This document shows positions 1 to 64,000 of a DNA stretch of 64,000 nt, piece after piece (within the stretch, counting starts at the first letter, position 1; each line of letters opens with the position of its first letter). The notes under the pieces are model-generated. The model worked only from the letters and a program-made list of their open reading frames with translations, was not told the origin of the DNA and did not search any database. This stretch comes from Gemmatimonadota bacterium. GTDB taxonomy: Bacteria > Gemmatimonadota > Gemmatimonadetes > Longimicrobiales > Gaopeijiaceae. The position numbers and the translations under genes are program-made. The stretch spans positions 1 through 64,000 of the forward strand of contig JBDHHQ010000012.1 of NCBI GenBank assembly GCA_039589315.1, written 5' to 3'.

Positions 1-59
1 CCTGATCCCGACATCCACCGGCGTCACCCGGCTTCGTCCGCGCCGTCGCCCGAGGTGCG

Positions 60-113
60 CCCGCCCCGGCGCTCGCGCTCCACCCGCCCCGGCGCTCGCG
101 CTCCACCCGCCCC
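60..113. repeat. 23-bp tandem repeat (CCCGCCCCGGCGCTCGCGCTCCA x2 plus partial third copy)
   Basis: Identical units at 60-82 and 83-105, partial unit at 106-113. Confidence 0.85.
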
Positions 114-313
114 GCCTCCATCCGGACCAGCCAACCGGCCCACCTGACGTGTCCCGCAGGCGGTCGAGGCGCGTCGAGCCGGAGGAGGATCCTCATTCGC
201 CGGTGGTTACCGACCCTCCGTAGCCCGCAGAGGCATCGTCGCCATATCTTCGGCACCCTTCGTTGACTCGCCGTAACCGCGGCAGCGCGTCCGGACCGAA
301 GCCGAGAGAGATC

Positions 314-1870
314 ATGATCGACCGAGGACATCCCAGAGCCGTCGCCCTCGCTCTGCTCACCGTGGCCCTCACGCTCGCGCCGCCCGCGGCCGGGCAGAGC
401 GGCCCGGACGTGGCCCGGGCCTACCGGGAAGCCAACGGCCACCGGATCCTGACCGACTACGCCGAGCTGCTGTCGATCCCCAACGTGGCGTCGGACTCGG
501 CGGGAGTTCACCGGAACGCCGACTACATCGTGGAGCGCCTGACGCAGGTCGGCGTGGAGGCTCGTACGCTGAAGGTCCCCGGCGCACCACCGGTCGTCTA
601 CGGCGAGCTGCTGGTTCCGAGCGCGACCCGCACCTTGGGGATCTACGTGCACTACGACGGACAGCCCGCCGATCCCGCCAACTGGACGCACGGTCCGTGG
701 GAGCCCGTGCTCTACACCCGCGCCATGACCGCAGGCGGCGAGCCCAGGCCGTTTCCCGACGAGGGTGAGGTCATCGACCCGGAGTGGATGCTGTACGCCC
801 GGTCGGCAGGCGACGACAAGGCGCCATTGGGTGCGTTACTTCCCGTGCTCGCGTCGTTTCAGGAGGGAGGCGTCCAGCCCACCTCCAACTTCAAGTTCTT
901 CTTCGAGGGCGAGGAAGAGGCGGGATCGCCACGCCTGGAGGAATACCTCAGCACCTACCGGGAGCTTCTCGACGACATCGACCTGTGGCTCTTCTTCGAC
1001 GGTCCCGTGCACCAGAGCGGCAGCCCCATGCTGACGTTCGGCGTCCGGGGCGTCACCGGCATGGAAGTGACCGTATACGGGCCCGTGCGTCCCTTGCACT
1101 CGGGGCACTACGGGAACTGGGCGCCCGTGCCGGGCCAGATGCTGGCGAGCCTGCTGGCCACCATGAAGGACGAGGATGGCAGCGTGCTGGTCGACGGCTT
1201 CTACGACACCGTGGAGCCCATCGGCCGGGCAGAGAGGGCGGCGTTGGAGGCGATGCCCGACTATGACGCCGAGCTCAAGAGAGAGCTGGGGCTCACCCGC
1301 ACCGAGGGCGGCGGCGAGACACTCCCCGAGCGGCTGCTATTGCCGTCCCTGACAGTCCGCGGGCTCTCGAGCGGGAACACGGGTGCCCTGGCCCGCAACG
1401 TGATCCCCGCCACCGCCACCGCGTCCCTGGGGATCCGCTTGGTCAAGGGCAACGACCCGCAGCACATGCAGGACCTGGTGGAAGCGCACATCGAGGCACA
1501 GGGGTACTACATCGTCCGAGAGGATCCGGACATGGAGACCCGCCTCGCCCACCCCAAGATCGCCAAGGTGACCCGCGGCGGCGGATACCCGGCGGCCCGA
1601 TCGGCCATGGACCTGCCCCTCGTCCAGCAGGTGATCAGCGCGGCGCGCGAGGCGTCGGACGGCGATCTGGTGCTCGCCCCGGCCCTGGGCGGATCGTTGC
1701 CCCTGTACTTGTTCACGGACCTTCTGGGAAAGCCGCTCATGATCGTGCCCATCGCCAATCACGATGACAACCAACACGCGCCCGACGAGAACCTGCGCAT
1801 CCGCAACCTCTGGTACGGCATCGACCTCTACGCCTCGCTCTTGACCATGCCGCCGCAGCCCGCCATGTAG
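314..1870 (+). CDS. Exported M20/M25/M40 family metallopeptidase
   Basis: Signal peptide; HYDGQP, ARSAGDDK, EGEEEAGS, LHSGHYG and NQHAPDEN motifs; ATG 314 preferred over TTG 263. Confidence 0.9.
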   Translation: MIDRGHPRAVALALLTVALTLAPPAAGQSGPDVARAYREANGHRILTDYAELLSIPNVASDSAGVHRNADYIVERLTQVGVEARTLKVPGAPPVVYGELLVPSATRTLGIYVHYDGQPADPANWTHGPWEPVLYTRAMTAGGEPRPFPDEGEVIDPEWMLYARSAGDDKAPLGALLPVLASFQEGGVQPTSNFKFFFEGEEEAGSPRLEEYLSTYRELLDDIDLWLFFDGPVHQSGSPMLTFGVRGVTGMEVTVYGPVRPLHSGHYGNWAPVPGQMLASLLATMKDEDGSVLVDGFYDTVEPIGRAERAALEAMPDYDAELKRELGLTRTEGGGETLPERLLLPSLTVRGLSSGNTGALARNVIPATATASLGIRLVKGNDPQHMQDLVEAHIEAQGYYIVREDPDMETRLAHPKIAKVTRGGGYPAARSAMDLPLVQQVISAAREASDGDLVLAPALGGSLPLYLFTDLLGKPLMIVPIANHDDNQHAPDENLRIRNLWYGIDLYASLLTMPPQPAM

Positions 1871-2013
1871 CGCTCGCCGGAGCAGCCCCCCGTCTGGGTC
1901 GCTCCCGTCGTCGGGGATGCCACCCCGGTTGTCCCGGGCAACCGCCGCCTTATTATCTCCGTGCCCCCAGGTCTCAGGGCGGCACCCACGCACCACCCGG
2001 AGTCCGGCTACTC

Positions 2014-2514
2014 TTGAAGGAGATCGAGCGTCAGTTCCTCTGCCGACCCGTGGCGCCGGAGGCGCTGGGCGGAGCTCGCGAAGCGGTGCGCATCCGTCAG
2101 GGCTATCTGACGACCGACGATCCCGCGGTCCGCGTCCGACTGCGCAACGACGACTGGATTCTCGGTGTCAAAGCCGGACAGGGGTTGGTCCGTGAAGAGG
2201 TCGAGGTCTCCGTAGACGCCGAGGCGGGTCGCACCCTCATGGTCGTTGCGGGAGATCGGCGGCTGGAGAAGACCCGCTATCTCCTGGGACCCTGGGAGTT
2301 GGACGTCTTCAGCGGGAAGCTGGAAGGTCTCGTCCTGCTCGAGATCGAGCTCGACCGGGAAGACGCCCCGACCCCTCCGCTCCCGCCTGGCGTCGAGGTG
2401 ATCCAGGAGGTCACCGGCCGCTCGGGATACCGGAACCAGGCTCTGGCCGGACTGTCCCCCACCGAGGCTCGACGGTTTATCGACGAGCTCTATGGGCCCG
2501 GAACGCCGGGATGA
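2014..2514 (+). CDS. CYTH (triphosphate tunnel metalloenzyme) domain protein
   Basis: EIERQFL, IRQGYL, VRVR, EKTRY, WELDVF, EIEL motifs; TTG start. Confidence 0.85.
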   Translation: MKEIERQFLCRPVAPEALGGAREAVRIRQGYLTTDDPAVRVRLRNDDWILGVKAGQGLVREEVEVSVDAEAGRTLMVVAGDRRLEKTRYLLGPWELDVFSGKLEGLVLLEIELDREDAPTPPLPPGVEVIQEVTGRSGYRNQALAGLSPTEARRFIDELYGPGTPG

Positions 2515-5500
2515 CCGAGCAGCTCGGCTTCGACTTCGACACGCCGCCCACCGAGGCCGACCGGTCCGACGCGCCGGAACCGCGGGCGTCGCCCGCCAGA
2601 GGGGAGACGGACACGCCTCCGCCGGGCCCCTGTCGACTGGTCGAGAGCCTGGCTGCAGCAGCGCGGGCCCACCCTTGGGACCGGAAGCTCCTCCTGGCTC
2701 GGACGCGCGGCCAGGCTCGGGAGCTACTTCGTCAACTCGCGCTTCACGAGGGGGCCTGGCTCGGGTTCGAAGTGGGGACCGTGCTGCCTTTGGCCGTAGA
2801 GCTCGCCGGGCCGTCGTTGGCCGGCGAGGGCCGCGAGGTGCTGGACGAGTTCGACCGGCAGGCCCTTCTCGATGGAGCCATCGACCGCGTGCTGCTCGGA
2901 GCGGGTCGGGGCCCCCTCTCCGAGCTGGCGGAAGGCGTCGGCTTCCGGGCCGCGCTCAGCAGCTCGGTGCTCAGCCTGCGCATCGCCGGCGTGACGGCGG
3001 ACCGGGTCCAGGCCGCGCGGTTCGAGGACGGTGGCAAGCAGCGCGTCCTCGCGGCCATCGAGGCCCGCTACGAGGCGTTGCTCCAGGATGGTGGTGCTAC
3101 CGACGAGGCCGGCGTGTTGGCGCGGGCGGCCGAGCTGCTCGAGGGAGCGCCCCCGGACTCGATCGGGGAGCTGCTCGGCGGCCGAAGCGTGTTCCTCCTC
3201 CCCGGCCTCGGTCTTCGCGGGCTTCCCGGCCGCATCGTACGGGCCCTGATCGCAGGTGGCGCCGCGGTGCTGGAGACCGATCCGGTCCGCGGCCTCGAGC
3301 GTCCGCCGGCCTTCGTGTGGGCGGAAGGTCCGGTAGGCAGCCCCCTGTCCGACCTCCACGCCCCGGGGGAGCTGGCCGAGCCGGGTGCCGGGGGGGTCGA
3401 GGTGTTTTCTGCCGCCAGCATCGGCGACGAGTTGCGAGAGGTGCTGCGCCGGGCCGCGGACGCCGGGTTCTCCTGGGATCAAGTGGAGATCGTCGCCGCG
3501 GACGCCAGCGTGTACGGATCGGCGATGCACACCCTGTCTCGGCTCCTCGACGTTCCCGTGAGCTTCGCCGCAGGCTTGCCGGTTCAGCGAACTCGCCCGG
3601 GACGAGCGGTCACGGCGTTCTTCCGCTGGCTGGACAGCGGATTCCACGCCGAGGTCATCCGTTCGCTCCTGGAGGCCGGCGACCTCACGCCGCCTCGGCC
3701 CTGGGACCGGATCCTTCCCTCCCGGCTCGCCCGTCGCTTCCGGGATCTGCGGATCGGGTGGGGAAGGGCTCGCTACCTGGACCGGATCGACCAACGCCTC
3801 TCGTCCGTGGAGCAGATGTCCTGTGGTCGGCACGAGACGGAGGAAGGCCTGGAGAAGCGAAAGGAACGCACACGTCTCGAGCTCCGAGCGATCAAGGCGA
3901 TCGTGGAGCCGGTGCTGCGGAGGACGCCGACCGTTCCGGGCCGCCTCGACACCGCCCCGGAGAAGGTGTCTCCGGCTCAGCTGGCCCGCGGGCTCAGGGC
4001 CTTCCTGGACCGGGTGCCCGTGACGGATGCCGTCGATCGAACGGCCGCAGAGCGGCTCATGCGCCGTCTCGACCGCGTCCGGGAGACGCTGGATCGGCGA
4101 ACCGACTACCGGGCAGCGGCGGCGACCCTCCTGGGCCACCTGGACTTCCGGGTGCCGGCGCCACGGGCCGAGGGCCGGGCTCCGTGGAGCTCTGCCGGAG
4201 GCCACCTGTACCTGAGCGACTTCGAGCACGGTGGCTATTCGGGCCGCGCGGCCACCTTCCTGGTCGGCCTGGACGCGGGCCGCGTTCCGGGACAGGGGAA
4301 CCAGGACCCCTTGCTCCTGGACGCCGAGCGGTACGCGCTCGGCGATCAACTGCCGCGAAGCCGTGACCGGGTCGCCGAGCGCTCGTTCTCGCTGGCGGCC
4401 CTGCTGGCGCGCTTGCGTGGCCGAGTGTGCCTCAGCTACTGCGCGTGGGACCCGTCGGAGGCCCGGGCTGCACCCCCGTCCACCGAGATCCTCCAGGCCC
4501 ACCGCATCGCCAGCGGCCAGGCCTCCGCGGGCTTCAAGGCGCTGCACCGGCACCTGGGAACCGCGGTGGGCGTCGTTCCGCGGCGCCACCATCTCGACGC
4601 CCGGGACGTCTGGTTGTCGGCCCTCGCCTCCCACGGGCGCCTCCTGGCAGGTACGCCCACCGTCCGGGAGGCTTTCCCCCGGTTGGACGCCGGCTTGCGC
4701 GCGCGGGCCGCGCTTCCCGGACCCGTCGCAACACCCTTCCACGGCCGGGTCACGCCACGCCCCGATGCCCTGGACCCCCGGCGCAACCCCGAACGGGTGG
4801 TGTCCGCCAGCGCACTGGAGACGCTGGGCCGCTGTCCGCGCCGGTATCTCTACCGATACGTACTGGGCCTCCGGCCGCCGGATGACCCGGAGCTCGACCC
4901 GGATCGGTGGCTCGATCCACTGCAGAAGGGTGCGCTGCTCCACACGGTCTACGAGCGTACCCTGGCGGCGGCGCGCCGGGAGGGCGTGGGACCCGCGGAG
5001 CTGGCGCACGTAGCGCGACGCATCCTCTCCGAGGAGGCGAAGAAGGCCCTCGTGGAGGTGCCTGCGCCCAGCGAGGCCGTGCGCCTCAAGGAGCTCGACG
5101 ACCTGGAGCTGGACATCCGGGCCTTCGTCGAGGCCGTGACGCCCTGGCTCGACGATTGGGTGGCGCTCGAGCTCAAGTTCGGCCTCGCCGGAACCGACCC
5201 GGTGGCCCTCCCGGTGAAGGGTGGCACCATCAACGTCCGAGGCGCCATCGACCGCGTGGACCGGACTCCCGAGGGCCTGGTCGTGATCGACTACAAGACG
5301 GGCAGCACGGCGCGGTACTCGACGAAGAGCGGGACGTATGACGGGGGCAGGAGGCTGCAGCACCTGGTGTACACCCGTGTGGCTGCGCTCCTTCTCGCCG
5401 AGCCCGTGGCCCGCATGGAGTACAGCTTCCCGACGCACGCCAATCTCGGGGAGAGCCTCGCGTATCCTCCCGACCGCCTGCGGACGGGGGAGCGCCTCGT

Positions 5501-5735
5501 GGGGACGATGCTGGACGGGGTCGCACGTGGCTGGTTCCTGCCCACGGACGCCGCCACGGACTGTACCTACTGTGACTTCGCTCGCCTGTGCGGCGTGCAC
5601 CCCGCCGACCGGGAGAATCCGTCCCCGCTCGCGACGTGGTCGGACGCCCACCGCGACGAGCTGGAAGAGCTGTCTGCGCTGCGGCGCGTCCGACGATGGG
5701 ACGAAGAGGGCGAGGGGCTGTGGCCGGCGACGTGA
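2511..5735 (+). CDS. addB: AddB-like inactive helicase / PD-(D/E)XK nuclease with Fe-S cysteines
   Basis: SASALETLGRCP, RGAIDRVD, IDYKTG, CTYCDFARLC; ATGA overlap with the CYTH gene. Confidence 0.85.
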   Translation: MTEQLGFDFDTPPTEADRSDAPEPRASPARGETDTPPPGPCRLVESLAAAARAHPWDRKLLLARTRGQARELLRQLALHEGAWLGFEVGTVLPLAVELAGPSLAGEGREVLDEFDRQALLDGAIDRVLLGAGRGPLSELAEGVGFRAALSSSVLSLRIAGVTADRVQAARFEDGGKQRVLAAIEARYEALLQDGGATDEAGVLARAAELLEGAPPDSIGELLGGRSVFLLPGLGLRGLPGRIVRALIAGGAAVLETDPVRGLERPPAFVWAEGPVGSPLSDLHAPGELAEPGAGGVEVFSAASIGDELREVLRRAADAGFSWDQVEIVAADASVYGSAMHTLSRLLDVPVSFAAGLPVQRTRPGRAVTAFFRWLDSGFHAEVIRSLLEAGDLTPPRPWDRILPSRLARRFRDLRIGWGRARYLDRIDQRLSSVEQMSCGRHETEEGLEKRKERTRLELRAIKAIVEPVLRRTPTVPGRLDTAPEKVSPAQLARGLRAFLDRVPVTDAVDRTAAERLMRRLDRVRETLDRRTDYRAAAATLLGHLDFRVPAPRAEGRAPWSSAGGHLYLSDFEHGGYSGRAATFLVGLDAGRVPGQGNQDPLLLDAERYALGDQLPRSRDRVAERSFSLAALLARLRGRVCLSYCAWDPSEARAAPPSTEILQAHRIASGQASAGFKALHRHLGTAVGVVPRRHHLDARDVWLSALASHGRLLAGTPTVREAFPRLDAGLRARAALPGPVATPFHGRVTPRPDALDPRRNPERVVSASALETLGRCPRRYLYRYVLGLRPPDDPELDPDRWLDPLQKGALLHTVYERTLAAARREGVGPAELAHVARRILSEEAKKALVEVPAPSEAVRLKELDDLELDIRAFVEAVTPWLDDWVALELKFGLAGTDPVALPVKGGTINVRGAIDRVDRTPEGLVVIDYKTGSTARYSTKSGTYDGGRRLQHLVYTRVAALLLAEPVARMEYSFPTHANLGESLAYPPDRLRTGERLVGTMLDGVARGWFLPTDAATDCTYCDFARLCGVHPADRENPSPLATWSDAHRDELEELSALRRVRRWDEEGEGLWPAT

Positions 5736-8700
5736 TTCCGTTGTTCGGTGAAAGGAACGAAGAGGCCGAGCGGCCGCGGGAGCGGGGCGTGGACGTCGAG
5801 CGCCTCCCGGATCAAGAGGACCGGGACCGGATCACCACTGACCTGGAGACCAACTTCCTGGTCGAAGCCGGCGCGGGCTCCGGCAAGACCACTGCTCTCG
5901 TGGACCGGATGGTGGCGCTGGTGCGGTCCGGCGAGGCCGTGGGGAGCATCGCGGCGGTGACCTTCACCAGGAAGGCCGCGGCCGAGCTCCGGGAGCGATT
6001 TCAGGATCGCCTGGAGGAGGGGCTCGTCGACACGGCCTCCGGGCCCGAGGAGCGGCAGGCACTGGAGTCCGCGCTGAAGGATGTGGATCAGGCCTTCATC
6101 GGCACCATCCACGCATTCTGCGCCCACCTGCTGCGCGAGCGACCCATCGAAGCCCGCGTTGACCCCGGCTTCGACGAGCTGCTGGAGTTCGAGGCGTCCC
6201 GCATGCGACGCCGCTTCTGGGCCACGTACCTCGAGCGGGCCATCGCCCGAGACGACCCGGCCATCGAGGCCCTCGACCGCATCGGCCTGAAGATCCATCG
6301 TCTGGAAGACGCCTTCAATTTCGTGGCCGAGAATCTGGATCTCGCTTTCCCCGTCCAGGCCGTGGAAGCCCCGTCCCACGGCGAGCTCGCCCGGGTTCGC
6401 CATCGCCTCGAGGAGCTCCTGGACCGCGCCCTGCCTCTGCTGCCGAGTCGGGAGCCCGACGGTGGGTGGGATTCGCTCATGATCCGGCTGCGGAGCCTCC
6501 GCTGGTCGAGGCGGGTGGCCGGCTGGGACGACGAGCGGGAGCTGTATCGCGTCCTGGAGGAGCTCTGTGGCCGCAAGGAGTTCAAGGTCACGCAGAAGCG
6601 CTGGAGCACGGACTCGCGCGTCAAGGCCCAGGTCAAGGCCATTCGGGCGGAGTTCGACGCCTTCATCGCCGAGGGCGGCGCTGCCCGGGATCTGCTGGCG
6701 CGCTGGTACGCGTCGCGGTATCCCACGGCCATCGAGCTCGTGATCACGGCAGCCGGAGAATTCCGGGATGCGCGCCTCCGATCCGGCCGCCTTTCGTTCC
6801 AGGACCTGCTTCTGGTCACCGCCCAGCTCCTGAGGGAGAATCCCCGAGCGAGACGGGACCTGGGGCGCCGCTACCGTCGTCTCCTCGTGGACGAGTTCCA
6901 GGATACCGATCCCATCCAGGCCGAGGTCGTCTTCTTGCTGGCGTCGGACCCGGGCGACGACGACGCCGAGTCCTGGTGGCGGGCGGAGCCCCGCCCCGGT
7001 GCGCTGTTCGTGGTCGGTGATCCCAAGCAGAGCATCTACCGGTTCCGGCGGGCGGACATCGCCCTCTACAACAAGGTGAAGGCCCGCTTTCGCGAGTTCG
7101 GTGAGGTGCTGCACCTCAACGCCAACTTCCGCTCCGGCCAGCCGATCGCCCGCATCGTGAACGAGGTCTTCCGCGATGCCGACCGCTTCCCCGAGAACGA
7201 GACGCCCTACCAGGCACCGTTTGCCCCGCTCCTTCCTCGGCCTCGTCCGAAACCCCCGGCAGAGGGCGTGTTCGAGTACTGGGTAGAGGCGTCACGCGTA
7301 GGCGAGCTGGCGGCCCTGGATGCCCACGTCCTGGCCTCCTGGATCAAACGGCGCGTCGATCGGGGAGAGCGGCCCCCGGGCGACTTCATGATCCTGACGC
7401 GCAAGAAGAAGCACCTCCACCTGTACGCTCGGGCTCTGGAGGACCGGGCGCTGCCCATCGATGTCTCCGGTGCCGGAGTGGGGCTGGAAGACGAGATGGA
7501 GGCCCTGATGCACCTGCTCGAGGCGCTGGTCGATCCGGCGAATCCCGTCCTGGTGGTGGCCGTGCTCGTGGGGCTCTTCTTCGGCCTCGACCACGAGGAG
7601 CTGCTGGCCCACCGCCTCGACGGCGGGTGGTTCGACTTCACCCGGGCGGTCGAGACGCCTGGCTCCCGTGTCGAAGTGGCGTTCCAGGACCTCCGGCGAT
7701 GGTGGCTCGCGAGCCGGACCGAGCCGGCGGACGTGCTGATCGAACGGTTGGTTGCCGAGCTCGGACTGTTCCCCCATGCGGCGGCCGGCGACCTGGGATC
7801 GGTGCGGGTAGGGGCATTGGCCTACGCGCTGGACGCGGTGCGGGCCCACGCTGCGGCTGGTGACACCTCCCTGGTCGGTGCCCTCGACGCGCTGGGGGCC
7901 GCGCTGGAGTGGGACGACGCCGAGGCGCCCCTGGAGCCGGGGCGAACCGACGCGGTCCGGGTCATGAACCTCCACAAGGCCAAGGGACTGGAGGCGCGTG
8001 TCGTGATCCTGGCGGAGCCGGGAAGGAAGACGCCGCGCGGCCGGAACTGGCACGTCGAGACCGGGGACGAAGAGGAGCGGCAGGGGTGGGTCGTGGTGGA
8101 GGAATCGCGAGAGCAGCCATGGGGGGGACGGACCACGGTGCCCCTCGCCCGGCCGATGCAGTGGGACCGCATGGCGGAGGAAGAGCTCCGATTCGAGGAC
8201 GCGGAGGAGGCTCGGCTCCTCTACGTCGCGGCCACCAGGGCCATGGACGAGCTGGTCGTCGCCCGACGAAAGGACCGACCGGGCTCGCCCTGGGATCTGT
8301 TCGACGCGTGGCTGGACGAGAACGCCCAGCGTCTGGACCTCGGCTCCGAAGAAGTCTCAGGGGCCCCGGGTCTCCGCGCTTCGGCCACCGAGCTCGAGGA
8401 CCGGGTGAAGGCAGCGGAGCGGGATCGAGCGCACCGGGCGGGTCCCACCTATCTGTTCGAGTCCGTCACGGAGATCGCGAAGCGTCTGGGTGGGGAAGGC
8501 GCAAGCGAAGGGCCCGCCGAACGGTCGGCGGCGGCGGACGGGGAGGGGTCCGCGGGCACCGCCACCGTCGCTGACGGATCAGAGACGGGCGATGGGCCGC
8601 TCACCACGACCGGAGTCCCGGCTCCTACCTCCTCGCCACGAGGATACGAGTGGGGGACCGTGGTGCACGCCGCTCTGGCCGCGGCGGCGCGAGGCCTGGA

Positions 8701-9139
8701 GTCGGCGGCACTCCGCGAGGTGTGCCGCTCCCTCCTCGTGGAGAACGAGCGGCCCGTCGACGAAAGCGGCGCGCCGCGGGAGCTGGAGGAGCTTTTGATC
8801 CTCGTCTCACGAGTGCAACGGTCGGAGCTCTGGGCCCGAGCCATGCGGTCATCCCGGCGATACCCGGAGATCCCCTTCGCTGCCCCAAGCCCAGGGGCAC
8901 CCGGCACGATCCCGGAGATGATAGAAGGCGTCATCGATCTGGCCTTCCGGGAAGCGGACGGCTGGGTCGTGGCCGACTACAAAACGGACGTGGGCGATGA
9001 TCCGGACTTCCCGCGCCGGGCGGAGGCGTATCGTCGCCAGGTCGACCTGTACGCCCAGTGTTGGTCCGCACTCACGGGCGACCCCGTCAAAGAGCGGATC
9101 CTGGTGTTCACGGCCCAGGGACGGGAGGACCGGTGGTGA
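5732..9139 (+). CDS. addA: AddA-like UvrD helicase-nuclease
   Basis: AGAGSGKT Walker A, TFTRKAA, DEFQDT, VGDPKQSIYRFR, HKAKGLE, YVAATRA, C-terminal GVID...DYKT; GTGA overlap with the addB stop. Confidence 0.9.
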   Translation: MIPLFGERNEEAERPRERGVDVERLPDQEDRDRITTDLETNFLVEAGAGSGKTTALVDRMVALVRSGEAVGSIAAVTFTRKAAAELRERFQDRLEEGLVDTASGPEERQALESALKDVDQAFIGTIHAFCAHLLRERPIEARVDPGFDELLEFEASRMRRRFWATYLERAIARDDPAIEALDRIGLKIHRLEDAFNFVAENLDLAFPVQAVEAPSHGELARVRHRLEELLDRALPLLPSREPDGGWDSLMIRLRSLRWSRRVAGWDDERELYRVLEELCGRKEFKVTQKRWSTDSRVKAQVKAIRAEFDAFIAEGGAARDLLARWYASRYPTAIELVITAAGEFRDARLRSGRLSFQDLLLVTAQLLRENPRARRDLGRRYRRLLVDEFQDTDPIQAEVVFLLASDPGDDDAESWWRAEPRPGALFVVGDPKQSIYRFRRADIALYNKVKARFREFGEVLHLNANFRSGQPIARIVNEVFRDADRFPENETPYQAPFAPLLPRPRPKPPAEGVFEYWVEASRVGELAALDAHVLASWIKRRVDRGERPPGDFMILTRKKKHLHLYARALEDRALPIDVSGAGVGLEDEMEALMHLLEALVDPANPVLVVAVLVGLFFGLDHEELLAHRLDGGWFDFTRAVETPGSRVEVAFQDLRRWWLASRTEPADVLIERLVAELGLFPHAAAGDLGSVRVGALAYALDAVRAHAAAGDTSLVGALDALGAALEWDDAEAPLEPGRTDAVRVMNLHKAKGLEARVVILAEPGRKTPRGRNWHVETGDEEERQGWVVVEESREQPWGGRTTVPLARPMQWDRMAEEELRFEDAEEARLLYVAATRAMDELVVARRKDRPGSPWDLFDAWLDENAQRLDLGSEEVSGAPGLRASATELEDRVKAAERDRAHRAGPTYLFESVTEIAKRLGGEGASEGPAERSAAADGEGSAGTATVADGSETGDGPLTTTGVPAPTSSPRGYEWGTVVHAALAAAARGLESAALREVCRSLLVENERPVDESGAPRELEELLILVSRVQRSELWARAMRSSRRYPEIPFAAPSPGAPGTIPEMIEGVIDLAFREADGWVVADYKTDVGDDPDFPRRAEAYRRQVDLYAQCWSALTGDPVKERILVFTAQGREDRW

Positions 9140-9642
9140 CGCCCGGCGTCCGGCCCCTGGTCTTCTGCTACGGGTCCAACATGCTCGTGCGCCGCCTGCG
9201 TCACAGAACGCCCTCAGCCACCCCGCGGGGGGTCGCCACCCTGACGGGCTACCGGCTGGCCTTTCACAAGCGTGGCGTCGACGGGTCCGGCAAGGCCGAC
9301 GTGCGGGCCACGGGGTCGGTGGGGGATCGGGTCCACGGCGTCGTCTTCGAGATCGAGGTGGCGGAGCTCGCCGACCTGGACGGCTTCGAGCGGGGGTACG
9401 CGCGCCGCTCGGTGCGCGTCGCCATGTCCGAGGGCGGCGCGGCGTGGGCGTTCTGTTACGAAGCCCTCGAGACCCACGTTGACCCCGGACTGCGACCGTT
9501 CGGTTGGTATCACGAGATGGTGATGAGGGGCGCCCGGGAGCACGGACTTCCGCGTGCTTACGTCCGCTCGCTGAGCGAGCACCCTACCGTGGTGGATCCC
9601 GACCGGGACCGCAGCAGCCGCTGGCTGCGGCTGCTGGGCTGA
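9136..9642 (+). CDS. Gamma-glutamylcyclotransferase family protein
   Basis: FCYGSNM and LDGFE motifs; GTGA overlap with the addA stop. Confidence 0.85.
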   Translation: MTPGVRPLVFCYGSNMLVRRLRHRTPSATPRGVATLTGYRLAFHKRGVDGSGKADVRATGSVGDRVHGVVFEIEVAELADLDGFERGYARRSVRVAMSEGGAAWAFCYEALETHVDPGLRPFGWYHEMVMRGAREHGLPRAYVRSLSEHPTVVDPDRDRSSRWLRLLG

Positions 9643-9734
9643 GCCTCGGCGGCCTACGGGCGGCTACCCGCGGCCGGGGCGCCGGCCCATCTGGCCTGCG
9701 CACTGAGGCCATGGTCCACTGTCCCGGTGGGGCC

Positions 9735-9761
9735 CTAACGTTTCGTGTGACCCAACGGTCT
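9735..9761 (+). promoter_or_regulatory. Candidate ECF-sigma (autoregulatory) promoter
   Basis: CTAAC-N16-CGGTCT upstream of the ECF sigma gene; resembles the AAC/GTC ECF consensus. Confidence 0.4.
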
Positions 9762-9878
9762 TCATGGTGCGGGCTCGATTCGCACGGCGACCGGGCTCCG
9801 CCAGGCGGAGGAAACAGAGCTGATCTCTGACGCGGAGCTGACGAGCTGGCAGCGCAGGCGGCACACGACCTGGCCCGC

Positions 9879-10541
9879 ATGGGTGGCGCACGGGAGAAAG
9901 GCGACGACCTGAGCGGCGAAGCCCAGAGCCCCGGGCCGCGGGAGCGGCCCGGACCGGAGGGTGCAGTCGAGGCCATCGACTTTCCCAAGGGGTCGGCGAT
10001 CGACGCCGAGTTGGTCCAGGCCGCTCGAGCGGGAGATGCGTCTGCCTTCGAGGCACTGGTCCGTCGGCACCTCAAGTCGGCTCATAGGGTGGCCCTGTCA
10101 CGGCTTTCACATGCCCAGGACGCGGACGACGTATGTCAGGACGCATTCATCACGGCCTTGCAGAAGCTCGACAGCTGCAAGCGGCCCGAGCACTTCAGGG
10201 CCTGGCTCCTGACGATCGTGAAGAACCGTGCGCACAACTTCCGGGAGTATCAGGAGGTTCGCCGAGCCCAGCCGTTGGAGCATGCGGGAGCGAAGGCATC
10301 GCGCAGCGACCCCGAACGGGAAGCCGCCACGACACACCTGCGGCATCGGTTGAGCGAAGCGTTGGCAGAGCTTACGGACCTGCAGCGCCGGGTGGTGCTG
10401 CTGCATGACTATGAGGGATGGAAGCACAAGGAGGTCGGGGAGCATCTGGGGATTTCCGCGGGCGCATCCCGGTTTCATCTGCACGTCGCCAGGAAGCGTC
10501 TGCGCGAGCTCCTGGACGACCTGAATCCGGGAGAAGGGTGA
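9879..10541 (+). CDS. ECF RNA polymerase sigma factor
   Basis: AFEALVRRH, DADDVCQDAF, FRAWLLTIVKN, region 4 LHDYEGWKHKEVG; start uncertain. Confidence 0.9.
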   Translation: MGGAREKGDDLSGEAQSPGPRERPGPEGAVEAIDFPKGSAIDAELVQAARAGDASAFEALVRRHLKSAHRVALSRLSHAQDADDVCQDAFITALQKLDSCKRPEHFRAWLLTIVKNRAHNFREYQEVRRAQPLEHAGAKASRSDPEREAATTHLRHRLSEALAELTDLQRRVVLLHDYEGWKHKEVGEHLGISAGASRFHLHVARKRLRELLDDLNPGEG

Positions 10542-10909
10542 TGACGGACAGCTACGGACAGGAGTCACCGTTGGATCCGGCCGTCGATCCGGTCCGCTGG
10601 GAGAACGCGGTCGGGGCGATCTTGGAAGCGGCCCAGCCGGAGCTCGCACGCCGGGCTCGGCAACGGGGCGCCCTGGACGTCCTGGAGGGGTGGGCTCGTC
10701 CGGTGTTCGCGCTCGCGGCGTCGCTGGTGCTCGTGGCCTCGGCCGCGATCCTGTCCGCCTCCCAGGACGAGGCCGTGGGACTGGTCGAGAACGGCACGAG
10801 CCTGAATACCGTGGCCGAGGCCCTCGTTCCGTCGGAGGTCGCCGCGTGGCTCGAGGTAGGGCACACCTTGTCCGCCGACGAGCTCGCCACTGCCCTCGAC
10901 ACCCGCTGA
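10541..10909 (+). CDS. Putative membrane anti-sigma factor
   Basis: Overlaps the sigma stop codon; single TM segment (FALAASLVLVASAAIL). Confidence 0.65.
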   Translation: MTDSYGQESPLDPAVDPVRWENAVGAILEAAQPELARRARQRGALDVLEGWARPVFALAASLVLVASAAILSASQDEAVGLVENGTSLNTVAEALVPSEVAAWLEVGHTLSADELATALDTR

Positions 10910-10939
10910 CGCCACGGTCGCTGGAGGAGGACTCGAGAG

Positions 10940-11470
10940 ATGCTTGGAATGAATGCCAGAACAAAGGGCTGGATCACGGCGGCGGCGCTGCTGATCGCCG
11001 TCTTCATGGCGGGGGCCCTCAGCGCGGTGGCGGTGGTGCAGCTGACGCGCCCGTCGCCCGAATGGGTCGACGGCCGTCCGGCGCGCGGCGGTCCTGACGG
11101 CGGCCCCGGTTTTCGCCGCGGGCGGGATGGACGCTTCGGGGGGATGCGCGGGCCGGACGGGGGCCGGAGTGAGCTCTTCCTGGACATGCTGACGGAGCGA
11201 CTGGCGCTCTCGGACGAGCAGCAGGATCAGATCCGGGAGATCTTCCTGTCCCGCGAGCAGGCGGCGGAGGAGGTGATGAGGGGGATGCGCGAACGCCTTA
11301 GGTCGGCCCTGGACTCGACGGACCTGGAGATCCGAGGTGTGCTCGACCCAGAGCAGCAAGACGAGTTCGACCGGTTCCAGGAAGAGGGCCGCGAGAGGTT
11401 GGGTCGGCGCTTCCCTGGAGAAGGCCGGTCCGGGCCGCCACGGAAGGGCAGGCCGCCGCGCCCCGACTGA
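10940..11470 (+). CDS. Spy/CpxP-like periplasmic helical protein
   Basis: N-terminal TM/signal, Gly/Arg-rich linker, LALSDEQQDQIREI and LDPEQQDEF repeats; GGAGG RBS. Confidence 0.7.
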   Translation: MLGMNARTKGWITAAALLIAVFMAGALSAVAVVQLTRPSPEWVDGRPARGGPDGGPGFRRGRDGRFGGMRGPDGGRSELFLDMLTERLALSDEQQDQIREIFLSREQAAEEVMRGMRERLRSALDSTDLEIRGVLDPEQQDEFDRFQEEGRERLGRRFPGEGRSGPPRKGRPPRPD

Positions 11471-11594
11471 GCCTTCGGTGGCGCGGGTCGCGCCCGGTCG
11501 GATCACCCCGACCCGGACACCACCCCTGCGCCCCATCGCATCGTCGGCATCGCCGGGGCTCCGCGCCGCGGCAGGGTTATCGGATCGCTCCAGA

Positions 11595-12995
11595 TCAGCG
11601 CGGGAGGCGTTCCGGCAGATCGGCCACCACAAAGGCCATCACGGCCATGGCCGCCACGCATTCGGCGAACTCCACCGGGTCCAGCTTGTCCAGCGTGTCT
11701 CCGTCCGTATGGTGGTACCAGAAGTACTCGGTCGGCTCCACTCTGAGCCCCATCCCCGGAACGCCCTCGTCCATGAGCGGTTGGATGTCCGCTCCGCCCC
11801 CGCCCCGCGTGACCTCGCCCGCCTCGATGGGGCGAAGGAGCCGGCCCACCTCCCGGACGACATCGTAGGCCGCGTCGGATCCGGTGAAGCCGAATCCCAA
11901 CGGCTTGAAGACCCCGCCATCCGACTCCATGGCCAGGACGTGATCGTCCACCGCCGCGCCGAGCGAGTCGCGATACGCACGGGCGCCTGATTGCCCGTTC
12001 TCTTCCGCCGTCCAGAGCACGACCCGCACCGTCCTTCGGGGACGGAGCCCCAGTGCTTTCATCAGACGCACGGCCTCCCAGGCGGCAACGCTGCCCCCGC
12101 CGTCGTCCATGGCGCCCTGGCCCACGTCCCACGAGTCGATGTGCCCACCCAGGACCACCACCTCGTCGGGGTATTCGCCGCCCCGGATCTCAGCCATGAC
12201 GTTCCTCGAGGGGGCGTCGGGCATGGTACGGGCCTCCATCCGGAGATGAACCTCGATGCGCTGGCCCCGCTCCCGCATCCGCCGCATCATGGAGGCATCC
12301 TCACCGGTGACGGCCGCGTGGGGGATCCGCGCGACGTGCTCGTCGTAGCGCATGCTGCCGGTGTGGGGGCTCTGAATCCCGAACGGCCCGACCGAACGGA
12401 GCAGGCTGGCGATCGCTCCGGCCCGGGCAGCCGCGGAGGCGCCGTCCCGCCGGTACACCACGGTCTCGCCGTACTCCGTGAAGGGCACGTCGAACAGGAC
12501 GATGCGGCCCCGGGCCTCGTCGGCCCGAGCCTCCAGCTCCTCGAAGGAGCCTACCACCAGGACCTCTCCCCGAATCCCGCCCGGCGGCGTGCCGACGCTG
12601 CCGCCCAGCGCGAGCATGGGAAGGGAACGGGGCCTGGGTTGGATCATCTCCAGGGACTCGTCGCCACGGACCCAGTTGGGGACCATCACCGGTTGCCCGT
12701 GGACCCCGTCCAGCCCGTCCTCGGCCATCTGCGCGAGGATCCAGTCCAGCGCGTTCTCCAGGTTGACCGATCCGCTGATGCGGGGACCGAACGTGTCCAC
12801 CATGTACGCCAGGCGGTGCCACCCCGTGGGGTCGCCGGCGGCGGCTTCGATCAAGCGCCGTGCGTCGGCTTCGTACCCGCCGACGGCCGAGACCTGGCCG
12901 AAGGCGGGTGCGGCGATCTGGGTGAGTCCGAGGAAGAGCGCGAGAACCCGTGGCGCGTGGATCGGACGATGGTGCGGGACGGTGTTTCGGGTCAT
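11595..12995 (-). CDS. M28 family peptidase (carboxypeptidase Q-like, PA domain)
   Basis: GHIDSWDVGQGAMDDGGG, TAEENG, YHHTDGDTLDK; signal peptide. Confidence 0.9.
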   Translation of the reverse strand: MTRNTVPHHRPIHAPRVLALFLGLTQIAAPAFGQVSAVGGYEADARRLIEAAAGDPTGWHRLAYMVDTFGPRISGSVNLENALDWILAQMAEDGLDGVHGQPVMVPNWVRGDESLEMIQPRPRSLPMLALGGSVGTPPGGIRGEVLVVGSFEELEARADEARGRIVLFDVPFTEYGETVVYRRDGASAAARAGAIASLLRSVGPFGIQSPHTGSMRYDEHVARIPHAAVTGEDASMMRRMRERGQRIEVHLRMEARTMPDAPSRNVMAEIRGGEYPDEVVVLGGHIDSWDVGQGAMDDGGGSVAAWEAVRLMKALGLRPRRTVRVVLWTAEENGQSGARAYRDSLGAAVDDHVLAMESDGGVFKPLGFGFTGSDAAYDVVREVGRLLRPIEAGEVTRGGGGADIQPLMDEGVPGMGLRVEPTEYFWYHHTDGDTLDKLDPVEFAECVAAMAVMAFVVADLPERLPR

Positions 12996-13323
12996 CGAAG
13001 CGGAGTTTGCCGGGACGTGGGGCCGGTCTGGACCGGGAGCTGTGCGAGCCGAGCCACACTAGTGGTCGCCTCGGTCCAGCGCGAGTGGTCAGCCCCGGGA
13101 ATCCGCGATGACCGTGTCGGAAGAGTGTGTCGGGCCCGCCTGGCCCGCCTCCCCCTTGCTCCCGCTGAAGACCTCGACGCCGCTGGGTTGCCGGACGCCG
13201 GGCAATCCCGTGCTCCAGGATTCACCGTGGCCATCTCGCGCGGGCCCGATCGGTCCGCCAGATTCTACTCGTTCTGCGGGCCCGACGCGTGTCCGGGCCG
13301 ATCCCGATCGCTGGAGAACACCG

Positions 13324-15411
13324 ATGCTTCGCTCACCCAACCCGATTCTCCCCGCACTCCTCCTCAGCGCGATGCTGGGCCTCGCCGCTCCTGTGCAGGG
13401 GCAGGCGCAGCGTCCCATGACCATCGTCGACATGATCGAGGTGCCGTCCCTCTCGGACCCGCAGATCTCGCCGGACGGCGAGCAGGTGCTGTACGTGCGG
13501 AGCGACGCGGATTGGGAGCTGAACCGCACCGTCGGCCACATATGGCGGATCGCCGTGGACGAGGGAGACCCGCTCCAGCTCACCGCCGGTCGAGAGGGGC
13601 AGTCCAGCCCTCGCTGGTCGCCCGATGGCACCTGGATCGCCTTCCTGGCCGAGCGGGAGGACGAAGCCGATGGAGAGGGGGAAGAGAACGAGACCGTGCG
13701 GCAGATCCATCTGCTGAACACGGCGGGCGGCGAGGCCCTGCCGCTCACCGATCATCCGACCTCCATCGCGAGCATCCAGTGGTCCCCGGACGGCGTCCAC
13801 ATCTACTATCTGGCGACGGATGAGAAGACTGCGGAGCAGAAGCGCCGCGACGAGGCCGAGGACGACGTCTTCGCGTTCGACGAGGACTGGCGACACCGTC
13901 ACCTGTGGCGCGTGCGGGTGGACGGCGGCGACCGGGAGCGGATCACGGACGGCGACTTCACCATCCGCTCCTACGCCTTGAGCCGGGACGGTGCCCGGGT
14001 CGCTCTCCACAGGGCCCCGAACCCGCTCCTGGACGATTCCGACGACGCCGAGGTCTGGGTGATGGATCCGACCGGCGCCAACGCCGTCCGGATCACGGAC
14101 AACGCCGTTACGGAGAACGGGGCACGCCTCTCCCCGGACAACCACCGTGTGTTGTGGGTGTCGGGCTCGGACGGGGACCGGGATCCCTACTACAACGATC
14201 GGGTCTTCGTGGCGCCGGCCGCCGGGGGACCGGCCACCGTGTGGATGCCGGACCTTTCCTACGAGGTGACCGGAGCCGAGTGGTCCGCTGACGGATCGGC
14301 CATCTACTTCACCGCCAACACGGGCGTGAGGGTGGAGCTCTTCCGGGTGGACGGGGCCAGCGGGACGCCGGAGCAGCTCACCCGCGGCGACCACCGGGTC
14401 GCGGACTGGACGTTCCATCCCGGGGTGGGCCGCCACGCGTTCGGCCTGAACCACGCGGGGGATCCCGGTGAGGTGCACGTACTGGACGCGGACGGTGGAA
14501 CGCCGATGCAGGTCACGAACGCGTTCGACTACCTGGACGAGTTCGCGTTGCCGACGCAAGAGGCCATCACGTGGACGGGCGACGACGGGGTCGACGTCGA
14601 GGGCCTCCTCTACCTGCCGGCGGACTATCGGCCCGGGGAGCGCTACGGTCTGGTCGTCCAGACCCACGGAGGGCCGGCGTCGTCCGATCGCTTCGGCTTT
14701 CCGCGATCGAGCCGCTTCGTCCCCATTCTGGCCGAGCTGGGATACGTAGTGCTCAAGCCCAACTACCGTGGGAGCACCGGCTACGGTGACGACTTCCTCC
14801 GGGACATGGTGGGCCACTACTTCAACCAGGCACACCTGGACGTGATGGCAGGCGTGGACGCGCTGATCGAGCGGGGCATCGTGGACGGCGACCGGATGGC
14901 CAAGATGGGTTGGTCGGCCGGGGGTCACATGACCAACAAGATCATCACCCACACCGACCGGTTCAAAGCGGCAGCCTCGGGGGCGGGCGCCGCCAACTGG
15001 GTATCCATGTACGCCCAGAGCGACGTCCGGATCTACCGGACGCCATGGTTCGGCGGTGACCCCTGGAGCGAGGACGCGCCCATCGAGCAGTTCATGGCGG
15101 ACAGTCCGCTGTTCAGCGCTCACGAGGTGACGACGCCCACCATCTTCCTGGTGGGCCAGGAGGATCCCCGGGTGCCTTTGCCTCAGTCCGTGGAGATGTA
15201 TCGCGCTCTGAAGGCGAACGACGTGCCCACGCATCTGTACGTGGCTCCGCGGGAGGGGCACGGCTGGCGTGAGCTCCGCCACCGCCTGTTCCTGTCCAAC
15301 GTTCAGCTCGAATGGTTCGAGCGTTGGGTCATGGACCGGGAGTGGACCTGGGAGGAGGCCCCGGACGAGGCCGAGAAGGACGACGGCCGGGTGGCGGCCG
15401 GGTCCGGCTGA
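13324..15411 (+). CDS. S9 family (prolyl oligopeptidase / acylaminoacyl peptidase) serine peptidase
   Basis: WSPDG propeller repeats, HGGP, NYRGSTGYG, GWSAGG nucleophile, DPRV, EGHG; signal peptide. Confidence 0.92.
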   Translation: MLRSPNPILPALLLSAMLGLAAPVQGQAQRPMTIVDMIEVPSLSDPQISPDGEQVLYVRSDADWELNRTVGHIWRIAVDEGDPLQLTAGREGQSSPRWSPDGTWIAFLAEREDEADGEGEENETVRQIHLLNTAGGEALPLTDHPTSIASIQWSPDGVHIYYLATDEKTAEQKRRDEAEDDVFAFDEDWRHRHLWRVRVDGGDRERITDGDFTIRSYALSRDGARVALHRAPNPLLDDSDDAEVWVMDPTGANAVRITDNAVTENGARLSPDNHRVLWVSGSDGDRDPYYNDRVFVAPAAGGPATVWMPDLSYEVTGAEWSADGSAIYFTANTGVRVELFRVDGASGTPEQLTRGDHRVADWTFHPGVGRHAFGLNHAGDPGEVHVLDADGGTPMQVTNAFDYLDEFALPTQEAITWTGDDGVDVEGLLYLPADYRPGERYGLVVQTHGGPASSDRFGFPRSSRFVPILAELGYVVLKPNYRGSTGYGDDFLRDMVGHYFNQAHLDVMAGVDALIERGIVDGDRMAKMGWSAGGHMTNKIITHTDRFKAAASGAGAANWVSMYAQSDVRIYRTPWFGGDPWSEDAPIEQFMADSPLFSAHEVTTPTIFLVGQEDPRVPLPQSVEMYRALKANDVPTHLYVAPREGHGWRELRHRLFLSNVQLEWFERWVMDREWTWEEAPDEAEKDDGRVAAGSG

Positions 15412-15497
15412 CGGCGGCACCGCCGCCGCGGAGGCCCACGACCTGGGGCGGCCCGATCTCAGGCGGACCAGGTCCATCTCGGCCGCAACGTGGCCGA

Positions 15498-15534
15498 GTC
15501 GGGCCTATTCGGGTCGGGCCCATTCGGGTCGGGC
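15498..15534. repeat. 15-bp tandem repeat GTCGGGCCYATTCGG x2.5 in a convergent intergenic region
   Basis: Units at 15498-15512 and 15513-15527 (1 mismatch), partial unit at 15528-15534. Confidence 0.75.
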
Positions 15535-15623
15535 GGCGATCCCGGCGAGGAGGGTGTCCGCCCGCAGCACGTGAGAAGACCGGCTCGGGTCCGGTTCTTC
15601 ACCCCGTCATCCCTGCTTGCCCG

Positions 15624-16484
15624 CTACTGGCTCGCCAGCCACCGGTACATGCCCCTGACGTTCCCGGAGAACCACTCGTCAAAGGAAGAGAAATGAGCGT
15701 AGTCGTCGAGGTGTACGCTCTCCGCCGCTTCGTCCTCCGACATCCCGCCCTCCACCGCGGCAGCGACGGCGTCCCGCAGGGCAGCATAGTAGGCCGCCTG
15801 CCGCTCGATGGACGCCTTGTCGCCGTTGGGCCCGTGGCCGAAGACGATCGTCGTGAAGTCGAGGTCGGCCAGCCTGTCCACCGTGTCGAAGAAGTCCGGG
15901 AAGATGTAGCCCGGCAGCTCCTGGTAACCGACCCGGTCGTGGGCCACGAAGTCCACGGCGAATGCGACACCCGCGGCCGGGAGCAGAGCCACCAGCATGT
16001 TGTCGCTGTGGCTGTTCCCCAGGTAGCGGAGCTGTAGCTCCGTACCGCCATGGTGCAACGTGAGCTGATCCGAAAACGTGACCGTGGGCGCCGGTAGGTC
16101 GGGAGCCGCGAGCCGATCGATGTCGTCGATGGCGTTCACGTGCGCGATGATCGACGCCTCGCTCCCGAGACGGCTTCGCAGCACGTCGGCGCCGCTGGCG
16201 TGATCCGCGTGGTGATGACTGTACACGACGGCCAGGAGAGGCTGCCCCGGCGCCACGCGCTCGATCTCGTTCGCGTACGCGTTGGCCGCGTCCACGGAGA
16301 TGGGATCCAGGGCTACCACTCCGGCAGGCGTCACCACGAACATGCCGTTGTGCTGCTGCCAGCGGAATCGGTAGATGCCGTCGGCCACCTGGGTGGTCTC
16401 ATAGTCGGGTGCCGCTTCGGCGCAAGCGGCCGCGAAGAGTAGCCCGGCCACAGTCGTGAGCATGCCCGACGTCCGCTTCAACAT
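15624..16484 (-). CDS. MBL-fold metallo-hydrolase (probable lipoprotein)
   Basis: SHHHADH, HSDN, GHG motifs; AAAC lipobox-like; AAGGAGG RBS before ATG 16484. Confidence 0.85.
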   Translation of the reverse strand: MLKRTSGMLTTVAGLLFAAACAEAAPDYETTQVADGIYRFRWQQHNGMFVVTPAGVVALDPISVDAANAYANEIERVAPGQPLLAVVYSHHHADHASGADVLRSRLGSEASIIAHVNAIDDIDRLAAPDLPAPTVTFSDQLTLHHGGTELQLRYLGNSHSDNMLVALLPAAGVAFAVDFVAHDRVGYQELPGYIFPDFFDTVDRLADLDFTTIVFGHGPNGDKASIERQAAYYAALRDAVAAAVEGGMSEDEAAESVHLDDYAHFSSFDEWFSGNVRGMYRWLASQ

Positions 16485-16667
16485 CGTCGCCTCCTTCGTA
16501 GGACTCCCTGGGGCGTCCAAGATGTCTCCCCGCTCCCGCCGAGTACAAGCTCGACGATTCGGCGCAACGGCCCGACAACAGGGTCAGGGCCGCTGCAGGA
16601 CGCGCAATGTCCGGCGGACTGCTGGCAGAACGGATTCACCCGCCGCCGGACGCCCAGCGTAGACCAG

Positions 16668-17093
16668 ATGAGCGACCAACGGATCACCATCACCCGCCGC
16701 TACTCCACCTCCTGTCGCAGGGTGTTCGAGGCTTGGACGCGCCCGCCGCTCCTTCGGAGGTGGGTTTTCGGGGGTCCCCGCAAAGCCACCAAGTCGGTCA
16801 GGGTGGACCTGTTTCCCGGCGGGCACCTGGAGTTGGTTCTGCGTGATGGCGCGGACGGGAACCGCCGGTGGGGCCGGTTCCGCGAAGTGCATGCTCCTGA
16901 TCACCTGACCTTCACGCTCACGTCCGACGGCCCGCGTTTCCGCGGCCTGGAGACCCACGTGACCGTGGACATCGACGGAACCGACGAGGAGTCTACGCTT
17001 ACCCTGGTCCACGACGGGCTCCCGGACGACACCGTCGACCTCAACCGGGAGCGATGGGAAGAGCTGCTCGAGTCTCTGGCCGGGGTGCTCTAG
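16668..17093 (+). CDS. SRPBCC/AHSA1 domain protein
   Basis: RVFEAWT.P.LLRRW, LTLVH, RWEELLESL pattern. Confidence 0.8.
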   Translation: MSDQRITITRRYSTSCRRVFEAWTRPPLLRRWVFGGPRKATKSVRVDLFPGGHLELVLRDGADGNRRWGRFREVHAPDHLTFTLTSDGPRFRGLETHVTVDIDGTDEESTLTLVHDGLPDDTVDLNRERWEELLESLAGVL

Positions 17094-17112
17094 GAGGCTT
17101 GACGCCCGCGGC

Positions 17113-18399
17113 TCAGGCCCCGGACGCGTCGAAGGCCGTCAGAACCTCCTCGGCAAGCAGCAGCAGCGCGGCCCTCTCGGCCTCGCTCAGCCTGCGCGCC
17201 GCGATGGCGAACGAGGCGAGGATCCGCTCGCGGGCTTCCGCCCGGTCCTGATCCCTGGGAACGTCGCCAGCCGCCAGCCGTTCCAACACCTGCCTGTATC
17301 CGAAGGCCACGGCGTCACGGGTCCAATGAGGCGGGGCGTGACGGGCCGCGGTGGTGAGGTCCGCGTAGACGGCGAACGACCGGGGCGGCCGGTCGACCTG
17401 GCTCCGGAGGGCCACGAAGGTCGCGTGACGATCCAGGCCGACGTTGGCAAGCCCTCGCGCGGTGTAGGTGCTCGCGTGTCTCGAGGGCTCGAAGATCCAG
17501 CCCAGGTACATCCACGAGGCCCAGTTCTCGAACCCGCTCTCGAAGTCGATGCCCGCCCTCACAATCGCGCGGCGCACCGTCATGCCCACGTCCCACCAGT
17601 TGTCGTGGACCGCAGGGTGGATCCGGTCGGAGTCGCCGAAGCGGATCATGTGCTGTGCGCTCAACGTGGCGATCCACCGCTGGATTTCGAAGCACTGGGC
17701 GTAGTCGGCCCGCTCCGGCTCGTTGGTGATGCAGGGAGCCAGCGGATTGTCCCGCTGTACGGAGGCCCCCCGTAGGACCTGGGTCGTCAGTACCAGATTC
17801 TCCTCCGTGGGGGCGGCGCGGTACCCCGCGACCAGGGCGCGCGGCAACGAGCCGTGTGCGTCGAGGATGGCGTCCGGGAGCGGGAGGTCGGGCATCCAGT
17901 CCGTATTGCCTTCCTCCACGGACCACAGGGGGAGGGGGACGGCGGCGCGGACCTGGAGGGGGTCGATAGCCCGCAGTCCGTCAGAACCGAGATCCGCAGG
18001 CCAGCCATCCATGCCGAACAGCTCCTCGGCGAAACGGACGTCCGACGTCAGGATCTCGCCGCCGGGCTGGAAGAGCCGCACGTCTCGGTCCGCGCCTTCC
18101 ACCCCCAGGGTCGCGACGTGGGCCACGATGTCCAGCGCGGTCGAGGTGTCCACGTGGGCTACGGCCCGCCGCACGATCGTCGTGTCGGGGAAGTCGAAGA
18201 ACGCCAGGTCCACGCCATCGCCTGACGCGTGACAGGAAGCGCACTCCAGCTCGAAGGCCACCATCCCCGCGAGGGGGTCCCCGCTCGGTGGCGCCGTGTC
18301 GTCGGGTGACGATCCCGTGAGTGTGCCATCGGCACAGGCCGGCGCCATCAGGGTGACCAGGAGAAGGAGCGACGGCCGGGACCGGGTGGCACGCGTCAT
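17113..18399 (-). CDS. Putative c-type cytochrome lipoprotein with unknown C-terminal helical domain
   Basis: Lipobox-like APAC; single CASCH heme motif; GGAGG RBS before ATG 18399. Confidence 0.6.
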   Translation of the reverse strand: MTRATRSRPSLLLLVTLMAPACADGTLTGSSPDDTAPPSGDPLAGMVAFELECASCHASGDGVDLAFFDFPDTTIVRRAVAHVDTSTALDIVAHVATLGVEGADRDVRLFQPGGEILTSDVRFAEELFGMDGWPADLGSDGLRAIDPLQVRAAVPLPLWSVEEGNTDWMPDLPLPDAILDAHGSLPRALVAGYRAAPTEENLVLTTQVLRGASVQRDNPLAPCITNEPERADYAQCFEIQRWIATLSAQHMIRFGDSDRIHPAVHDNWWDVGMTVRRAIVRAGIDFESGFENWASWMYLGWIFEPSRHASTYTARGLANVGLDRHATFVALRSQVDRPPRSFAVYADLTTAARHAPPHWTRDAVAFGYRQVLERLAAGDVPRDQDRAEARERILASFAIAARRLSEAERAALLLLAEEVLTAFDASGA

Positions 18400-18593
18400 G
18401 GAAACCTCCGGGCTGGGGCGAACCATGGGGGCGGAGGGGCAGCGACGAGCGGCCTCGACCCAGTTGTCTGGACGCACGAGACCTCGACAACGTTAAAACG
18501 AACGACCACACCGACACATCACGGTTGAAGCCGGCCCGACCCAGAGCGTAGGATCTGCCGTGCATCCTACCACACGGAGGAGAGGACCCAACC

Positions 18594-19985
18594 ATGAAGC
18601 GACGGACGTTCGCACGCACTATGGGCACGCTCCTGGGCGCGGTCGGCCTCGGGTCGGCGTTGGATCCCGTGATCGCGGCGGCGGAGGGACAGCGGGCAAC
18701 GAGGCGAGTGCCGGCGCGGCCCGGAAAGCGCGGGCGCGGCCCGACGCGGCGCCGGGCGCAGGACCTCCGCGTCGACGGCGCGCGTCTGAACCAGACCCTG
18801 GAGAGCCTGAAGGCGTTCGGGCGGACTCCGGAGGGAGGGATCAGCCGGGTGGCTTTCTCCCAGGCCGACCGGGACGCCCGAGTCTACGTGACGGGCCTGC
18901 TGGAGGAAGCCGGTTTCTCCGTCGAGATCGACACGGCCGCCAATCTCCTCGCGCAACGCGCCGGGAAGGAAGACCTGGTACCCATCATGATCGGCTCGCA
19001 TCTCGACTCTGTGCCGGGCGGCGGCAACTATGACGGCCAGGTGGGCACCATGGGGGCTGTGGAGGTGGCACGGACGCTGGTGGACGCCGACCACCGGACG
19101 CGTCATCCGCTCGAGGTGGTGGTCTTCACCAACGAGGAGGGAGGGAAGACCGGGAGCCGGGCCATGGCGGGTGAAGTGGAAGCGTTCGAGCTGGATCTGG
19201 AAACGGCGAGCGGGTTGACCATCGGCGAGGGGCTGCGGGCCAACGGGGGAGATCCGGACCGACTCGACGAGGCGCGGCGTCCCGAACGCAGCATTGCAGC
19301 GTTCCTGGAGCTCCACATCGAGCAGGGCGGCGTGCTCGACCGCGACGGCATTCCCATCGGAGTCGTGGAGGGCATCGTCGGCATACGACGATGGGCGATC
19401 ACGGTTGAGGGATTCGCGAACCACGCCGGCACGACGCCCATGCCCGACCGGCGTGACGCCCTGGTGGCTGCCGCGCGCCTGGTGGACCGCGTGAACCGCG
19501 TGGCTCTTGAGATGGAGGGCCGGCACGTGGCGACGGTCGGGCGGATCGCGGCCGAGCCGGGAGCGCCCAACGTGGTTCCGGGACGCGTGACGGCGAGCCT
19601 CGAGATCCGGGACCTGTCCATGGAGAAGATCGATCGCGTCTTCGAAGCCATCGTCCAGCAGGCGGATCGGATCGCCGCCGAGAGCGGCACCGAGATCGCC
19701 TTCGAGCCCTTCTACCTATCGAAGGCTGCGCCCACCGACCCCCGCCTGCGGGACTTGGTAGAGGTCGTGGCCGCCGACCTCGGTCTTCAGTCGTTGCGGA
19801 TGCCGAGTGGAGCGGGCCACGACGCCCAGAGCATCGCGCTCCTCGCTCCGGTGGGCATGATCTTCGTTCCCAGCGTGGACGGGATCAGTCACTCGCCCAG
19901 GGAGCTCTCACGGCCCGCCGACATCGAGTCGGGAGCGAACGTGCTTCTGAGCACGCTCCTGCGCATCGACCGGGAGTGGGACTGA
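18594..19985 (+). CDS. Tat-exported Zn amidohydrolase (hydantoinase/carbamoylase, M20 family)
   Basis: MKRRTF Tat signal, GSHLDSV, NEEG, ELHIEQG, HAGTTPM, SGAGHDA, SHSPRE. Confidence 0.9.
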   Translation: MKRRTFARTMGTLLGAVGLGSALDPVIAAAEGQRATRRVPARPGKRGRGPTRRRAQDLRVDGARLNQTLESLKAFGRTPEGGISRVAFSQADRDARVYVTGLLEEAGFSVEIDTAANLLAQRAGKEDLVPIMIGSHLDSVPGGGNYDGQVGTMGAVEVARTLVDADHRTRHPLEVVVFTNEEGGKTGSRAMAGEVEAFELDLETASGLTIGEGLRANGGDPDRLDEARRPERSIAAFLELHIEQGGVLDRDGIPIGVVEGIVGIRRWAITVEGFANHAGTTPMPDRRDALVAAARLVDRVNRVALEMEGRHVATVGRIAAEPGAPNVVPGRVTASLEIRDLSMEKIDRVFEAIVQQADRIAAESGTEIAFEPFYLSKAAPTDPRLRDLVEVVAADLGLQSLRMPSGAGHDAQSIALLAPVGMIFVPSVDGISHSPRELSRPADIESGANVLLSTLLRIDREWD

Positions 19986-20144
19986 AGGCGCTGCGTGAGC
20001 GTTGATCCCGCGTCGCGAAGACCTCCGGGCACCCGAGGACCGGGCCGGCCGGTTGCCCGGTTGCCCCCGCACCTTGGATAGGTTCTCTTGCCGTCACGGG
20101 CTGTCGCAGTGGCCCTTGAACGGCCCTCCCAACCAGCTGCCACG

Positions 20145-21131
20145 ATGGACACCAAGCGTCCTGTGAATCCCGCCGCCGAGGAGATCCTCGGTGGGTATTT
20201 TCCCGTTCTCGACCACGGCTTCGTCTCTCTCGTCGACTACATGGGAGGCGATGACAGCATCGAGCGCGCCGCGCGCGTCAGCTACGGCTACGGTACCAGA
20301 AAGCGGTCCCAGACGCGGGGGTTGGTACGCTACCTTCGCCGGCACCGACACACGACCCCCAGCGAGATGGTGGAGTTCAAGTTCCACTGCGCCATGCCCA
20401 TGTTCGTGGCGCGTCAGTGGATCCGCCACAGGACGGCCTCGGTGAACGAGTACAGCGCGCGCTATTCGCTGATGCCGCTGCTCTTCTACACGCCAGAACC
20501 GCGGCACTTTGCCCTGCAGAGTCCTCTCAATGCCCAGGGCAGGCAGCCGGACGCCGCTCCCCAGGACCTCTACACCGAAGCCATGAGCCGTTGGGAAGCC
20601 ATGCGCGAAGCCGCGGCCGACGGCTATCGCTGGATGTTGGAGGAGGACGTGGCGAGGGAGCTGGCGCGGATCGATCTGCCGCTCTCCACCTATACCCAGT
20701 GGTACTGGAAGATCGACCTCCACAACCTCCTCCACTTCCTGAGCCTGCGCGTGGATCCCCACGCACAGCTCGAGATCCAGGAGTACGGTCGCGTGATGGC
20801 CGGCATGGTCAAGCGCGTGGCGCCTCTCAGCTACGATGCCTGGGTGGATTACGACCTGGAGGGCCGGCCCATGAGCAGGGGCGAGCTGGAGGCGATCCGG
20901 CGCCTTCTGGAGGGGTCCGCCGAGTCCGGCATCCGTATGCGTGACGACGCCACGGCGGTGGGAGTCGACGAGCTCGCGGGTCTCGGCCTGTCCAAGCGCG
21001 AGATCCGGGAGTTGGTGGCAAAGCTGCGGCCCACGGACCGACCGGACTTCGAGCTCGATCTCTCCAGGATGCGGTCCGCCGAGGAAGTGGCGGCCGAGAT
21101 GGAGCAGGCGGTCCCCGGAGTCTACGAATGA
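20145..21131 (+). CDS. thyX: FAD-dependent thymidylate synthase
   Basis: AARVSY, RHRHTTPSE, RQWIRHRTASVNEYSARY, ELARIDLP, HAQLEI. Confidence 0.95.
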   Translation: MDTKRPVNPAAEEILGGYFPVLDHGFVSLVDYMGGDDSIERAARVSYGYGTRKRSQTRGLVRYLRRHRHTTPSEMVEFKFHCAMPMFVARQWIRHRTASVNEYSARYSLMPLLFYTPEPRHFALQSPLNAQGRQPDAAPQDLYTEAMSRWEAMREAAADGYRWMLEEDVARELARIDLPLSTYTQWYWKIDLHNLLHFLSLRVDPHAQLEIQEYGRVMAGMVKRVAPLSYDAWVDYDLEGRPMSRGELEAIRRLLEGSAESGIRMRDDATAVGVDELAGLGLSKREIRELVAKLRPTDRPDFELDLSRMRSAEEVAAEMEQAVPGVYE

Positions 21132-21181
21132 GCCAACCAGCCGGGGGTTGGACCCGCGGATCCTGAGGTTCCGGCCCGATC

Positions 21182-22399
21182 ATGACCGCCGCCTCGTCGG
21201 CTGATTGGCAGGTCACCGCGGCCGACCTGCACGATCGTCTCTGGGACGTGGTCGTCGTCGGTGCGGGGCCGGCGGGGTCGACGGCAGCCCTGAGGCTTGC
21301 TCGCGCGGGACGATCGGTCTGTGTCGTCGACAGGGCCCGGTTTCCGAGAGACAAGGCATGCGGGGACCTCCTGATCCCCGACGCGATCGGAGCCCTGCGG
21401 CGATCGAGGCTCTACGAGGAGGTGCGAGCCGTCGCCCACCCTTCCGCCACGACCATCCTCACCAGTCCGTCTCGGATCGAGTGGAGCATGAGGGGCGAGT
21501 ACCTGGCTGTGAAGCGGCTTGACCTGGACGCGATCCTGGCCGGGGGCGCCGCCCGCCAAGGGGCCGCTGTGGCTCACGCCAAGGTCGAGGGCCTGGGCTT
21601 GGAGGGAGGGGACGAAGTGGTGCTTCGCCTCCACGACGGTGGCAGGATCCGGGGCCGGATCGGCGTGGTGGCTACGGGCGCCGACGTCTCACTCCTCGAG
21701 GACCTCGGTATGGTCGAACGACCGGCACCGTCCTCATTCGCCGTGCGAGCCTATGTTCGGTCTCGCAAGGAGATCGACGCCGTGGTCATCGCGTTCGACC
21801 GAGCGGTCGTTCCCGGCTACGGGTGGATCTTCCCCATGCAGGACGGCGAGTACAACGTCGGCGTCGGAGTCGTCTACGAGAGTGACGCGGCCCGAAGGCG
21901 CAACGTCCGCAAGCTGTTCGACACCTTCGTGCGGGAATACCCGGCCGCTCGTGAGCTCCTGGATGGAGCGGAGGAGCTGACGGACCTCAAGGGAGCTCGG
22001 CTGCGCAGCGGACTCCACGGTGCTCGGCCGTGGGGCCACGGTCGCATCGTGGCGATCGGCGAGACGATCGGTACCACCTTCCCGTTCACTGGCGAGGGGA
22101 TCGGCAAGGCCATGGAGTCCGGTGAGGTCGCGGCCGAGGTCATCGAAGACGCTCTGGACGACGGGCTGAAACGCCTCTCTGCCTATCCCTCGCGAATCGA
22201 AGACCAGCTTCGGCCCAAGTACTACGGGTACCAGGTCGCCGAGCGCTGGCTTTCCAAGCCGTGGCTGGGTGACCTCATGGCATGGCGGGCCTCTCGCAGC
22301 CGCTATGTGCGCGAGGCCGCTGAAGGGATCATCGCCGAGACGCGGGATCCCCGGGACGTATTCTCCGTCGGAGGCTTCTTGCGCTCCTTCCTCCACTGA
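21182..22399 (+). CDS. Geranylgeranyl reductase family FAD oxidoreductase
   Basis: VVGAGPAG, FPRDKACGD, GYGWIFP, NVGVG, PFTGEGI. Confidence 0.88.
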   Translation: MTAASSADWQVTAADLHDRLWDVVVVGAGPAGSTAALRLARAGRSVCVVDRARFPRDKACGDLLIPDAIGALRRSRLYEEVRAVAHPSATTILTSPSRIEWSMRGEYLAVKRLDLDAILAGGAARQGAAVAHAKVEGLGLEGGDEVVLRLHDGGRIRGRIGVVATGADVSLLEDLGMVERPAPSSFAVRAYVRSRKEIDAVVIAFDRAVVPGYGWIFPMQDGEYNVGVGVVYESDAARRRNVRKLFDTFVREYPAARELLDGAEELTDLKGARLRSGLHGARPWGHGRIVAIGETIGTTFPFTGEGIGKAMESGEVAAEVIEDALDDGLKRLSAYPSRIEDQLRPKYYGYQVAERWLSKPWLGDLMAWRASRSRYVREAAEGIIAETRDPRDVFSVGGFLRSFLH

Positions 22400-22455
22400 G
22401 CCGAGGCACCACCCATCAGCCTCCGGTCCGCTTCTCCCCACATCTGAGGACGATC

Positions 22456-22905
22456 ATGCGATACCTGACGGTTGCACTGTTGCTGACCCCGATCTGGACG
22501 AGCTCACCCCTCGCAAGTCAGTCGAGCGACGACACCGAGGCGGTCAAGGCCACCCTGATCGCCATGTGGCAGGCCATCGAGGAAGGGGACCTCGAGCGGT
22601 ACAAGAGCTTCGTGCATGAGGACTTCAGCCAGTTCGGAGAGAACGACGTCTATCTGGCCGAGGGCAAGGAGCTGGAGATTCGGGGCATGGCCGAGTGGCT
22701 GGCGCGTGCCGAGGGCGTGCACACGGAGATGCACCAGCCGACGGTGACCGTCCGGGGAGACGTGGCGTGGATCACCTACTACTGGACCGACTCCGGGGTT
22801 TCCGACGGTGAGCGCTTCGCCACCCGCGGCAAGTCCACCCGCATCTTCGTGCGGGAGGATGGACGGTGGGTGTGCATCCACGGACACTACACGGCCGTAG
22901 AGTGA
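22456..22905 (+). CDS. Exported NTF2-like / DUF4440 protein
   Basis: Signal peptide; VAWITY, TRIFVREDGRWVCIHGH end typical of the SnoaL/NTF2 fold. Confidence 0.8.
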   Translation: MRYLTVALLLTPIWTSSPLASQSSDDTEAVKATLIAMWQAIEEGDLERYKSFVHEDFSQFGENDVYLAEGKELEIRGMAEWLARAEGVHTEMHQPTVTVRGDVAWITYYWTDSGVSDGERFATRGKSTRIFVREDGRWVCIHGHYTAVE

Positions 22906-22960
22906 CGGGGCGCGGATCCAGGCTACGCACCCCTGGACGGGAGTGACGGGGCGCGGATCC
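22900..22960. repeat. 20-bp direct repeat GAGTGACGGGGCGCGGATCC with 21-bp spacer
   Basis: Exact copies at 22900-22919 and 22941-22960. Confidence 0.8.
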
Positions 22961-23055
22961 TGGCGCGATCGGCGCCCATGAGTGGCGGCGGCGACCCTGG
23001 GGAGCCAACCTTGAGTACGAGGTTCCGACGACAACGGCACACAAAGGAGCGCGGG

Positions 23056-23523
23056 ATGAGTGATGAGGTGGTGTACCGCTCGCACGTTCGCATCGAGCGG
23101 ATCAAGGGGCCGCATCGGCACGCGTACCTGCCAGCCGATACGGGGCCCGTGGACTTCGGCGTGCACGGGGCGGTGCGGGAGCACTACGGGGCTCAGACGG
23201 ATCGGGAGTACGCGACGACCCTGGACTACGTGATCGCCGCCACCAGCGGCTGACTGACGGGAACCTTCGGAGGCGCGCTGGAGGCGCGCGAGATCCCCGC
23301 TGGCGACCGACGGCTCACTGCGGATGTCGAGGGGGAGGTGGAGAAGGAGGAAGGGGTGCTGGTCATCCGGAGGATCCACGTCCGGTACCATCTGCAGGTC
23401 CCGGCGGGGTTGGAGGAGGCGGCCCGACGTGCGTTCGACGTCCATCCCCCTTACTGCCCGGTGTACCGGACCCTGTCGGGCTGCATCGACGTCACTACGG
23501 AGCTGGTCCTGGAGGTCGCCTGA
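23056..23523 (+). CDS. OsmC-family protein, probable selenoprotein (Sec66 / Cys134), 155 aa
   Basis: AAGGAG RBS; ORFs 22978-23253 and 23338-23523 are one frame split only by TGA 23251-23253 in DYVIAATSG-U-LTGT; second Cys in YCPV; hairpin after the TGA. Confidence 0.8.
23251..23303 (+). promoter_or_regulatory. Candidate bacterial SECIS element
   Basis: GCGCGC(23273-78)-TGGAG-GCGCGC(23284-89) stem-loop, loop 25 nt after the UGA and G-containing; lower GGGA/TCCC pairing. Confidence 0.65.
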
Positions 23524-23535
23524 AGCGACCTGGAA

Positions 23536-23577
23536 AGACAACCGCCCGCCCAGCTGAAGCCGGGCGGGCGGTTGTCT
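23536..23577. terminator. Probable bidirectional terminator hairpin between convergent genes
   Basis: Perfect 16-bp inverted repeat AGACAACCGCCCGCCC / GGGCGGGCGGTTGTCT. Confidence 0.8.
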
Positions 23578-23609
23578 CGTTTCGGTACAGACTGTGCCGT
23601 CAGCCTGCC

Positions 23610-24296
23610 TCAGGGTGAGACAACTGGACGCGTAGCAGTCTGGTCGCCGCTGTGGTCGATGACGATCACGACGCGCCGGTTCTGCCACCCCTCCTGACCG
23701 GGCCCCGTGGCTCCGACCGCTACCAGGCGCTCGGTGTCCTCGCCGTAGCTGACGGCGCGGATCTGATCGGACGGCACGCAGCCGCCACCCACGAGATACT
23801 CCTTCACGGAGTTGGCCCGGGCCTGACCCAGCTTGAGGTTGTACGCTTCCGCACCCGCAGGATCGGTGAAGCCCTCGATGGTCACGAGCGAACCCGCGTA
23901 GTAGTCCTGGATCACCGCACAGAAGCGGTCGAGAACGTCCCGATCCTCGGTGCGGATGTCGGAGTCGTCGAAGGCGAAGTACACGGGTGTGCTGAAGCGC
24001 AGCGCGGTTTCGAGTCGCTCCACGGCCACGTCGAACTCGCGCTCGAGAGAGCGCAGGTCACGCTCGAGGGCTTCGACCGTGCGCTCGTTGGCCGCCACAC
24101 GCTCTTCGACGCCGTCGATGCGTCCGTTCAGCGACCCAGCTACCTGCTCATCGCCTGCCTGCATCTCTCCCCGGATGTGGGCGATCTCGGTGTCAAAATC
24201 TTCACGGCCGACGTGGGAGCAGCCGGCGGCAGCGATGGTCATGCCAGTCACGGCAAAGAGGGCGACGGATCGATAGACGGAATCCCAGCGGATCAT
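23610..24296 (-). CDS. OmpA-family (peptidoglycan-binding) lipoprotein with coiled coil
   Basis: AAGC lipobox; VYFAFD, EGFTD, YNLKLGQARA, SYGE, NRRV; GGAGG RBS. Confidence 0.88.
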   Translation of the reverse strand: MIRWDSVYRSVALFAVTGMTIAAAGCSHVGREDFDTEIAHIRGEMQAGDEQVAGSLNGRIDGVEERVAANERTVEALERDLRSLEREFDVAVERLETALRFSTPVYFAFDDSDIRTEDRDVLDRFCAVIQDYYAGSLVTIEGFTDPAGAEAYNLKLGQARANSVKEYLVGGGCVPSDQIRAVSYGEDTERLVAVGATGPGQEGWQNRRVVIVIDHSGDQTATRPVVSP

Positions 24297-24434
24297 GGTA
24301 CCTCCAGCTCGCGAATCAAGGTCAGGGGCCTGCCGCACCGTCTTGGCGCGTACGTCCACCACCATTAATGGCAGAACGCGTGCCAGAAATCCAGCCGGCG
24401 GTACACGCGTGAGTTCTCGGTTCCGGAGTCTCCG

Positions 24435-25775
24435 TCAGAGCCCTTCCGGCCAGGCTTCGTACGAGCCGGCGCGACGGAGCACCGCCTGGACCCGCACCGC
24501 GAGACGTCGGGGATCGATCGGCTTGCGCAGATAGTCGTCGGCGCCGGCCTCCAGAAGCTCGATCTCCACTCGTGGGTCTTCGATGCCCGTAAGCACCACG
24601 ACCGGAAGGCCGGCTGTGCCGATCGTGCCTCTGATCCTCGCCAGCACCTCGCGCCCGTGCAGCTGCGGCATGTTGAGATCGAGCATCACGAGTGAGACGT
24701 CCCCGTACTCGTCCAGCAGGGCCAGAGCGGGGGGGCCGTCGTCCGCTTCGAGCACTTCGAATCCCTGCTTCTCGAGAACCGAGCGCATCAGGAGCCTGGC
24801 CGACGCGTCGTCGTCCACCACGAGGACGCGGCCCATGACGGGCGCCGCCTTCGCCAGCTCGATCGCCTGTTGGACGTGCTCGAAGTAGGCCTCGTAGTCC
24901 GGCTCCTCGTCGAGGATGGAGAGTCGCTCGCCGTTGATCCCCGGGGAGGTTACCACGAACAGCTCCTTTTCGTGGCCGTTTGAAGCGACGCGAATCACGC
25001 CGTGCTGTGGCTTCACTCGTTCAGCAAGATCCAGACCGGCGAGACTCTTCATGCGGAAGATCACGCGGGCCATGGCTAACAGCGGCAGGTGCATGAAGTG
25101 GTGAAGCTGACCTCCGGTGCGGATCCTCACGCGTCCGCCGTCCCGCTGGGGCTCGACGTGGAGCTCGGTCGTGTCTTCGTTCGAGAACTGGTCGAGGATG
25201 AGCGTCGAGAGCTTCACCAACGGCGGCGATTCGAGATCGAAGCTCGCGGCGTTCTCCAAGGCCTGCGCGCGGACCAGACGTAGACTGTCGGGTCTCGTGC
25301 TGGACACCAGGTTGCTGACGACGTTCTCGAGAAACTGGTCCGGGGCGTAGAAGCGGTCGATGGCACCCAGGATGAGGTCCGGACGGCCCACCAGATACCG
25401 GACCGATCGGCCGGAAAGAGCCTCCAGGTCATCCTGGGATCGTCGATTCAGGGGATCAGCGGTGGCAACCGCGACCTCACCATCTGTGGCGCTCAAGGGG
25501 AAGACGCCGTAGCGGCGGGCGACCTCGGCCGGGATCAGCTTGAGTGCCTGCCCGTCCGCCCGATGCAGATCGGCCTTGTCGAGATGGAAATGAGCCGCCA
25601 CGCGATCCGCGAGCTCGTCCTGGGAGAGGCCTGTGGCATCAGCGACGGCGTTCCACGCGCTGACGAGCTCGGCCGGCTCGGGATTTGGACGGAGGTCGAG
25701 ATCGACGCCCGAAAAGTCGGCTAGCTCGGCGAGCCAATGCACTGATCGGATGGTGGGGTCCGATTGGTCGCTCAT
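24435..25775 (-). CDS. GspE/PilB N-terminal domains fused to a response-regulator receiver (no ATPase core)
   Basis: ARRYGVFP/ATADPLN (T2SSE_N), LHVEP...AGLDLAER..PQHG (N2-like), then VVDDD, LDLNMP, GADDYLRKP. Confidence 0.75.
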   Translation of the reverse strand: MSDQSDPTIRSVHWLAELADFSGVDLDLRPNPEPAELVSAWNAVADATGLSQDELADRVAAHFHLDKADLHRADGQALKLIPAEVARRYGVFPLSATDGEVAVATADPLNRRSQDDLEALSGRSVRYLVGRPDLILGAIDRFYAPDQFLENVVSNLVSSTRPDSLRLVRAQALENAASFDLESPPLVKLSTLILDQFSNEDTTELHVEPQRDGGRVRIRTGGQLHHFMHLPLLAMARVIFRMKSLAGLDLAERVKPQHGVIRVASNGHEKELFVVTSPGINGERLSILDEEPDYEAYFEHVQQAIELAKAAPVMGRVLVVDDDASARLLMRSVLEKQGFEVLEADDGPPALALLDEYGDVSLVMLDLNMPQLHGREVLARIRGTIGTAGLPVVVLTGIEDPRVEIELLEAGADDYLRKPIDPRRLAVRVQAVLRRAGSYEAWPEGL

Positions 25776-25933
25776 GGGCCTTTGCCACTGCCGCGGCGTC
25801 GAGGGATCGCTCGGGATTGCATTACAGAAGAGAAAACTAGTGGATCGGTGTCGGATTCATAAGGAGGGAGGGGTCCATGGGCGAGGGATTCCCGATTGCG
25901 TCGGGCGGGAGCCATAGGCAATCTTGCCCGATC

Positions 25934-27742
25934 ATGCAGATCGCCTACGTGGACGGCCCCCGACTCAAGCGTTCGCTCCTGGCCGCTTGTGAGTACGCCC
26001 AGCGCATGCGGGCCGAGCTCAACCGCATCAACGTGTTTCCCGTACCTGATGGCGACACGGGCACGAACCTCTCCCTCACCGTCCAGGCCATCGCCGACAA
26101 GCTGCGGCGCAACCGGCATCGCGACGTCTCCGTCGTGGCGCACGAGGCGGCCCAGGCAGCGATCATGGGTGCTCGGGGGAACGCCGGCATGATGCTCTCC
26201 CACTTCCTCCTGGGCTTCTCGGAGAGCGTGGGCGGACGGGACCGGATGAGCACGGAGGATCTGGGCACGGCCCTGACAGCGGGCGTCGACCACCTGCACG
26301 CGGCCCTCGAGCATCCGGTGGAGGGAACGATTCTGACGGTGATGCGGGACACCGCTACCGTTGCGGCGTCTTCGGTGCATGAGGACTTCGTGCCGCTGAT
26401 CCGACAGATGCTGGACGAGGCGCGGGAGTCCCTGGCGCGGACGCCGGAGCTGCTACCGGTCCTACGGAAGGCCGGTGTCGTGGACGCCGGGGCCAAGGGG
26501 TTCGTCCATCTACTGGAGGGCGTGCTGCTCTACATCAATGGCGACCCCCTCGTCGAGGCGGAGCAGGACTTCTCTTCCCGTCCGGCCGTTGCGGCCGAGA
26601 TCGAGTTTCCGGGAGTCGAGGAGCAGTACCGCTATTGTGTCGAGGGGCTGGTCCGGGGCGACGGCCTGCCGGATCAGAAGACGGTGCAGGGGGCGCTTCG
26701 GGCCGTTGGCGACTCCCTCATCGTCATCGTCGCCGCCGACGTGCTGAAGGTGCACGTCCACACGGACGAGCCCGAGCGCGTGTTCGACTGGCTCAGGACC
26801 CACGGCTCACTGGTCACACACAAGGCCGAGGACATGCGGGTCCAACACGAGACGCTGGAGCGGGCGTCTCGGGACCATGTGAGCCTGGCCCGTCGGCCCG
26901 TCACCGTGGTGACCGACACGGCAGCCGACCTGCCCGACGAGGTGGTTCGGGCCCACGGGATACATCTGATCCCCATGACGTTGGTGACCGAGGACGCGGT
27001 CTATCGGGACCGCATCGATATTTCTGCGGAGGAGTTCGCCGCCCGCATGGTCCGGGACGAGGAGCTCCCCACCACTTCCCAGCCGGCTCCGGCGGCCTTT
27101 CTGCAGGGCTATGCCCGGGCGGCCGAAGACGGCGAGGAGATCCTGGCGGTCGTGGTGGGTTCCGCCCTCTCCGGGACGTACAATTCGGCTGAGGCGGCGG
27201 CCCACCAGTTCCACGACGCCCCCGTCCACCTCGTGGATTCGCGGGGCGCATCGCTGCTGCAGGGACTGTTGGCCCTGAAGGCCGCCGAGCTGGCCGAGGC
27301 GGGCGTGCCGCCCGGGGAGGCGGCGCGGGAGCTGGCGCGGATCCGCGATCAGTCCGGCATCCTCTTCACCGTCGAGACCTTCGATCGCCTGCTGGCCTCG
27401 GGGCGTGTCGGGCGTGGCAAGGCGCTTCTGGGCGGGCTGCTGGGCGTGCGGCCCATCCTGGGGCTCACCCCCGAGGGCCGCGTGAGGCCCTTCGGCAAGG
27501 CCATCGGTGGCGAGCGGGTCATCCAGGCGCTGCTGAACACGGTGGACCAGGAGATCACCGGCGCCAGGCAGGTCCGCTTCGGGGTGATCCACGTGGCCTG
27601 TCCCGAGGTGTCCGACCGAGTATCCGCGCTCCTACGGAAGCGGTACGACGACCCCGAGATCCTCCAGCACCCGGCCACTCCCGTCATCGCGACTCACGTA
27701 GGACCCGGCGCATGGGGCGTCGCGTACCTGGTGGAGGACTGA
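25934..27742 (+). CDS. DAK2-DegV fusion (fatty acid kinase FakA/FakB-like)
   Basis: NVFPVPDGDTGTN, GARGN, EGTILTV, VDAGAKG, KVHVHT; then VTDTAADL, TTSQP, SGTY, HVGPG. Confidence 0.9.
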   Translation: MQIAYVDGPRLKRSLLAACEYAQRMRAELNRINVFPVPDGDTGTNLSLTVQAIADKLRRNRHRDVSVVAHEAAQAAIMGARGNAGMMLSHFLLGFSESVGGRDRMSTEDLGTALTAGVDHLHAALEHPVEGTILTVMRDTATVAASSVHEDFVPLIRQMLDEARESLARTPELLPVLRKAGVVDAGAKGFVHLLEGVLLYINGDPLVEAEQDFSSRPAVAAEIEFPGVEEQYRYCVEGLVRGDGLPDQKTVQGALRAVGDSLIVIVAADVLKVHVHTDEPERVFDWLRTHGSLVTHKAEDMRVQHETLERASRDHVSLARRPVTVVTDTAADLPDEVVRAHGIHLIPMTLVTEDAVYRDRIDISAEEFAARMVRDEELPTTSQPAPAAFLQGYARAAEDGEEILAVVVGSALSGTYNSAEAAAHQFHDAPVHLVDSRGASLLQGLLALKAAELAEAGVPPGEAARELARIRDQSGILFTVETFDRLLASGRVGRGKALLGGLLGVRPILGLTPEGRVRPFGKAIGGERVIQALLNTVDQEITGARQVRFGVIHVACPEVSDRVSALLRKRYDDPEILQHPATPVIATHVGPGAWGVAYLVED

Positions 27743-27748
27743 GCCCGC

Positions 27749-29320
27749 GTGCTCGTCGAAACCGCCAGCACGATGCTTCCCCTCGCCCTGCCACAGGAGG
27801 GGTCCGTCGTGAGCGTGACCGCCAACGGGTGGGCGGTCGCGGCCTTCCTGGGCTATCTGGCTTTGCTGGTGGTCATCGGGGTGTACGCCACCCGGTTCTC
27901 CTCGACCGGGGTGAGCGAGTTCTTCGTGGGCGGCCGGCGCATGAACCGGCTGGTCGTGGCGCTCTCGGCGGTGGTGTCGGGCCGAAGCTCCTGGCTGTTG
28001 CTCGGGGTCACCGGCATGGCCTACGCCCAGGGGGCCTCCGCCCTCTGGTCAGTGGTGGGCTACACGGTGGCAGAGCTCATCCTGTTCCTCACCTTCGCGC
28101 GCCGACTGCGGCACTTCGCCGAGGCTCGCGACTGCGTCACCCTACCGGACTTCTTCGCTGCTCGGTTCGGTGACGAGGACGGGCGGCTTCGGCTCACCCT
28201 GGCGCTGGTCATCCTGATCTTCATGGTGAGCTATGTGTCCGCCCAGTTCGCGGGAGGCGGGAAGGCGATGGGAGCGAGCTTTGGCCTGTCGCCCACCACG
28301 GGCGTGCTGATTACGGCAGTGATCGTTTTGCTGTACACCATGATGGGTGGATTCCTGGCGGTGAGTCTGACCGACACCCTCCAGGCCGGCTTCATGATAC
28401 TGGCCCTGGCCTTCCTCCCCATCGTGGCGACCGTCGACGCGGGGGGCATGGCGGCCGTGCGCAGCGAGCTCTCGGCGTTCGATCCCAGCTTCCTCGATCC
28501 CACCGCCCTGGCCATGGGGGCGTTCCTGGGGCTCGTCGGCATCGGCCTCGGCTCGGCCGGAAACCCCCACATCGTGGTGCGTTACATGTCCATCGACGAC
28601 CCGGACCAGCTTCCCTTCGCCGCGGCCGTGGGGACCTTCTGGAACGTCGTCATGGGCGCCGGCGCGGTGGCCATCGGTCTCGTGGGACGGGTGTACTTCC
28701 CGTCGGCCGAGATGCTGTATGCCACCGACACGGAGAACCTCTACCCGATGTTGGCCCAGCAGCACCTGTCGCCGGCGCTCTTCGGGATGGTCGTTGCATC
28801 CATCTTCGCGGCCATCATGTCCACCGCCGATTCCCAGCTGCTGGTGGCGGCGTCGTCGGTGGTCAGGGACTTCTACCAGAAAGTGCTGCGACGCGACGAC
28901 AACGTGCCGGACAGGCGTCTGGTCCTCATCTCGCGCGTCGTGGTGGCGGGTCTCGTCGGCGTGGCCCTCGTGCTCGGCGTCGTGGCGGAACAGCTCGTCT
29001 TCTGGCTCGTGCTCTTCGCGTGGGCGGGCCTGGGGGCATCGTTGGGGCCCACGTCGATCCTCGCGCTCTATTGGCGGCGAGCCACCCGGGCCGGAGTGTT
29101 CGCCGGCCTGATCACCGGCACGGTCGTCACGGTGGTCTGGTACTTGACCCCGGCGCTGAAGGGGCGCCTGTACGAGCTGATCCCGGCGTTCTTCCTCGCC
29201 TTGCTCGCCACCGTCGTCGTGAGCCTTCGCACCCGTCCGCCCGAGGGCGTCGAGGACGCATTTTCGGCGATGCAGAGGCCCGGCCGAGGCGGGCGAGGGG
29301 ACACGGAGGGCCCGGGCTAG
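27749..29320 (+). CDS. putP: Sodium/proline symporter (SSS family)
   Basis: Polytopic membrane protein; GNPHIVVRYM, AAIMSTADSQLL, YELIPAF; exact start uncertain. Confidence 0.8.
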   Translation: MLVETASTMLPLALPQEGSVVSVTANGWAVAAFLGYLALLVVIGVYATRFSSTGVSEFFVGGRRMNRLVVALSAVVSGRSSWLLLGVTGMAYAQGASALWSVVGYTVAELILFLTFARRLRHFAEARDCVTLPDFFAARFGDEDGRLRLTLALVILIFMVSYVSAQFAGGGKAMGASFGLSPTTGVLITAVIVLLYTMMGGFLAVSLTDTLQAGFMILALAFLPIVATVDAGGMAAVRSELSAFDPSFLDPTALAMGAFLGLVGIGLGSAGNPHIVVRYMSIDDPDQLPFAAAVGTFWNVVMGAGAVAIGLVGRVYFPSAEMLYATDTENLYPMLAQQHLSPALFGMVVASIFAAIMSTADSQLLVAASSVVRDFYQKVLRRDDNVPDRRLVLISRVVVAGLVGVALVLGVVAEQLVFWLVLFAWAGLGASLGPTSILALYWRRATRAGVFAGLITGTVVTVVWYLTPALKGRLYELIPAFFLALLATVVVSLRTRPPEGVEDAFSAMQRPGRGGRGDTEGPG

Positions 29321-29595
29321 GGCAGCTGCTCTCCAACCGCCACGATGGCCGATTCGGGGACGAGGTGGAAATCGTCCTCCACCAGGCGGGCGGCCTCGGC
29401 AAGCACGATCACCATGGCGCCGGGCGGCAGCCCTTCGTCCTGCCCCGGCAGGTCATACTCCTCACTCGGGGCGTGCATGACGACCTGACCCCGGCGAAGG
29501 GTGCGGTCGGCGCACGTGCCGACCAGGCGCACCGTAGTCCATCCCGGTCGGGGCATCCATCCCACGTTGGTCGGGGTCCGCATTCTGTCGTCCAT
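29317..29595 (-). CDS. Small protein with GroES/Cpn10-like pattern (92 aa)
   Basis: AGGAG RBS before ATG 29595; PRPGWTTV / RGQVV / PGAMVIV / LVPESAIVAV pattern. Confidence 0.5.
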   Translation of the reverse strand: MDDRMRTPTNVGWMPRPGWTTVRLVGTCADRTLRRGQVVMHAPSEEYDLPGQDEGLPPGAMVIVLAEAARLVEDDFHLVPESAIVAVGEQLP

Positions 29596-29726
29596 CGGAT
29601 CTCCTATCTCGAGCGCTCGGTCCATCCGGCGCCTGTCTACTCTACTGTGGTGCCCCCAGGGCTGGCAGCCAATGAGTCTGTTCGGACGCTCCCGGACCGG
29701 TGTCCCATCGCTGGCCGTGTCTTTGC

Positions 29727-30182
29727 TCAGGGAGCGATCTCCCTCAATCGCTGCTTTCCCGCGACCAGCAGGTCGTAGGTGGCCATCTGGGCCGATGACG
29801 GCTGCGCCGGTAGGCCCACGAGGAGCGCCCGCGTGACACGACCTTCCGGTATGTGGAGGACCATCCGGTCGGCGGTGGTGGGGGGATCGTACGGGTGGGC
29901 TCGCCCGCTCGCATCCACCTCGACCGTTCGGCCCGGCGCGGTGAGCTGGGCGATGAACCGGCCGTACTCCCTCCAGGCGTGCAGCGCGTCGTCCTCGCCG
30001 GCCGCCACGCTGGGGATGAGCGTGTCCGTGTAATAGGCGACCGCCCGCCGGTAGGCGTCGGGATCGTCGGCTTTCAGGGTCCGCAGCCGCTCCCGATAGT
30101 ACTCCCGCGGGTCCCGCGCGCCGCTCCGCTCCAGGGCTTCCCGGAACCGTTGGTCCGCCTTCTTCTGGATCTCGGTATCCAC
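29727..30182 (-). CDS. Hypothetical protein (151 aa)
   Basis: Natural-looking composition, fills the gap between genes; no recognised motif. Confidence 0.7.
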   Translation of the reverse strand: MDTEIQKKADQRFREALERSGARDPREYYRERLRTLKADDPDAYRRAVAYYTDTLIPSVAAGEDDALHAWREYGRFIAQLTAPGRTVEVDASGRAHPYDPPTTADRMVLHIPEGRVTRALLVGLPAQPSSAQMATYDLLVAGKQRLREIAP

Positions 30183-30325
30183 GCTTTCGCCGGTCCTGTG
30201 ACCCCCTCGGACGCGCCGATCGCCGGCCGCGTCGCTCTCCCACGAGCCCCAGGATCATCTTCCCATTGTTCGTCCGCGGCAAGTTCTGATACCTTTCAGG
30301 TTCCTCGATCGTATCTGGAGGTGGC

Positions 30326-30865
30326 ATGGCGACACCGGGTTCCCTCGGTCCGCGCGGGCCTGCCGGCCCCGAGCAGTTCCTCGACCTGTCCTGGGAGATG
30401 TTCGGGGAGCTGTGCCGAGCCCTGGCCCTCAAGGTGGCCCGGGACTACGACCCCGAGATCGTCGTGGGGATCGCCCGGGCGGGCGTCATCCCCGGCGCGA
30501 TCGTGGCCTCGATACTCCGGAAGGACTTCTACTCCATGAAGATCTCCCGCAAGGAGGGAGATCAGGTTCGCGAGAGCCCGGCCGTCCTCTCGGCCGCTCC
30601 GCCGCAGGCACGGGGCAAGCGCGTGCTGCTGGTGGACGAGATCGCCACCTCCGGCGAGACCCTCCGCCTTTCGCTGGCCGCCGTCCGGTACGTGAGTCCA
30701 CTGGAGATCCGCACCGCCACGAGCTTTGCCCGTCCTCATGGGTACAAGCCCGACTACTTCGCGCTCGAGACGGATCAGACCGTCATCTTCCCCTGGGATC
30801 GCAAGATCTTCGAGGGCGAGGAACTGGTGGTGAATCCCCGCTACGTGAAGGTCCTGGACGAGTAG
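30326..30865 (+). CDS. Type I phosphoribosyltransferase
   Basis: VGIARAG, VLLVDEIATSGETL PRPP motif, IFPW; GGAGG RBS. Confidence 0.88.
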   Translation: MATPGSLGPRGPAGPEQFLDLSWEMFGELCRALALKVARDYDPEIVVGIARAGVIPGAIVASILRKDFYSMKISRKEGDQVRESPAVLSAAPPQARGKRVLLVDEIATSGETLRLSLAAVRYVSPLEIRTATSFARPHGYKPDYFALETDQTVIFPWDRKIFEGEELVVNPRYVKVLDE

Positions 30866-30981
30866 CGCGCGGCGGCGCCGGGGTCGGCGCCGCACCGAGG
30901 ATTCGCCGGAGTACCGGAGGACTCGGGTCCGCAGGAAGGACGGCGGCTCCGCAGGGCCGGCGGTGGCCCTGCTTCGCTACG

Positions 30982-33450
30982 CTACTCCCAGCGCAGCGCC
31001 TCGTTGGGATCCACTCCGGCCGCTCGCACCGCCGGCACGTAGCTGGCGAGAAGCGCGACGCCGGTCAGGGCTAGCGCTACGGCCCCATACGTGAGCGGGT
31101 CAGCGGCCTCGACACCGAAGAGCAGCGACGACATCAAGCGGGTGAGCCCCAGAGCGGCCACCAATCCCACCAAGACCCCCGATCCGGCCAGAATCAGACC
31201 CTGGCGGAGCACGAGCCGGCTCACGTCGGCGCGTTCGGCCCCGAGAGCGATGCGCACCCCGATCTCACGGGTGCGCTGGCTGACGACGTACGAGATCACA
31301 CCGTAGATTCCCACGGACCCCAGGATCAGCGCCACGACGGCCGCGATCGCGAGCAGCACCATCGTGAAGGATGTGCGGGCCATGGTGTCGGCCAGGATCT
31401 CGTCCAGGGACCGGATCCCTGCCAGAGGCAGGTTCGGGTTCACCGACCAGACGGCCTGACGGGCCTGGGGCAGCAAACCCAGAGGGGCGGTGCCTGCGGT
31501 TCGCACGGCGTACGCCATCGAGCGCTGCACGAAGGTGCTGTCGCCCCAGAAGTCGTCCACGGCCAGCGGCCAGTACACGACGGTGGTGGCCTCCCGGTCC
31601 AGGCCGTCGTCCTGCACGTTGCCCACCACGCCCACGATCTCGCGCCACGAGGGGTCGGTCGGATCGCCCGTGCTTATGCGTTTGCCCAGGGCCGCCGCCG
31701 GGTTCGCCCAGTACTCGCGGGCGAAGTTCTCCGTGACCATGACCACCGCGTTACGCTCGTATATGTCGGGCCAATCGATGGATCGTCCCGCCAGCAGTGG
31801 GTTCTCCATGGTCTGGAAGTAGTCGCCCGCGATCCACTTGAAGCGCCGGATCGGAGGGATCTGTCCTTCCGGCGTGGGGAAGTCCTCCACCCACACCGCG
31901 TCGTTCGAGTCCCACCCGTCCATCGTGATGGAGAACGAGGCCCCCACGGAAGTGACTCCCGGAAGCGCGGCCAAGCGGTCCAGGATGGTCTGATGGACCC
32001 GGATCGCCTCCTCCTGCTCGGGGATCGCGGGCCTGGGAAGGCTCACCCGAAACGTGAGAACCTCCTCGGGCCGCTCGAAGCCCGGATGGACGCTGCGCAG
32101 CGCCTGGAAACTGCGGATCATGAGCCCCGACCCCACGAGCAGCACCAGCGCCAACGCAACCTGCGCGACCACGAGCCCGTTACGAGCACGATGTCGGTCC
32201 TTCCCCGAGCTCGAGCCGCGGCCTCCTTCCTTGAGAGCCGACACGAGGTTCAGCCGCCCGTAGCGAAGGACAGGGAAAAGCCCGAATACGAACCCTGCAA
32301 AGACGGACAACCCCATCGTGTACAGCAGGACCACGGCATCCAACGTGATCTCGCTCAGGCGGGGGAGATTCTCGGGAGCGATGCCTACCAGGATCCGGAT
32401 GCCGCCGTAGGCCAGTGCCAAACCAGCCAACCCGCCAAGGAGGCCGAGCACCAGGCTCTCCATGAGCAGCTCTCGCGTCACCCGGGCCCGCCCTGCACCC
32501 ATGGCCGTGCGCACGGCCAGCTCCCTCGTCCTTCCCTCCGATCGAACGAGAAACAGGTTCGCCACGTTGGCACACGCGATGAGCAAGACGATCGCGACGG
32601 TGCCGAGCAGGACCCAGAGGTAGCGCCCCACGTCACCGACCACGTCGTCTTTGAGCGGATGGACGTCGCTGGCGAACCGTGCGTCCTGCAACATGGGCAG
32701 GGTGATGCCTCCCGGGAACTTCTCCACCGACCGCGGTATCAGCCGCTCGACGTCCGCGTTCGCCTGCGCGAGCGTAGCGCCCGACTTCAGGCGGGCGATT
32801 CCCTGATAGTCGAAGTTGCCGACGGAGAGCTCCGCAGGATCGAACTGAGCCGGCACCCACACGGCGGGCTCGAAGCGGAGAAAGGAGAAGTCCTTGGACA
32901 GGACTCCGATGATCTCGCGGGACCGCCCGTTCACTTCCAGGGTGCGCCCCACGACGTTCGGATCCCCGCCGAGCGCCCTCTGCCAGTATCCGTGGCTGAG
33001 CATCGCAGTGAGGGGCGCGTCAGGGGCGTCGTCCTGGGGCGAGAAGATTCGTCCCAGCGCCGGTGAGGTTTCCAGCAGCGGGAAGAACCCGTCCGTCACC
33101 AGCATGACTCGGACCTGCTCCGGCTCCTCGAGGCCCGTGATGGACGCCGTACGGTTGTCCCACAAGGCGATGTCCTGGAAGATCCGACCCTCCTCGCGGT
33201 ACGTGAGGTACATGGCCGGGGACTGGTTCACCTGATCGAAGCCCAGGCCTGGCGCCGAGTGCCACACACCCACGAGCTCCTCCGGCCGCTCGAACGGAAG
33301 CGGCTTGAGGAGGATGCCGTTGACGACGGTGAAGATGGCGGAGTTCGCCCCGATCCCCAGGGCGAGGGTTGCCACCGCGGTGACCGTGAAGACCGGAGTG
33401 CGGACGAGCTTCCGGAGGACGTATCGAATCTGTTGTGTGGACCAGTCCAA
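30982..33450 (-). CDS. Duplicated orphan ABC permease (MacB/FtsX-like, ADOP type)
   Basis: TLALGIGANSAIF, LLIACANVANL, QVALALVLL, RTREIGVRIALGA, DPNEALR; TTG start with GGAGGA RBS. Confidence 0.9.
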   Translation of the reverse strand: MDWSTQQIRYVLRKLVRTPVFTVTAVATLALGIGANSAIFTVVNGILLKPLPFERPEELVGVWHSAPGLGFDQVNQSPAMYLTYREEGRIFQDIALWDNRTASITGLEEPEQVRVMLVTDGFFPLLETSPALGRIFSPQDDAPDAPLTAMLSHGYWQRALGGDPNVVGRTLEVNGRSREIIGVLSKDFSFLRFEPAVWVPAQFDPAELSVGNFDYQGIARLKSGATLAQANADVERLIPRSVEKFPGGITLPMLQDARFASDVHPLKDDVVGDVGRYLWVLLGTVAIVLLIACANVANLFLVRSEGRTRELAVRTAMGAGRARVTRELLMESLVLGLLGGLAGLALAYGGIRILVGIAPENLPRLSEITLDAVVLLYTMGLSVFAGFVFGLFPVLRYGRLNLVSALKEGGRGSSSGKDRHRARNGLVVAQVALALVLLVGSGLMIRSFQALRSVHPGFERPEEVLTFRVSLPRPAIPEQEEAIRVHQTILDRLAALPGVTSVGASFSITMDGWDSNDAVWVEDFPTPEGQIPPIRRFKWIAGDYFQTMENPLLAGRSIDWPDIYERNAVVMVTENFAREYWANPAAALGKRISTGDPTDPSWREIVGVVGNVQDDGLDREATTVVYWPLAVDDFWGDSTFVQRSMAYAVRTAGTAPLGLLPQARQAVWSVNPNLPLAGIRSLDEILADTMARTSFTMVLLAIAAVVALILGSVGIYGVISYVVSQRTREIGVRIALGAERADVSRLVLRQGLILAGSGVLVGLVAALGLTRLMSSLLFGVEAADPLTYGAVALALTGVALLASYVPAVRAAGVDPNEALRWE

Positions 33451-33803
33451 GGATTCCTCCCTTGCCCATCTTCCACCGCCGGGTGGATCCCGCCGGCCCA
33501 GGTGCCACGGACGGGGGTCCCTACGGATTCCCGATCCTGGCGGTTTCCGAGTCCGATCGAAGCGGACGGCCGCCGGCTGCCGCGCCGGGACGCCCGCTCC
33601 TTCGGTCTCCCCGTGTGGGTCGGGTCTCCTGTGGCCGGTTCGTGACGAGGGACGGGGGCCGTCAATCCGTCGGCTGGGGCAGACCCGGGCCGTGAGATCG
33701 GCAACGGCGGGACCCATGAGGCGTATTGAGAATCGTGAACGGCCGGCGCAGATTCGACCCGGCTCCCGATGATCAGGACTCCCCGCCGGAGTGCGCGAAC
33801 CTC

Positions 33804-34397
33804 ATGCTCGACCTCGACCGCGATCACCTCCGCCCCGGCCGACTGGTCCTGGTGGCCGCCCTGCTTCTGCCCTCCGTCGCCCGGAGCCAGGAGGTGCCTC
33901 GGCCGTTGATCGCCGGGCCGGACCCGGGCACGGCTTTCCTGTTCGCGGCTCCCACGGCCGCCCCCCTTCCCGAGCCGGACGTTTCGTCACTGCCCGTCTT
34001 TCCGGCTCAGGAGTCCTCGGGATGGAGCCGTCTGGCCGAGGTCGGCCCGGGGAAGGATGCCCTGGTGACCTACCGGGACGGGACGCTACGTGGAGGGGTG
34101 GTGCAGTCCGTCGAGGGGAACGAGCTGGTCATGGCGAGCGGTGGCGAGATGGTCCGCATCGCCCGGACCGATATCGCCACCGTCCAGATCAGGCGGAAGA
34201 AGGGCACCCTGGCCGGCGGCCTCATCGGGTTCGCCGTCACGGGCGTCGGCCTCACGTCCATCGTCTGCCTCACCGACGACTCCGACTGCGATTGGAGGTC
34301 CTGGACATTCGGCATCGCCCTGCTGGGGATCCCCGGCGGTCTCCTCGGCGCCCTCATCGGCAGCCAAACCGGCGGTGACATCGAGATCGTCCCCTGA
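33804..34397 (+). CDS. Hypothetical exported/membrane protein with Gly-zipper-like C-terminus
   Basis: Signal-like segment, small beta domain, GGLIG...GGLLGALIG; start uncertain. Confidence 0.6.
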   Translation: MLDLDRDHLRPGRLVLVAALLLPSVARSQEVPRPLIAGPDPGTAFLFAAPTAAPLPEPDVSSLPVFPAQESSGWSRLAEVGPGKDALVTYRDGTLRGGVVQSVEGNELVMASGGEMVRIARTDIATVQIRRKKGTLAGGLIGFAVTGVGLTSIVCLTDDSDCDWRSWTFGIALLGIPGGLLGALIGSQTGGDIEIVP

Positions 34398-34402
34398 CCG
34401 GC

Positions 34403-34486
34403 ATCCCCACCGGCCGCCGCAGGGCTAGGTCCGACCCAAAGCGGTAGCGCCATCGCCGCCCCAGTAATCCCACCGGCCGCCGCAGG
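34403..34486. repeat. Imperfect direct repeat ATCCC(C)ACCGGCCGCCGCAGG
   Basis: Copies at 34403-34423 and 34467-34486. Confidence 0.7.
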
Positions 34487-34762
34487 CGGGGTAGGGACCA
34501 CCTACAGCGGTGGTTCGCCCAAGAGCTCAGCGCTTCGGAAGATCGTGCGGTGACCTCGACCCCGGACCGCCCCACACCTCGCGTCCCCGACCGGGGTGGA
34601 GGGGGAGCCCGGGCCCGTCCCTCCTCCGCAGCGACTGCCGATTCGCGCGTAGCGAATCGAGCGAAGCAACCGGAAAACTATGCCCCACCAGGCAACCCAG
34701 CGGCGTAGCGCAGGAGCCCAGGAGGAGCGACACGCCCCGGCTCCCAACCCACAACCCCCGAC

Positions 34763-36016
34763 CTACCCCCCCGCGGCCATGGAATCCAGGAACTCCTGGT
34801 TCGTCTCCGTCCGCTTCATTCTATCCAGCAGGAACGTGACGGCTTCCGTGGGAGGCATGTCGGCCAGGAAGTTCCGGAGCAGGTAGACCCGGTTCAGCTC
34901 GACGTCCGACAGGAGCAGCTCTTCCTTGCGCGTGCCCGACCGGTTCAGCTCGATGGCCGGGAAGATCCGCTTGTCGGCGATGTGGCGATCCAGGACCAGC
35001 TCCATGTTTCCGGTGCCCTTGAACTCCTCGAAGATCACCTCGTCCATCCGGCTGCCCGTCTCGATGAGAGCGGTGGCGATGATGGTCAGCGATCCGCCTT
35101 CGTCGATGTTCCGCGCGGCACCGAAGAAACGCTTCGGCTTGTGCAGCGCGTTGGCGTCCACGCCACCCGAGAGGATCTTCCCGGAGTGCGGTACCGTAAC
35201 GTTGTAGGCCCGAGCCAACCGGGTGATGGAGTCCAGCAGAATCACGACGTCCTTCCCGTGCTCCACGAGCCGCTTGGCCTTCTCGAGCACCATCTCGGCC
35301 ACCTGCGTGTGCCGGTCTGCGGGCTCGTCGAAGGTCGAGCTGATCACCTCGGCATCGACGTGCTCCTCCATGTCCGTCACCTCTTCGGGGCGCTCGTCGA
35401 TGAGGAGCACGATGAGGTGGCAGTCTGGATGGTTGGCCGTGATGGAGTTGGCCACATCCTGGAGGAGCATGGTCTTCCCCGCCTTGGGCGGAGAGACGAT
35501 GAGCCCGCGCTGGCCCATCCCGATCGGCGCGATCAGGTCGACGACCCGCATGGACAACGTGCCGTCTTCCCGCTCCAGGCGAATGCGGTTCTCCGGGTAA
35601 CGCGGGCGCAGGTTGTCGAAGGCGATCCGGTGTTTGGCGTTTTCAGGGTCGTCGCCATTGACGGTCTCGACCTTGAGCAGGGCGAGGTACCGCTCGCCTT
35701 CCTTCGGAGGACGGACCTGCCCCAGCACCGTATCGCCCGTCCGCAGGTCGAACCGTTTGATCTGGGACGGACTCACGTAGATGTCGTCAGGGCCGTAGAG
35801 ATAGTTCCAGTCCTGGGAGCGGAGAAAACCGTATCCTTCTGGTAGGATCTCGAGGACACCCTCTCCCCGAAGCACCACGTCGGTGTCGAGTAGGTTCTGT
35901 TCGATGCGGAAGATGAGGTCCTGCTTACGCAGACCCGAGTAGTTGGAGATGTTCAGCTCTTCGGCAAGGTCGTGGAGCTCTCCCACGCTCTTGCTCTTCA
36001 GTTCCGCGATGTCCAC
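34763..36016 (-). CDS. rho: Transcription termination factor Rho
   Basis: [56 protein letters not shown] start at VDIAELK. Confidence 0.97.
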
Positions 36017-36402
36017 GAATCGCTCCAGATCTATCGTTGGATCCGAGGGGCCGCTCGGGGAGCGGGGAATGGGGGGCCACACGCAGGGGCGGAAGCCGCC
36101 TGATCGACGAACCGTCGGGGGGTCGTAGCGCCTGGCTGCGCGAAGTGAGTTGGCCGGACAGAGGATTCGAGCCCGATAGTAGCCCGCGTCTCCAGCACCG
36201 GTCAAGTCCCCTTCGGCGCGCTTGCGGTCCAGCGTGCAGGACTCCTCGGAGGGCCGATCTCTGCGCGATCCGGATCCGGTATTTTTCCGGCAGAGGGGAC
36301 CGGGATTCGGTCCTGGCAGACTCTCGGGAAAACCGTCCTCAGCCGTCACCCGTGAACATTCTACTGGACAAAAAGTTAGGGTAGCTGCCACTCACGCGAA
36401 TC

Positions 36403-36440
36403 TTGACATAATCCGCGTTCTTTGCAAACATTTGTTTGCA
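36403..36440 (+). promoter_or_regulatory. Sigma70-type promoter with overlapping palindromic operator
   Basis: TTGACA 36403-36408; TGCAAACA-TT-TGTTTGCA 36423-36440 covering the expected -10 position. Confidence 0.6.
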
Positions 36441-36475
36441 TCCATTTTTCGGAATTCCCGAGCCGGTGAAGCTGC

Positions 36476-36838
36476 ATGGCGCGACACAATCGAGAGGGCG
36501 GCGGCCAGGACCAGAAGAACGAACGATACCGCATCAGTTACCAGCCCGACTGGCTCCGGTTCGTGAAGGTGACGCGTCGCCTCGACTCGGGTCGGCAATC
36601 CACCATGACACTGTTCCGGAATCCGACCACGCGCCAGGAAGCTCCTCCGGGCGACCGGGTCCGGACGCGAGTCGTCAGCCCGGGCCAGGACCTCGACTTT
36701 TCGATCGCGGTGTCGGACCCTCACCATGCGATTCGCCGGGTTCGGGTCAGCTACGTCCTTCCCGACGAACCCGGTGGCCGACCCGAAGAGGTCGAGTTCA
36801 CCCTGGAAGGCCACCCGCCTAGAATCGCGCGGCGATAG
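36476..36838 (+). CDS. Hypothetical protein (120 aa)
   Basis: Coding-like ORF downstream of a TTGACA promoter and upstream of mlaE. Confidence 0.65.
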   Translation: MARHNREGGGQDQKNERYRISYQPDWLRFVKVTRRLDSGRQSTMTLFRNPTTRQEAPPGDRVRTRVVSPGQDLDFSIAVSDPHHAIRRVRVSYVLPDEPGGRPEEVEFTLEGHPPRIARR

Positions 36839-36924
36839 CCGGTTCCGGTCGCGACGACGTTGGCCGAGCGCGGGCAGCGACCGGGGTACCTCAGCATTCC
36901 GGCGGTGGCTATCTTCAAACGATC

Positions 36925-37707
36925 ATGACCAGCCGGGTATCCGAGCCCTTCGCATCTGTCGGCCGCCTCACCCTCGACACCGCAGCGACCATCGGTCGCG
37001 CGGGGTTGGCTGCGATCAGGGCGTTCGGGGCCATCCGAGGGGTGGACGTGTGGGGGCGACTGTTGCTCCCCCAGATGGGAAGGATCGGGGTCGACTCCAT
37101 CCCGATCGCGCTCTTCATCGCCGTGTTCACGGGGATCGTGATGGCGCTCCAGGCCTCGTACACGTTCACCGGCGCCATTCCGCTCTACTTCGTCGGTACG
37201 CTGGTGGGCAAGACGATGATCCTCGAGCTCGGCCCCGTTCTCACCGGGCTGGCCCTGTCGGGACGCGTCGGCGCCAACATCGCCGCCGAGCTGGGGACCA
37301 TGCGCGTTACCGAGCAGGTCGACGCCCTGGAGACCCTCGCGTACGATCCGGTGGCGTACCTGGTCGTCCCGCGGGTCCTGGCTGGCACGCTCATGTTCCC
37401 GCTGGTGGTGATCCTCGCCACGAGCCTCGGGATCGCCGCCGGCTGGCTCACATCGCTCGAGCTCCTGGACATGTCGACCCCCGAGTTCATGAAGGGCCTA
37501 CGCCTGTTCTTCCAGCCGTTCGACGTCCAGTTCGCCGTCATCAAGTCCTTCTCCTTCGGCTTCACGGTGACGGCCGTCGGTTGCTACTTCGGCTTCACGA
37601 CGACTGGCGGGGCCGAGGGGGTCGGTCGCGCCACGACGCGGGCCGTGGTCGTGAGCAGCATGGTGATCCTGGTCCTGGACGCCTTCTGGGCCTGGGTGCT
37701 GTTATGA
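36925..37707 (+). CDS. mlaE: MlaE-family ABC permease
   Basis: ELGPVLTGL, AAELGTMRVTEQVDAL, GGAEGVGRATT. Confidence 0.92.
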   Translation: MTSRVSEPFASVGRLTLDTAATIGRAGLAAIRAFGAIRGVDVWGRLLLPQMGRIGVDSIPIALFIAVFTGIVMALQASYTFTGAIPLYFVGTLVGKTMILELGPVLTGLALSGRVGANIAAELGTMRVTEQVDALETLAYDPVAYLVVPRVLAGTLMFPLVVILATSLGIAAGWLTSLELLDMSTPEFMKGLRLFFQPFDVQFAVIKSFSFGFTVTAVGCYFGFTTTGGAEGVGRATTRAVVVSSMVILVLDAFWAWVLL

Positions 37708-38462
37708 GCATCGAGTTACGCAACGTCCACAAGGCGTTCGGGGCCAAGAAGGTGCTGCAGGGATTCACCTTGAAGATCGAGGAAGGGGAGACCACCGTCG
37801 TGATCGGCCCGTCTGGCAGCGGGAAGTCGGTCATGCTCAAGCACATCGTGGGGCTTCTGACACCGGATCAGGGCGAGGTGTGGGTCGACGGATTCCGGGT
37901 CGCCGATCTGGAACGCGAGGAGTTGTACGAGCTCCGGAGGAAGGCGGGCTACGTCTTCCAGTTCGCTGCTCTCTTCGATTCGATGACGGTGGCCGAAAAC
38001 GTTGGGTTGGGACTCCGGCGCATCGAGGGCATGACGGACGAGCAGATCCGGAGGCGCGTCGACGAGTGTCTGGCGCTGGTGGATTTGGAGGGGTATCAGG
38101 AGCGTTACCCGGCCGAGCTGTCCGGTGGCCAGAAGAAACGTGCCGGCCTGGCCCGGGCCATTGCCACGAAACCTACGTACGTTCTGTATGACGAGCCCAC
38201 GACGGGCCTGGATCCCCTGACCAAGACGGTGATCGACCGACTGATCCTCCGGACCCGTGACGAGCTGGGAGTTACGGGGGTCGTGATTACGCACGACATG
38301 GAGAGCGCGTATCGTACCGGTGATCGGGTGGCCATGCTCTACGAGGGGCGGGTACGATTCGAGGGCACACCCCAAGAAATCCAGGCCGCGGCCGACCCGG
38401 TGATCCAAGCGTTCATCCGGGGACGGCCGGAGCTCCTGACTGGGGAGGAGATACGAGGGTGA
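37704..38462 (+). CDS. mlaF: MlaF-family ABC ATPase
   Basis: GPSGSGKS, FQFAALFDS, LSGGQ, YDEPTTGLDP, THD; ATGA overlap. Confidence 0.92.
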   Translation: MSIELRNVHKAFGAKKVLQGFTLKIEEGETTVVIGPSGSGKSVMLKHIVGLLTPDQGEVWVDGFRVADLEREELYELRRKAGYVFQFAALFDSMTVAENVGLGLRRIEGMTDEQIRRRVDECLALVDLEGYQERYPAELSGGQKKRAGLARAIATKPTYVLYDEPTTGLDPLTKTVIDRLILRTRDELGVTGVVITHDMESAYRTGDRVAMLYEGRVRFEGTPQEIQAAADPVIQAFIRGRPELLTGEEIRG

Positions 38463-39451
38463 GCCGGCGAAGGGAGATTCTGGTCGGGCTGGTCGTCGTG
38501 TTGGGTATCGCGCTCGGCGTGTTCGGCACGCTGTGGCTCCAGGGAATAAGTGTGGCCCGCACGACCGTCCTCGTCGACGCCTCGTTCGAGGACGTCGGGC
38601 AGCTCATGGACGGTAACTCGGTGAAGTACCGCGGCGTGAGCATCGGCCGGGTCTCGTCCATCACCGTCGATTCCAGCGGCATGTCGGTACGGGTCGTCAT
38701 GCGGATCGCGTCCGACGTGGAGTTCCCGCAGCAGGCGGGCGCCGTCGCTTCGCCCGAATCCATGTTCGGGGACTGGCAGGTGGACATCGTAGACATGCAG
38801 GACGAGCGGTCGCGGATCTACGATTGGTACATGGGCCAGCCCGATGCCCTGCCCGGCTACGCCCTTCCGGACATGTCCGAGCTGACGCAGCAAGCCCAGG
38901 TCATCGCCGACAACGTCACCGACATCATGGAGCGCGTCGAAATCGCCTTCACCGAGGAGACGGCACAGAACGTGGCGGCCCTCATCGACAACATCGAGGG
39001 GGTCAGCGAGCAGATCGCGATTCTGGTGGACCAGCAAGCGGACGACTTCACCGAGATGACCGCGGAGCTCCGGGTCGCCGCCAACCAGGTGGGCAACGCG
39101 GCGGGTGCGGTGGAGGCCACCTTCTCACGGATGGACACGCTCCTGGGCGGTGAGAACGTGGACTCGCTGGTGACCGATCTTCAGACCGTGGCGTCCAACA
39201 TGCGGGAGGCATCCCTGGAGATGACCAACACGGCCCAGAGTCTCCAGTCGACGCTCAGCCGGGCCGATACCACGTTCGCGCACCTGAACCGTATCGCCGC
39301 ACGGATCGAGGCCGGCGAAGGCGGATTCGGGCGGCTCCTGAGCGACACCTCGCTGGTGTTGCGGGCGGAGGGTGCACTTGCCCAGCTCAACTTCTTGCTC
39401 GAAGATCTCAGGGAGAATCCGAACCGCTACTTCCGTCTGTCCATCTTCTGA
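38459..39451 (+). CDS. mlaD: MCE/MlaD family protein
   Basis: N-terminal TM, VKYRGVSIGRV, helical tail, GEGGFGRLL, NPNRY. Confidence 0.88.
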   Translation: MSRRREILVGLVVVLGIALGVFGTLWLQGISVARTTVLVDASFEDVGQLMDGNSVKYRGVSIGRVSSITVDSSGMSVRVVMRIASDVEFPQQAGAVASPESMFGDWQVDIVDMQDERSRIYDWYMGQPDALPGYALPDMSELTQQAQVIADNVTDIMERVEIAFTEETAQNVAALIDNIEGVSEQIAILVDQQADDFTEMTAELRVAANQVGNAAGAVEATFSRMDTLLGGENVDSLVTDLQTVASNMREASLEMTNTAQSLQSTLSRADTTFAHLNRIAARIEAGEGGFGRLLSDTSLVLRAEGALAQLNFLLEDLRENPNRYFRLSIF

Positions 39452-39485
39452 CGCGCAGCCCCCGTCGGCCGCCAGAGACGACTCT

Positions 39486-39944
39486 GTGGCTACCAGACCC
39501 AAGGCAACGACTGAGCGTAGCGCAGGAGGCGTGGTGCTCCGCCGCATCGGCGGCGACCTCCACGTCCTTCTGATCCGAGATCCCTATCGCAACTGGGGAC
39601 TCCCGAAGGGTCACATCCTCGACGCCGAGAGGCAGAGCGAAGCGGCGCTCCGGGAAGTCCGGGAAGAGACCGGGTTGGCGGACCTGGTGCTGGGCCCGGA
39701 GCTGGGAACCATCGATTGGCACTTCCGCGCTCGGGGCCGCCTGATCCACAAGTACTGCCAATTCTTCCTCATGGGCTCCGAGCAAGGGCAGCCAGTGCCC
39801 CAGTTGACGGAAGGGATCACTGAATGCCGTTGGCTCCCCGTGGGCGAGGCGATCGACACTGTCACGTATGAGAACGCTCGCAGTGTTCTCCAGATCGCCG
39901 CGGAGCTGATTCACGACGTCGACACGCCTCCCCTCCCGCTCTAG
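39486..39944 (+). CDS. NUDIX hydrolase
   Basis: SAGGVV, WGLPKGH...AALREVREETG Nudix box. Confidence 0.9.
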   Translation: MATRPKATTERSAGGVVLRRIGGDLHVLLIRDPYRNWGLPKGHILDAERQSEAALREVREETGLADLVLGPELGTIDWHFRARGRLIHKYCQFFLMGSEQGQPVPQLTEGITECRWLPVGEAIDTVTYENARSVLQIAAELIHDVDTPPLPL

Positions 39945-40107
39945 TGTGGTGCTGCAAAAGGCGTGATGCTATTCGAGAGCCGCTGCATCCCGCCCGGCGG
40001 CGTTGCGGTTCCTCACAATAGCGCTGCTATTACTCGTCTCCGCGCCTTGCCGGCTCGGGCGCATCGGCCCCCTCGGTAGCTACCAGACTTCTTCAGCACC
40101 ACACTAG
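39941..40107. mobile_element. MITE-like non-autonomous element (167 bp)
   Basis: Terminal inverted repeats CTAGTGTGGTGCTG / CAGCACCACACTAG (14/14; 19/22 extended); CTAG at both ends; internal palindrome AATAGC-GCT-GCTATT; no listed ORF. Confidence 0.7.
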
Positions 40108-40412
40108 CCCTCCGAATCGCGGCCGATCGCGGACCCGCTCATCCGCCACATCGAGGTTTCCGACTCGATGCACCGCAGCCCACGCGCCGGGACCTGGCAG
40201 GAGCGTCAGCGAGAGCCTCCGGGGGTCAGCCGTGGGGCTCTGTGGGCCAACTCCCACCCGGTGCTTGCTCCAGCCGTCAAGCCGTTTATCCTATGGAGTC
40301 TTCTCGTCGCCGACTCAGACGAGACTCCGTCTACATCGCGTGGCTTGCCCCACCACCCGGCCCGGGTTGCCGGGCGTGGTCCAGGGCGCAGGGTCACCGC
40401 TTCCGGAATTCC

Positions 40413-41417
40413 ATGACCGACGTGCGGGACATCACGATCATCGGCGGTGGTCCCACGGGCCTGTTCGCCGCGTTCTACGCAGGTATGCGCGGCATGACCG
40501 TGCGCATCGTGGATTCGCTGCCAGAGCTGGGTGGCCAGCTCACGGCCCTATATCCGGAGAAGTACATCTACGACGTGGGCGGCTTCGCCAAGGTTCTGGC
40601 CAAGGACCTAGCCACGGAGCTCATGGAGCAGGCCCTGCAGTTCGAGCCCGACGTGTGCCTCGACGAGGAGATCCGTACCGTGTCTCGGGACGGCGAGGGC
40701 TTCGTCCTGCAGGGCCGGCAGCACACCTACGCCTCCAGGTCCCTGGTCGTGGCCGGTGGAAAGGGCGCGTTCGAGCCGCGCAAGCTGGATGTGCCCGGTT
40801 ACGACGCTCTCCTCGGCCGCGGCGTCTACTACGCAGTCAAGAACCCCGATGACTACCGGGGCAAGAGGGTCCTGGTCGTTGGCGGCGGCGATTCCGCTCT
40901 CGACTGGGCACTGATCCTCAAGGACCGCGCCGAACGACTGGTCGTGGCCCACAGGCGGGAGGGCTTCCGGGCGCACGAGAAGTCGGTCCAGGATCTCCTA
41001 CGGGCCAGGGCCGCCGGTGAGCTGGAAGTGTGGGCGTTCCACGAGGTCAGGGAGATTCGCGGCGAGGACCGGGTCACGGGGGCGCTGCTGTTCGACAATC
41101 GTACCGACGAGGACGTCGAGCTCGACCTCGACCATGTACTGACCTTTCTGGGCTTCAAGCCGGACCTGGGGCCCATCAAGAACTGGGGGCTGGAGATCCA
41201 GAAGAACCGGATCCTGGTGAATCAGCTCATGGAGACCAACATCCCCGGTATCTACGCCGCGGGGGACGTCGTCCAGCACGAAGCCAAGCTGGATCTCATC
41301 GCCACCGGCTTCGCGGAAGCGGCGGTCGCGGTGAACAACGCCGTCCACTTCGTGGACCCGGCGGCTCGGGTCAACCCGGGTCACTCCACTAGCATGAAGG
41401 TGTTCACAGGCAAGTAG
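40413..41417 (+). CDS. TrxR-type ferredoxin--NADP+ reductase (YumC-like)
   Basis: GGGPTG, GGQLTALYPEKYIYDVGGF, GGGDSALDW, HRR; no CxxC. Confidence 0.85.
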   Translation: MTDVRDITIIGGGPTGLFAAFYAGMRGMTVRIVDSLPELGGQLTALYPEKYIYDVGGFAKVLAKDLATELMEQALQFEPDVCLDEEIRTVSRDGEGFVLQGRQHTYASRSLVVAGGKGAFEPRKLDVPGYDALLGRGVYYAVKNPDDYRGKRVLVVGGGDSALDWALILKDRAERLVVAHRREGFRAHEKSVQDLLRARAAGELEVWAFHEVREIRGEDRVTGALLFDNRTDEDVELDLDHVLTFLGFKPDLGPIKNWGLEIQKNRILVNQLMETNIPGIYAAGDVVQHEAKLDLIATGFAEAAVAVNNAVHFVDPAARVNPGHSTSMKVFTGK

Positions 41418-41510
41418 CGGCACTCGGCCCCGGCGGTGGGAACCCCGAGGGGTTACATGACGGGGACGACGTGTGATACGTCTACGCCAAACCCTCCAAC
41501 CGAACGGGAC

Positions 41511-42470
41511 ATGACCAAGAAGACCGAAAACGTCGTGATCATAGGCTCCGGCCCTGCCGGCTGGACGGCAGCCATCTACGCCGCCAGAGCGAATCTCGAG
41601 CCCCTCGTGTACGAGGGTATGCCGAGCAACGTGATGATCCCCGGCGGCCAGCTCATGTATACGACCGAAGTCGAGAACTACCCGGGCTTCCCGGAGGGCA
41701 TCGACGGTCAGGAGATGATGCTGGCCATGCGCGCCCAGGCCGAGCGGTTCGGCACGCGCATCATCACGGAGGACGTTGCCGAGGTGGACTTCTCCGGGGA
41801 CCCGAAACGGCTCACGGCCAGCGACGGTGACGAGGTCCTCGCCCGGAGCGTCATCATCGCCACAGGCGCCCGGGCGAACTGGTTGGGACTGGAGAACGAG
41901 ACGAGGTTGGCGAGGAGCGGGGGTGGCGTATCGGCCTGCGCGGTCTGCGATGGTGCGCTGCCCGCGTTCCGCAACCAGCCACTGGTGGTCGTCGGCGGCG
42001 GCGACAGCGCCATGACCGAAGCCGAGCACCTCGCCAAGTACGCCAGCGACGTGATCGTCGTGCATCGTCGAGACGCGTTGCGGGCGTCGAAGATGCTGGC
42101 GGATCGGGTGCTGGCGCTCCCCAAGGTGCGGGTGGAGTGGAACAGCCAGGTAGTGGACGTCCTGGGCGAAGACTACGTGACCGGCGTGCAGCTCGAGGAC
42201 ACGCGTAGCGGAGACCGGAAGGCGGTGGACGCCGCGGGGATGTTCCTCGCAATCGGGCACACGCCGAACACCGCCTTCCTCGGAGACGCCGTCGAGCTCA
42301 GGTCCAACGGATACATCGCCGTCGATTCGGGATCCACGCGGACGAGCGTCCCGGGAGTGTTCGGGGCCGGTGACGTGATCGACGATCACTACCGCCAGGC
42401 CGTGACCGCTGCCTCCACCGGATGTATGGCAGCTCTGGACGCGGAGCAGTGGTTGGCTGAGCAAGGGTGA
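41511..42470 (+). CDS. trxB: Thioredoxin reductase
   Basis: GSGPAG, GGQL..TTEVENYPGF, CAVCDG, GGGDSA, YRQAVTAA. Confidence 0.95.
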   Translation: MTKKTENVVIIGSGPAGWTAAIYAARANLEPLVYEGMPSNVMIPGGQLMYTTEVENYPGFPEGIDGQEMMLAMRAQAERFGTRIITEDVAEVDFSGDPKRLTASDGDEVLARSVIIATGARANWLGLENETRLARSGGGVSACAVCDGALPAFRNQPLVVVGGGDSAMTEAEHLAKYASDVIVVHRRDALRASKMLADRVLALPKVRVEWNSQVVDVLGEDYVTGVQLEDTRSGDRKAVDAAGMFLAIGHTPNTAFLGDAVELRSNGYIAVDSGSTRTSVPGVFGAGDVIDDHYRQAVTAASTGCMAALDAEQWLAEQG

Positions 42471-42683
42471 ACCCCTGTTGAACTTCTGGCCGCAAATGCC
42501 GATCACGATGAAGGAGGAAATGGACGCGGGCGGTGCCGGCGGAGCCCAATCCCGGGGCACCGGAGCGGTCCGGTCCACGGGATGCGGTAACGAGAATGCG
42601 GCGGAGGCTCCCGCAGCGCACGGCTAGCGCTTGCCTACCGCCCCGGGCGTCCAGAGCGGGACGTTGGCGGAGGTCGAGGGGCC

Positions 42684-44543
42684 ATGCGCTTTCGGTACAT
42701 CGACGGCAGGGGCAAGGAGATCACGCTCGACAGCGTGGAAGCGCTGGCGGCGCGCATCGAGTTGGGTGCCGTGTCGGCGGCGACCGAGCTCTACGATGCC
42801 CGAACCGACTCCTGGGGACCCGCCGAGAGCCACGCCATATACAGTCAGGTCCTCGAGGAAGCGGCTACCCGCGACTACGGTGGCTCGGTCGTCGCACCCA
42901 CCACGTCCTTCTCCGGTCCCGACCTGGGGTCCGACTCGCCCACCGGCGCGACCGATGCCGATCAGCCATCCGCCGTCGCCGACCCGGAGCCCGAGGACGC
43001 CGGCGACGCTCCGGAAACCACCGATCCGTTCGCTCTCGACATCAAGCCGGATCTGCTGGACGCCGCACCCATGGCCATGGCAGACCTCGCCCTCGAGGCC
43101 GAGGCGGTACCCGTAGACGCGGGGCAAGCGGAGGACCCCGGCCTGGACATCGGCGGTACCCTGGAGTTGGCAGCCCCCGTCGGTTTGACGACGAACGACG
43201 CGGCCCTGGATCGCGAGCCTCCTCTCGAGGGCTTCAGCGCCCGGCCAGAGGGCTCGTGGGACGCCGACGGCGTGGCCGCCACGACCGATCACGATCTCAC
43301 GGGCGCCGACGACCCGTCCGGGGACCTGGTGATCGACCACGGGTGGGGCAGCGGGCGGTATGAGGATGACGATACGCCTGGTGATGGCGTTCCGGCGGGC
43401 GGGGCTCAGGAGGAGCGGCCGAGACCGTTCAACGCACCGACCCATCGTTTCGACGCGGACGATCCCTTCGAAAAGCCCTCCTTCGAGGCCGAAGATCCGT
43501 TCGCGGCCTCCACCTTCGCGGACGCCCCTTGGCCGGAGGTGGACGTAGCCGACGATGTCGACGACGCGGCGGCAAGCTGGACCCAGGCGCTGAGCTTCCT
43601 GTCTTCCCCGCCGGTTCAGTGGAGCTTGCTGGTCGGCTCGTTCCTGGTCATGGCGCTGTTCGGGTCGGCCGTGACCAGCGGGCTGCTGCTGCGGGGCCTA
43701 CTGACCGTAGGTGTGGTTCTGGGCCTGGGACTCGTGACGGGGCTCTTCCTGTGGAGGGACCCGGTACGGCGTTCGCTGATTCCGGCTGCGACCTTCGGCC
43801 TGGTGACGGTGCTCAGCGTCCCACTCTTCTCCATGGGCCCACGCGTCGACGCCGCAGAAGCTCCCACGCCCACGGCTCGGACGGCCGCGAGAACCAGCGT
43901 GGACGTTCCCTCGGGCCCCGTGCCCGAAGCGAATCCGGGCGAGGCCGCCATGGAAGCTCACGCGCTGGAGGAAGTCGTCGCGGGCCTGGACAGCCTCGCC
44001 ATCAGCTATGGCCTCAATCGCCGGCCCGCCGAGTGGCTCCAGGGCGTCTATCTCGCCAACGCGAGCTGGTTCCCCCAGGTCCAGGACTACTGGGAGCGCT
44101 ATCAGCGCTACGTGGATGAGATCGAGACGCAGGACGCAGAGTGGTTCCGCTCCAGCTATCAGGCGCGCCTCCGGGACACCGGCGTCGCCCCCGGCGCCGT
44201 CGAGGGCCTGGTGGAGCGAGGGATGTCGCGTTTCTACGCCTCCGCCGGTCGCCGTCAGGAGCTCTACAACACCATGCAGGAGCTCGCCGCCGGCGCCTTG
44301 GAGCTGCACACGTTGCTGCTCGAGCGGGAAGCGGACATCGACTACGAGCCCTACTCGCAGAACGGAGTCTCCGCGGATCCGGTCGTCGAGGCGGTGCCCA
44401 ACGACCCGGAGCTGGAGGACGAGATGTGGGCCATCATCGGCTCGCTGGCTCTGGCCCTCGAGCGGATCACCGACCTGGGCGAGACGTCACCAGGACACCT
44501 GCAGCAGGCCTTGGCCGACTCCATCAAAGCCAGCATCCGCTGA
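42684..44543 (+). CDS. Hypothetical membrane protein with long acidic disordered region
   Basis: Short N-terminal globular segment, Asp/Glu/Pro-rich tract, about 3 TM helices, helical C-terminal domain; GAGG RBS. Confidence 0.75.
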   Translation: MRFRYIDGRGKEITLDSVEALAARIELGAVSAATELYDARTDSWGPAESHAIYSQVLEEAATRDYGGSVVAPTTSFSGPDLGSDSPTGATDADQPSAVADPEPEDAGDAPETTDPFALDIKPDLLDAAPMAMADLALEAEAVPVDAGQAEDPGLDIGGTLELAAPVGLTTNDAALDREPPLEGFSARPEGSWDADGVAATTDHDLTGADDPSGDLVIDHGWGSGRYEDDDTPGDGVPAGGAQEERPRPFNAPTHRFDADDPFEKPSFEAEDPFAASTFADAPWPEVDVADDVDDAAASWTQALSFLSSPPVQWSLLVGSFLVMALFGSAVTSGLLLRGLLTVGVVLGLGLVTGLFLWRDPVRRSLIPAATFGLVTVLSVPLFSMGPRVDAAEAPTPTARTAARTSVDVPSGPVPEANPGEAAMEAHALEEVVAGLDSLAISYGLNRRPAEWLQGVYLANASWFPQVQDYWERYQRYVDEIETQDAEWFRSSYQARLRDTGVAPGAVEGLVERGMSRFYASAGRRQELYNTMQELAAGALELHTLLLEREADIDYEPYSQNGVSADPVVEAVPNDPELEDEMWAIIGSLALALERITDLGETSPGHLQQALADSIKASIR

Positions 44544-44813
44544 TCCGACTCACGGGGCTTGCGCCCGGCGCCGGACGATCGCCGGGGCCTCGGGTTCTGG
44601 CCTCGACGACGGACGCGCCCTGCGACGGGGTCCGTCCAGCCCCCGGTCGTCTGCCTCGATCCGTCCAGCCACCTGCCGGCTCAGCGTCCGGCCCCTGAGG
44701 TCCTCGGTCAGGGCTAGCCGACCAGCGAGGCGAGACCCGCGGTCTGGACAGAAGTGCCCCACTTCCGCAATCTGCCAGCCCCCACGAACGCGAACGGCCG
44801 AGGCGGAGTGAGC

Positions 44814-45536
44814 ATGAACGAGCTGAGTGGACGGGTAGCGTTGGTCACGGGAGGTACCAAGGGGATCGGTCGGGCCATCGCCGAAGCCCTGGTGCAGACA
44901 GGGTGCCACGTGGCGATCAGCGCCCGAACCGCGGGTGACGTCGGCCGGGCAGAGGCCGAATTGGCCGGGCTGGGCGGTGGGCAGGTGCTGGGCGTCGTCT
45001 GCGACGTGCGGAATCCGTCCGCGTGTGCCGACCTCGTGAAGACCACGGTGGAGCGCTTGGGGCGACTGGACGTCCTCGTGAACAACGCCGGGATGGGCGT
45101 CTTCAAACCGATCCAGGAGATGTCGATCGAGGAGTTCCAGAGCCAGATCGAGACCAACCTCGGCGGCGTCTTCTACTGCTCCAAGGCCGCGATTCCCCAC
45201 CTGTCGGCGGGAGAGGACGGGTGGATCATCAACATCGGCTCCCTGGCGGGCCGGAACGCGTTCGCCCGGGGCACTGCATACAACGCCAGCAAGTTCGGGC
45301 TGCGAGGATTGTCCGAGGCCATGATGCTGGATCTCCGTTACGACGGGATTCGGGTGAGCACGATCATGCCGGGCAGCGTCAACACGGCGTTCGCCGGCAC
45401 GGAGCCGGGTTCCGAGGGGGCATGGAAGCTCCAGGGCGACGACATCGCTCGGGCCGTCCTGGATCTGCTCCGGTACCCAGGCAACGCCCTGGCCAGCAAG
45501 ATCGAGATGCGCCCCAGCCAACCACCGAGGAGATAG
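44814..45536 (+). CDS. Short-chain dehydrogenase/reductase
   Basis: TGGTKGIG, NNAG, YNASK. Confidence 0.92.
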   Translation: MNELSGRVALVTGGTKGIGRAIAEALVQTGCHVAISARTAGDVGRAEAELAGLGGGQVLGVVCDVRNPSACADLVKTTVERLGRLDVLVNNAGMGVFKPIQEMSIEEFQSQIETNLGGVFYCSKAAIPHLSAGEDGWIINIGSLAGRNAFARGTAYNASKFGLRGLSEAMMLDLRYDGIRVSTIMPGSVNTAFAGTEPGSEGAWKLQGDDIARAVLDLLRYPGNALASKIEMRPSQPPRR

Positions 45537-45574
45537 CTGCTGAGGCAGTGACGGAGCCTCGGCACGCTCGGCGG

Positions 45575-45886
45575 CTACGGGGCCACTGAGGCACCACACT
45601 GGTTGTCGGGCGCCCCGGCCTCGATCCACTGCCGGATCACCCGGATCTCCCGGGGGAGCAGGCGCGGCTCCTTCTCCGGCATCTCTCCCGTCTCGACCTG
45701 CTCCAACCGGTAGCTGCCCACCGGATCGCCCGGTACCACCACGACGCCCCAGGTGGAGCCCGCCAACACGACGAATAGCAACGCGACCCCGGACAGCGCG
45801 ACCGGGAAGTGGACGGTCATGCTGTGGAGCGGATGCGTGTCCGTGAGTGCCTCGAAGAGGCGCGAGAAGAACTCCGCCACCGTCAT
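45575..45886 (-). pseudogene. Internally deleted DUF2231-type membrane / planctomycete-type cytochrome c gene
   Basis: HPLHSMTVHFPVAL N-terminus joined in frame to VVPGDP..S...MP...IRQWIEAGA C-terminus; no CxxCH. Confidence 0.55.
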
Positions 45887-45889
45887 GGC

Positions 45890-46732
45890 CTACGAGCCTT
45901 CGATCGACCTCCGGATCGCGTCGACCGTCTGCTCGACACGCCACCGCATCAGCTCCGTACCGATCTCGATCGATCTCTCCTTGGGCGCGATGTCGACGCC
46001 GTTGGTGTCGGTCAGACCGGCCTTCACACGCTGCTCGTACCGGACCACCGACGGATCGTTGACCATCATGAGTGTGGTGATCCAGTAGCTATCATGATAG
46101 CCGTCTTCCACTTCCACGATCCCGAAGGTCTTTTCCATGTGGGCGATGGTGCCGTCGTTGTCGTAGTACGCCGCGATGTGGTGGGCTCGGGCGTCGGTCC
46201 ACCGGGCATTCAGCGCAGCGGCGACGGCCTCCTGGCCGTCCTGGTTTCTACCGCTGTCGCCGATGAACACGATGTCGGTGAAGCCATGGGCCCGGAGGCT
46301 GCTGGCCACGTCGTCCAGGACGGCCTCGAAGGTCTCGTCCCGCAGGCTGATGGTGCCTGGGTACCGCATGTGTCCCGACGGCTCCTCGATGTCGCCCTCG
46401 GGCACGAGCTTGACGATGGGTGCGCACAGCGCGTTCCCCAGCTTCCGTGCGATGTCCTCGCACGCGACCTCGAGGATGTAGTTGTGTTTGCCCAGCGCCA
46501 CGTAGCGTCCGTTCTGCTCGATACCCCCCGTCGGGATGATCGCGGTCGTCTTCCCCTCGGCCAGAGCGTCCCGGATCTCCATCCAGTTCAGCTCCTCGAT
46601 CCAGACCGAGTTCAGAGCCGGGAGGGGCGTGGGCTCGGCGAGCTCGTCCTCCGTGCTAAGCTGGGTCCGGGCCGAGCCCGGTAGGGTCGCCAACAACGCC
46701 AACGAAAGGATAACGGCCCGTACTGCTCCCAT
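45890..46732 (-). CDS. Exported creatininase-family amidohydrolase
   Basis: IIPTGGIEQNG, LGKH, YPGTISL, GDSGRN, YHD; signal peptide; AGGAGG RBS. Confidence 0.85.
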   Translation of the reverse strand: MGAVRAVILSLALLATLPGSARTQLSTEDELAEPTPLPALNSVWIEELNWMEIRDALAEGKTTAIIPTGGIEQNGRYVALGKHNYILEVACEDIARKLGNALCAPIVKLVPEGDIEEPSGHMRYPGTISLRDETFEAVLDDVASSLRAHGFTDIVFIGDSGRNQDGQEAVAAALNARWTDARAHHIAAYYDNDGTIAHMEKTFGIVEVEDGYHDSYWITTLMMVNDPSVVRYEQRVKAGLTDTNGVDIAPKERSIEIGTELMRWRVEQTVDAIRRSIEGS

Positions 46733-46953
46733 GGTGATGACCTCCTGGACTCGGCTCCGGGGTTTTGCTCAGCGCGGCCGAGCTGGCGAGAGGGGCGATC
46801 CGCCCCCGTTTCGAGGAAGCCCCGCCTCGAGCTCAGTTGGGCCATCGACCGGTGAGGCACTCCCACAATCGAGTCAGGACAATGGGTTCGGCCGAGAACG
46901 GGGCGCAAGGCTCCAGCGCACCGTGTCGAATCCAGAAGAGGCTTCGCATCGCT

Positions 46954-48270
46954 TTACCGGGGCTCGCCCTCCTCGTCCTCTTCGAGCTCCCCCTCGAGGA
47001 GGCGGAACGCCTCGATCAGCTCCGGATCGTCTTCGGTCCCCAGAACCCGCCCGGCGATGTACTCCCCCAACACGGGGCCCTGCTTGAACGATTCCGCGGA
47101 GCCCCCGCCCCCCAGCCATCCGTTCTCGAAATCCGGATGAAGGTCGATGATGAAGTTCCCGCTCACGGTCCCCGTGTAATGGCACGCGCGGGTTTCGTTG
47201 ATCGGCCGTTCAGCCAGGGCGGGGAAGTACTTCGCCAGTACCTCTCTCGGCTGAGCGTGATGCTCCGGATCGATCAAGCGGATGCTGGTGTCGGGGTCCT
47301 CGCCCGTGTGGCTGCCTGTCCGGATGCGGAATCCCCGGGAATCCCTGGACAGAGCCGGCCAGCCCGTGACACCGGGGACGTTGTAGCTCGGCAGGTTCGG
47401 ATACCTGAACGACTCGTCACCCGGCGGGGTGGAGAAGTAGTAGACGTGCCCGAGGGTTCGCATGCTGAGTCTCTTGCCCATGAGCTGCGGAAAGAACTTC
47501 GGGAACCAGGGCCCCAGGGCAAAGACGAAGGCGCCGGCCGAAAGGCGCTCCCCACCCTCCAGCTCCACGTCGCCGATCGTGCGGTCGGTCACGTGCCCGA
47601 TCCTCACCCTGCCGGTTCGGATCTCCCCACCCTCGAGCTGGAAGACCCTGGCCACGGACTCGATGGCGCGGCGAGCCCGGACCACGCCGGCCGCCGGCTC
47701 GTAGAGTGCCACTGCGACGTCCGGTGTGCCGATGACCGGCCAGCGATAGCGGATGTCCTCGGGCGCGAGGACCTCGTACGGGTGCCCCATGGCGTCCCAG
47801 TTGGCCATGGTCTCCTCGAGGAACGGCTCCATCTCGGCCCTCATGATGAGGTCACCGGTCGTGTAGAACAGCGGCCGCTGAGCCTCTCGGGAGTGTTCCT
47901 CGTCCCACGCCTTCCAGCGCTCGATGGCCCGCGCAGCCCACCGTCCCCACTGGAGTCCGTGGGGGACATCCCCGTAGCTCGTGCGCACTCCCCGCGTCTC
48001 GCCGCCGGAAGACGACCGGGAGTTCCCGGGCCCATACTGGTCGATCAACGTGACCCGGGCGCCCATCCGCCGCAGGTGGAGCGCCGTCCAGGTCCCGAAG
48101 TTCCCGGCCCCGACCACGACAACGTCGGGTGCCTGCACGCTCTGCACCCCCCTGCCACCGGCCGACGCCACCTGGCGCGCAGCTGCCTGCGCCGGCTCGG
48201 TCAACGCCAGACCAGCGCCTGCAGTAGCGGCCTTGAGGAAGTCTCGGCGGTTGATTCCCACGCCCGACAC
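46954..48270 (-). CDS. Tat-exported FAD-dependent oxidoreductase (sarcosine oxidase/DAO family)
   Basis: NRRDFLK Tat motif, GAGNFG, SSSGGETR, CHYT...FIIDLHP, SFKQGP. Confidence 0.88.
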   Translation of the reverse strand: MSGVGINRRDFLKAATAGAGLALTEPAQAAARQVASAGGRGVQSVQAPDVVVVGAGNFGTWTALHLRRMGARVTLIDQYGPGNSRSSSGGETRGVRTSYGDVPHGLQWGRWAARAIERWKAWDEEHSREAQRPLFYTTGDLIMRAEMEPFLEETMANWDAMGHPYEVLAPEDIRYRWPVIGTPDVAVALYEPAAGVVRARRAIESVARVFQLEGGEIRTGRVRIGHVTDRTIGDVELEGGERLSAGAFVFALGPWFPKFFPQLMGKRLSMRTLGHVYYFSTPPGDESFRYPNLPSYNVPGVTGWPALSRDSRGFRIRTGSHTGEDPDTSIRLIDPEHHAQPREVLAKYFPALAERPINETRACHYTGTVSGNFIIDLHPDFENGWLGGGGSAESFKQGPVLGEYIAGRVLGTEDDPELIEAFRLLEGELEEDEEGEPR

Positions 48271-48275
48271 TGCCG

Positions 48276-48767
48276 TCAGTTTCCCGAAAGGGCAGTGAGG
48301 TTGTACGCGGCGAGGGCGTCCCTGTCGGTCGGCAGCTCTTCGCTCCCGGCCGGGATGCCGTTGAGGCTCAGGATGTACGCCACGACGTCGGCGTACTGGC
48401 GGGGGGACAGGCTCCCGGGCGCGTTCTCCGGCATCGTCTCCGCGATGTGCCCGAACAGGTCAGCGACCGACCGCCGTCGCCAGCTGAACTTGAACTGATC
48501 GTCCCTGAACTCCCGGCTGTAGTGGCACTCCCCACAGACGGAGCGGAAGGTCCCCCGACCGCGTTCGGCCTGCTCTTCCGAGTAGATTCCGGCGAGGGTG
48601 GCGTCCGCCACCGCTGCCGGGCTCGCGGCCCCGGCTGTCGCCGGGGCGGGGTCGGCCCCAGACGCCTGAGGTGGGGACACCTCGGCCGATTCGGGGGAGC
48701 CGGACGCGCAAGCGGCCGACAGGAGAGAGAGCGTGGTGACCAGGATTGCCGCGGTCTGCTGATTCAT
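48276..48767 (-). CDS. Cytochrome c lipoprotein
   Basis: SAAC lipobox, YSEEQAERG, CGECH, TMPENAPGSL. Confidence 0.85.
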   Translation of the reverse strand: MNQQTAAILVTTLSLLSAACASGSPESAEVSPPQASGADPAPATAGAASPAAVADATLAGIYSEEQAERGRGTFRSVCGECHYSREFRDDQFKFSWRRRSVADLFGHIAETMPENAPGSLSPRQYADVVAYILSLNGIPAGSEELPTDRDALAAYNLTALSGN

Positions 48768-49036
48768 GGAGCGGAGTGGTCTTCTCGCTGACGGTTCGGT
48801 GTACGTGCCTGACGGCGGCGGGCGGTGCGAGTCACACCGCTCCGACCGGGAGACCTACCCGGGGTCCGCGGCTCTGGCAAGCAGCCTAGGCAGGCCGCGG
48901 GCGCGTAGGCAAGGGGACGGGTGTGATGGACCACCCTCGTCTTTACGGGCTGCGCTCTCTGGAACATGTTCCGGAGCCGCTCGAGGGGCGGCCATAACCG
49001 TCACGATTTCATCTCAACGATCGACGAAACCGAGCC

Positions 49037-50434
49037 ATGTCCGACGAATACCGTACCGAGAAGGACTCCCTGGGTGAGGTGGAGGTCCCCGCCAAAGCGC
49101 TGTACGGGGCACAGACCCAGAGGGCATTCGAGAACTTCCCGATCAGCGGCCGCCGCTTCGGCCGTCGCTTTATTCAGGCCATGGGCTTGATCAAGAAGGC
49201 GGCGGCCCAGACCAACCAGGAGCTGGGACACCTCCCACCCGACATCGCCGGTGCCATCGTGGAGGCAGCCGGTGAGGTGGCGGACGGCCAATGGGACGAC
49301 GAGTTCGTGCTGGACATCTACCAGACGGGCTCCGGAACCTCCACCAACATGAACGCCAACGAGGTGGTCGCCACACGCGCCAGCCAGATCCTGGGCCGGG
49401 ACCACGGCGTGCACCCCAACGACCATGTGAACTTCGGGCAGTCGTCCAACGACACCATCCCCACCGCGATCCACGTTGCCGCCCGGGTGGCGATCGACGA
49501 GGAGCTGATTCCCGCCCTGATGCACCTGCGCGACGCCCTGGCGGAGAAGGCGCGAGCATTCGACTCCGTGGTGAAGTCGGGACGCACCCATCTGATGGAT
49601 GCCACGCCCGTCCGCCTGGGCCAGCAGTTCGGCGGATACGCCCACCACGTCAGCAAAGGCATCGAGCGGGCGCATGCGGCGTCTGCCGAGCTGGCCGAGC
49701 TGGCCCTTGGTGGGACAGCCACGGGTACAGGCATCAACACCCACGAGGAGTTCGCCGTCCGAACCATCGCTCGGATATCGGATGAGCTCGGCCTCCCGTT
49801 TCGGGAAGCCGAGAACCACTTCGAGGCTCAGGCCGGCAAGGACGCCGCCGTGAGCGCTTCGGGCGCACTCAACACCATCGCCACCTCGCTCATGAAGGTG
49901 GCGGACGACATCCGCTGGTTGGCCTCGGGGCCCACGTCGGGGATCTCCGAGATCCGGCTGCCGGCGATCCAGCCGGGCTCCTCCATCATGCCGGGCAAAG
50001 TCAACCCCGTCATGAGCGAAGCCACGATGATGGTGGCGGCCCGGGTGATGGGCAATCACACCGTGGTCACCGTGGCCGGAAGCCGGGGCAACTTCGAGCT
50101 CAACGTGATGATGCCGGTGCTGGCGGACGCCCTGCTCGAATCCATCACGTTGCTGGCCAACATGGCGCGCACCTTCACGGACCGCTGCGTGGTCGGGATC
50201 GAGGTCAACGAAGAGCGAGCCCGGGAGCTCCTGGAGAAGAACCCGTCCATCGCGACTGCGCTCAATCCGTACATCGGGTACGACCGGGCGGCAGAGGTGG
50301 CGAAGCAGGCCGCGAGGGAGGGCCGCTCGGTGCGCGAAGTGGTAGAGGAGCAAGGACTCCTCTCTCCGGATCAGCTGGACGAGGCCCTCAACGTCAGGGA
50401 CATGACGGAGCCCGGATTGCCGGACACGGACTGA
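49037..50434 (+). CDS. fumC: Class II fumarate hydratase
   Basis: QTGSGTSTNMN, HPNDHVN.GQSSND, GRTHLMDA, GSSIMPGKVNP. Confidence 0.95.
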   Translation: MSDEYRTEKDSLGEVEVPAKALYGAQTQRAFENFPISGRRFGRRFIQAMGLIKKAAAQTNQELGHLPPDIAGAIVEAAGEVADGQWDDEFVLDIYQTGSGTSTNMNANEVVATRASQILGRDHGVHPNDHVNFGQSSNDTIPTAIHVAARVAIDEELIPALMHLRDALAEKARAFDSVVKSGRTHLMDATPVRLGQQFGGYAHHVSKGIERAHAASAELAELALGGTATGTGINTHEEFAVRTIARISDELGLPFREAENHFEAQAGKDAAVSASGALNTIATSLMKVADDIRWLASGPTSGISEIRLPAIQPGSSIMPGKVNPVMSEATMMVAARVMGNHTVVTVAGSRGNFELNVMMPVLADALLESITLLANMARTFTDRCVVGIEVNEERARELLEKNPSIATALNPYIGYDRAAEVAKQAAREGRSVREVVEEQGLLSPDQLDEALNVRDMTEPGLPDTD

Positions 50435-50509
50435 GGCGTAGCCTCACGGCGCGGCCCGGACCCACGGTGCGGGCGTCGCCGGCAGGGACAGGAACGAGAG
50501 GAGCCGACG

Positions 50510-51262
50510 ATGGGATCGAGATCAGGCCCAGCGATGCTCGCGCTTCTGGGAGTGATCGCCCTCCCGTTGGGTGCACAGGAGACCTCCTACCTGTTGGGCC
50601 GCGTTATCGATGCCGGTACGAAGGCGCCGCTGAACGGCGCCTTCGTGTCCTTTCCCGACACCCGCCGCGGCGTCTTCACCGACCCCGACGGGGTTTTCCG
50701 TCTACCTGGGGCCGTGCCCAACGACGCCCGGAAGGTCCAGATCGAGCTCATCGGATACGGAATCGCCGAGTTGCCGGCACGCCTGTTGTCCGATTCGGTG
50801 CCTCTCAACATCCCGTTGGCGTCGGACCCGATCCTCGTGGAGGGCTTCCAGGTGGTGAGCGACCGGTTCCGCCGCCGTCGCAACGCTTCCACCATGGCCG
50901 TGCGGACCTTCGACGTTCGCTGGTTGCGTACGTCGCCGGCCACGAACGTCCTGGAGTTTCTCGAGCGCCAGACCTTCATCCGCGAGGTGCCCTGCTCGGT
51001 CGGCCTGGGTGCGTCCGCATCGCTCCTGAGCGGTCCGGGAAACTGCGCACGGGTGCGGGGGAGAGTTCAGCCTGTGACGCTGTGCATCGACGAGGTGCCA
51101 TCGTTGGGTGGGCTCTTCCAGCTCGCCTCGATCCCGCCCCAGGAGCTCAACATGGTCGAGGTGTACGGTGGGGGACGCATGGTCCGCGTCTACACCCAGG
51201 CGTTCATGGAGCAGGTGTCCCGGAGGCGCTTCAGGCCCCACCCCATCGAGTACGGTTGCTGA
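50510..51262 (+). CDS. Exported protein with carboxypeptidase-regulatory-like domain and plug-like C-terminus
   Basis: GRVIDAGT..PL.GA.V, TDPDGVF, IGY; IDE...IPPQEL..VEVY. Confidence 0.65.
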   Translation: MGSRSGPAMLALLGVIALPLGAQETSYLLGRVIDAGTKAPLNGAFVSFPDTRRGVFTDPDGVFRLPGAVPNDARKVQIELIGYGIAELPARLLSDSVPLNIPLASDPILVEGFQVVSDRFRRRRNASTMAVRTFDVRWLRTSPATNVLEFLERQTFIREVPCSVGLGASASLLSGPGNCARVRGRVQPVTLCIDEVPSLGGLFQLASIPPQELNMVEVYGGGRMVRVYTQAFMEQVSRRRFRPHPIEYGC

Positions 51263-51272
51263 CCGGGCGGTT

Positions 51273-52160
51273 GTGACCGGGGAGCGGCTGCCCCCGCCTC
51301 CGGTGCTCGACGAGCTCGGCGCCCACGTGTCCGCGGCTGGGGGAGTGGCCAAGGCGCCGGGGCGTGCGCGCGACCGTGACTCGGTGTGTCTACAGCTCTT
51401 TACCAAGCAACCCAGCCGCTGGGCGGAACCGCACCTGGATGACGAGCAGGTTCGTGCCTTCCGGGACGAGCGGACTGGCCGGGGAATCCTCGTGGCCGGC
51501 GCCCACGACTCCTATCTGATCAACCTGTCGTCACCCGACCCGGCGCTCCGTGCGCGCTCGTACGCCTCTTTCCGCGAGGAGCTGGTCCGTTGCCAGGCCC
51601 TGGAGCTGGACTTTCTGGTCACCCACCCGGGCAACGCCACGGACGGAGACATCCGCAGCGGCCTGGACCGTAACGCCGAGGCGTTGGGGCGTGCTCTGGA
51701 AGAAGTCCCCGGCTCCACGCGCGTGCTCCTGGAGCTCACGGCCGGGGCTGGCTCGTCGGTGGGAGGCACCTTCGAGAACCTGGCCCGAATCGTGGCTGCC
51801 GTGCCACTGCGTCTGCAGGGTCGGACCGGGATCTGCTTCGATACCTGCCACGCCTACGCCGCGGGGTACGATTTGGTCCGAGATTACGAGGGAGTCTGGC
51901 GGGAGTTCGACGCCGTGATCGGGTTGGATCGCCTGGAGCTCTTCCATCTCAACGACGGCAAGGGGGGGCTCGGCTCTCGCCTGGACCGCCACGAGCACAT
52001 CGGCCGCGGATCGCTGGGCGAGGAACCCTTCCGCCGGCTCATGAACGACGATCGGATGGCCCGGATCCCGAAGCTCCTGGAGACGCCCAAGGAAGACGAC
52101 CCGGTGGCCCTCGATCGGGAGAACCTCCGCGTGCTGCGGTCCTTCCGCGGCCGAGCTTAG
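51273..52160 (+). CDS. nfo: Endonuclease IV
   Basis: GAHVS, HDSYLINL, HPG, CFDTCH, HLND, DRHEHIG, LETPK. Confidence 0.93.
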   Translation: MTGERLPPPPVLDELGAHVSAAGGVAKAPGRARDRDSVCLQLFTKQPSRWAEPHLDDEQVRAFRDERTGRGILVAGAHDSYLINLSSPDPALRARSYASFREELVRCQALELDFLVTHPGNATDGDIRSGLDRNAEALGRALEEVPGSTRVLLELTAGAGSSVGGTFENLARIVAAVPLRLQGRTGICFDTCHAYAAGYDLVRDYEGVWREFDAVIGLDRLELFHLNDGKGGLGSRLDRHEHIGRGSLGEEPFRRLMNDDRMARIPKLLETPKEDDPVALDRENLRVLRSFRGRA

Positions 52161-52196
52161 GCCGAGCCGCCACCGTTCGGGCGGCCGCGTCGGGGA

Positions 52197-53084
52197 TCAC
52201 TCGGCCAGCGCACCCGCGCGGCGATCCTGGTCCGCACTCCTGGTGAAGGCCGGGACCCTCAGGCCCCGGTGCTCCTCGGCCATGACCCGTACGCCATACC
52301 GGGGCCACAATGCCAGGGCCGCCAGCAGCACCGCTCCGAACATCAGTACGAGCACCGGGCCGGTAGGAATGTCCAGACTGAAGGATACGCCCAACCCGAC
52401 CACGATGGCCGCGGTGCCGCAAGCCCAGGCGATCAGCAGCGCTTTCCGGAAGCTCGTCGTGAAGAGGAAGGCGACCACGGCCGGCATCACCAGGACGCTG
52501 AAGACCATGAGCACGCCGGCGATGTTGACCGAAGCCGTGATGATGAAGCCGAACGTGGCGTAGAACACGAAGTCCCAGAACCGGACGCTTCGCACCTGCT
52601 CGGGGGCGAAGGTAATCGACAGGAGTGGTCGTCTGAGGACGTAGTGGAGCAACCCGATCACCGCCGACGATACGGCGACGTAGGCGATCGTGCTCCACCT
52701 CACCCAGATCAGCGTGCCCGTCATCGTTTCCCGCAGGTGCTCGGCCCCCTCGGCGCTCAGCCCCGCCAGGAGGATAACCGCAGCGGACGCCAGGACGTAC
52801 GTGATGCCGATGAGCGCCTCCTGTGGCACCGGGGATTCTTCGAGGCGCGAGAAGCTGAAGATGAGTGCCCCGATCAGGGTGAAGCCGAATGACGCGACGT
52901 AGTGCATCGCGGATCCGTGCGGGACGCCCACGGCCAGGGCTGCCGTTCCTCCCAGGGCGGCGATCTGAGCCAGCGCCAGGTCCACGAAGATGACGCCCCG
53001 CTGAATGATGTGCAGCCCGAAGTACGCATGGGTGAGCAGGATCACCATCGCCACCACGAAGGGTGCGAGAAGAAGATCGATCAT
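52197..53084 (-). CDS. Metal (Zn/Mn) ABC transporter permease, ABC-3 family
   Basis: GLHIIQRGVIFVDLALAQ, QEALIG, GVLMVFSVLVMPA, DIPTGP. Confidence 0.88.
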   Translation of the reverse strand: MIDLLLAPFVVAMVILLTHAYFGLHIIQRGVIFVDLALAQIAALGGTAALAVGVPHGSAMHYVASFGFTLIGALIFSFSRLEESPVPQEALIGITYVLASAAVILLAGLSAEGAEHLRETMTGTLIWVRWSTIAYVAVSSAVIGLLHYVLRRPLLSITFAPEQVRSVRFWDFVFYATFGFIITASVNIAGVLMVFSVLVMPAVVAFLFTTSFRKALLIAWACGTAAIVVGLGVSFSLDIPTGPVLVLMFGAVLLAALALWPRYGVRVMAEEHRGLRVPAFTRSADQDRRAGALAE

Positions 53085-53129
53085 GGCCCGCGTCTCCGGC
53101 TTCGGTTTACGTGGCTCCGCCCCTGTACG

Positions 53130-54368
53130 TCACCCTCCGGCTTCGAAAGCCTCTGCAAGCCGACTCACCCACAGGTCCATCAGCTCGAAGTAGTCGGCCG
53201 GCTCGCCGTCCTCGACGGGGTAGAGCGGAAGGATCACGGCCGCCGCGCCCCCGCGATCGGCGACCGTCCGCACCTTGCTCCGGTCGAAATAGTTCGCGGC
53301 CAGTATCACGTCGTAGCCACGCTGCTGCATCAGCTCGATCAGCTCGGCCACGTGACGCGGCGTGGGCGGAATGCCCGGCTTGGCCTCGACGTAGTCGACG
53401 CAGCTGACCTGGAAGCGGTCTTCGAAATAGGCCCAGTTCTTGTGATAGCAGATCAGGCTCTGGCCCCGGAAGGGTGCCGCGCGGCCGAGCCAGCCCCCGA
53501 GACGGTCGATGAGAGGCGCGCCCTCGTGCACGTTGTCCTCGAGAAACGAGAACAGGTTCCCGGACCGGGCCAGGCGATCCAGAGTCTCGCCACCGAACAG
53601 GTCCATGAGCGCGTCGCCGAAGAGGGCACTGCGCACGCGCTCGATGAAGTCGGCCAGTCCCTCGTCCCAGAGATCCGCCCGCTCGGGCGCCACCCTCTTG
53701 AGTCCCACCGTCACGTTCCGGGCGATCTGCACGACGCGGAGCGGATCGGTATGGAGGTGGGGGTTCCCGTACAGGTGGACGTCACCGGCGCTCCGGTCGG
53801 CGCCCGGCGGAATGTCGAGAAGCGCGACGCCGGTGTAGGCCGTCACGTATCCTGCGCCGCCCTCGGTGACTCTGCCGTTGCCCGCCTTGTCCAGCAGAGT
53901 CGGGACCCAGAGCTCCAGGTCCAGCCCCGTCGTGATGAACAGATCGGCGTCCCGGAGGTCCCTGGCGAAGCTGGGCTTGGGACGCACGAAATGGGCATCC
54001 TCGCTGGGGTGGGCGATGGAGGTCACGTGGACCTCGGCGCCACCGATCTGGCGCACGATGTCCGCGTACACGGGGAGGGACGCCACCACCCGAACGGGGG
54101 CCTGCTGCGGGGAGCCGCCGGCCGGGGTCGTGATGCCACCCGGCTCCTCGGCCTCCGGCTGGGCGCCCGCGACGCTGGCCGAGGGCACGGCGTGGCGTGC
54201 CTGCTCGACCCCCCGCTCGGCGTCGTCGACGCCGGCGGCTCCCTCGTCACCCGCCAGGGGCGTGGCGGCCATCGCCCAGAGGGCCGCGACCATGACCAGA
54301 CCGGCGGGTCGGGCCAGAGGGGTCATGCCCCCATCTCTCCGCATGCGTCGTTCGTCTTCGGCTTTCAT
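53130..54368 (-). CDS. Metal ABC transporter substrate-binding protein (cluster A-I)
   Basis: EDAHFV, GLDLE, GNPHLHTDP, YHKNW, KPGIPPTPRH; ATG overlaps the upstream TGA. Confidence 0.9.
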   Translation of the reverse strand: MKAEDERRMRRDGGMTPLARPAGLVMVAALWAMAATPLAGDEGAAGVDDAERGVEQARHAVPSASVAGAQPEAEEPGGITTPAGGSPQQAPVRVVASLPVYADIVRQIGGAEVHVTSIAHPSEDAHFVRPKPSFARDLRDADLFITTGLDLELWVPTLLDKAGNGRVTEGGAGYVTAYTGVALLDIPPGADRSAGDVHLYGNPHLHTDPLRVVQIARNVTVGLKRVAPERADLWDEGLADFIERVRSALFGDALMDLFGGETLDRLARSGNLFSFLEDNVHEGAPLIDRLGGWLGRAAPFRGQSLICYHKNWAYFEDRFQVSCVDYVEAKPGIPPTPRHVAELIELMQQRGYDVILAANYFDRSKVRTVADRGGAAAVILPLYPVEDGEPADYFELMDLWVSRLAEAFEAGG

Positions 54369-55753
54369 CAGTAGGTCTCGTGCTTGTGGGGACCCATGGC
54401 GAACGTGAACTGGATCAGCAACAAGTTGCGCACCCCCGCCGGGTCCTCCAGATGGTCGAACTCGGCCCTCAGTCGAACCCATTCGCTCTGCCACCACGTC
54501 AGGGTCGGCGCCACCAGCCAGGCGCTCTCGTCGGGGTCGTCGGGCTCCTGGACCCACTCGTATCTGCCCCCTACGAGCCACTGCCTGCCCAGTCGGTACT
54601 CACCCCATACCCAGGTGCCCCACGCGGTCTCCAGCCCCTCGAGCCCTGATGGGTCTCGCACCATCGCGCCACCGCGAAGGTTGAACCCCCGGTAGAGCGA
54701 CCGCCCCGGCGGGGTCCAGGTAAGGGAACCCTCCAGGGTGTAGAGTCTCTGGTCGAAGGCGATGGGATCGAGCGGCTCCGTCGGTGGCTCCTCTCCCTCC
54801 TCCTCGGGGTCCAGGCGAAACGGCCCGCCGGTGGCGCTCACACCCATGTCGAGATCCCATGCCTGGCCGAGCTGCCAGAAGGCGTTGAGGTGGCCCAGGA
54901 AGGAGGGCTTGTTCGACTCGCCGTAGAGGAGCGCGTTGCTGCTTCGGGTCACCTCGAAGGCCGCTTCATACGTGCCCGCGCCCCGGATCGGGAGCAGCAC
55001 CCGGGCACTGGCTCCGGCCTGGCTGAGGTTTTCCTCTCCGATGAACGCCAGATGGGGAAGAGAGCGGCTCTGGAAGGGCAGCGCGTGGGAGTGCCAGCGG
55101 TTCATGGTCCCGAGCTGCTGGAAGAACTGTCCCAGCTTGAGGGAGAAGCCGCCCGGGAGCGCCACCCACTCCAGATAGGCCTCCTCGAGCTCGAAGCCCG
55201 CTTCCTCGCCCCCCTCGCCGTGTCCGTGTCCCTCCTCTCCCTCGAACGGGATCAGCTCACCGCCCGGCGTGTGATACGCGAGGAAGATCTTGGCGCGGGA
55301 GTAGGGGTCCAGTGACGATTGGAAGGAGAACTCGAATTCTCTCGGGACGAAGTTGTTCTCGTCGGGGTCGTCCGGGTTGCTGAATGCGAAGAAGTCGGCG
55401 TTGACGCTGATCTCCGGGTTGAGCGCCTGCAGCGACCGCTGTCGGCCCACGAACTGCCCCTCCTGAGCCTGCGGGTCTTCGGGAGGGGCGTCCGCCGCGG
55501 CCTCCTCGGCGGCCTCGAGGAGCGCTTCCAGCTCGTCACGCTGCTCTTCCTCGGCTCGCGCATCCTCCAGCCTACGCAGGGCGGCGCGGAGACTGTCGAT
55601 CTCCGCCCGCAGAGAGTCGACCTCTTCACGGATCGAATCTCCTACCTCCTGAGCCCCCACGGCAGACGCCGCTCCCGCCATCGTGGTGGCGATGGCGAGC
55701 GCGGTGATCGGCAGCGAAAGCCGCCTCAGAAGTCGGGATGTCGTATACATCAT
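54368..55753 (-). CDS. His-rich outer-membrane beta-barrel (zinc-regulated receptor/porin type)
   Basis: Signal peptide, coiled coil, NPEISV, EGHGHG, RWHSH, SEWVRLR, C-terminal GPHKHETY. Confidence 0.75.
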   Translation of the reverse strand: MMYTTSRLLRRLSLPITALAIATTMAGAASAVGAQEVGDSIREEVDSLRAEIDSLRAALRRLEDARAEEEQRDELEALLEAAEEAAADAPPEDPQAQEGQFVGRQRSLQALNPEISVNADFFAFSNPDDPDENNFVPREFEFSFQSSLDPYSRAKIFLAYHTPGGELIPFEGEEGHGHGEGGEEAGFELEEAYLEWVALPGGFSLKLGQFFQQLGTMNRWHSHALPFQSRSLPHLAFIGEENLSQAGASARVLLPIRGAGTYEAAFEVTRSSNALLYGESNKPSFLGHLNAFWQLGQAWDLDMGVSATGGPFRLDPEEEGEEPPTEPLDPIAFDQRLYTLEGSLTWTPPGRSLYRGFNLRGGAMVRDPSGLEGLETAWGTWVWGEYRLGRQWLVGGRYEWVQEPDDPDESAWLVAPTLTWWQSEWVRLRAEFDHLEDPAGVRNLLLIQFTFAMGPHKHETY

Positions 55754-55831
55754 GAGCCTGATTGCCTGAAACTGACACGCGAGGTGGCTAGCGGCCACAC
55801 GGCGACTCGCCCCGGAGCGAGGGGCACCGAT

Positions 55832-56161
55832 TCAGGCGGCGGGGGGCGCTCTGGGCGGAGGGCGGATGTGCTCGATCTTCGAAAGTGGGACACCGGTGCG
55901 GAAGCCATCACGGTCGTCGCGTACTTCGAGAGATGCCGACTGCGGGCTCTCGGCCCCCAGCACCGCCGTAATGGACTGGATCTGGGAGCAGACGCGGTGG
56001 TCGTGGGCGCCCGGGCAGTCGGCAGGGTCGTGCTGGGGCTCCAGCGTCGTCCGCGCCTGCGCGTCCTGGTCGAGGAGCGTGGGCGCGACCCCCCCGCCCA
56101 TCGCGAGCAGCAAGGCCAGCGACGTCAGCATCGTCCTGGACGGGCGGGTTGACGTGTCCAT
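55832..56161 (-). CDS. His/Cys-rich leader protein with C-terminal RAPP motif (DUF2946/CruR-like)
   Basis: Hydrophobic N-terminal segment, HDPADCPGAHDHRVC, ends PPPRAPPAA*, 78 nt upstream of the metal operon. Confidence 0.7.
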   Translation of the reverse strand: MDTSTRPSRTMLTSLALLLAMGGGVAPTLLDQDAQARTTLEPQHDPADCPGAHDHRVCSQIQSITAVLGAESPQSASLEVRDDRDGFRTGVPLSKIEHIRPPPRAPPAA

Positions 56162-56396
56162 GGTGTCTCAAAACCGTACGCTGGCGTCCGGCCCGAGTCA
56201 ACGACCGCCCTCGGACAAGGACGCTCGCCAGCCAGCACGGGGAACGCTAGCTTGCCGGCCTTCTTGTACAAGCGCGACCCGCTCAGTGGTCCCGATGCGC
56301 GAAACAACATGCATGGAAAGGGTGGCTTTGGGCGCGACTTTCGGCGTCCGCGGACCACGACTCCCCTCGAGGCGCGGGCCCGCTCGCTCGGCCCTC

Positions 56397-57032
56397 GTGT
56401 ACCGGGTCGTCCAGCCTCTGCTGATCATCATGCTGGGCTGGTCGGCACAGCCCGCCACGGCCCAGGAGGCGCCTATCCTGTTCGACGTTCGCCTGGGTGC
56501 CCTCTATGCGAGTCCATTCGCTGAGGGGCAGACCCTTCATCCGGACGACGTGGGCACGGACGGCCGTGAGTCCGTCGACATCCAACCCGGAATCGGTCCC
56601 GCTGCGGATGCCGCGATCCTCCTGGGCTTCTCGCCCCGGGTGGACGGCGAGCTCCGTCTGGGTCTGTCCTGGAACGGCCTGACGGGGTCCGGAACCTCCG
56701 GCACCTGGGACGGGGGTGGCATCACGACGGTGTCAGTGTTGGCCGGGCTGGGAGCCAAGCTCTGGCCAGGCGTGGTGCTGAGAGGCGCACTGGGCAAGCT
56801 CTTCCACTCGTCGGGTGCCGCCGTCCTGGACGGCGGCAGCAACACGGGTCTGCTCTTCAGCGGCGGCGTCGGGTACCGACCGGCATTGGATCTGTCCTTC
56901 GGCTTGCGGCTGGACGCCGATGTCCAGTACTACGAGTTCGGATCGTCAGCGCTGCGCGAATCCGGCGCGGCCGACGCCTCGGTGTACCGGGTCTCGCTGA
57001 TGCTGGCAGCCATCTTCGGAGGAGACTCGTGA
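56397..57032 (+). CDS. Putative outer-membrane beta-barrel protein
   Basis: Signal peptide ending ATA-Q, alternating beta-strand pattern; start uncertain (56313 or 56397). Confidence 0.55.
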   Translation: MYRVVQPLLIIMLGWSAQPATAQEAPILFDVRLGALYASPFAEGQTLHPDDVGTDGRESVDIQPGIGPAADAAILLGFSPRVDGELRLGLSWNGLTGSGTSGTWDGGGITTVSVLAGLGAKLWPGVVLRGALGKLFHSSGAAVLDGGSNTGLLFSGGVGYRPALDLSFGLRLDADVQYYEFGSSALRESGAADASVYRVSLMLAAIFGGDS

Positions 57033-57763
57033 GCGGGGATGCACGAGGTCGCGGCGTGCGGCGGCCCGGACGGGGAACGGTGGCCCCTATCCTGTCTGCT
57101 CTGGTCCTCTTGTCGCTGGGGTTGTCGGCCGGGTGCGAGACCCCCTCGGTGCCCTTTGACGAGGGTCAGTACGACTTCCGCCTCAACGTGACCACGTCGG
57201 CAGGGAGCTTCGTCCGCACGTTCCACTGGGGGCCCGGCGCCGAAGTGCCCGTCTTCGTGAACCTGTCATCGACGGAGGGTCGGCCGTCTCTGGCGACCGC
57301 GCTGGACCGCGCCAGCGACACGTGGACCCGGTCCGCCGTGTTCAGCGAGGTGCGTGTCAGGCGGACCACGGACCTCGGCGAAGCGGTAGCGGTCCTGCAG
57401 TGGGCGGATGCGGAGCCCGTGCTCTCCACCCCGCCGGGCTGTACGGGACCGGTGACCGGGGCCGCCTCCACGGTGGGCTGCTTGAACGAGACGGCCGACT
57501 CGCTTCGCACCTGGCGGCGTCGCGACGGAGGGTCCTCCAAGGTGCTGTTCAGCGTGTTCGTCAAGGTACGGCCCGATTTCGACGACGAGCTGCTCGACCG
57601 CGTCGTCGCGCACGAGGCGGGTCACGTGCTCGGGATCCTGGCCCACTCCCTGAACGGCGAGGATCTCATGTGGGCCGGTGACCTCGCTTCCGCCAGCCCT
57701 TCCGGGGCCGACCGCCAAGCGTTGCGGAGCCTGTACCAGAGCCCCGTCGACCTCCTCTACTAG
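57029..57763 (+). CDS. Matrixin-like zinc metalloprotease lipoprotein
   Basis: SAGC lipobox, HEAGHVLGILAHS, DLM Met-turn, ADRQALRSLY. Confidence 0.85.
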   Translation: MSGDARGRGVRRPGRGTVAPILSALVLLSLGLSAGCETPSVPFDEGQYDFRLNVTTSAGSFVRTFHWGPGAEVPVFVNLSSTEGRPSLATALDRASDTWTRSAVFSEVRVRRTTDLGEAVAVLQWADAEPVLSTPPGCTGPVTGAASTVGCLNETADSLRTWRRRDGGSSKVLFSVFVKVRPDFDDELLDRVVAHEAGHVLGILAHSLNGEDLMWAGDLASASPSGADRQALRSLYQSPVDLLY

Positions 57764-57890
57764 GGGTTGGACGCGGACTCGGTACGCCTCGGTTTCGGTG
57801 CTCGCGCGCCCACTCCTGCATCCAGGCTGCACGTCGTCTGGACGGTGTGGGTGGCGCGCCAGGACGGTGGCGCCCGCCGGCGGGCCCGAC

Positions 57891-57896
57891 TATATT
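57891..57896 (+). promoter_or_regulatory. -10 box for the ncRNA
   Basis: TATATT 5-6 nt upstream of the 5' arm of the hairpin RNA; -35 weak. Confidence 0.55.
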
Positions 57897-57901
57897 GGGT
57901 C

Positions 57902-58051
57902 CGCGTGCTGGAGGACTCATTATTGAGCCAACACGCGCGAAGCCGGGACTGACTCCCGAGGTGGACGTCCTGCCCCCGAGGGGGACTTCGAAAACCGTGG
58001 GGAAGTCACCAGAAGTTTAACCCGGGCTTCAATAAACACCCCTCCAGCGCG
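57902..58051 (+). ncRNA. ssrS: Probable 6S RNA
   Basis: Rod-like pairing GCTGGAGG/CCTCCAGC and TTATTGAGCC/GGCTTCAATAA, central unpaired bubble, then TGACT/AGTCA; upstream -10 and downstream terminator. Confidence 0.7.
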
Positions 58052-58055
58052 TGTA

Positions 58056-58092
58056 GAGGCCGGCGTCTCGGGGGCGTCGGCCTCCTTTGTTT
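58056..58092 (+). terminator. Intrinsic terminator
   Basis: GAGGCCGGCGTC / GGCGTCGGCCTC stem followed by CTTTGTTT. Confidence 0.7.
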
Positions 58093-58146
58093 GTCCGCGA
58101 TCCGGGACCGAAACGCCCGAAACCGGGTAGCCGTTGGCTCCGACTC

Positions 58147-58800
58147 ATGACTGGACGCGGAGCACTGGCGTTGACCGACCTCGAGACCTCCACCCCACCT
58201 GCGGACACCCCTTCCCTGGGCGCCGACCTGACGCACGCCAGCTTCGAGGAGCTGGTGGCCGAGATGATCCGACGCATCGGCGACGACCCGGATCGGGAGG
58301 GACTCCAGAAGACGCCCGAGCGGGTGGCCAAGGCGTGGGAGCACATGGCTCGCGGATACACGAGCAGCGCCGAGCAAGTGATCGGAGACGCTCTCTTCGA
58401 GGAACACCATCACAATATGGTCCTCGTGAAGGACATCGAGCTGTACTCGATGTGTGAGCATCACCTGCTTCCCTTCTTCGGGAAGGCGCATGTGGCGTAT
58501 ATCCCCAACGGTCAGATCATGGGCCTGAGCAAGACGGCCCGTCTTGTCGAGGTCTACGCACGGCGCCTGCAAGTCCAGGAGCGGCTCACGGAGCAGATCG
58601 CTCAGGCTCTTTGGGAGATCGTCCAGCCCCAGGGCGTGGGTGTCGTGATCGAAGCGGCGCATCTGTGCATGATGATGCGCGGCGTGGAAAAGCAGAGCTC
58701 GAAAACGATCACTTCGGCGATGCGCGGTCTGTTCCTCAAGGACCACCGGACGAGGGGGGAGTTCCTCCGCCTGGCCACCAGCACGCAGCAGCCCCTCTGA
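58147..58800 (+). CDS. folE: GTP cyclohydrolase I
   Basis: [41 protein letters not shown]; start 58147 or 58171. Confidence 0.95.
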
Positions 58801-58813
58801 GTCTTCCGACGCG

Positions 58814-59221
58814 ATGTACACGGTAAGCGTACAGGCCCACTACGACGCGGCCCACTTCCTGGCCAACTACGACGGGAAGTGCAACCGACTCCACGGTCAC
58901 CGGTACGTCGTCGAGGCGGCCGTCCAGACGCCCGATCTGGACGCGTCCGGCATCGCCTTCGATTTTGCCGATCTGAAGGGCCTGCTGCGGGAGCTCGCCG
59001 ACGAGCTCGACCACCAGAACCTCAACGATCTGCCTCAGTTCCGGAACGTGGAGACCAGTGCCGAGAACCAAGCGAAGTACTTCTTCGACGCCCTGCGGGC
59101 GCGGCTTCCGGATCACGTGGCCGGCGGATTGATCTACACGCGGGTCTGGGAGGGGCCCAATCAGTGGGCCCAATTCAGCGAAGGGCCCTGGATGGCGCCC
59201 CCTGGGCCGCCGGGTACCTGA
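58814..59221 (+). CDS. queD: 6-carboxytetrahydropterin synthase (PTPS family)
   Basis: AAHFL, CNRLHGHRY, DF, LDHQNLN, TSAEN, VWE. Confidence 0.88.
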   Translation: MYTVSVQAHYDAAHFLANYDGKCNRLHGHRYVVEAAVQTPDLDASGIAFDFADLKGLLRELADELDHQNLNDLPQFRNVETSAENQAKYFFDALRARLPDHVAGGLIYTRVWEGPNQWAQFSEGPWMAPPGPPGT

Positions 59222-59357
59222 ACCCTGTCGTCCGCCGCGAGCCGTCGACCGAATTCTACGTGGGACAAGGAGATGTCGAGCTCCTTGGGCCGTTGCGTGG
59301 GCCCCTGGCCCCGCCTACGTTTTGGGGCGGCAGGCACCCCGACGCTCAACCCCTCCC

Positions 59358-59789
59358 ATGACCTGGCTTCGTAGGCTCTTTGGCGGCAGAGGCCACTCAG
59401 AGCGAGTGGACTACTATGAGGAAGGCCTCGCCCTCCTGTCCGAGGGAAAGTTCCACGAGGCCCTGACTTCGTTTCGCCTTGCGCTCAAGGACGCCCCCGG
59501 CGATCCGGTGGTGCTGCAGCAGATCGCCATCGCCTACACGCGCATCGGCATGACGGACGAGGCCGCCAAGACGTATCGCCATGTGCTCCAGCGCGATCCG
59601 GCAGCGGCGGGTGCCCACTACGGCCTCGCGTTTCTCCTGCTCCGCTCCGGCCACCAGATGGAGGCGGCGCAGCATCTGCGGGCCTTCCTGGACAACGCGC
59701 CCCGCACCGTGGAGGCGGAGCAGCACGTTTCCCACGCCCGGGCCACGCTCGCCCAGTTGACGGGGGAGCCAGAGCCCGAGCATGGCTGA
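59358..59789 (+). CDS. TPR protein
   Basis: Repeated TPR consensus (YEEG...EAL..F..AL; AHYGLA). Confidence 0.8.
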   Translation: MTWLRRLFGGRGHSERVDYYEEGLALLSEGKFHEALTSFRLALKDAPGDPVVLQQIAIAYTRIGMTDEAAKTYRHVLQRDPAAAGAHYGLAFLLLRSGHQMEAAQHLRAFLDNAPRTVEAEQHVSHARATLAQLTGEPEPEHG

Positions 59790-60213
59790 GAAGCGCGTAC
59801 GGCTCGACTGGACCGGCCAGGGCCTGGTCTTCCGCGGAGGACCGTCCGCCGACACCGCGGTGACGTTGGACAGCGACGGCGAGCAGGGCCCGTCGCCGAC
59901 CGACTTCCTTCTGCTGTCGCTGGCGGGCTGCATGGGTGTGGACGTGCAGGTCATACTCGAGAAGTCCCGGGTTCCGGTTGAGGCCCTGGCGGTGGAGGCA
60001 TCAGGTCAGCGCGCACCTACCGAGCCTCGTCGCTTCACCTCGATCCGCCTCGTCTACGAGGTGAAGGGTCCGGAAGAGGAGCACCAGACGCGCCTGGAGA
60101 GGGCGGTGGCGCTTTCGAGGGACAAGTACTGCAGCGTGCTGCACAGCTTGCAGCCCGACATCGATCTCGACATCGAGATCCGACGGACCCGAGCCTCGAA
60201 CACCGGGGCATAG
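59782..60213 (+). CDS. OsmC-family protein (Cys form, YhfA-like)
   Basis: GPSPTDFLLLSLAGCMG, KYCSV. Confidence 0.88.
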   Translation: MAEKRVRLDWTGQGLVFRGGPSADTAVTLDSDGEQGPSPTDFLLLSLAGCMGVDVQVILEKSRVPVEALAVEASGQRAPTEPRRFTSIRLVYEVKGPEEEHQTRLERAVALSRDKYCSVLHSLQPDIDLDIEIRRTRASNTGA

Positions 60214-60264
60214 CTCAGCCCGCCCTCTCGAGAACGGTTGGGGATCCCCTCACAGGAGACCGCG

Positions 60265-62124
60265 ATGGGGAACGTGGAGTTCACAGCGGACTACGCCGTC
60301 CACAAGGCCGACCTACCCCGCGGCACGTTGACCCAGCTGTACCTGGACTCCGTCGACCGCTTCCGGACGGCGCCCGCTTTCCGGTGGTTCGAGGGCGAGC
60401 GGTTGCTCGAGATGACGCACGACGAGGCCTTCAGCCGTGTACGGGCTGCGGCAGGGGGGCTCGTCTCGTTGGGACTCGACAAGGGCGGGCGTGCAGCGAT
60501 CCTCTCGGAGAATCGGCCCGAGTGGGCCATCGCCGACTACGCGTGCCTTTGCACGGGGATCCAGGACATCCCCATCTACGCGTCTCTGACACCTCACCAG
60601 ATCGCCTACGTCCTTTCCGACTCGGGAGCCACGGTCGTCTTCGCCAGCTCCCGCGCGCAGTTGGAAAAGGTGGTCGAGGCCCGGGAGGATTGCGAGCAGG
60701 AGATCAAGGTCGTCGTCTTCGACGGGGTGGACGATCCCCCGCACGACGTGGTCTCGTGGGATGCCCTTCTCGAGCGGGGCAGGGCGTTGGGAAGCGAGGC
60801 CAACGAGGAGGCGTTCCGGGCAGGCGCACGGCAAGCCAAGCCCGACGACGTCGCCACCATCCTCTACACGTCGGGAACGACCGGCGACCCCAAAGGGGTC
60901 ATGCTGACCCACAACAATCTCTTCTCCAACGTCACGGCGTCCCTGCGCGTCCTGCGCGTCAGGCCCGACGACGTGACTTTGAGCTTCCTGCCCCTCTCCC
61001 ACGTGCTCCAGCGCATGGTGGATTACCTCATGACGTCGGCAGGGTGCGTGATCGCCTATCCCCGCTCCCTCGAGACCGTCGCGGACGACCTGAGGACCGT
61101 ACGCCCCACGGTGCAGGTGTCCGTGCCCCGGGTCTACGAGAAGGTCTACAACAAGGTGATGGAGGCCGAAGGGGTGAAGGGGCGTCTGGTGCAGTGGGCC
61201 CGGGAGGTGGGAGAGGCGTGGGTCGCCGAGACGCTGGCGGGTCGGGAGCCCAGCGGCGCGTTGAAGCTGGTGTACCGCATCGCCGACGGCCTCGTATTCA
61301 GGAAGATCCGCGCCGCAGTGGGTGGCCGCGTGCGCTGGTTCGTCAGCGGCGGCGGCCCTCTTTCGCCTGACATCAACCGGTTCTTCTACTCTGCCGGCCT
61401 CACGATCCTCGAGGGCTATGGACTCACGGAGACCAGTCCGGTCACCAACGTGAACACCGAGGAGAACTTCAGCATCGGCACGGTGGGGGTGCCCGTCCCG
61501 GGCACGGAGATCCAGATCGCTCAGGACGGCGAGATCCTCGTTCGGGGACCCCAGGTCATGAAGGGCTATCTGGGCAAGCCCGAGGCCACGGCTGCCGCCA
61601 TCGATCAGGACGGTTGGTTCCACACCGGGGACATCGGCGTGTTGGAGGAGGGCTTTCTCCGGATCACCGACCGGAAGAAGGACATCCTGGTCACGGCCGG
61701 TGGCAAGAACGTGGCGCCACAACCCATCGAGAATCTCCTCAAGAAGAACGTGTTCATCGATCAAGCGGTGATGGTGGGCGACGGACGACGATTCGTGAGT
61801 CTGCTCGTGGTGCCGGCTTTTGCCAATCTCTCGAGTTGGGCCCAGGCCCGTGGGATCGCGGAGACGGATGCCGAGGCGTTGTGCACCCACCCTGAGGTCC
61901 AGCATATGATGAAGGACGTGATCTTCGGCGAGCTCCACGACCTGGCCCGATACGAACAGCCGAAGAAGGTGGCCTTGATCGCCTCGGAGTTCACGATCGA
62001 AGACGGCTCGCTTACGCCGACGCAGAAGGTGAAGCGCCGAGTGGTGGAAGCGCGGTACGCAGAGCTGATCGAGGCATTCTACGCCGAAGAGAACGAGGAT
62101 CGCACCATGTTCGGCGTTTCGTGA
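60265..62124 (+). CDS. Long-chain fatty acid--CoA ligase
   Basis: YTSGTTGDPKG, LPLSH, VPRVYEK, EGYGLTE, HTGDIG, DRKKD, TPTQKVKR; AGGAG RBS. Confidence 0.92.
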   Translation: MGNVEFTADYAVHKADLPRGTLTQLYLDSVDRFRTAPAFRWFEGERLLEMTHDEAFSRVRAAAGGLVSLGLDKGGRAAILSENRPEWAIADYACLCTGIQDIPIYASLTPHQIAYVLSDSGATVVFASSRAQLEKVVEAREDCEQEIKVVVFDGVDDPPHDVVSWDALLERGRALGSEANEEAFRAGARQAKPDDVATILYTSGTTGDPKGVMLTHNNLFSNVTASLRVLRVRPDDVTLSFLPLSHVLQRMVDYLMTSAGCVIAYPRSLETVADDLRTVRPTVQVSVPRVYEKVYNKVMEAEGVKGRLVQWAREVGEAWVAETLAGREPSGALKLVYRIADGLVFRKIRAAVGGRVRWFVSGGGPLSPDINRFFYSAGLTILEGYGLTETSPVTNVNTEENFSIGTVGVPVPGTEIQIAQDGEILVRGPQVMKGYLGKPEATAAAIDQDGWFHTGDIGVLEEGFLRITDRKKDILVTAGGKNVAPQPIENLLKKNVFIDQAVMVGDGRRFVSLLVVPAFANLSSWAQARGIAETDAEALCTHPEVQHMMKDVIFGELHDLARYEQPKKVALIASEFTIEDGSLTPTQKVKRRVVEARYAELIEAFYAEENEDRTMFGVS

Positions 62125-62453
62125 CAACGGGAATCCGGGTCGTGTTGATGACCGCACCCGACGTCGAGACGGGGCAGACGATCGCCCGGACCCTGGTGGA
62201 CGAGCGGCTGGCTGCGTGCGGGAACGTGCTGCCCGGCGTGTCGTCCGTGTTCCGGTGGGAGGGGCGGACTCAGTTGGAGGCCGAAGCCCTGGTGATCCTC
62301 AAGACGGTGGACAGTGTGGCGGACGCCATGTTGAAGCGGGCGGCCCACCTCCACCCCTATGACGTTCCCGAGCTCCTGTGCCTGCCCGTGACCGAGGGTT
62401 GGGCGCCTTATCTGGACTGGGTTTCGAGTGAAGTGGGCGGTGAGGCGACATGA
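62121..62453 (+). CDS. cutA: Divalent cation tolerance protein CutA
   Basis: LVDERLAAC, SVFRWEG, HPYDVPE, YLDWV. Confidence 0.9.
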   Translation: MTTGIRVVLMTAPDVETGQTIARTLVDERLAACGNVLPGVSSVFRWEGRTQLEAEALVILKTVDSVADAMLKRAAHLHPYDVPELLCLPVTEGWAPYLDWVSSEVGGEAT

Positions 62454-63319
62454 CGGTGAGACGTACCGGACGAGAGCAGGAGGCGCCCCCGCCGCCGGAC
62501 GAGCAGGTGGATCTCCTGGACGAGATCAGCGAGGCCGAGGACGCGGGCTCGCCGAGCGCTGCCACGACCGTTGAATCGGCGAACGACGTATCGGTGGATG
62601 GGGCTGCGGAGCCAGCCGAAGCAGATGCCACCGCCGCGCCTGCCGCAGAGGACACGCCCGTCCAAGAGGTGGCCGACCAGGCCGCGCCGGAACCGACGCG
62701 GGAGCCCGCCGAGGCTCTCCTGTCGCAGGCCAAGTCCATGGTCCGTGGCGGTCGCGTCCAGGAGGCACTGCGCATCTACGAGCGGGCCGTCCGGGAGGAC
62801 CCCAGCAACGTAAAGGCGCGTCACAATCTGGGGGTTCTCTACGACGAGTTGGGCTCCCACGAGATGGCCCTCGACCAGTTCGAGGCGGCCCGGGCCGAGG
62901 ACCCCGACAACCTCGAGCTCCTGACCAACATCGGCGAGACGCTCATCCACATGGGGCGCTTCGAGGACGCGGAGCGGGAGCTGAACCGGGTGGATCGGGC
63001 GGACCCGGAGAACGTCAAGGTCCGCACCAACCTGGGCATCCTCTGGTTCCGCCGCGGCAATTACAAGCAGGCCGACATCTTGCTGGGCTGGGTCTGCGAG
63101 CGTGACCCGCGCAACGGCCCCGCGCATTTCTACCGGGGCGAGGCCCTGAACCGGCTGGGGCGCGTCGACGACGCTCTCGCCGTTCTCCACACCGCCACCG
63201 AGCTGGATCCGCAGAACGCCAGGGCCTTCTACACGCTGGGCATCCTGCACGACAAGCTGCACCAGAACGAGCAGGCCCTGGAGATGTATCGAAAGGCCAG
63301 GAAGCTCGGTCGGCGATGA
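62450..63319 (+). CDS. TPR protein with acidic N-terminal extension
   Basis: Several TPR repeats (ARHNLGVLY, VRTNLG, AHFYRG, AFYTLG). Confidence 0.85.
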   Translation: MTVRRTGREQEAPPPPDEQVDLLDEISEAEDAGSPSAATTVESANDVSVDGAAEPAEADATAAPAAEDTPVQEVADQAAPEPTREPAEALLSQAKSMVRGGRVQEALRIYERAVREDPSNVKARHNLGVLYDELGSHEMALDQFEAARAEDPDNLELLTNIGETLIHMGRFEDAERELNRVDRADPENVKVRTNLGILWFRRGNYKQADILLGWVCERDPRNGPAHFYRGEALNRLGRVDDALAVLHTATELDPQNARAFYTLGILHDKLHQNEQALEMYRKARKLGRR

Positions 63320-63837
63320 TCCGGGTCGTCCTGGCCGATCCGGAGACCCTGCAAACCGAGGCCGTCCTCAGGCCCACGACGTCCGCGCTGGACGGGTCGT
63401 CGCTGACGAGCCGCCGGCTCGAATCGGCCGCTGGGCCCCGCTTGGTCGAACGACTTCAACAGACCGACGACCTTCCCTCCGGGGCCGCCGTCATCACTCC
63501 CGCCGGCGACCTCGACTGCTCCTTCCTCATCCATGCGGTGGTCCAAACGCCGGAAGAGCCGGTGAGCGAGGCGACCGTGCGCCGTGCGCTGATCAACGGA
63601 TTGCGTCGGGCCGAGGAGTGGGGCCTGGCGTCGCTGGTGCTCATCCCCTTCGGCATCGGTGCGGGTAATCTGGACGCAGAGGCATCGGCGCGGATCACCG
63701 CCGAGGTTCTTCAGGAACACCTGCCGACTGTCGATACCCTGGAGGAGATCGTCATCGCCGCGTCCTCAGAGTACGAGAGCCAAGCGTTCCGGACCCGCCT
63801 GGCACGGGCTTTCGGGGAAGGTGGCGTCACCGACTAG
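63316..63837 (+). CDS. Macro domain protein (degenerate motifs)
   Basis: GAAVITPAGDL..FLIHAV, PFGIGAG. Confidence 0.75.
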   Translation: MIRVVLADPETLQTEAVLRPTTSALDGSSLTSRRLESAAGPRLVERLQQTDDLPSGAAVITPAGDLDCSFLIHAVVQTPEEPVSEATVRRALINGLRRAEEWGLASLVLIPFGIGAGNLDAEASARITAEVLQEHLPTVDTLEEIVIAASSEYESQAFRTRLARAFGEGGVTD

Positions 63838-63891
63838 ACTCCCGCCTGGGCGTAGGGCTGCGCGACCCGGCAGAGGCTCTCGAGCGACACA

Positions 63892-64000
63892 ATGAACGTA
63901 TCCAGGCGCCTCCTCGCGGGGGCAGTCCTGTTATTCTGGCTGGCAACCGTGGGATGGCAGGTGAGACGGGAGTACTTCCGTCCGGACCTGGCGCGCCTCG
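63892..64000 (+). CDS. Partial CDS with N-terminal TM segment (runs off the window)
   Basis: MNVSRRLLAGAVLLFWLATVGWQVRREYFRP, open to the window end. Confidence 0.55.
   Translation, partial: MNVSRRLLAGAVLLFWLATVGWQVRREYFRPDLARL

Follow-up and report, generated by a model that had tools for sequence, protein, structure and literature searches.

The window analysed here is a stretch of 64,000 nucleotides from a Gemmatimonadota contig. On its minus strand, a 109-amino-acid open reading frame (55832-56161, read from the sequence) stands ahead of porin, binding protein and permease genes. The features discussed are as follows:

56173..56201, minus strand: sigma70-like promoter candidate, TTGACT-17 nt-TACGGT, read from the sequence
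55832..56161, minus strand: leader ORF (109 aa), a candidate CruR/CutF-like arrest-peptide uORF of the HxHxxC type
56072..56131, minus strand: hydrophobic N-terminal segment by hydropathy (about residues 11-30), putative signal peptide or signal anchor
55988..56032, minus strand: putative metal-ligand cluster H44, C49, H53, D54, H55, C58, from the alignment
55841..55852, minus strand: RAPP arrest motif (AGA GCG CCC CCC), residues 104-107, two codons before the stop
55833..55837, minus strand: candidate anti-Shine-Dalgarno (anti-SD) sequence GCCUG (last Ala codon and stop) by folding, which would lie under a RAPP-stalled ribosome
55754..55831, minus strand: spacer of 78 nt, folding into two hairpins, whose initiation region is weak and holds two CAGGC (sequence and folds)
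54368..55753, minus strand: outer-membrane porin, a predicted 16-strand barrel without plug by its model, homologue of Vibrio omr
53130..54368, minus strand: ZnuA-family (cluster A-I) substrate-binding protein (SBP), PF01297, E 2.9e-41
52197..53084, minus strand: ZnuB-like permease of the ABC-3 type, PF00950, E 2e-24, closing the operon
35642-35863, minus strand: Rho RNA-binding domain gene, within the window

The original prediction described a 109-aa ORF with a hydrophobic N-terminus, a His/Cys cluster and RAPP with its Arg on an AGA codon, and all of these are present. The ligand residues H44, C49, H53, H55 and C58 lie in HDPADCPGAHDHRVC and form the pattern H-x4-C-x3-HDH-x2-C; the ORF ends with R104-A-P-P107 followed by Ala-Ala-TGA. 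Top 15-residue hydropathy at the N-terminus is 1.86, and the structure model places a helix at residues 7-34 and another, with low confidence, from H55, but is mostly unstructured (pTM 0.29) with no confident fold. No Pfam or NCBIfam match was found for the ORF, and its ESM Atlas neighbours at 0.97 bear the automatic label 'putative DUF2946'. The spacer runs 78 nt from the leader to the first barrel ATG at 55753. It folds into hairpins at 55809-55825 and 55784-55798 and offers AGG as its sole SD-like bases, confirming the length, the two small hairpins and the lack of a strong RBS that had been predicted.

The -10 hexamer of the promoter candidate ends 11 nt 5' of the leader ATG, a position from which an almost leaderless mRNA is predicted. 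A promoter scan of the locus found none, the TTGACT/TACGGT candidate scoring under its threshold. Across the family, a TAnnnT ending 3-14 nt 5' of the leader ATG was seen at 36/60 loci versus 0/60 in a control window. A riboswitch or other known RNA was rejected, since Rfam returned nothing to E 1 within 55600-56400 and the candidate promoter leaves almost no 5' leader; an intrinsic terminator was also sought in the spacer, and none was found.

Conservation of the leader was assessed upstream of orthologous barrels, using the best 80 of 124 confirmed loci from a barrel search, nearly all titled Gemmatimonadota. Together with the window these gave 81 sequences, and the 73 with at least 800 nt upstream entered the leader count. 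We observed R[AGS]PP at most 7 codons from a stop on the coding strand at 63 of the 73 loci (62/72 other than the window, mostly Gemmatimonadota), versus 4/73 on the reverse strand, 2/54 one kb further up and 0/71 downstream. In an alignment of 64 leaders, conservation reaches 90% or more at both H53 and C58. Thus, the conservation of RAPP and of the His/Cys ligands that the original prediction implied is seen upstream of orthologous operons. R, P and P are invariant in the same alignment, whose leaders were selected on that motif, and mean column identity is 25% while the Cys-to-Arg distance is constant to within one residue. The hydrophobic N-terminus is kept in full-length leaders. In 65 leaders the motif reads RAPP (51), RGPP (8) or RSPP (6) and lies 1-7 residues from the stop by the search rule, 61 of them at 2-4. 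Every synonymous codon of Arg (six) and of Pro (four) occurs in the motifs, indicating that selection acts on the peptide.

In the window's own genome (6.67 Mb, 288 contigs), R[AGS]PP occurs within 7 codons of a stop at 1,032 sites over six frames. Only in the window leader is the motif accompanied by a hydrophobic segment and by a Cys placed 43-50 residues before it, a filter chosen after the family had been seen. A chance ORF was rejected on this uniqueness and on the recurrence of the motif before orthologous barrels far above controls. From its sequence and conservation, the ORF is very probably a functional arrest leader. It is very improbable that it is instead a small secreted metal-binding accessory protein acting in trans, with a non-regulatory RAPP. 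An export signal, metal ligands and the place of first gene in a transport operon would suit such a protein, but a fixed Cys-to-Arg distance at 25% column identity, the mostly unstructured model, RNA covariation at the stall site (described below) and the counter-selection of RAPP in ordinary proteins (PMC12992588) argue against it.

At ten of the 73 loci the search saw no such motif. Six of these form one clade that lost the leader; it is nested among HxHxxC carriers and has TATACT 8 nt 5' of the barrel start, and no Zur-like palindrome was found ahead of its six barrels. In this clade (L003-L007 and L017, and L002) the cassette may be constitutive or otherwise controlled. As for the others, L035 comes second of two barrels in a tandem operon that starts with a leader, L071 shares its genome with another, leader-headed copy, L077 has an assembly gap, and L074 is without explanation. 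A leader also precedes 18 of 28 orthologues in Acidobacteriota, and relaxing the motif to HSPP or RPPP adds four; this set holds 30 loci, drawn from 73 matching genomes out of 201, a tally in which two unpublished genomes are counted. In a sister barrel subfamily the leader is present at 54/69 loci (reverse-strand control, 7/69), and in a third set at 31/33 Gemmatimonadota and 22/23 mostly acidobacterial loci, bearing in mind that the sets may share genomes and that loci are related. A profile built on the 64 leaders matched 1,488 clusters (E 0.001). R[AGS]PP ends every one of the best 150, of which 113 are HxHxxC, a circular result because the profile selects for this.

Some variants of the arrangement were also seen. 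The cassette leaders at L111, L113, L114, L115 and L283 end in HSPP, RPPP or HAPP in place of RAPP, and a tandem cassette (L119:9700-17263, G004) has one leader and then barrel-SBP-permease twice. The Myxococcota sister-subfamily barrels L212 and L214-L219 have no R[AGS]PP leader within 1 kb, and an ABC ATPase is encoded upstream of the barrel at L212.

RAPP and RGPP are reported to arrest ribosomes in many N-terminal contexts, and RSPP partly so (PMC12992588); these are the three motifs that were searched, and all three are present among the leaders. In CruR (Bp2923) of Bordetella pertussis, whose arrest has been toeprinted (PMC12992588), CxxC occupies residues 90-93 and RAPP starts at 139. 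This spacing is conserved, a five-residue insertion weakens copper control, and CruR works without its export signal (PMC9426467). Like CruR, the window leader is the first gene of a metal-uptake operon, with a putative export signal, RAPP near the stop, a long spacer and a poorly structured product. Its ligands precede R104 by 60 (H44), 55 (C49), 51 (H53), 50 (D54), 49 (H55) and 46 (C58) residues. C90 and C93 of CruR lie at -49 and -46 from R139, and H55 and C58 stand at the same positions, the window leader having HRVC where CxxC would be expected. This agrees with the earlier proposal of a His-rich ligand set in place of CxxC. The C58-to-R104 gap is 45 residues, within the CruR-type 45 +/-2, and is shared by 35/38 HxHxxC leaders, i.e. 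those with Cys at -46, a position also held by Cys in 28/31 HxHxxC leaders of the third set.

Unlike CruR, the window leader has HxxC plus H44, C49 and H53 instead of CxxC, and the next gene encodes a plug-less porin with an SBP and a permease rather than a TonB receptor. The cassette is of the ZnuA/ZnuB type, not a copper-homeostasis operon, zinc and not copper is predicted as the metal, the phylum is different, and a covarying anti-SD suggests initiation control besides or instead of Rho. The PF11162 (DUF2946) HMM gave no match to E 1 with the window ORF; 9 of the 64 orthologous leaders match weakly (best E 0.012). Membership of DUF2946 by HMM was rejected on the window result. Though outside DUF2946 by HMM, the leader is likely to work like CruR and CutF.

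The ORF also resembles the CutF-like rule set, i.e. fewer than 150 aa, PP in the last 15 residues and a co-oriented neighbour within 1,000 nt (PMC9973294), with its 109 aa, PP at 106-107 and 78-nt spacer. In CutF of Rhodobacter capsulatus, stalling is described as unmasking the SD of the next gene (PMC9973294; bioRxiv 10.1101/2025.02.05.636593). CutF's own traits are CxxxC plus PPP, induction of the stall by copper, a detoxifying oxidase as target, and a dependence on EF-P and the signal sequence. Because the target at the window locus is an importer, metal should relieve this stall, opposite to CutF. ApdA, ApdP and SecM are Sec/YidC monitors ahead of sec genes and are not known to have a metal cluster at a fixed distance. 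What they share with the window leader is a localisation signal at the N-terminus and, close to the C-terminus, a RAPP-like core (PMC12992588).

Ligand types differ among the cassette leaders. Apart from HxHxxC, they carry Hx[DE]xxC or CxxC, the distal Cys of the latter falling mostly at -44 or -45; CxxC is present in 17/18 acidobacterial and 48/54 sister-subfamily leaders. A FastTree tree of 118 barrels did not settle the order of these types, and no direction of change is claimed. Cys at -55 occurs together with Cys at -46 in 85/93 leader-profile matches, as would suit a leader that monitors export or a periplasmic disulfide (C49-C58) in the style of SecM or CutF, with metal indirect or irrelevant. 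The retained hydrophobic N-terminus also fits that proposal, as does the CutF model, which invokes disulfides and needs the signal sequence (bioRxiv 10.1101/2025.02.05.636593). Nevertheless, conservation of the His (-51, -49) and the Asp (-50) matches that of Cys, several leaders hold a single Cys, and the genes downstream serve metal import and not sec or dsb functions, so that export or disulfide monitoring is improbable.

The cassette downstream bears on which metal the leader would sense. The mature part of the porin was modelled with a mean pLDDT of 89 as 16 strands with a long N-terminal helix, its nearest folds are OprB, OmpT and OprP, and its conserved His motifs are NRWHxH and GPHKHETY. 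A TonB-dependent receptor (22 strands plus plug) was rejected because the model has 16 strands, lacks a plug and is closest to porin folds. Database labels gave the barrel no name, nearly all reading 'hypothetical', and no plasmid match was found. The likely ATG of the SBP overlaps the barrel stop by one base. The PF01297 and PF00950 matches are both over cut-off, and the PF00950 permease is the sole one in the genome, in line with the porin-SBP-permease operon that had been proposed. The three ligand His of the SBP are invariant in 98/98 full-length orthologues (114 found), and the same alignment has no conserved acidic fourth ligand. Three-His SBP sites indicate zinc, and acidic ligands are typical of Mn/Fe binding proteins.

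Profiles of the three families score three consecutive Vibrio campbellii genes at 105, 175 and 112 bits and three consecutive Sulfurovum genes at 71, 211 and 105 bits. The omr-znuA2-znuB2 cluster occurs in V. parahaemolyticus, V. vulnificus and V. campbellii and belongs to the Zur regulon; in V. parahaemolyticus (VP_RS21430-21420), zinc deficiency induces its genes 1034-, 543- and 283-fold (PMC9817125). From gene order and species, we infer that the scored V. campbellii locus is this cluster; the link is one of homology at family level rather than tree-based orthology. The window cassette resembles it in its three gene families, their order and the lack of an ATPase. The Vibrio barrel is named 'TonB-dependent', which ill fits the plug-less 16-strand window model. 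The control regions differ, the Vibrio cassette being Zur-controlled at the DNA level, with a TGTTAT-GCT-ATAACA palindrome (6-3-6) and no RAPP leader in V. campbellii, whereas the window cassette is headed by a leader. At the Sulfurovum locus, a His/CxxC leader ends in HAPP with CxxC about 70 residues from the motif, a longer spacing. A Zur-like palindrome was found ahead of 0/61 leaders at two substitutions, in a weak test with a gammaproteobacterial pattern, Zur boxes differing between phyla. Two Fur-family genes are present in the genome, so added transcriptional control is possible.

Since all three genes match a zinc-starvation-induced Vibrio cassette, we hold with good confidence that zinc is the likeliest signal metal. 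Zinc or a similar metal had been predicted, and zinc itself is best supported, by the three-His SBP and by this homology. Mixed His/Cys sites, though, are not zinc-specific, and an arrest gated by copper, cobalt, nickel or manganese, with the cassette importing that metal, has to be weighed. Both tested relatives (CruR and CutF) sense copper, the same cassette is preceded by CxxC leaders in the sister subfamily and in Acidobacteriota, and most leaders of types other than the window's carry CxxC, CruR's copper motif, which counts against zinc. His-only CutF-like leaders are also described before Ni/Co HupE/UreJ genes (PMC9973294). Against these points stand the induction of the homologous Vibrio cassette by zinc starvation, an SBP without the acidic ligands of Mn/Fe proteins, and the named neighbours, so that a metal other than zinc is quite unlikely. 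Of 69 recurrent neighbour clusters, 38 were scanned and 22 named, with no copper gene among the 22; a ZIP transporter neighbours 13 loci, all in one clade, and alkaline phosphatase 11 loci. At L060, a ZIP-family gene (2459-3289, minus strand) lies beside the leader and divergent from it.

An ABC permease is shared with canonical ZnuABC, as is the SBP, but the cognate ATPase and an intact coupling helix are absent here. The operon contains no ATPase, and nothing in the genome (95% complete) scores above the ZnuC or AztA cut-offs. In 54 loci of the first set with at least 600 nt past the permease, the ATPase profile matches two, weakly (89 and 48 bits), versus a median of 420 bits in the sister set. 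In the third set, 52/53 loci have no ATPase, while the sister subfamily encodes one at 58/60 loci and keeps both ATPase and coupling helix. The genome's best ATPase match stands between two genes that, judged by eye, resemble a FecCD/BtuC-type permease and SBP, and an ATPase may be shared with another system. A second ZnuA-family SBP in the genome (G000:C11:82176-82973, L123) has no ABC-3 permease; it follows a gene for an unrelated membrane protein and a match resembling an ABC ATPase.

The coupling helix corresponds to residues 154-162 of E. coli ZnuB (PMC12236471), and the window permease lacks four residues in this region (about 52581-52610) relative to PsaC (7KYP). An A-x3-G motif is lost in 17/18 and 28/28 ATPase-less permeases of the short type, the window's clade, and kept in 35/42 of the long type and in 10/10 acidobacterial ATPase-less permeases; in Vibrio and Sulfurovum permeases the region is about 15-16 residues shorter. 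As judged from these alignments, erosion of the coupling helix is graded across the family and not universal. An [FY]D-x-A-x-G coupling test (1/60 vs 65/66) was rejected because it overstated the loss, E. coli ZnuB itself lacking FD. A bolder reading is that a zinc arrest peptide replaces Zur as the sole control of an ATP-independent, ATPase-less importer made of the porin, the three-His SBP and a permease derived from ZnuB whose coupling helix is eroded; we regard both the control and the importer so conceived as doubtful. If true, HxHxxC, Hx[DE]xxC and CxxC on one scaffold would be a natural series tuning the stall-releasing metal.

Pairing between stall-site RNA and the porin start was assessed by matching 27 nt from the Arg codon with each locus's own downstream initiation region at 64 loci, with six start codons set by hand and the rest by a signal-peptide and SD rule. 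Cognate duplexes average -14.26 kcal/mol, compared with -12.39 +/- 0.31 for swapped ones (0/10,000 permutations, values that overstate because the loci are related), and an upstream control segment of the same 64 loci shows no covariation. Only offsets 0-12 from the Arg codon give the signal (z -4.5, -5.6 and -3.2; no more than 2.3 in size elsewhere). It persists when the loci are thinned to 44 and when the hand-set starts are left out, and it is replicated in 53 sister loci (z -4.8). Thus, stall-site RNA covaries with the initiation region of the next gene family-wide, and at the window locus the pairing depends on the folding window. There, GCCUG can pair with CAGGC at 55764-55768 or 55756-55760, with a probability of 0.85 when folded from the Arg codon and then 0.015, 0.018 and 0.000 with growing context, the first drop coming with 15 nt more; in the sibling L001 (70% identical) the helix probability ranges from 0.98 to 0.37.

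Simulated stalls gave mixed results. In short folds, accessibility rises from 0.36 to 0.46 under the stall (control, 0.37), and in synonymous recoding 20/64 loci fall in the best tenth, the window not among them. At the window locus, a simulated stall gives no clear opening of the start region. In long-window folds, accessibility gains in 26/64 loci and the stall does not differ significantly from the upstream control footprint (p 0.13), and long-window folding was rejected as proof of a switch on that ground. Taken from the sequence comparisons, initiation-site exposure is probably the main output.

At 64/64 loci, C exceeds G (0.44 vs 0.27) in the stretch that begins 60 nt ahead of RAPP and ends 20 nt past the stop. 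This composition, the Rho gene at 35642-35863, the CruR precedent with identical spacing and the weak anti-SD case at the window locus would all fit a zinc-released arrest whose main output is Rho-dependent termination, the stalled ribosome hiding a C-rich rut site. However, the C-richness derives partly from Pro, Ala and Arg codons, while the cognate covariation is specific to the stall footprint and replicated. Both outputs can coexist, and Rho as the main one is unlikely, if less so than the alternatives above. A second Rho-domain match lies on contig C32.

We lean modestly towards a conserved RAPP leader that stalls at low zinc, with the operon on, and is released by zinc, with the operon off. 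This model builds on the observed anatomy, ligand spacing, conservation, operon order, homology and covariation. When zinc is scarce, the ribosome would arrest at RAPP with the two Pro codons in its P and A sites, as inferred from the RAPP/RGPP experiments and the CruR toeprint. Given distances of 46-60 residues from the arrest point, H44-C58 would then lie just beyond the exit tunnel, in a place where folding driven by metal could exert a pull on the chain. The stalled ribosome would cover RAPP-to-stop RNA that otherwise pairs with the porin initiation region, a step suggested by the family-wide covariation, and the importer would be made. Zinc binding to H44-C58 would fold the cluster and release the stall, and RNA pairing, Rho or both would shut the operon; zinc as the metal and CruR-like relief of arrest are drawn from cassette homology and importer logic. 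Sensing during export, as put forward in the original prediction, is not supported; sensing could take place in the cytoplasm or the periplasm, because the CruR signal is dispensable (the cytoplasmic proposal) and the CutF signal is needed. The promoter-like site, the anti-SD covariation and the lack of an ATPase were not part of the original prediction.

The claim that this combination is undescribed stands in part. At least nine rows in the source table of PMC12992588 hold RAPP leaders before same-named barrels, undiscussed in that paper, and His-only CutF-like leaders are in print; the HxHxxC variant was not found. By eye, eight of the nine rows are CxxC and none HxHxxC, their link to the window barrel is the shared name only, and the word 'zinc' is absent from the main text of PMC12992588. 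Row MBA2685147.1 of the same table is a sister-subfamily-like CxxC/RAPP leader before a TolC gene; this scaffold is thus found ahead of likely exporters too, and there the sign of control would be the opposite. Searches of open-licence PMC/bioRxiv literature found no zinc-sensing arrest peptide, no HxHxxC ligand variant and no ATPase-independent ZnuB function. The CruR paper states that no riboswitch is known for copper or zinc (PMC9426467). Metal-gated ribosome arrest has so far been shown for copper only (CruR, CutF), and a zinc version, if true, would bring a second metal and a new type of operon under translational metal sensing. Control of the same three-gene cassette by Zur in Vibrio and by a leader in Gemmatimonadota and Acidobacteriota would be a regulatory swap, and a Cys-to-His change at fixed stall distance bears on the way in which a RAPP stall is released by metal binding. 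The permease without an ATPase poses a question of its own.

The cassette is flanked by genes (51108-52160, 57029-57763, 58087-59221) that we take to encode zinc enzymes, namely endonuclease IV, a matrixin-like peptidase, FolE and QueD. Two plus-strand ORFs are divergent from the leader, a small barrel-like one without a family match (56295-57032) and a lipoprotein-like metallopeptidase (57029-57763). Endonuclease IV is a recurrent neighbour at 21 loci and FolE/QueD at 15, which probably reflects shared synteny.
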